This document shows, piece after piece, positions 1 through 64,000 of a stretch of DNA of 64,000 bases. The stretch is from Aplysia californica (lineage: Eukaryota), in NCBI RefSeq assembly GCF_000002075.1, contig NW_004797388.1:689169-753168 (forward strand), in the 5' to 3' direction. The translations under genes and the position numbers were made by a program. Position 1 is the first letter of the stretch, and every line of letters begins with the position of its first letter. The notes under the pieces are model-generated. The model searched no databases, was not told the DNA's origin, and worked only from the letters and a program-made list of their open reading frames with translations.

Positions 1-132
1 TAAATCTTCGAGGGACACGCTTCTTCAACCTTAGTTCTCAGGGTCAACCTTGATTGTGTAGGAGACTAAATCTCAGCAGAAACAGGGAGACAAAGGATGA
101 AACATCTGCAAAAGGGATTTAAACACATATAT

Positions 133-480
133 ATATAATAATAAATAAATAGCATTTGTATAGCGCATATTCCCCGCTCAACAGCAGGCTCTATGCGCTT
201 TACACTATATTATTACCCCAGCAGACCATAGAACATTCCGAAACATTCTCAGCTTCCCGGGAAGCATACAGTGCAAGCAGCTGATTAAGCGCTCAAACAC
301 TAACAAACTGACAAGATCTTTCGCTGTCTATAGCCGGGTACCCATTCCCACCTGGGTGAAGTGAGGAAAATTCGTGTAAAGTGCCTTTCCCAAGGACACA
401 ACATCGGGTCCCTGACGGGATTCGAACCCACGACCTTACGGTTGCGAGTCCGAGAGCCTAACCACTAGGCCACCGACGCC
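133..480 (-). mobile_element. tRNA-derived CORE-like SINE with L2-type tail
   Basis: Minus strand: A box tggcctagtgg, B box ggttcgaatcc, CORE-like tgtgtccttgggaaaggcacttt, 3' stem gcgcata...tatgcgc, (TAT/TATT)n tail; TSD acatatat (125-132 / 481-488). Fragments also at ~16540-16650 and ~39550-39700 (minus). Confidence 0.88.
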
Positions 481-594
481 ACATATATCTTTTGCATGCT
501 CTAGCAGCAGCTAACCAGAGAGAGATAGAGAATGAGTGAAACATTTATCATTGAATACATTTTTATGCCCCTTTCAAAACTTTAAGGTTATGTC

Positions 595-768
595 TAAGAG
601 GCAGGACCTCCAAAACTAAAGTTGTACTCCTACAGGACTGAGCCAAAAGAGAGGAGAGCCCTAAAAACTCCCCAAAACAATCCAAGTTCAGAACGCTCAG
701 TTAGGGATTCAAATCAGGGCCATCGGCTCCATTCCTGCATGATGCCAACTAAGCTAACACAGGGCGCA
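595..768 (-). mobile_element. Degenerate tRNA-like SINE, family C
   Basis: Similar to 56042-56198 (minus) and 39131-39310 (plus): agctcagttggcatcatgc...gaatccc...gcgttcttga. Confidence 0.6.
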
Positions 769-1939
769 TAGTGAGAGAAAGAGAGATAGAGGGGGGGAGA
801 GAGAGATAGAAACAAAGAGAGTGAAATAGAGAGAAAGAGAGAAAGACAGACAGACAGAGATAGAGAGACAGAGAGAACGTGTTCAGTCTAGGTTTTAGTT
901 TTTAGGTGGAGACCACTAACAAAAATAAGACATACTATTTAAGTTTAAAGCCTTCTAGTCGCATAATGATGGTCACTGTCACTAGGGGTGGTTCGTTAAC
1001 TGGAATATTTTTTATCGGCTGTACAGTGGACAAGAGATTTACTGCTGCTTATAATTTCCATTCAGTTTATAAATCTTAATTTTTTAAATATTTATTTTCA
1101 ACATTCAAAAAGCACTTTGCTGATTTGAAGGCGCCCAAAAAAGACGATAGGGGTTCACTGAAAAGTTGATGCACTTCTTCCTCTCTGTTTAAGTAACGCT
1201 CGCAACTTTGTTGTCACAGCCTCTTGTCACTATGAACAACTTAGCGCGAACAACATGTTCCTAGCCGGCGATTTTACAAATTGTCTCCTGGGCCCAAAGA
1301 GAAAGCCTTAGTAGTTGCCTATTCGGCTTCTCAGTTGCTTACTTTATTGAAGGATATTAGACTATTTAATACATATTATTATTATGCATTTCATCTGTAA
1401 CATTATCAGCAAACTGTCTCTAATTACTGTCAGTACATTTATTGTCAGAATAAGCCCAAATCTATATTGCCTAGAGAGATTTTTGGTCACTCATGGTTCT
1501 GTTTGATGTTCTATTCGTCACTTGTAAACTTCCTACTGAGACCTTACCTGGCAGACCGGTGCTTTCAACAATTGGCCTGTCACGTTATATCATATATCTA
1601 TATATAGACGAAATTTTACTAAGGAAGAGAGAGGAACTCGGCTGACAGTGTGTGGGCCACCAAAATAATACCCTTCCTTCCCCTTTTTCCTTACCCCAGC
1701 TACACACTTAAGATGCAAAAGTTCTATAATTAGCATTTGACACAGTTCCAGTTCCCCACATACCCTTATGCAGTCTTATGAGAAGTACGGCTAGAACGTT
1801 TGATTATCATGACCAGGAATTGTGCGCTAAGTTCAATGCGAGTACATTTTAAGTACATCGTGGAATCTGATTCTAGACTCGATCTGCATGGGACAGCGTC
1901 ATGTCATTGGTACGGTATCAATTATTTCTTTTTTTTGGT

Positions 1940-2420
1940 AAGTTTTTTAAGGCGCTCGCAACTGCAAAAGTTCATATGAGCGCGCTGGACACATTAAACT
2001 TTTTCAGTTGTAAGAAATGTTATCATTTTGCCTGGGTGGCGGCTGAAGCCTACTCTTCGATTTTAGACACCAAAGGATCTTTAGCGCGTGCAACTTGCAC
2101 ACGGGCCCTTGTCCGAGAAGGTTAGGGGTAGATCTTTCCTTCCAGAATATCAGGAGTGTGGCTGAAAGACAGCAGTAAGAAGGAGCCAAGGAGTAGCAGA
2201 CTTAGAACAGCTGCAGAAAGAGTCAGGAGCCCAGAGGAGGGGGCAAAGGGGGTGAGGGGGTGGGGGCAGAAAGAGGAGATGAAAGCAGACGACAGAACAT
2301 TGCTAGAGAGCAGGAAAGGAGACAATTTTAGAGAATAACAATTTTCGCTCGCTACCCGCATTCAAACCCAGGATCTTTGAATGAGAGGCCAACGTCCTAA
2401 CTTCTATGCCATGAGAGCCC
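1940..2420 (-). mobile_element. tRNA-derived SINE, family B
   Basis: tRNA-like head at the right end, gcgctc...gagcgc terminal stem-loop; colinear second copy at 50410-50917. Confidence 0.82.
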
Positions 2421-2524
2421 CCAATTATTTCTTCAGACCATCTTAAAATTGTATTTAAACTCTATAACATTATGTAGATGTAGATGCTTTAGGGCTCAGT
2501 ATGCATTTGGCGTGTGTGTGAGAG

Positions 2525-2530
<6 letters not shown>

Positions 2531-2604
<74 letters not shown>
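2531..2604. repeat. (GT)n microsatellite
   Basis: Seen directly. Confidence 0.97.
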
Positions 2605-2605
<1 letters not shown>

Positions 2606-3696
2606 TGAGGGATCGCGAAGATAGAAGGTATACAACGGAGAGTGTGTATGTGGGGTTTTTTTTCTGGGGGAGGGGGAGGAAGGGGGGAAGGTGTTGGGGT
2701 TAAAGGGGAGGACGTGGGAAGAGGGAATCGATGAGAATGACAGCTGAATTTGACCATAGTTTGATGTTTTGCAATTAGGTTTGAATAGAGTATCTCTCCA
2801 TATCGGCACGCGTGTAAAAAAGTAATCGTATAGAAGAACCAAAAGTAATCGTTGGTGGGGTCAAAACTGGTAGGCCTATCCCAAAACGGGACCCACAATC
2901 TATAGTGTGGTCAAAAATTCAGGGCACAACTTATCCTCAAATATCTTTTAAAATAAAGCCTAAATCAATGTCACTCATACTTTGAACAGCAGTTTGTCTC
3001 AATTTGTCTTAACTTAATCATATTTTTTCAAAACAGTTGAGACTAGATTTAAAAAACTTTTCTTCATAAAATCATAAAATACATGTCTGCTACAAATCTC
3101 CTTCACACGGAAAATTGGATCGTTCACAGCACTTCCCACTTCTCGCACACATTAGGTCACAGCTAACCAGTGATACTTGTGGCAAAACTTGTTACAAGAA
3201 ATTAACTCTGTAGTGAACACTTTTTTGACCTAAAAGTGTTCAAAACATGTGTTCAATTATAAAGATAATCTCGCAATTAGAAAAAAAAGACGGACTTGCT
3301 TTTAAAAGCGATATCGTCCCAGCTGTAAACTTGTTTTAATCTGTAGAAACCACCCACTAGGATTTTTTGTTTATTAATTTTCTAGAATAGGAATCTCTAA
3401 CAGGTCTTTACAAAAATATTGATCTGTTAAGACAAGTTATGGTGCAATTTAAAAGCTGGAGTTATTATCAAGGCATTCCTCCTCCTATATTCAAGAGTTG
3501 AGGTAGCTTTTAATTTTAAGCACAAGGGGGCTATCTCGAAAAATGCTGTTTTGAGAAACATCGAAGGTAAAGTTTTTGCCCCTTGTTCAGTTTCTTTGAA
3601 AGTCAAGAGAGTTTTCTTTGTATATAAACCAAACAAATATAAACACCAATGAAACCAAACTTCACTAGATCTATAGTCTATAGACTATAGGTAGAG

Positions 3697-5302
3697 CTCT
3701 CTCTCTCTTGCCCTTTTTAACTCCCGGTGGAGCACAGGCCATCAACAGCATTACTCCAGCGAAGCCTGTCCTGAGCATCCTCTTCTATCTGTTTCCATGA
3801 TGTCCCTGCTTTTTCAATTTACTCTTGTACCGCTCGCCTCCATGTCATCTTTGGTCTTCCCTTCTTACGTTTTCCTTGTGGGTTCTACTTTAAAGCCTGC
3901 CTGATGATGCTTGTCGGGGGCTTCCTCAGGGTGTGTCCAATCCATTTCCATTTCTTCACTTGTATGTTTTCCTTTACTGGCCTCTGGCTTGTTCTTTCCC
4001 ACAGTTGAGCATTAGTGACTCGATCGTACCACTTGATCCCCACTATCCTTCGTAGACATCCATTTACGAAGCTCTGCAGTTCCCTTGCTGCTTATGCTGT
4101 GAGCCTCCATCCATGTCTCTGAACCATACAGTAGAACAGTTTTCACGTTTATTTTGAAGATCCTCAGTTTGGTGTTCAATCCCAGTTCCTTAGACATCCA
4201 CATATATTCCTGAGAATGATGAATGCTGCTCTTGCTTTTTGGATTCTGATCTTGATGTCTTCGTCTGTTCCCCCTGCCTTGTTGATAACACTTCCCAGGT
4301 AGGTGAAGGATTCAACATCTGCCAATGGTGCCCCTTGCAGAGTGATAGGAACGTCGGGTGCATTCATCCGTAGAACTTTTGTTTTCTCCGTGTGAATATG
4401 GAGTCCAACACTACGGGAGAAAGTCCTGAGGCGATCTGTTTTCTGTTGCATCTGGGCTCGACTGTGAGAAAAAAGTGCCAAGTCGCCGGCAACATCCAAG
4501 TCTTCCAACTGACTGGAAAGGGTCCACTGTATGCCACCGCGTTGTCCCGATGTCGTCTGTCTCATTATTCAATCCACTGCTAATAAAAAGAGAAAAGGCG
4601 ATAGCAGGCATCCCTGTCTCACTCAGGCTGTATTCACTTCAAATGAGTCTGTCCGCTGCGCTCCAAGTTAGACACTGCAACTCATTCCCTCATATCTTCT
4701 CTATCAATCCCACGAGCTTCTTGTCAGGTATTCTGTAGCAGCGCATGAGCTTCCATATTGAGTCCCTATCTAGGCTGTCAAAAGCTTTCTCGTAGTCGAC
4801 AAAGTTAACGTACAGGGAAGAGTTCCACTCTGTGGACAGCTCCACTATGATCCTCAAAGTTTGCAATCTGATCTGTACATGATCTCAAAATTACGAAATC
4901 CTGCCTGCTCCTCTCTTAGTTTTGCATCCACGGCTTCCTTCAGTCTTTCCAGTATGGTACGACTTAAAATCTTCCCAGGAATGGACAGGAGCATGATTCC
5001 TCTGTAGTTTTTACACTCATGCAGGTCTCCTTTCTTGGGTAGTTTCATGAGCAATCTCTCTCTCCAATCCTGTGGAAATTATTTGTTGTCCCATATCTTG
5101 CCAATAATTCCATGAAGAATCCCTGACGCAGTGTCGATATCTGCCTTGAGAACTTCTGGGGGAATTCTATCTGGGCCGGCAGCCTTGCCTGCTATCTGGT
5201 GTCTTTTATCGCCTCCTTGATCTCCTCTAAACTAGGCTTTTCTTCACTCACCCCCAGATCAATCTCTGCTGGTGGAATGTCAAACAGTTTTTCTGGCCTT
5301 GG
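3697..5302 (-). mobile_element. RTE-clade non-LTR retrotransposon, degraded 3' part (runs into a gap)
   Basis: [63 protein letters not shown]; frameshifts; (AG)n tail. Confidence 0.93.
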
Positions 5303-6099
5303 NNNNNNNNNNNNNNNNNNNNNNNNNNNNNNNNNNNNNNNNNNNNNNNNNNNNNNNNNNNNNNNNNNNNNNNNNNNNNNNNNNNNNNNNNNNNNNNNNN
5401 NNNNNNNNNNNNNNNNNNNNNNNNNNNNNNNNNNNNNNNNNNNNNNNNNNNNNNNNNNNNNNNNNNNNNNNNNNNNNNNNNNNNNNNNNNNNNNNNNNNN
5501 NNNNNNNNNNNNNNNNNNNNNNNNNNNNNNNNNNNNNNNNNNNNNNNNNNNNNNNNNNNNNNNNNNNNNNNNNNNNNNNNNNNNNNNNNNNNNNNNNNNN
5601 NNNNNNNNNNNNNNNNNNNNNNNNNNNNNNNNNNNNNNNNNNNNNNNNNNNNNNNNNNNNNNNNNNNNNNNNNNNNNNNNNNNNNNNNNNNNNNNNNNNN
5701 NNNNNNNNNNNNNNNNNNNNNNNNNNNNNNNNNNNNNNNNNNNNNNNNNNNNNNNNNNNNNNNNNNNNNNNNNNNNNNNNNNNNNNNNNNNNNNNNNNNN
5801 NNNNNNNNNNNNNNNNNNNNNNNNNNNNNNNNNNNNNNNNNNNNNNNNNNNNNNNNNNNNNNNNNNNNNNNNNNNNNNNNNNNNNNNNNNNNNNNNNNNN
5901 NNNNNNNNNNNNNNNNNNNNNNNNNNNNNNNNNNNNTGGGTTAGCATACACTACTTGTAACTTACCGTCTTGAGACACTCTGATTCCTAACTGCAGAGCC
6001 AGATTATCCTGACTGACGACTGACAAAATAAAGTGACAAAGACTAAGAGCCTCTCAAGTCTTGGCTACTTTCGTTTTTAGGCCAGATGTTGTTCAATGT

Positions 6100-6405
6100 T
6101 GATTCAATGTCACACCGGAAGAGACTAGAGAGTCGATTCCAAATGACAAAACAATAAACATAGTATCGATATTACCTAGTTTCCTGTGTGAGTAAACTCC
6201 AAGGAAACTTTCTGTGGGAACCTTTCATTTTGACAAGGTTTGGATATTTTCTAGCTCACAAATTTCCTGTGAAGATAGCAGAGAAAATCATTATCTTACT
6301 TCAGTTCTTCTATTGAGTTATGAATGCACTAAGAATCTAGATCTATCTCTTGATTGTCCTTCAGAAATTAGCTATTCAGATGTAGTGATGTATTATCGAT
6401 AGGGT
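6100..6405. promoter_or_regulatory. Candidate housekeeping, possibly bidirectional, promoter
   Basis: Two exact TATCGATA (DRE) motifs at 6164-6171 and 6394-6401, ETS-like ccggaag (~6115) and ttcctgt (~6181); divergent donor-like sites on either side. Confidence 0.35.
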
Positions 6406-8170
6406 GAAAAGAAATGAGAGCAGCAGGCAAGAGATGATTTAAGATAAAGATGTGATCACTTTGCTGCTCTTATTATGTCTTATATGTTTACTGTACGTCA
6501 GGTCTGGGTGTCTGAATTTTTGTAAAGTTAGATCTAGATTGTAATCTAGATCTAAGTGGGATCGGATATCCGGCTTAACTGTAGACAGTGAAAGATCTTG
6601 TCAGTTTGTTAGTGAAGTGTTTGTTGTAGATCTAGAATCTAGAGATCAAGTCTAGAATCTAGATCTAGATATCTAGATATCTAGATTTCTAGCTAGTTTG
6701 TTGAGACTGAGAATAGCGCAGGCGAGTCTTTTGGCTATTCTCACATGGTGTGCGTTCACCGTTATAGCCTAGATCTAGATCTAGATCTAGGCCAACCAGT
6801 TTTTTTGCGTTCACCCTGAACCACAGAATTCTACACTGTAATAACAGAATTGTAGAGAAGGAGTAGGAAGTGGCGGGTGAGAATAAAAATACGAACGATC
6901 TAATCTAGATCTAGATTCTACCTCTCACCCCGGGTGAGACTTGCCAGCGTGCTATTCTCACCCGGTGTGAAACAAGACCTGTTTTTCCTCATTTTGGAAT
7001 ACTGTCTATTGAAATTNNNNNNNNNNNNNNNNNNNNNNNNNNNNNNNNNNNNNNNNNNNNNNNNNNNNNNNNNNNNNNNNNNNNNNNNNNNNNNNNNNNN
7101 NNNNNNNNNNNNNNNNNNNNNNNNNNNNNNNNNNNNNNNNNNNNNNNNNNNNNNNNNNNNNNNNNNNNNNNNNNNNNNNNNNNNNNNNNNNNNNNNNNNN
7201 NNNNNNNNNNNNNNNNNNNNNNNNNNNNNNNNNNNNNNNNNNNNNNNNNNNNNNNNNNNNNNNNNNNNNNNNNNNNNNNNNNNNNNNNNNNNNNNNNNNN
7301 NNNNNNNNNNNNNNNNNNNNNNNNNNNNNNNNNNNNNNNNNNNNNNNNNNNNNNNNNNNNNNNNNNNNNNNNNNNNNNNNNNNNNNNNNNNNNNNNNNNN
7401 NNNNNNNNNNNNNNNNNNNNNNNNNNNNNNNNNNNNNNNNNNNNNNNNNNNNNNNNNNNNNNNNNNNNNNNNNNNNNNNNNNNNNNNNNNNNNNNNNNNN
7501 NNNNNNNNNNNNNNNNNNNNNNNNNNNNNNNNNNNNNNNNNNNNNNNNNNNNNNNNNNNNNNNNNNNNNNNNNNNNNNNNNNNNNNNNNNNNNNNNNNNN
7601 NNNNNNNNNNNNNNNNNNNNNNNNNNNNNNNNNNNNNNNNNNNNNNNNNNNNNNNNNNNNNNNNNNNNNNNNNNNNNNNNNNNNNNNNNNNNNNNNNNNN
7701 NNNNNNNNNNNNNNNNNNNNNNNNNNNNNNNNNACGCTGTTATAATGATGGTGTATACTTGTAAACTACTTTCAATGTTTGAATGCACTATTGTTTGATA
7801 GTTTAAGATTTACAATATTCTGTATTTAACATACAATTACGTGTGCACTCAGGACTCAGGAAGAGTAAAAATGCCCTATTTTTAGTAACTATTATCTTTC
7901 TATGAAGAGATAAGATGCACACATCAATCTACTTGCTCATGCAGCTTGACCAACTTATTTCCTTGCCGCATAAAGTTTTCAGAAGAAAACATATTTTACC
8001 ATGAGTAGTGGTTGATTTAAAAAGTCCTCATGCAAACACCCCCACCTTTTGGCAAAAGCTCAGCAATGTTCTGTTGTCTGCTTTCAATTCCACTTTCTGC
8101 CCCCCAAAAATACCCCTCGCGCGGAGGCCGTTTTCCGGCCCAAGGCGCAGCGGGCGATTGGCATTGCTAA

Positions 8171-8249
8171 ACAAAGTCACGAAGTATGCAGACCCGGGAG
8201 GGGAAATCTTTTGTGATTTCGGAAAGTTTCAGCGCCCAAACCCAGTATA

Positions 8250-8280
<31 letters not shown>

Positions 8281-8840
8281 TGAGAGAGAGAGAGGAGGGG
8301 GAAGTGCTAGCAAAAATATCACATGCCCCAGTTGACAGGAGGGAACGAGAGAAAGATAAAATGGGAAAGTAGGTGGGGGAGAAAGAAAGAATAGAGACAA
8401 ACAAAGAGAAAGAGAAGACGAGTGATACATAGAGAGAGAGAGGCAGGCAAAAAAGAGGGTAGAGAGACAGAGAAATAGAGAGGGTGACTGCTTGATTGAA
8501 ATTATGACATTGTTCTTTTCTTCAAATTGTCTTCTAATTGATTCCTCCAACTCCAAAACAGGAAAAACGATGGTTCCTCGAAAAGACATTCGCAGTCTTC
8601 ATTTAGATCTAGATCTAGGCCTCGAAACTAGATCTATGATTTATCATGTCTGTCTGTCTACTGACTGTCTAGATCTAAATCTAGGCCATAGATCAAGAAG
8701 AACCTAGGTACTAGTACTAGGTAGGTTCTACCCTGAGCCAAGAGGGCGATGAAACTTTCCGAAATCACAAAAGATTTTCCCTACCGGGTCTGTATACTTC
8801 GTGACATTGTTCCCGGTTACCGGGTCTGTATACACTCCCT
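8171..8840. mobile_element. MITE/foldback remnant with ~66-bp inverted repeats
   Basis: 8171-8237 is the reverse complement of 8744-8810 (gaaactttccgaaatcacaaaagatt...gggtctgtatacttcgtgac). Confidence 0.75.
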
Positions 8841-9582
8841 ATTATTTATAACATAATTAGCAGTTTCGCCGTCATTAAGTACGGCTAGCTTCTTCCTTAT
8901 AATTTTGGTGAATTACAGTCTGATGACATTAATGACAATCTTATCTATCTATCTGTCTGATTGTCTGTTTCAATCTCTTTTACTTAAGATCTAATTTTAT
9001 GGAGCGGGTAGATCTAGAGTAAACTTACCGGTTCGGGCAGAAGGTTTTTTTTTTTCGTTTTCTGGCACTGGGGCACAAAAATGTCATTAAAAATTTTGTT
9101 TTCAAATCCAACCCCAAAAGAGTGGCACACAAACCTAAAAAAGCTACCTCCTTTACTTTCGTTGACGCTAACTACAGTGACGGCGACATTTTGCTAAAAA
9201 TAGTCCTTAACACTTTCCCTACCGCGACTCCAGTACCGAAATTCTCAGCAGATCCAAGTTTTCATAATAATAGAATAGATAAACTTCCTGTTAGCAGACC
9301 AAAAAAAATGATAGACTTTCAGTCATTTCAACGCTTTTTTTGTCCCCTTCGAAACATAAAAATGAGAAGAAAAACGGTCCGTCCCCTGACTTCCGTATGT
9401 CTTCTATTTTCACTTCTATATTAGGTACACATACACATAACTTTCAGCATTTCTTTGCATTAGTTACTTTTGAGGCAACCTACCTGGGAAGTTTGAATGA
9501 TGCTGCAAACCTGGAAAATTGTTGATTTCATACATGAAACCTTCGATAATGCATTCACTTTTTGAAGCCCCAAACTAACATA

Positions 9583-10397
9583 TAGTCAAACCTGTGTAAG
9601 ACGGCATCCCATTGTCAAGGAGAAAAGTGGCCGTATTTATAGACAGGTGGCCGTCTTAGGGAGGACTGATCAAGATGAAGAAAACAAACCATTCCCATCT
9701 GAGGTCCTAATCGAAAGTAACCTCATTGTTGTTGTTGTTGGTTTGTATTTTGTTTGTAATTTTTATTTTGTTGCTGATTTTGCGCAAGGGTGACTATAAA
9801 ATGAAATATATCAGACGAAGAAGACTGAGTGCCATCTTAAAACAAACACATGGGTCGCCACCACTCGGAGAACGATCGACGCTTCTGTCACAAGTTCATG
9901 TTGACTTCCTTTGTTACAGACTGGGTAAACAGTGACCACTCATTTCACTTACGATTTGGCATATTATATGAGTTCTGGGCAGGGCTTATGGGTTATGAGG
10001 GATCACACACTTACCTCACCAGCAGCTGAAAATTGGTACCTATTGGTCAACAGTGGGAGGGGCCTACACAATATGATCGGTTGGAGGGACTACCTAACAA
10101 CAACGGCAGGTGATGGAATTGTGACGGGTCGACCACAACCACAGGGGCCAATGCACAATTTATGACAAAACGTAATGGAGTCATTAAGGCAGGTGGCCGT
10201 CTAAGACAGGTGTTATTATTATTGCTTAGTGTGATAGAGGTTGTGTGTTAAAATATGGTGGCCCCGGCCGCGTTGAACAGGTCCCGTTTTACACAGTTAA
10301 ATTATAGAAAAAACGCAAGGGGGGAAATGGAAAGTGGCCGTTTGTACAGGTGGCCGTCTTATAGAGGTGGCCATCAGACTCAGAGCAGGTTCGACTT
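9583..10397. mobile_element. Tc1/mariner-pogo-like MITE
   Basis: Ends ta|tagtcaaacctg ... caggttcgactt|ta; repeated subterminal aggtggccgtctta; related end at ~32600-32652. Confidence 0.75.
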
Positions 10398-11568
10398 TAA
10401 TTTAAATTTGAATAAATCTTCAATATTATATCACCATCTGATAGATTATTTTTTAACCTTCAGAACAGTTTGATGGGCCACATGATATGGTTTGAGTGTG
10501 TTTAATTGGATGTTTTGACATTTTCCTGTGGTGGGGTAGGGGCGTAAAAATAGGTCAGGGAAAAGCCCTGGGCCAGTGGTGGATTTTGGCCTGGTAGGAA
10601 AAGAGCTAAGATAGCTTTTTCTTCATCAACTGAGCAAAACAGCGTAAAGCTCTTCCCCCTGGAAAAGTTAACATTGGTTGTGGATGAAGGAGCCTGTGGC
10701 CTAGTTTCTACGTTTTTATTTTAAAACTCTGAAAGCAATATTCCAATTTTTGTTTGAGTTAAGAAATTTATCCTGAGTACGGTTACGTCGTTTTGTTGAT
10801 GCAAGACCACAAAAACGAATTCTCTCGTTTTTCCCTAAACCCACACTTTGAGAAAGTGAAAATAGATGTTTTTGTTTCCTAAATCCTTTCCAAGTTTTTC
10901 AATAGCAATAAAAAGTAATTATAAATGATGGATTGTGTTAAAACGAAAAATACTGAAGCACCCTATCACAGCCGATATATCAGCGATACGTCTGCAATGG
11001 GTGTGGACTCGAGCCGATATATCGGCATATGCCCAGAAAGAGTTAATAAGCTTGCAAAGAAACAAATGTGATAATAATTGAAAATGACCGAATGTCAAAA
11101 TACTGCCCGAATCCATGAGAAAATGTTTATAAATGTGACCGAACACGTAAATAAATCTGGCTTCATTTTCACTCCCAGTCAGGGCCTCAAATATGCGAAC
11201 AAGCTCAAACGGTACATTTGTTGGGTCATCCAATCACAGGGTTTCCTGTTGCAAGTTTCGGTTTACCTCTCAGGCAAGGCAGATAGGAGATATTTAAATA
11301 AAACTTTAAAGTTGACATACCTATTTTTGTCCAAATTTTGACTGAATGGTAATATTGCTGTAGAATAAAAACAACAGACACCATTGCTGCAAGGCAAGAC
11401 AGATTGAAGTGGAGGTTCATGATCGCCCACGCCAGGCTCCGGATGAGTATAAGAAAAATGAAGACATTTGTTTTGTGCAGTAGAGATTGTCAGACGTCTT
11501 TCTAAGAAAATATAACTGTAAGATCATACCTTTTTTCTCCTCTGTTAATAGGCGGTAACTTTCCAAGC

Positions 11569-11850
11569 ATGTCAGACAGCGAAGATAGCAATTTTTCTGG
11601 CAATGAAAGTGATGGAGGAGAGGACAAAGCTGGGTCAGATGATGGAGATGCCAGTGACAAAAATGAGGGCAGCGATCGTAATGAGGACAGTGACAAAGGA
11701 GATGACAGCGACAAGAATGATGACAGTGATGGGGAGCAGGACAACTCGCAAGATAAGAATTTGAATGATGATGAGGCAGAGGAAAGTGATGGCGATGGAG
11801 AGAAGGACGATGGCGATGAAGAGGAGCCTGAGGGAGAGGACCTTGATAAT
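11569..11850 (+). CDS. SUPT5H: SPT5 coding exon 1 (acidic N-terminus)
   Basis: Acceptor ttaatag|11552, ATG 11569, [15 protein letters not shown]..., donor gtaagt at 11851. The acceptor implies an upstream 5'UTR exon. Confidence 0.92.
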
Positions 11851-14800
11851 GTAAGTTAAAATAAAAATGTCAGTATTTATTTTTGTTATTATTTACTTTT
11901 GCTAATTGCATGAAAACTGTTTTGTTCTACTCTCTAATTCAATAACCATCTTTCATGTTGACTCTTTATGCTCTGATGTAGGATTTCTGTGATATTTAAG
12001 TCTCTAAATTTTTAGTTTTCACTCGAAAAAGAAAAATGTTGAGGAAGTGAAGTGTTCATACATGATTATCATCATTGATCTGTGATGACTTGTATCTGGG
12101 AGATTTTGAACTTTTATTTCATATTTCAGGAAGAATTTGATGAAGAAGAAGATGAAGAGGAAGAAGCTAGACCGAGGAAGAAAAAACGGAAAGGAGCCCT
12201 TGGGTTCATCATTGAAGAAGCTGGTAAGAATAGAAAAGAAATAAAGTCAATTATGGCATGTGTTCTGGGCCTAAGCAGCTCAGCTCGGGGGAATAAATAT
12301 TATATAATATTGTATTCTTTGAGGGAAGACAAGGACTATGCAGAGGTGGTTGGAATTATTTTGAGTAAGTATGCACAAAAGTCATTTAGAGGATGGGAAC
12401 CACAGGGGGAGAGGATCATCATGGCTTCATTCACTACAAGGAATAAGAGCATCAAGATGAACATAATTCTGATCTATGCCCCAACAAATGAAGCCTGGGA
12501 TGAAGACAAGGATGCTTTTTACAGCCATCTCCAGGGGGTCATCGACAAACTACCAAGGAAGGATGTCTACATCATAATGGGAGATTATGCCAAGATTGTT
12601 CACAACAACATAGACTATGAGGTAATCATGGGACAACATGGCTTGGGACAAATGAATGAGAACGGAGAGCGTTTTGCAAATATCTGTGCTTTCAACAGTT
12701 TTGTCATTGGAGGCTCTGTTTTTCCCCCACAAGAGGATCCACAAGGCTACTTTGGTATCACCGAATGGCGTGACGGAGAACCAGATTGATCATTTTTGTA
12801 TCTCATCTAGGTTCAGGCGTTCACTGGAAGATGTCACAGTACAGAGAGGTGCAGATGTTGGATCGGATCATCATCTGCTGTTAGCAAAACTCAATCCGTC
12901 TCAAAAAGCACGGAACCAGAATAGGAACCAAAAGAACGAAGTTCCAAGTAAGTGTCATAGATGGACACAAGAAAGAGGAGTTTTAACTGCAGTTGAACAG
13001 ATTTCAACCCTTGGCGGATCTTGGTGAGGAGGACATGGAGGTGGAGATACACTGGACCAAGGTCAAAGAAGTCTTTACTTCAACATGTCAAGAAATACTT
13101 GGTGAGAAACTATTGGAGCACAAGGAATGGATTAGCAAATGGTCATTGGATTTGATTAGCACTAGAAGGCAATTGAAAGCAGAGACAAAAGCAAGTAGAA
13201 CAAGGGGATCAAAAGCGGATGCATTGGAGCAGTACAGGACAACAGCTAAAGATGTAAAGAGATCATTAAGAAAAGACAAGGTGGAATTCATGAACAGGCT
13301 GGCAGAGGAAGCAGCAGCAGGAGGGAACATGCAAATCCTTTACCAGACTACAAAGACTTTTTCTGGAAAATATGGGAAACCAGAAGTAACAGTAAAGGAC
13401 CAAGAGGGAAAAACCATTTTTTGAAAGGATGCTCAGTCAAGACGATGAGTAGAGCATTTCAACAGTCTACTGAACAGACCACCACCAAGTAACCCGCCAA
13501 ACATCCTGCCAGCAAGAAATGAGTTACCATTGTGCTGTGATGCTCCATCAAAACAAGAGATTATGGATGCCATTAGGAAGCTGAGCAATGGTAAAGCGGC
13601 CAGTCCTGATCAGATTTCACCTGAGGCCCTGAAAGCAGATACCAATGTGACGGCAGACCTCCTTCTCCCATTGTTGAGCAAGATCTGGAATGAGAACGAG
13701 TTCCCAATAGATTGGAAAGAAAGACACCTTGTGAAGCTTCCTAAAAAGGGGGATCTCAGCAACTGCAGCAACTACCGAGGAATCACTCTTCTCTCAATAC
13801 CAGGTAAGGTCTTCAACAGAAGCATTTTGGAGAGGATCAAGTCCCCAACAGATCCACAACTTCGGGATGAACAGGCTGGTTTTCGGAAAAATCGGTCAAC
13901 CATGGACCAGATTGCCACGCAGCGGATCCTTGTGGCACAGTCCCTGAAGTGGAACTCCCTGTTGATCGTCAACATTTTTGACTATGAGAAGGCCTTTGAC
14001 AGTATAGACCGAACAACACTGTGGAAGATACTGAGAAATCACGGAATCCCACTGAAGTTGGTTAACCTCTTCAGGAGCATGTATGAAGGGACGAGTTGCA
14101 GGATTATACATGATGGCCAGCTCCTTGACAGCTTTGACATCAAGACTGGTGTTTGACAGGGATGATAACTATCACCTTTCCTCTTTATCTTGGCAATTGG
14201 CTGGCTGATGGATGAGGGAAGCCACCAGAGGACACAGAAACGACGTACAGCGGACACCATGGACACAGTTGGACGATCTGGATTTTGCAGATGACTCGGC
14301 GCTTCTGTCACTCACTCAGGAACAGATTCAAGCAAAGACCACAGTTTCAAACAGCCTATCTATCAGAGTCTGTTGAATTGAGGATCCACCCTGGAAAGTC
14401 AAAAGTCCTAAGGATAGATGCACTACGAAAGGAGCAAGTCACAGTAGAGAGAAATGCACTAGAAGTAGAAGACTTCAAATCCATTTGCTATTTTTGGAGT
14501 ATAATTGACAGAAAGGGAGGAACAGGGGCTGAAATAAAATCCCATATTGTAAAGGCACAGACTGCATTTATTTCTTTGGACAGGATTTGGAGGACCAGGG
14601 ATATCTCACTATGAACAAAGCTGAGAATTTTTAACCTAAATGTGAAGTCAGTCCTGTTGTATGGATGTGAGACATGGAATGCATCTCAGACATGCATAAA
14701 GAGGATCCAGGTTTTCTTGAACAAGTGTCTGAGGAAGATACTGAGGATCAGATGGACAGACAGGATCACCAACGGGGAAGTATTTAGAAGAACGAGACTG

Positions 14801-17800
14801 AGCCCAGTCAGAGATGAGGTGGGAAGAAGACGCTGTCGGTGGATTGGACACACTTTTCAGGAAGTCAAGCAGCTGCTTAACAAGGAAAGTGTCTGATTGG
14901 AACACACAGGGTAAAAGATCAAGGGGAAGACTACGTGGAACCTGGAGAAGAGTCACGGAAATGGATGTACAGAAAAGTGGGAAGACATGGAGTTACATCA
15001 AGCAACTTGCCCAGGATCGGGAAAGGTGGAAAGTGTTTGTTCGTGGCCTATATCCTGATCCAGTGTGAAAAAAGCAATGATGATGATGTCATGTGTTATT
15101 CACAATTTATGTTTCTTCAGGGCGTTGGTGTGTCCATTATACTGACTTTTTTTTTGTGGCTATGACCATAAGAATGTAAGGCGTACCTTCAGCATCAGTG
15201 TCGCTGGTCATTCTCTGCTCAATTTGTGTCAAGCTATGCTGTCAAATGGGAAAGATGAATGCTCTCAGATGATGTCAAAGTTCAGAGGAGTGCGATATAT
15301 TTTAAGATAAATGCAAATCAGAACTCCAGCCATAATGTAAATGGTATGGTTCATGAGAAAAGGGTATCTGTCAATGTTGGTTAAGCAGTTTAAAGATTCG
15401 CATGTGCATTCGCAGGTGGTTGGTGGGTGCTCTTATGTGGTTAGCTTTTTCTTTCCTATCAAACATCTGTTGTCCTCATCTCTCCTCGTACTTTTTCATA
15501 CTTGTTACTCTCTTGTAACATCTCTAATATGCGGCACTTCCGCGACCTAATTCTGTTGCAAGTGCAGTAAAACACTTGTTAAAACAAAAAGCATGTGCAT
15601 CCTTTTTCTTTGCAAAACTATGAAATGAGGTTAAACTTACTTTGTAAAATCAACTCCTGTATGCTACTGAAATTGACTCTTTTTTTCTTTTTCTTTTCCA
15701 GATGTTGATGATGAGGATGATGAAGATGATGTTGAGTGGGAAGATGGTGCTGAAGAGATCATTGATCGCAAGTCTTCATATGATCCAACTGAAAGAGAAA
15801 TTGAGAGCCATCAGAGGCTCAGGCATATTTGGGAGTAAGTGTTGTCGTTCAAGTATCATAAATCGTAAAAGTTGTACTGTATGTCTCTTGACAGTTCTAT
15901 GCTCTGTGTCTGAGGGGAATATTTTCACTCTGTCAGTGCACCCACCTGTTAGTTTGTTTAGAAACCAGGCAAACAAAAGCCTTGCTATGCCAAGCATTTT
16001 GATTTATATTTGTTGGGAGACTGTCAAACTAATTTCTGTGCCAACTAATTTTTTGACAGCTCTGCTATAAATTCTGTTAGCTGCTGAATGCTTTTAAGTT
16101 AACTTCACTAATGGAGTAATCAGGAAGGGTACAAGAAGTATTTTCATTATTTCTGAATACATATTATAGTTTTGGTTGATATTCTCATTTCAAGAGCTCT
16201 TTGTCTTGAGGCGTAATTTTTTTTCAAGATTGAGATGCGTGCTGTGATGTGAATTTTTCAGAATACAAGTGTTACTGATGAACCACTATTTATTTTTGCT
16301 CTCATTCAGGAGCCAGCGTGAAGATGAGATTGAACAGTACTACCGTCAGAAGTTTGGAAATGTGTCTACTGCCGAGAGATACGGAGAGGGTGAGGAGATG
16401 TCTGATGAGATCACACAACAGGGACGACTGCCAGGTGTCAAGTGAGGACTTTTCTTTCTGGATTGATAACAACATAACAAAAAGGGCTTTTCTTTTTACC
16501 ATGATTGAACTGAGTTTTAATAATGGTAGTAATAGTAATAATGATATCCACACTCTACAGCATGCCCTGTGCGTTTTATAAACATTATTACCTCAGCCGA
16601 CCCTAGAACACTCGGAGACATTCTCGGCTTCCCAGGAAGCATACACTGTTTCTTCTGAAACAAAATTTCAGTGACTATATATTAGTTTTTGTTTTTCTTG
16701 TGCTTTTGTCTATTTCCCAGTTCAGTGATATTGATTTAAAGCATGCCAAAGAGCTGTTCTCTCAGGTTTCTTTTTTTTGGCTGATAGTGTCCAATTCTAA
16801 GACAGTTTTGGCATCAGTAATGGATGACACATGAATGCACCGGAAAATAAGATAAGATAATACTTCACGACCCCAGTGCTTTCTTTTTGCATTTCCATTC
16901 TTTTAAACAATAGAAATGTGTCCTTTTTCTTATGCTCACTCTTTATTATGAACTGTTTCCGCTATTAAAAATGGAGATTCGACAAGAAAGCATTGAGGTC
17001 GTGACTTTATTGTCCCTTTCAGAAATTTTCTGTGGCTGTACAGGAATGGTAAAACAATGTAGATACATGGAATTTAGATTGCATATTACTTTCATGAAAG
17101 AATTTCAATATGAAGAGAAAAATAAAGCTGACAATATTACAGCAGGTCACATCAGATGCATCTCTCAAGTCACTTGCTGGAATATATCACATATTTTGAA
17201 ATTTACATAGATATATTCATATGATATATTATGTGCATTGATCAAATAACAATAATACACATTAATATTCACTTCGACAAAGCCATGGTAGGAAACTTCC
17301 ATTATCATTATGTCTTTCGTATTTGATTCTTGGTGTTATGTATCTGCCATTTATGTCTTTCTTATTTGATTCTTGGTGTTATGTATCTGCCATTGGGTCA
17401 TCTTAAAATTTCCTTGGAAAGGGGGTGTGATGGGTCTGCCATATTTGCTATTCTTTTCCAGGGATCCCAACTTGTGGGTGGTCAAATGTCGCATGGGAGA
17501 AGAGAAAGCCACAGTGGTGCACATTATGAGGAAAATGATAGCCTATCAGTTCACAGATGAGGTAAGATCTGTGGACGAGTTATTGTGTATTTTATTTGGA
17601 TTTCTCCAGTTTCGCTCTGGTGATCTTAGATCGTTTTGCACCAGCAATATATTGTAAAAGAAGAATTAGTGTAAGGAGACCAAATTGTCCTGACTGTGTC
17701 AGCTCTGGGAGAGCAGCAGGGTCTGTGACTCTTTTGAGGAATTTGAAATAGGTGTTCCAGAATGAGTTCGATTAGATGGTGAACTAGAGGTCATAAAGTA

Positions 17801-20800
17801 TATTGCAGAAAAATTTAGAGATGATCATTGGAAGTATTTAAACATGGAAAGAACCAAGGTAGGTCTAATAGTTACTGGTAAAGGAGGGTAAAAAAGCTTT
17901 TAAAAACTAGTCAAACTGGTTCACTTTTTTTCCAAACCATATTATGTTGAAAGACATAGTTTATTGTTCTGTGTAGGACTTGGGTTCTGTTTTAAAAGGG
18001 AAGACTTCTGAAAGTGAAACTTTGAGACTCCAGGGCTTGCCAAGGGCTGGGGGTTTGGGTATGTTACATGTTGGCTAATGCCTGTTTTCTGTTCAGGCTA
18101 GTAAAAACTGACCAAATACTTGCCTGAATTGTAAAAAGAAATTTTTTGGACAGATATGAGTTTTTGGGGGGTTTTTTTGTCATTGTTGTACCAGTGTTGC
18201 TCATAATTCTGCCTCTCTTTTTCAGCCTCTGCAAATCAAGTCCGTTGTGGCCAAAGAAGGACTGAAAGGTTACATCTACATTGAATCTTATAAACAGACC
18301 CACGTGAAACATGCGATTGAGGGCATTGGAAATTTGAGGATGGGGTACTACAAACAGCAGGTTGGAAAATCTGAGTGTTGTGTATGAATTGTGTGCATAC
18401 AAACTCGGGTGTCGGAATGTTTGTATATTGGCAAGAGCGTTTGTGCTCCTTCTTTTGTTTGTTTCTTCTTTACTGAATGTCCCCATATGTTTATCATGAT
18501 ATTTGTGCCTTTTCTCTGAAACCAGAAGTGTTTGGGCTTGAAGTACCATATCATATTGGCTGAAGTCAGTTTTTGTAGTTGCACCATGAACTTCTCAGGT
18601 TTTGGGAGTTGTTTTTTTTACCGTGAACTTCCCTCTTTAAAGTACTGATGTAATGGTCTATTTTGACATGCTTCCATGATCTAGGATGAAATTCTGAAGT
18701 TCTAACTTGTAACATTGTTTGATTTGACTTCATTTCGAAGTCGCAATTTTTAAACCTTATAAAAAGATGTTTTTTTCACTTGGATGTATTGTAAGCTCAG
18801 ACAGATTTGAATGAAACTTTAATATTACTAAGTAATAGCAAGTGCAGTTTCATATGAAATACCACTTCTGACATTAACATCCTCGTCCCTTGTATTTAGA
18901 TGGTTCCCATCAAAGAAATGACGGATGTGTTGAAAGTGGTGAAGGAGACAGCTAGCCTTAAGCCCAAGGCATGGGTGAGACTCAAGCGAGGTGTGTTCAA
19001 AGATGATCTTGCACAGGTGAGTTTCACTTTTGGCTCTTAATGTATTGTAGAAAAACAGAAGGGAGGGTCTGGTTGGAAAAAAAAAACCTACTAGAGGCGC
19101 CCTTTGCCTCCTGTCATAAAACTGTTGTCAGGGACACATTGTGCTGATACTGTTGTCATGCCTGCACTGAGAGTGAGGACTGTGTTTTGTATTTCTTGAC
19201 AGACATTCTAAGTGGTGCCTATAGTTGCCGTTATCCATCACTGTTCCGGAAACTTTGTCCTTCCATAAGGCTTGATCTGTTGTAGCCTCAGTCTGTTTTA
19301 CTTTTAAAAAATAGTGGAAGGGGTATGCTGCCTGCCCGCCCTTCCATTCCCCCACCCCTTAGGTAGTTACAGTAAGAAAAGGGTGTTTGAAACTTAGTTT
19401 TGACAGTTTACATATCTTTTTTAGCGGGTCTGACCAAATTAATGAAAGTACTTACTTTCACAATATTTGAGTGAAGACGAGTGACATCAACACTCAGATT
19501 GCAATGTACAGTGTGTTTTGTCCGTCACTCCTATACAGAACAGTGAAGTGCATCAAAGTTTATTTTTAATTGTTTCTAAGTAACCACATTAACTTTTCTC
19601 TTTTTGTTAATTGTAAAAATTGATTGTCTCATGTTTTTTCTTTTATGGTCATCTCTGTAGCTTGCTGTCATCTCTATATTCATGTCTGTGTTGCTTCCAG
19701 GTTGATATCGTGTACCCCTCTCAAAATGAGGTTGATTTAAAACTAATCCCTCGAATCGATTACACCCGTCTTCGTGGGATCATGCGCACAACGGCGAGTC
19801 AAGAGCAACAGAAGAAGAGAAAACGGCGTCCGCCTCAGAAACTTTTTGATGTGGATGCCATCAGGTGAGATGAGAAGGATGTTTGCGTTTGAGCTTAACT
19901 CACTTTATTTGCTTAAAATGTTAGTTGCTTTTGTTAACTACCGTGTAATGGATTTATTTTAACTTGTGGTGTAATGGATTCATTTTAACTCGTGATATAA
20001 TGGATATATTTTATTTCCAAACTGATAGCCGGAAGCCAGTGTCTCACAACACTTTTCAGTGGACAGCAGCTTAGCAGAATGATCAAAATGAAATGACGTC
20101 CTTTCTGTTGTCATTCCAAATCAGGTTTGGGTATTTGTTTAGCTCTAGACTGTCCACATGTTGTCCACAATTTGTGACACTGTTACCATTATTGCCTGGG
20201 GGTAATTTCAGTTGTTGAATATTGTAGCTATATAAGCTTTGCCATCTGAACAAAGGTAGAAATTGTGTATATGTAAATAGGTTTGCACAATGTGGGGTCT
20301 GCTGAAAGCTATGGTTATTGAAATATAGAAGTTTGTTCTTCTCTACAGATCTATAGGTGGAGATTTTACCTCTGATGGTGACTTCCTCATGTTTGAAGGC
20401 AACAGATATGACAGGAAAGGCTTCCTCTTCAAAGTCTTCGCCATGTCAGCTATTGTGAGTCCTGCTTCCTCCTTTTCATTATGAACTATTTGATACTTTA
20501 AAATTAAGAGAACTTTGTATTATTTTAATCATGTTTGGTGAAGAAGCTGAATGGAACAATTGAAAGAGTAACCATGAACAATATACAGTGAAGTTCATTG
20601 ATGGGATTATGGTCAGAAAAACTTGACAAGAACACTCTAAATGGATCAATGCATGTTCTTAAGGTTTACAGATTACTTGTATCACTCTTTTTGAAAGAGT
20701 GGTTTACCATGCCCAATTTTAAAGGCTATTTTTTAAATGTTCATTGATAGTTTTACCTAAACATTGATGCTAAGTTTTCTTTTGGTTGTCAAGCTGAAAC

Positions 20801-23800
20801 ATTGCCATCTGTGTCTGCAATCTTGACGACTTGTACAATGGACTGGACAAATGAATGTTTTCGTTGTTCAATGGATAGTCTGCTAGGGGTATACGTTATG
20901 TAAATACAATAGTGTGCTGTAATTATTATTTGGGAGAGAAAGTATGGGTGTAAAATAGCAGAGGGGCTACTCTATGACACAAAAATATCTTGCTGTTCTC
21001 AGATTGCTGAAGGTGTAAAGCCAACTCTGGCAGAACTGGAGAAGTTTGAGGACCAGCCCGAGGGCATGCAAGTTGAGTGTATCCTTTGACAAACTCATGA
21101 TACAGGTCATGAAGACATTGTGCGTGGATAACTCGAAATGTTCTCAGTGGGTGGTTGGTGGGTATTCTATTGTGGTTTGCTCCTTCTTTCTTCTCAGATA
21201 TCTGTTGTCCCTGTCTCTCCTCCTTTTTGTGTGTATGTTACTCTCTTGTAACACTTCTAATCTTTGGCGCTGATATGGCCTAATTGTGTTGCAAGTCCCA
21301 TAAAACTTGTTTTAAGATTTTCTCAACTCTTTCTTCACAGCACTTGTCTTAGAGTAGGTAAGATTGTGCTCGTAGTCTTCTGAAATAAAGGGACACCCGT
21401 CCAAAGTTCACATGTGCTATCATGCTGATTGTTTTATACGCAGTTATGTTGCAATAAATGGAAAAAGAACAGTAGTTCTACTATTGTAACTTGCCCTGAG
21501 AAGATTCCTAGTTAATTTGTATTTAAAAACTGAAGAAACTGGAGTCGCTTTGAAAATGGGGAGAAGCATGTCATACTCTTGTTGTAAAGAATGGCCATAA
21601 GTTCTTTGCTAGGGGGGGGGGGGTTACTGGTGTACTGTAAAACTTTCTTTTTGTGTCTGAATTGGTCTTGAGGTTTATAATGTAAGTCACTCTATGCTAT
21701 TGTATTCAACCTTTTAGTCCCTTAAAGTGACACCGCCCAGTTTTGCAACTGATTTAGATAAAAGTAGATACTTGCTGCTGGTCTGTGACACTAACTTAGC
21801 TTTGTGAAACATTGCCGTCGAATACTTTTTTTTTACTCTTTACTTCTCTGAAAAGTGTAGAACAGTGTGTACTATTACTGAGAAACCAGTTTCCCCACTT
21901 CTGAAAGGTGCTTTTTTTATGCACTTTTGCTGTTTGTTTTTTAGAGCCTTTCAAAACATAACTGGTTGCAGAGTCATTCTGACCTATATCCTCATGATCA
22001 GAACTGTTTTTGAATGAGTGTGCTTGTATTTAAATTTCTCTATGATGAAATTTCTGTCGAGAGGTTTAGTTGAGAAAAAATGCATCGACCCTGTAGTTGA
22101 GATTGAGTTAGGCTCTAAGTATTGTGGTCCTTAACCATTAAATTCAGTGGTTCCAGAAAAGTCAGAGAATGAGATTGCCCACAACTTTGCCCCGGGCGAC
22201 TCTGTGGTTGTTTCCGAGGGTGAGTTGCTGAACCTGCAGGGTAAAGTGATCCGAGTGGATGGCAACAAGATCACCATCATGCCCAGGCACGAGGAGCTCA
22301 AGGTAAGAAGGCTGAGTGGGTTGTTGGTGGGTGCGCTGGTGCGGTTTGCTCCTTCTTTTCGATCAAACATCTATTATCCTTTTTGGGGTTTGTTACTCTC
22401 TTGTAACACCTCTAATCTTTGGCACTTATTAGACCCAATTGTATTGCAAGTGCAGTAATACTTTTACTAAGACAGAAAAAAGAAGGCTGACTGCTGCCAC
22501 TGGCCATGTATTTGTGGACCATGTGATGACAGGTGTGTGCATGTACAAGCCTCCGTGTGCAGTGGTTACGTGTTTGGTTTCCCTTTTCGATTTCGAAACA
22601 TGTATGGTTGTTTGCGCATATGGGAGAGAGTTTTTCGTTACAAGGTATATTTTTGTAGCAAGTGGCTATTCTCCGGCGTCGCGCCGGTCAATAGATCAGA
22701 AGCTATTCTCCGGCGCCGCGCCGCCAGTCTATTACTAATAATTTGTCGGCGCAGATTTGAAAATACCTCTCTCATCTGTTTGTCTTGGAAAAAAATTCCC
22801 ACAACTTTAACACTTCGAGCCACTTCCATTGATCTAGAGACGATAGGTTTTCAGACACAAACTGCCCCAATTCCTCCAATTTAGAATTATGTTAGGTGCA
22901 AGAAGAAACATGTTCACAACTATTGACGCGAGTTCATAACAAAGAGTGAGCATAAGAAGGAGTCACATTTTCACTGTTTACAAAAATGGAGATACGACAA
23001 GAAAGCACTGAAGTCGCGACATTATATCAGTTAAATTGATCTAAAATTACAACAAGAAATAAGTTAAACAGCAAGCTATACTATATGACTGGACACAAAA
23101 TCAATTTTGTTCGTTTAAATAAACGGAGAACAGCTTCCAATCTATTGACCAGCGCGACGCCGGAGAATAGCCACTTGCATATTTGTAAGATATTCCCACA
23201 AGGATTGGAGTGGGTGCTTTATAACTGTTGCTTGTGTTTTATTATTGTTTTCATGAGAATTAGGCTCTGCTAGCTACAACAGGCACTATCTTTGTCATTT
23301 AATAGCATGAAGTTTGCTTTGTGATTGACAGGTGCTCTGGTGTAGTTTGCTCCTTCTTCTCTCTCAAATTTCTATTGTTCTTATCTCTCCTTTTCTGTGT
23401 ATTTTACTTTATGTAACCTAATTATGCTGCAAATACTGTTAAAGTCTTACTAAGCGTTAACTAAAATTTGGCCTTGGTTGTGAACAGCTACAAATAATTT
23501 TTCAACTTAAAAGTCTTTCAGTGTGGGTGGTTGACGGGTGCACTGGTGTGGTTTGCTTCTTCTTTCCTTTCAAACATCTATCGTCATTATATCCCCTACT
23601 TCTTTTTTGTGTTTGTTACTCTCTTGTAACACCTCTAATCTTCGGCACTTATATGACCTTATTGTGTTTCAATACCGTAAAACACTTACTAAACAAACAA
23701 GTCTTTCTGTGTGAATTGTGTATAAATCTTCCAGTATTTTTTCTTAAAGTAAGCCGATGAGATTAGCTTTCTTGTTTACCTGAAATGCTTTTTATAGGTA

Positions 23801-48965: not shown

Positions 48966-49067
48966 GTAAATGATGTTTTTTGAGATATCGGAGAAAAAAA
49001 GGGAGACTTTCTTTTCCGTACATGCATTCAGCCTTTCCACATCATATCGTCTAATGGCAAATATTCT

Positions 49068-49095
49068 TAGAGAGAGAAAGAGGAAGAGAGAGAGA

Positions 49096-49149
<54 letters not shown>
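49068..49149. repeat. (AG)n microsatellite
   Basis: Seen directly. Confidence 0.95.
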
Positions 49150-49152
<3 letters not shown>

Positions 49153-50409
49153 TCGTGGTGAGCTCAGCCTCAAGAGAACAGAGATAGCTTCACATGTACG
49201 TGAGTGTTCGTTATGCTTTTTCTATCCAGTATCCAAAAACATGTAGATTAAGCAGACCAGCACCTCTGATGTAGCAGCCAGGTTTTATAAGCACTTCGCT
49301 ACTGCATGAAGGAAACCTGAGTTTATTCCCAAGTGGAGAAAACTTTTCTTTAATGGAGTATCCAGGTCTTTCTGCAGAGTTGGATGTTGTATGCCTCTCA
49401 GACTTGGTTGGCCCTGACAAGCAGGGTGGGAATTTTTCCTCCTTAATTACTTAAATTGTGTGGATCGAGGCGTAAAAATACCTACATTTAAAACCTGTCG
49501 GCAGAATGTTTTGTTTAAAATTTAAAGACCGCCGTAATTATAATGCTTTTTAAAAACGTTCCTTTTACTACATTGCGCTATGCCTTTCAGGCTCGCTTTG
49601 TGTCAGTCATTCCGTTGTTCAGACATTTAAAAAAGCACAAGTCATTGTTATTCAAACCTTGCAGCTCTTCGCGTATCACCTTTCCCCTTGTTTGTTCCAA
49701 TAATAGAAATTAGCACTGGTGACAAGCAGTAGACAGTAGGCTCATTGTTACAAGGAAGCGCCAGACGAAGCTGGGCGGGGCATTGACTTTTAATCGGAAT
49801 TGTATTTTTTTCAAAGAAAATTTGTAAGCCTTTTATCCTAGAAAAATACCGCACAATATTTTAATCAAGTGAGCTCTCTGAGCAGGTGTCTCGACTTGCA
49901 CTGTTGCACACTCTGGCTCCAAGCTATGTTGCGAGGAGACATTAATTGCTGCTAAGTCGCTGAGCTGAAACGTGGCCCTTCTGGGATCTATTTCAAGCTC
50001 TAGAGAAAGTTATATTCTTAGCCTTTATTTAAATTTAAGAAATTAAACAAATCAACATATAAAAAAAAAACCAAGACAGAATCAGCCGTCTTCACACTCA
50101 ATGCTGGAAGTGCATGCTTTACTGACGTTCATGTGCCGCTGATAAGGAGTTTCCAAAAGTGATTTCAGAACAACGATCTCGAGAAGCAGTAAGTTAAATC
50201 TATTGTTATATTGTTAATAACTCTTTAAATGGAACGTAATGCATAGTTTGTATACAACCAGGTCTCTGTATGTATTTTTGAATGACATTTAGACTTAAAA
50301 GTTGTTGAAATGTACACCACATATGTCCTACTGAGTTTGATATTAAAACAAGCACGCTCTTTTTCTTTTTTTTTTCTCTTTTTTTTTTGGGGGGGGGGGG
50401 TAGATCGAC

Positions 50410-50917
50410 GTGTTTTACGGCGCACGCAACAGCATACGGTCATGTGTGAGCGCGCGGGACACATTAAACATTTTCAGTTTGTAGGACATTCTGAATTTTG
50501 TCCTGATGGCGGCCGAAGCCTACTCTTATCAATTCTGGACCACCCAGGGATCTTAAACGGGTTCAACTTGCATCCGAGACTTCCGAGATTTTTCGCCCTA
50601 ATCCGAGAAGGCTAGGTGTGGATTTTATCTACCATAAGATCAGGGGTGTGACTGAAAGACAGCAGTGAGAAGAAGCCAATGAGAGGCAGTAAAAAGGTTG
50701 CAGAAAGAGTCGGGAGCCCTGAGGAGAGGGCAAAGGAGGTGAAGGGGTGAGGGCAGAAAGAGGAGACGAAAGCAGACAACAGAACATTGTTAGAGAGCAG
50801 GAAAATATGTGAAAGGAGAACATTTCAGATAAGAAAATGTTCCGTCGCTATCCAGATTCGAACCCGGGACCATTGACCAAGAGGCGAACACATTAACCTC
50901 TTGGCCACGAGAGCCCC
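50410..50917 (-). mobile_element. tRNA-derived SINE, family B
   Basis: Colinear with 1940-2420; B box ggttcgaatc on the minus strand. Confidence 0.82.
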
Positions 50918-52133
50918 TAATTAACGCGCTAAGAACGAAGCGGACACATAAGTCCGATCTGCAGGGCAGCAAAATATTTCAAAGCATTTTACAAAGACCA
51001 GTACTACGAAGCTGCATATATTTCAAATTATGCTAGTTGTTGCTTACCGTTTCAGGTTTTCGATAAAGGAAACAGAATTGAAAAAATCTGTTATGACATC
51101 GAGGTTATGCCCAAAAACATCTTATCTTCAGGCAATGTCATATGGTATGAACGCGTGTCCTCAAAAAGTTAACAGTCAGTTCGTGCAAGGGAAAAAGAAA
51201 ACAGACAAGAATGACAGAACGAAAGGAATGAAGTAGGACTAACAAGTGGCGCCCACCAACCACCACATTACAGTAAGCCCAGTGCCTCACTCCGATAAAA
51301 CAGTTGGCCAACGGTCCTTTCAGTGAGTTGCAGACAAGGAAGCCTGCTGACCTAAAGCAGCACAATCTTATCTTGAGCTGTGCTTCTCTTATTTTCATTG
51401 TTCTCCTCTCAACGACGAAACCGCAGGCCAACTGTTTTTGCCGAAGTGCGGCACTAAGCAAATAGTGAATATTTGGCCAAGACGATGTTGTGGAATAGAA
51501 AAGTGCCGAAAGATTATTTCGCCTTCTATGTCGAAGGTCCGTCGTTTACTGTATCGAGGTCGAGGTATCCTGTAAAACGACGTCTCGCGATTTCTTGACT
51601 AATAGTGTGTGTGCTGTTGGGCAAAAGAGAGAACATTTCTTCCTTCACGAAAATATTAAGAATAATCAACTTACAGTGACCGAGTGTTTAGTGAGTTCAG
51701 GCTCACAATAAATTTCAAACATACGTCGGTGACACAGCGCTTAGGTGGGTGGTCACAGGGATGTGTCCTTGAGCGAGACATTATAACCCTTGCTTAAAAA
51801 AATCCAGGGCCCTTGACAACGACGACCAGCAATGGTCTGTGTGTTTGTTGCATGTCTGTGTGTTTCAGTATGTTTATATCTGTGTATCTATGTACTAATG
51901 CACGAGGTCTGTCTCAGAAGTAAGTTTATCTCTTCTTTAAAATCAACCATAATTTTCTTTTTACAGACTTGAAATTTTGTGCATATCTACACAAACACGT
52001 TTTCTGTTCTAACCACGTATTGTATTTAGGCGTGTATAATATATTTTACTCCATTATTAACCAAAGTTCCCCAAGAGGATCAATAAAATATAATTATTTG
52101 ATATAGAATATGTTTTAATGTTGTCATTCACAG

Positions 52134-53761
52134 TGTCCAAGCCACGCCCCCTGTTTGCTGGGGCGAGGGAAGCCCTTCGGAGCTCCCAGTCGCTGAAAGC
52201 GAAAACTCTGGTAGTCAGCTGTATGGCGTTTATAATGCCTATCAGCGCCTCCTCCTACTTCGGAAACATCCTGATCTACCTCTACACCTACTACCACGCT
52301 CATCAGTCGGACATCTACATAGACTCGTTGTGGATCCTCACCACGTACAGGGTACTGGTGCCTCTTGGAATGCTCACCTCAAGCTTTGTGGGCAGATCCA
52401 TTGGCAACTTTCGTGCTGTGGCCTTGTTTGTTACATTGAAAGTTACTGGTGCGTTTATAAGTTTCTATACCATTGTAAATCCGATTGCTCTGCTGGTGAC
52501 ATTTGGTGCTCTGCAAGGATTCTGCGCTGGATGTTTATATAATTTAAGCTGGAAAATATGCGACAGTGGCATTGGCACTCACTCAGCGTTATCTAAGGGC
52601 GTTATGGCTTCCGGGAGTAGTCTCGGTGCCCTCGTCATTACAGGGTTGTCGTTCCTGGTTGTGAATCCGCACAACGAGCCGAGTGACGCGAGCGACGGGG
52701 GGATGAGGTACTTCACCAACCCAGCCATCGTGGAGCGAGTGCCCTACTTCTTCATAATGTTGGGTGCCTTCGGCAGTTTCATTCTCTATGGTGGTCTAGC
52801 GCTGTTATATATTTCTCAACGAATAAAGCCCGCGGAATCGGTGAATGAAGGTGGAGTAGAAGGAAAAGAAGAAAAAGAAACACTCCACATTGCAAATGGG
52901 GAAGAGGAAGACACCCTTTCCCAATCTGATTCAGAATTGACGAATTGCAATAAAAGAGCAAGGGACAAACCCGAATATGGGACACTGGAAAGAAAAAATG
53001 GCTGTCACTCCCAGCCCTCGACAATACAACGTGGGAGCGACGAGAGGTCAGGGGTCAGCAGAAGAGTTCCACAACCCCAGAACGAAAGTAAAACGCCAGT
53101 GCTGCAACACGGACAAAGGAAGGACTCAGAACCCACAGGAAATGGCTGTCATAAGTCAAATGCTTCTACTTACGGGCTTTCCCCGAATGAAGTACTGAGG
53201 ACTCAATCCTTCTGGGTCTTATGGATTCTTCATTTCCTCTTGAGTATCACCATGTTCATTCACTCAAGCCTGTTCAAAGAATTTGGGGAAAGCTACCTTC
53301 ACAACGACGCCCTGCTTACCATCACTGGTGTTTTGGGTCTCTTTTCGATGATGATTACGCGACCTTTTAACGGGATTTTTGTGGATAGGATGGGCTCCAG
53401 GGCAGGCCTTCTTCTAACTGGCGGCCTCTCGGCGATCTTCATCAACCTAATGATGGTGAGCCTGTACATATACCCGCCAATGTACGTGCTCTGGGTGGTG
53501 TGCGCGTTCTCGAGCGTGACCACGGTGTACACCCAGTTCCACTACTCCGTGCGAGAGATGTACGGGCCGGCCTACTACAGCACAAACGTCGCTCTCGTCT
53601 TCACGGCCTCTATTCCTGTATCTATACTCCTGCCGGCCATCGTGCCCTACCTCGTGGCCACACTAGGGTGGATGTACATGTTTCTCATTGCTGCAGCTTG
53701 CGCCTTTGTCTCCTTTGCCTTGTCGTGGACAATGCCTGCAAGAGGAATGGTCAAACTTTAA
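52134..53761 (+). CDS. Major facilitator superfamily transporter, oxalate:formate antiporter (OxlT)/MCT-like; one large coding exon
   Basis: About 540-aa ORF with two blocks of ~6 hydrophobic helices separated by a long hydrophilic loop; MFS motif-A-like GIFVDRMGSR; YFGNILIYL; EMYGPAYYSTN. The ORF-track start MLSFT overlaps an acceptor (ttcacag|52134), so the true start probably depends on splicing. Confidence 0.85.
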
Positions 53762-54592
53762 AACCCCTCCATTGCAGAGACGTATCCATCAGCGTTTGTA
53801 CAGAGGATATCAAAAGTTCATTCAACGGAGATTACAACAGTGCAATAGCGGTGTCAGCTACTGACAACAGATTCTTAGAACCCAAACACAAAAGTACAGA
53901 ACATGCGGCGAGGGTCACTTTTCCTTCTTTGGTCCCCATATAAAATTAATCATAACGTTGAACTGTTACTTTTTCTGGAACATGCCTTGCGGTGAGACTG
54001 AAGAAATTGCGAGTGAGATTGGGAGGAGGAACAGAGAGAGAGGGGGNNNNNNNNNNNNNNNNNNNNNNNNNNNNNNNNNNNNNNNNNNNNNNNNNNNNNN
54101 NNNNNNNNNNNNNNNNNNNNNNNNNNNNNNNNNNNNNNNNNNNNNNNNNNNNNNNNNNNNNNNNNNNNNNNNNNNNNNNNNNNNNNNNNNNNNNNNNNNN
54201 NNNNNNNNNNNNNNNNNNNNNNNNNNNNNNNNNNNNNNNNNNNNNNNNNNNNNNNNNNNCCTGTCTATAGAAAACGAACGTTTCTTTCTCGCCATTCAAG
54301 TTTCAGTTTTATTGTTGTAGTCCTTAATGAGTTTTTATTGTATTCTACTTTTTTAGTGCACGCATTGCATGGCTCACTGCGTGACTAACTTTCTCATAAA
54401 AATGTTATTAAACATTTACGAAATATAAACAAAATATTTTGTTCGGCGCCCAGTCCTGCTGTCCAGGTATTTTTAAATATGATATCTCTTTGAATGTAAT
54501 GCATATCGAGCATTTTTTTTTTTAGAAAATGGAAATGCGCGGCATAGAATCTAAATGCTATCAATCATTAAACAATTTTTATTTATTATAAT

Positions 54593-54593
54593 A

Positions 54594-54650
<57 letters not shown>

Positions 54651-54651
54651 T
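54593..54651. repeat. (ATT)n microsatellite
   Basis: Seen directly. Confidence 0.95.
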
Positions 54652-54988
54652 ATGGACAGCGGGGAAAATAATTAGAGAAATGCTCCAAATGGTAGGATGT
54701 GAAAGATCCATAATCAGAACCATTAGAAAATGACAATTGAGATTCTTTGGTCACATAAATAGATCTAATGGACTTAAGAATCTGCTTCTATGTGGAAAGA
54801 TAAACGGAACGAAAGGCAGAGGAAGACAAAGAACATCATACACAGATGGCCTGAACAACTTTGAAACGAATGACACAAAGAGAAAAACTGTGCTGATCAA
54901 GATCTTACGAAGACTGACAACAAGAAGGAAAGAGGTACCATGATCGTCAATATCCACTCCAGACCTGACACCTGAAAAGGAAGAAGAT
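54652..54988 (+). mobile_element. RTE LINE 3' fragment
   Basis: RFFGHINRSNGLKNLLLCGKINGTKGRGRQR, similar to the 31162 copy. Confidence 0.8.
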
Positions 54989-55359
54989 AAAATCTTTCTC
55001 CTTATTTAAGAAAATAGGACTGTATAGGTATAATAACGTTTGAGTTAGCTTCCCCTCTGAACCAGTAAACAAATGAGCAGAGAACCAGTTTCCGAGAACA
55101 CAAGCGAGGATACTGTAGTTAAGAGGTTAACACAAACGTTTTGAATTGCATATTTTTAATATCCTTGGTGCTATTATTACAAAGCACAAGTCCGATTTTT
55201 TAAAAGTTAGTAGATCTATATCGTTCTATCTGCAGGAGAAGATGTTTACAAGACCGCAGATCCTGAGCCTACCAAAATGCAATTATAGAATAAAATGAAT
55301 AAATAAATTTTTAAGAATCTGAAAGAAAGGAAAATCAGGGATTTTTTGTTTCGTCTGTC

Positions 55360-55398
<39 letters not shown>

Positions 55399-55407
55399 CG
55401 TTGCTGC

Positions 55408-55437
<30 letters not shown>
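55360..55437. repeat. (GTT)n microsatellite
   Basis: Seen directly. Confidence 0.95.
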
Positions 55438-55439
<2 letters not shown>

Positions 55440-56467
55440 TCCTCATATTGAATTAGATATCTATTCCTTAGACAGTAAAGAATTACAACGCCGCCTGTGG
55501 TGTAGTGGTCAGGCGTGCTGTCATCACGCATTAGAAAGACTTGAGTTCGATGCTTGTGTAAAAAGAATTTTTATCGAGTGTCTCGGTCTGTCTGTAGGGA
55601 TGTTGTATCCTTCCAACCTGGGTTGGCGCTGAGAGACAGGGTCAAAACTCGCCGCCTGAATGATCTAAATTATGTCGATGGAGGGCTAAAAACACTTTAT
55701 AAAAAAATCTCTACTCATGTTCAAGTACACGAAACTACATATTTTAAATAACAACAGGGTTTAATTTTAATGCGTGTCTCTTCTTGCAAATGCTTGGGCT
55801 TTTTTTCACGAAATATGGAGACCGTCCTTTGTTTTGTTTTTCATTTAGGGCCTGTTTCTCCTGAGGTGCGAAATCTTCAGTTTTTGGTTGGGGTGTTTGT
55901 GTTTTTTTCTTCTGGTGGGGGAGGGGGGGGGCTTTGTTGTTTGTTTGTTGTTTTGTTTTTGTTGGTTTATTTATTTAGTTGGGGGGGGGGGGGGTGTTGT
56001 CACGTTATAATTATTGAACCCTTATTCTAATGTTAGTTTTCTCAAGAGGCGGAACCTCCGAATTTAACATTTGTCTCTCGGTATGACCGAGTCTAAAGGG
56101 TTGAGAGCCTTGAAATGTCAAGAACGCTCAGTCGGGATTCGAAACATGGCCCTCTGCTCTGTTGTTCAAGTGATACCAGAAAAGTTATCAGGGCACCCCT
56201 TTAAAAACTATAAAAACATGAAGATACAGCGTCTGTGAAAAAAAAGTTACCCACTTTATTTTTAAAACTGCTTTACACATTTGTCAGGACAGAATACGCG
56301 AGTTGGCTCAAAGCCGACGTTTAAAATTAATTTTTTTAATTGACTAAGAACACACCTACCAGACCAGAGAAGTTACACATTATAGTACTAGATCTGTAAT
56401 AATATAACCCATTTGCATCAGCCTGATAATGACCAACATAATCTGAACACACTACCCCCCCCCCTCT

Positions 56468-59205
56468 TTCGGATTGGATCGTGGAACGTTAGGACCCTTT
56501 ATAAGGCTGGAAAAACTGCACAGGTCCTCCAACAAGAGATGCACCGATACCAACTACACATACAGGGAATCAGAGACGCCCACTTGAATCAGTCTTGATA
56601 AAAGCGAATTAAAGAGGGCGAGCTTGTCATTTATTCAGGAAATGACAGCGAAGGACCACACAGGGAAGAAGAGGGGATGATCATATCCAAAACATTTTTT
56701 AAAAGACATTCCCGGGCTGGGAAGCGGACGGTCCAAGGATAATTATGGTCTCATTTGAAAGTAAGAAAGAACTCAAGGAAAGAGATGGCAGGAAGGAGGT
56801 CATAAACAGGAAAAGCATACAAGTGTATGCCCCAACCAATGATGCAGAAAAGGAGAATAAAGATGACTTCTACAACCGCCTGCAGAGTGTGATCGACAAA
56901 CGTCCAGGTAAGGACATCACCATTGTCATGGTAGACCTAAAAGCAAAGGTAGGATCAGACACTCGTCACTGTGAGAAAGTCATGGGCAAACATGGATTAG
57001 GAGAGGCAAAAAATAACGGGGAACGATTCCAGAACTTCCGTGCATTCAAAAACTTTGGAAGAACAATCTTCCCTCATAAAAGGATGTATAAGGTCACTTG
57101 GGTCTCCGAGGATGGAACAACGGAAAACCAGATTTACCTTTTTTTTTGTATTTCCCGAAAGTTTACACTTTCAACGTTAATGGCGGACGTCCGAGTCTTA
57201 CGAGGAGCAGACGTCGCATCGGACCACCATTTGATCCTTGGAATGTTGACCTGAAACTAAAAGGTTATGCACAAGTCACAACTGGAAGTCGTCAAAAGTA
57301 TGAAGTGAGCCTTCTGAAAGACCAAGTAAAAAAGAATGAATTCAAGCTGGAACTGAAAAACAGATTTCAAGTCCTTCAAGATCTGGATTGATGTGAAATA
57401 AACGAACACTGGGACAAGAAAAAAGAGGCAATAAATGCAACTTGCCAGAGAACCCTAGGACCCAAAGTCAACTCCAGGAATAAATGGATTTCACAGGACT
57501 CTTTAGACAAAGTCAAAGGAAGAAGAGAGCTGAAGGCTAAAGTCAACAACAAACGCATCCAAACTGAGAAACTCGCTGCACAACAAGAGTACACCGAAGT
57601 AAACCGGGAAGTAAAGAAATCCATCAAAAAGGACAAGAAGACCTACCCGAATGTCCTAGCCGAAAAGGCAGAGAAAGCAGAAACAGACGGAGACTTGCGG
57701 ATTGTACACCAGACAACAAAAACTCTTTCAGGTAGGTTCGGCAAGCCCACTTACCAGTGAAAGACAAAGAGGGAAAGACTATCTTCAAGCAAATTAACCC
57801 ATGGAGAGAACACTTTGATCAACTAGTGAACAGAAAACCAACCAGAATTTCTTCCAGCCAGAAATGACCTCTCAATAGTTACGGAACCACATTCGAGAGA
57901 AGAAATTTATTGCTGCAGCCATAACATCACTTAAGTCCCACATGGCAGCTGGTCCCAACAATCCCCTGAAGCCCTTAAGGCAGATAAAGATACATCAGTG
58001 GACCGTGGAAATTGTCTATGCTCTATTCTAAAACGTTTGGTAAGAAGAGGAAATACTATCAGACTGGAAGGAAAGCCGTGTAATAAAGCTGCCAAAGAAG
58101 GGAGACCTCGGCAACTGTAACATCTATAGAGGCATAACACTCCTGTCCATACCTGGGGAAGTCTTTAACAGAATACTCCTGGAGAGAATCAAGCTGGCAA
58201 CAGACGAGAACCTCCGTGGAAACCAGGCAGGATTCCGCAAAAACCGATCGTGTGCGGACCATATAGCTACTCTGCGCATCATTGTTAAGCCAATGCTTGA
58301 ATGCAATTCACCACTCGTGATCAACTTCATTGATTATAAAAAGGCATTTGACAGCGTGGACAGGGAAACTCTGTGGAGACTCGTGCGGCATTATGGAATA
58401 CCTGACATACGAAATCGTCAAGCTTGTGAAGGCCACCTATGATGGAACATACTTCCACGTCTTCCACGAAGGACAACTCTCAGAACAATTCCAAGTACAG
58501 ACAAGAGTGCGACAAGGATGCTTGCTCTCACCTTTTCTCTTCATACTGGCAATTGACTGGGCCATGAAAGAAACCCCCAGAGGCAAGCGCAATGGAATAC
58601 AGTGGATCCCTTGGCAGCAGCTGGACGATTTGGACTTCACCGATGACTTTGCACTGCTCTCTCACACACATGCTCGGATTCTAGAAAAAAAGCAAGGAGC
58701 TCAACAGCCTATCAAGGAGTGTTAGCCTACGTATACATCCGGGCAAGTCGAATGTAGTGAGACTGGGGAAAGTTTCAAGCCCTGCTATGATAGTGGAAGA
58801 CACTCCCTTGGAAGAAGTGGACTCCTTTACCTACTTTGGAATTGCCATCAATGAAAAAGGTGGAACCGAGACAGCTGTAAAAGCAAAAACCGCCAAGGCA
58901 AGGTCAGCATTCAATCAATTATCAAAAGTCTGAAAAGCAAGCAACATTTCACTGCGCACCAAGATTCGACTCTTTAACACCAATGTCAAGTCTGTGCTCC
59001 ACTACGGCTGCGAAACTTGGAAGACAACGAAGACAGTACAGAATAAAGTCCAAACTTGTGTCAACAGATGTATGAGGAGTATCCTAAGAATTAAGGGGCA
59101 GGAAAGAATAAGAAATGTAGAAGAATGGCCCAGGACAGAGATACATGGAAGGAGCGTGTATGTGGCCTATACGCTGTTAGTGGTGAAAGGCATTGATGAT
59201 GATGA
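56468..59205 (+). mobile_element. Near-full-length degraded RTE-clade LINE with an internal deletion near the 3' end
   Basis: RIGSWNVRTL, VYAPTNDAE, ASDHHL, VRQGCLLSPFLF, LDDLDFTDD, LHYGCETW; (GAT)n tail; TSD-like actacccc...ctct on both sides. Confidence 0.95.
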
Positions 59206-59338
59206 CTACCCCCTCTAGTATTCTTTTTCCTTTTCTTTTCTGCACATTAAACATCTATATTAGAAATGCTAAGTTTTACCATTGCAACTCAAAAACTGAC
59301 ACCGAAACTACAATCATATATACGGATATACTCTTACG

Positions 59339-59368
59339 ACTACTACTACTACTATTACTACTACTAAA

Positions 59369-59421
<53 letters not shown>

Positions 59422-60160
59422 NNNNNNNNNNNNNNNNNNNNNNNNNNNNNNNNNNNNNNNNNNNNNNNNNNNNNNNNNNNNNNNNNNNNNNNNNNNNNNN
59501 NNNNNNNNNNNNNNNNNNNNNNNNNNNNNNNNNNNNNNNNNNNNNNNNNNNNNNNNNNNNNNNNNNNNNNNNNNNNNNNNNNNNNNNNNNNNNNNNNNNN
59601 NNNNNNNNNNNNNNNNNNNNNNNNNNNNNNNNNNNNNNNNNNNNNNNNNNNNNNNNNNNNNNNNNNNNNNNNNNNNNNNNNNNNNNNNNNNNNNNNNNNN
59701 NNNNNNNNNNNNNNNNNNNNNNNNNNNNNNNNNNNNNNNNNNNNNNNNNNNNNNNNNNNNNNNNNNNNNNNNNNNNNNNNNNNNNNNNNNNNNNNNNNNN
59801 NNNNNNNNNNNNNNNNNNNNNNNNNNNNNNNNNNNNNNNNNNNNNNNNNNNNNNNNNNNNNNNNNNNNNNNNNNNNNNNNNNNNNNNNNNNNNNNNNNNN
59901 NNNNNNNNNNNNNNNNNNNNNNNNNNNNNNNNNNNNNNNNNNNNNNNNNNNNNNNNNNNNNNNNNNNNNNNNNNNNNNNNNNNNNNNNNNNNNNNNNNNN
60001 NNNNNNNNNNNNNNNNNNNNNNNNNNNNNNNNNNNNNNNNNNNNNNNNNNNNNNNNNNNNNNNNNNNNNNNNNNNNNNNNNNNNNNNNNNNNNNNNNAGA
60101 AGAAGAAGAAGAAGAAGAAGAAGAAGAAGAAGAAGAAGAAGAAAAAGAAGAACAAGAAGA
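59339..60160. repeat. (CTA)n and (GAA)n microsatellites flanking an assembly gap
   Basis: Seen directly; Ns at 59422-60097. Confidence 0.9.
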
Positions 60161-60477
60161 ATTTGACCATCGTGAACAAGTCACGTGGTTTAACATCCAA
60201 GCAGGAAGAAAAGTTATAGACCTTGCCTTATACCAAAGGAAGGTTAGCATGGGAATATACCAGCAAACAACTTCTCGTAATGATCACTAACGCCATAACT
60301 CGCCCCATATAGCAGCGCCTTTCCCTTTCCTGGAGTTGTGTGCAGATCTCCCTAATAAATATATTTTTTTGTTCAGTTGGTTAAACCTAGATAAATAGAT
60401 CTATTCCTTTTAGAAGAAACAGATGTCAAACAGAGCATTTTGTGGTCTGTTGGGTCAGTGTCAATGTCAGTATAACG

Positions 60478-60917
60478 TAGGAGGCATCGTGATGAAATCA
60501 GTCGCTCGTCAAAATAATGAAATCAAAGAAACCAGCATTTTTCTTCCAATTTTAAATTGTTTTGGCCTAAAAAAACCTTCATGGCTATTTAAAACCACAT
60601 TTTTGTGTAGGTTTTTACTGAAAACACCGTAGATCAAAGCCACACAAATGTAAATTTGCAGTTTCCTAGGACACTCAAGCTTTAGAAAACATCAAACTTT
60701 GACGGCAATTTTCTCTCGCTAATTTTACCTCTGACACCAGGCGACCCCCATCTCCTTCAATGACCAATAATGTCTCGATTTCTGTTCAAGACTGATGTGT
60801 ATTTCTTCAAAAGCAAGACAAAATTAATGAACAAACTTTAAGATGATGCCAATAACTCTCTATATCCAAAAAAAACTGACGAGTGCCTGAGGCTGATCCC
60901 ACCGCGTTGTCACACAT
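60478..60917. mobile_element. MITE, same family as 62657-63085
   Basis: Reverse-complement similarity along most of its length. Confidence 0.75.
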
Positions 60918-61636
60918 TAATTGCTTGTCTTGATTTTCGTTCCCTGGCCGCCTCAGCTGCTTTTACGGCCACATTAAAAGCGTGAGAGTGTGGCTGGGCG
61001 GGAAGGAGAAGAAGCGGAGAAGTGGGACAGAGATGAATTCCGTGGGAATGGCCACACTAAGAGCTGTTTCACGCGCGAGTCTCGCGATCTTGGATAGAGA
61101 ATATTCTTCGCTATGTTTCTACTCGCTCCCCGTTCGGCCTTGGCATTGCCGTGTTTTATTGCTTCTCCTACTCCTAACAATAGAGGTGTCTTGTGTCGCT
61201 TTCTGGCTGAGCCCACTTCTCTTGTGCTGTTCATCAAACAGTATCTCATTTCTACTTCCAGGAATAAGTTCAAGATCTGAAGTTCAATTTCAACTGACAC
61301 CACAATTTAAATTTATAATACAAATCTAATCAAATTGACATATCTAGAATGGAGGCCCACAAAACAGCTGAGTTTATTTCTTATATGCAAGACAAACCTC
61401 CTCTTTGGAAAATAGAGCATCATTACTATTATTACGAGACAAAAACAGAAAAGCTTAAGAAGAATTTGCACGTGAAACCGGCATTTCAGGTAAGTTATAT
61501 TTTTATAAACATACATTTTATTTTATGTATTCTCATTTGGAGCATAAAACGAAAGCACGAAAAAATAATTACATTGGAATGCCAACTTTGAAAATCTGTA
61601 CAAAGATAGTACTGGTAGTGGTAGAGGTGTTGATGG

Positions 61637-61637
<1 letters not shown>

Positions 61638-61690
<53 letters not shown>
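61638..61690. repeat. (AGT)n microsatellite
   Basis: Seen directly. Confidence 0.95.
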
Positions 61691-62656
61691 CATCACGATA
61701 TCTATAATTGGCCCGTAGAAATGACGCAATATAAGTGGTGAGGAAGAAGTTGCTGTTTGTGGTATGAAAGCAACACGGTAATCATTAATATTCCTATGTG
61801 ATAATCTAAAAGAACTTGTTTTTACAGAAAGTTTCAACTCAGACTGAGAGATAAATTACAAACCTAGCTACTAATACAGTAATACGATGACATTGTACAA
61901 GGTATGACATCATAAAGACATAATTAACATGCCAGATTATGCTGCCAGAACCAGATGGTCCCTGGACCATCTTTACACTTGACCCAATACCCCAGTCAAC
62001 ACACCAGTTTACTCATCAGTTCTTTCCCGCTGGGATTGCCGCTTATTTCCAGCTTGAGAACAGCAGCTCATAGTATGACCACCCCCAAGTTTGTCGCTCA
62101 TCGCTTGCTTCTTGCAAGCTGCAGTTCTTGCTTCGAGCTAGCTACAGCTATCACTTGTAATTGTAATGTGGTCGCACCCTTAGTAATATTTCCGGGGGAA
62201 GCCGAGTTAGTTGTTCGGTCTGCTGGGGTTAAAACAGTACATTGACATATAGTAAAGTGCATTGAGCATGCTATGGAGCAGGGTCACCTAACTACAGTCA
62301 CCTCACTAAAGTACAGCCAGCCCATGACAGGCAGATCGGGGTTCCCAAAGTCAGTTCGCCCTGCCTGCTGCCATGCTGGTAAAAAAGGAATCTGGAACTG
62401 TATGTTTGTAGAGTTCTCAGAACTTGGTCACCGTATTAATTCCAATATTTCATTGAACTGTGCAGTGCAAATAAAATGTACTTTTATAGACTTCATAAAG
62501 CTGTTGTATTGTTTTGTTTTGTTTTGTTTTGTTGGTGGTTGGCGGGTGCTCTGCTGTAGTCTATTATTTCTTTCCTATCAAACATTTGTTGTCCTAATCT
62601 CTCCTCCTTTTTGAGTTTGTTACTCTCTTGTAACACCTCTAATCTTCGGCACTTAT

Positions 62657-63085
62657 ATGTGAGGCAGTGTGGTGGAATCAGGCTCTCGTCAATTTTGGGG
62701 CATGTAGAGCTATTGGTATCATCTTGAAGCTTGTTCACTTTTCTTTATTTCAATGAACAAAATATCCATTTATCCTGAATAGAAGTCGAGATATTTGCCA
62801 ATGAAGGAGGTGGGGTCACCTGTTTTCAGAGGTAAAATTAGTGAGAAAATGGCCACCAAAGATTAGTTATTTCCTTAGCTTCATAGTCCGTGGTAACTGA
62901 AATTTACATTTTTTGTGCCTTTAATTAACGTTTTTAAGAAACAGAAATGAGTTCTTTAATGGGCATGAAAGGTGTTGAGCCAAAAAACAAAAATTTGATA
63001 AAGATTCACAAACCTGTGGAAAAATGCCAGTTTCTTCACTTTGATTATTTTTACGAGAGCCTGATTCCACCACGCTGCCTCACAT
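62657..63085. mobile_element. MITE nested inside a 185-bp retroelement copy
   Basis: 32-bp TIR tgtgaggcagtgtggtggaatcaggctctcgt; related copies at 60478-60917 (opposite orientation) and ~29130-29490. Confidence 0.85.
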
Positions 63086-64000
63086 AATATTATGATCTTA
63101 TTGTTTTGCAAGTGCCGTGAAACTCTTTCTACAACTACAACTGAAGCTGCGGTAAAGTTTTTATACATTCAGTGCATTTGTACTCATTTATCCGGCCCAC
63201 TTTTTCAAAGTTCGGTGACCCGTATTTTACGGAAAAAATATGTCCTATTTAAAAGCAATTGTTTGCATTATTCATTGCATATAGCCCTGCCGCTGCTGTT
63301 CATGGAGGAGGAGGCTCTTAGAAATTATAACAACAAAAAACCTCTTGCAACTTGCTCTCTTTAACGATGTGAATGAAGTGCTCGGTTCGTGAAAGTGGTA
63401 TAAATGAAATATGTCTCAAATGAGATTTCTTTCTGCACGATTATGAATTCAGAGGAATGCTCTGGGGATGTCAAAGTGTATGAAGAGAGTAGGCCCTGTT
63501 TAATTAAAATTAACTACTCTCTGGTGTGTGAGAAAGACAACTTAACATGCTGTTTACGTCACGAGTTACGTCCTCGGAAAGACGCTTGACAACTTGGTAA
63601 TAGCTGTGTTTTGGAAATAGAAATAAGAATAATAGTACCTGTGTAAATATTAGATCTAGATATACCTTACCGCTGAATGAAAAGTGAATGTGGGAGCTTT
63701 GTAGAAAACTGCATAGTGCATCTCCTCGCGATGCGATCGACGCTTATATGCAACAGAGAATGAGAAAGTAAAAGTAAACATTTGAAAGTGAGGGTAGTAA
63801 AAGTATTGATCTACATGAAGTGTTATGTTCCCCGATTCTATCAGCGATAATATTGTGTACGTCAACGTTCCTTTCAATGCTTTAAAGTTGTTTAAGCAGT
63901 AGCACCTCCGAATTGAAGTCCGTTTCCTACAGGACTAATGGCATGTAATTAGACAGCCAGGAAAACATCCTGCTCAACCATTATATTTTCTAAATGTCAA

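Follow-up and report, generated by a model that had tools for sequence, protein, structure and literature searches.

A U12-type intron in the SPT5 gene of Aplysia californica, likely an ancestral minor intron of animals

Which spliceosome removes the tenth intron of the SPT5 gene of Aplysia californica, and does the class of this intron date back to early animals or only to molluscs? The intron lies in a stretch of 64,000 nt (contig NW_004797388.1, positions 689,169 to 753,168 of the forward strand), hereafter the window, in which the features described below are numbered. Its splicing signals make it likely that intron 10 is removed by the minor spliceosome, and comparison with other animals that it is an ancestral animal minor intron kept by most molluscs and converted or lost elsewhere.

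Intron 10 and its host gene

The coding span of SPT5 (the SUPT5H orthologue) covers positions 11569..41024 (+ strand), with 24 exons and 23 introns, and encodes 1094 aa. The gene model, obtained by hand-guided picking of exons in the window, runs from ATG to stop without an internal stop, all its 23 introns have GT-AG ends, and its protein is identical, letter for letter, to P0002, which goes by the name Aplysia californica SPT5 in NCBI/UniRef; hence the public annotation uses the same intron 10 junction. Exon 12 has a single match in the genome, and this is the sole SPT5 gene found there. The domains scoring above the Pfam cut-off are Spt5_N (the acidic N-terminus), Spt5-NGN and KOW1, 2, x, 4, 5, 6 and 7. 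Exon 10 (21003..21078, +; 76 nt) encodes the end of KOW1 (residues 313–436) and the start of the KOW1-KOW2 linker, its final base, T, being the first base of Leu447, while exon 11 (22148..22302, +; 155 nt) encodes the remaining linker and most of KOW2 (residues 462–511), so that intron 10 (21079..22147, +; 1069 nt, phase 1 within Leu447) falls in the linker between both domains.

The intron starts with a U12-type 5' splice site, GTATCCTTT (21079..21087, +) preceded by T at -1, carries the U12-type branch site TCCTTAAC (22128..22135, +; predicted branch A at 22134, 14 nt from the intron end) and terminates with the 3' splice site AG (22146..22147, +). The letters of the window at the donor are CAAGTTGAGT in the exon and GTATCCTTTG from the intron start at 21079, and those at the acceptor are GGTCCTTAACCATTAAATTCAG up to the intron end at 22147 and TGGTTCCAG beyond it. 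The consensus motifs of minor introns, RTATCCTT for the donor and TCCTTRAC for the branch site, are consistent with the examples in passages and tables of published papers. The class was tested by counting mismatches to these motifs, together with a chance estimate, in place of intronIC or PWM scores. Intron 10 shows 0 mismatches to the former at +1..+8 and 0 to the latter in its last 50 nt, the remaining 22 SPT5 introns show 3–6 and 2–4, respectively, and a perfect donor is thus combined with a perfect branch site in 1 of the 23 introns; the joint chance of both signals, calculated from the dinucleotide content of the introns, is 1.5e-7 per intron and 3.3e-6 over 23 introns. The predicted pairing with the 5' end of the genome's own U1 is weakest for intron 10 (-2.4 kcal/mol, compared with a range of -5.1 to -12.2 for the rest). 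Intron 10 did not stand out from the 23 introns by its free duplex energies with U11 and U12 (the U11 duplex is better for introns 9 and 14, the U12 duplex for introns 5 and 15). The initial annotation, which had called this intron U12-type and the other 22 ordinary, is borne out by these counts on both points. Its statement that there is no polypyrimidine tract holds for the interval between the branch site and AG, CATTAAATTC, from which an extended pyrimidine tract is absent; it does not hold as a distinction of positions -20..-3, where the pyrimidine share of intron 10 (0.65) is higher than that of intron 20 (0.59) and tied with those of introns 9 and 19.

Splicing at 21078/22148 had also been claimed to give a continuous peptide, in agreement with the open frame and with the annotated SPT5 protein obtained here. 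Near the junction there are 15 in-frame donor/acceptor pairs, and only 21078/22148 yields GMQVELVPEK, as in the linker of gastropod orthologues; the 14 alternative pairs were rejected, as none of them restores the conserved linker. Read-through into intron 10 gives C-I-L-stop, ahead of KOW2. Three raw poly(A) RNA runs and one contig set were aligned to positions 19600–22240, and all four lack spliced joints as well as depth on exons 10–11, reads of conserved genes having possibly been filtered out; seven loose read ends show the join of exons 7 and 8, and nearly all aligned reads come from an intronic repeat. It is from annotation and homology that the intron 10 junction is known, and the RNA reads say nothing for or against its splicing or retention.

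Of the RNA components of the minor spliceosome, U12 (134 bits), U11 (106 bits) and U4atac (91 bits) are each represented in the genome by one gene above the Rfam cut-off. The 5' start of U11, UAAAAGGGC, is capable of pairing with UCCUUU of the donor, and the U12 snRNA contains GUAAGGA, complementary to TCCTTAAC, and can pair with UCCUUAAC. U6atac was not found by the Rfam family search of the genome, a blank result that does not show its absence, and two U6atac motif matches were rejected by cmscan. The splicing signals, the U11, U12 and U4atac genes and the occurrence of the same signals in other molluscs (see below) together support the assignment of intron 10 to the U12-type GT-AG class. 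As to the major spliceosome, 17 matches to U1 lie above the cut-off, compared to one each for U11, U12 and U4atac, and a tandem array of at least 9 U1 genes with a spacing of ~3.1 kb is located at G000:C516:518523-550343.

The orthologous site in other organisms

The pattern KPTL-x-ELEKF, encoded 61 nt before the donor, was searched for in metagenome contigs and gave at least 117 loci; among the loci listed, 70 without a tblastn match to SPT5 were dropped and 47 had such a match, of which 45 were examined after omission of two plant near-duplicates (L103 and L105). Among the loci listed, 20 of these 45 break at the base identical to that of Aplysia intron 10. Three of them (L027, L121 and L051, two of which are distinct at the motif) have the U12 donor GTATCCTT following T, and L027 has in addition TCCTTGAC, 12 nt from its AG; in the tree, L027 and L051 cluster with bivalves with weak support (6 loci with too few residues were dropped and up to 12 near-duplicates removed, and L015 and L080 are misplaced long branches). 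The other 17 of the 20 same-base loci listed have U2 donors: 12 are annelid-like, 2 oyster-like, 1 is from an ascidian and 2 are from demosponges. The group of 12, which has no named member, was taken for annelids because it clusters with P0008 among lophotrochozoans; the ascidian locus L010 is closest to Phallusia and Ciona among its matches, the demosponge locus L099 to Halichondria and Amphimedon, and L062 was assigned by its likeness to L099. The homology of the sponge site rests on the fixed distance from the KPTL motif, as the linker varies in length. Among the 17 U2 loci listed, 14 have T at position -1, 1 has C and 2 (sponge) have G; as a conserved codon begins with this base and many of the loci are related, these counts are not independent. 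The ascidian donor, GTAAGCTT after T, is two changes (+4 and +5) away from the U12 donor and keeps CTT at +6..+8, which is present in 0 of the 22 other Aplysia SPT5 donors.

An intron close to the site is found in 5 of the 45 loci among those listed, 1 nt upstream in L068, 3 nt downstream in L055 and L090, and further on in L015 and L080. The intron of the crustacean-like L068 is a U2 intron of 83 nt in phase 0, and two decapod-like ORFs (P0043 and P0076) also imply a phase-0 acceptor at the codon equivalent to Leu447; one-base sliding of the intron, tied to class conversion, is possible in these three sequences. The last 20 of the 45, again among the loci listed, run through the site and are insect-, mite-, crustacean-, hydrozoan-, worm- and plant-like; some of them, for instance the intronless L072 (hydrozoan-like), L052 and L053, could derive from assembled transcripts and hence are no proof of loss. 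Four plant-like loci have a GT at the corresponding offset, which was discarded as a coincidence, the reading frame being continuous there.

Gene callers often extend the translation of a genomic exon into the following intron. A query with the 32-residue read-through of exon 10, which favours C-I-L matches, returned 77 proteins: 21 with [CRSG]-I-L, which is the translation expected of xGT ATC CTT and leaves the DNA letters unfixed, 10 having a different [CRSG] start, 30 vertebrate-like proteins that run past the site, 3 vertebrate-like that are spliced, and 13 others; P0279 was set aside as an unrelated protein. The placeable [CRSG]-I-L ORFs are mollusc-like, with best matches to Mytilus, Batillaria, Pinctada and heterobranch peptides. 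One ORF with this signature, P0215, matches L027/L121, the DNA of which confirms the U12 donor. In another, P0203, 25 of 25 exon residues agree with those of P0006, which comes from a Logan contig of 3.5 kb, is full-length and has the letters VE-L-VPEK; the junction is thereby supported in a close relative. On the acceptor side, five ORFs (P0022, P0049, P0164, P0165 and P0175) have L-N or S-L-T shortly ahead of the exon, and these residues may represent an in-frame U12 branch site. Three R-I-L ORFs (P0257, P0262 and P0268), with an annelid-like IADG start among them, are unplaced, as are further ORFs, and may come from non-molluscs. No U12-type copy at the site was assigned to a non-mollusc among the placed loci and the 77 read-through proteins.

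In 30 vertebrate-like ORFs (P0217–P0273) the exon runs 5–6 codons beyond the site and breaks after VVTES(T)G, and P0026 exhibits the matching vertebrate acceptor ahead of GKEREH; six vertebrate-like ORFs continue with G-I-[W/C/S], compatible with a donor beginning with GTAT. With p.Gln399 of the variant table in PMC11354595, in the portion consulted, as the starting point of a count along the mammalian sequence, human Val407 would contain the Aplysia junction, and Aplysia intron 11 would correspond to c.1374+2 of that paper. The initial annotation had raised the question of whether orthologues keep the intron: comparison of positions indicates that its class differs by lineage and that it is absent at the site in vertebrate-like ORFs. 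SUPT5H/Supt5 is not among the human and mouse minor-intron genes of PMC6717393 (0 matches in its 8 supplementary files, in which the control POLR2E was found), and SUPT5H has 0 matches in the consulted supplement text of PMC11347168; none of the papers listed by a literature search deals with a minor intron of SPT5, and two reviews name both Spt5 and the minor spliceosome. Aplysia californica is among the genomes of PMC10639083, the database of which, according to passages of that paper, classes every annotated intron analysed, and SPT5 intron 10 is probably included in this database or in bulk catalogues.

In its signals, intron 10 is no different from the GT-AG U12-type introns of animals and plants (intronIC/IAOD, PMC7367187 in part; MIDB, PMC6717393): the donor is RTATCCTT, TCCTTRAC lies close to the acceptor, no pyrimidine tract follows the branch site, T is at -1 and the phase is 1 (passages of PMC7367187 name -1U and a non-zero phase as typical of the GT-AG subclass). 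As in those cases, an old conserved gene houses a single minor intron alongside many major ones; the difference lies in the host gene, which does not appear in the lists for human and mouse. Another core transcription gene with a minor intron is POLR2E (human and mouse; PMC6717393 supplement), although that intron is AT-AC and occurs in mammals, whereas the one in SPT5 has GT-AG ends and is missing from the vertebrate site.

Origin of the minor class

Judged by the ascidian and mollusc sequences, the intron position predates the protostome-deuterostome split, and it probably predates the split of sponges as well. An ancestral minor intron would have been converted in place to the major class in oyster-like bivalves, the annelid-like group, ascidians and demosponges, and in vertebrates and arthropods it would have been lost or replaced by a nearby intron. 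The suggestion of the initial annotation that this could be an ancestral minor intron lost or converted elsewhere gains support from the U2 donors at the same codon and in the same phase in four animal groups and from the absence of the intron from the site in vertebrates. The ancestral minor class is favoured because conversion is nearly one-way, because Ciona and Helobdella have lost minor introns and because the ascidian donor carries the CTT remnant. According to passages of PMC7367187, class conversion needs as few as two mutations and proceeds almost exclusively from U12 to U2; the consulted parts of PMC10639083 describe molluscs as comparatively rich in minor introns, list Ciona and Helobdella among the lineages losing them and report that the leech Helobdella lost ~80% of its minor introns, chiefly by conversion.

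A removal of intron 10 by the major spliceosome, at the same or nearby sites, with the U12-type signals being coincidental or a remnant, is hardly credible: GT-AG ends are usable by either spliceosome and further in-frame donor/acceptor pairs exist near the junction, but both signals are perfect and common to bivalve-like DNA, the chance estimate of 3.3e-6 and the weakest U1 pairing of the 23 donors argue against it, and only the 21078/22148 join yields the linker of all gastropod orthologues. Or perhaps the intron is genuinely U12-type but derived, an ancient U2 intron that switched its class in the mollusc stem (or slightly wider) and reverted in oyster-like bivalves? Every placeable U12 copy is mollusc-like, and U2 donors stand at the same base in the sponge, ascidian and annelid-like loci, as they do in each placed non-mollusc locus with the intron, among them the sponge outgroup, whose -1 base is G; a single gain in molluscs takes fewer steps by plain parsimony, and the CTT remnant comes from one ascidian sequence only, all of which speaks against an ancestral minor intron. 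In the parts consulted, PMC11347168 argues for major-to-minor conversion via minor-like states and PMC2831892 gives one U2-to-U12 case in Diptera. We nevertheless consider a gain in molluscs quite unlikely, as conversion is regarded as nearly one-way (PMC7367187 and PMC10639083, in part), the sampled non-molluscs include listed minor-intron losers (Ciona and Helobdella; passages of PMC10639083), the ascidian donor retains CTT at +6..+8, and the unplaced R-I-L ORFs with the annelid-like IADG start may be non-molluscs. The small probability left to it reflects the fact that no U12 copy has been placed outside molluscs and that PMC11347168 and PMC2831892, as far as consulted, allow the reverse switch.

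The ancestral minor intron, which we prefer, would belong with the orthologous introns of mixed class (Table 1 of PMC7367187 and PMC10639083, in part), in which the same codon and phase are occupied by a U12 or a U2 intron depending on the lineage, and as in those cases the converted SPT5 donor is two changes from the U12 consensus. It differs from them in having no vertebrate, insect or plant copy at the site in our sample, which is why human-centred comparisons would miss it. Sliding of the intron, or its replacement, within a linker of variable length is suggested by the neighbouring introns at -1 nt (L068), +3 nt (L055) and +15 to +18 nt (vertebrates). The SPT5 site is a compact case of minor-intron turnover, with the intron kept, converted in place, shifted by 1–3 nt, replaced nearby or lost. 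The U12-type class itself is already well known, and the SPT5 intron is a further case with a record of class turnover; knowledge of the minor spliceosome is unchanged by it unless the class proves to have been gained in molluscs.

Possible consequences for SPT5 expression and other features of the window

In minor splicing, U11 and U12 recognise the donor and the branch site together, and U6atac replaces U11 for catalysis. For intron 10, the predicted pairing partner of U11 is the donor and that of U12 is TCCTTAAC, after which U6atac would take the place of U11. Given the weak pairing of this donor with U1 and its T at -1, production of full-length SPT5 mRNA would depend on the minor spliceosome; the basis for the poor use of such donors by the major spliceosome is given in passages of PMC11347168. 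If intron 10 were retained, translation would stop three codons in, before KOW2, and the transcript would likely be a substrate for decay. Exons 10 and 11 (21003–22302) comprise together 231 nt and are flanked by two phase-0 U2 introns, so that an mRNA lacking both would avoid the minor intron without a change of frame, at the cost of the KOW1 end, the linker and the greater part of KOW2.

It is possible that intron 10 acts as a modest brake on SPT5 output; the initial annotation had suggested that Spt5 dosage, and with it Pol II pausing and elongation, may depend on minor splicing. Could it have been kept in molluscs as a regulator of SPT5, with slow minor splicing limiting the mRNA and with a feedback loop between DSIF and the snRNAs? 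Such a loop is possible because DSIF helps to make the Pol II snRNAs U11, U12 and U4atac (the consulted parts of PMC5493778 describe these as Pol II transcripts and place DSIF/NELF and Integrator on snRNA genes of human cells). This role, which is compatible with an ancestral minor intron and adds a function to it, appears unlikely. The signals are conserved over gastropods and bivalves, U12 introns show ~2-fold higher retention than their neighbours and can limit output (PMC4615840, in part), and retention of intron 10 makes a stop before KOW2; conservation of the signals is, however, expected of any U12 intron, at least six animal groups, with one case inside bivalves, have converted or lost the intron, and passages of PMC10639083 attribute most minor-intron evolution to neutral processes. 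An indispensable switch accords less well with this recurrent conversion and loss, seen once within bivalves, than the largely neutral picture of that paper does, and retention of the intron through evolution was likely mostly neutral. Quite unlikely as well is the conjunction of a rare major-to-minor switch in the mollusc ancestor with a production of the Pol II pausing factor SPT5 that has since been tied, in gastropods and most bivalves, to a minor spliceosome whose snRNAs in turn require SPT5. Since both classes occur among bivalves, the effect of the minor class on SPT5 output can be tested directly.

A copy of a short interspersed repeat (21141..21317, +) lies inside intron 10, outside the splicing signals. 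This ~170-nt repeat has 12 copies in the window, all on the + strand and with 69–79% identity, 9 of them inside SPT5 introns; the other copies are at 15415–15580, 22312–22472, 23341–23417, 23523–23683, 26215–26386, 30431–30516, 30600–30748, 34253–34413, 44950–45093, 45455–45626 and 62531–62659 (all +). The copies are often located just downstream of a donor site, and the core of the repeat draws many partly matching RNA reads. Most of SPT5 intron 2 (3.5 kb) is taken up by broken endonuclease/reverse-transcriptase-like frames of a non-LTR retrotransposon at 12300–15060, similar fragments of which are present near 3900–5100, 31100–31650 and 56400–58700. Outside SPT5, an uninterrupted frame of 555 codons with hydrophobic stretches (52094–53758, +) is possibly a single-exon gene of a membrane transporter.
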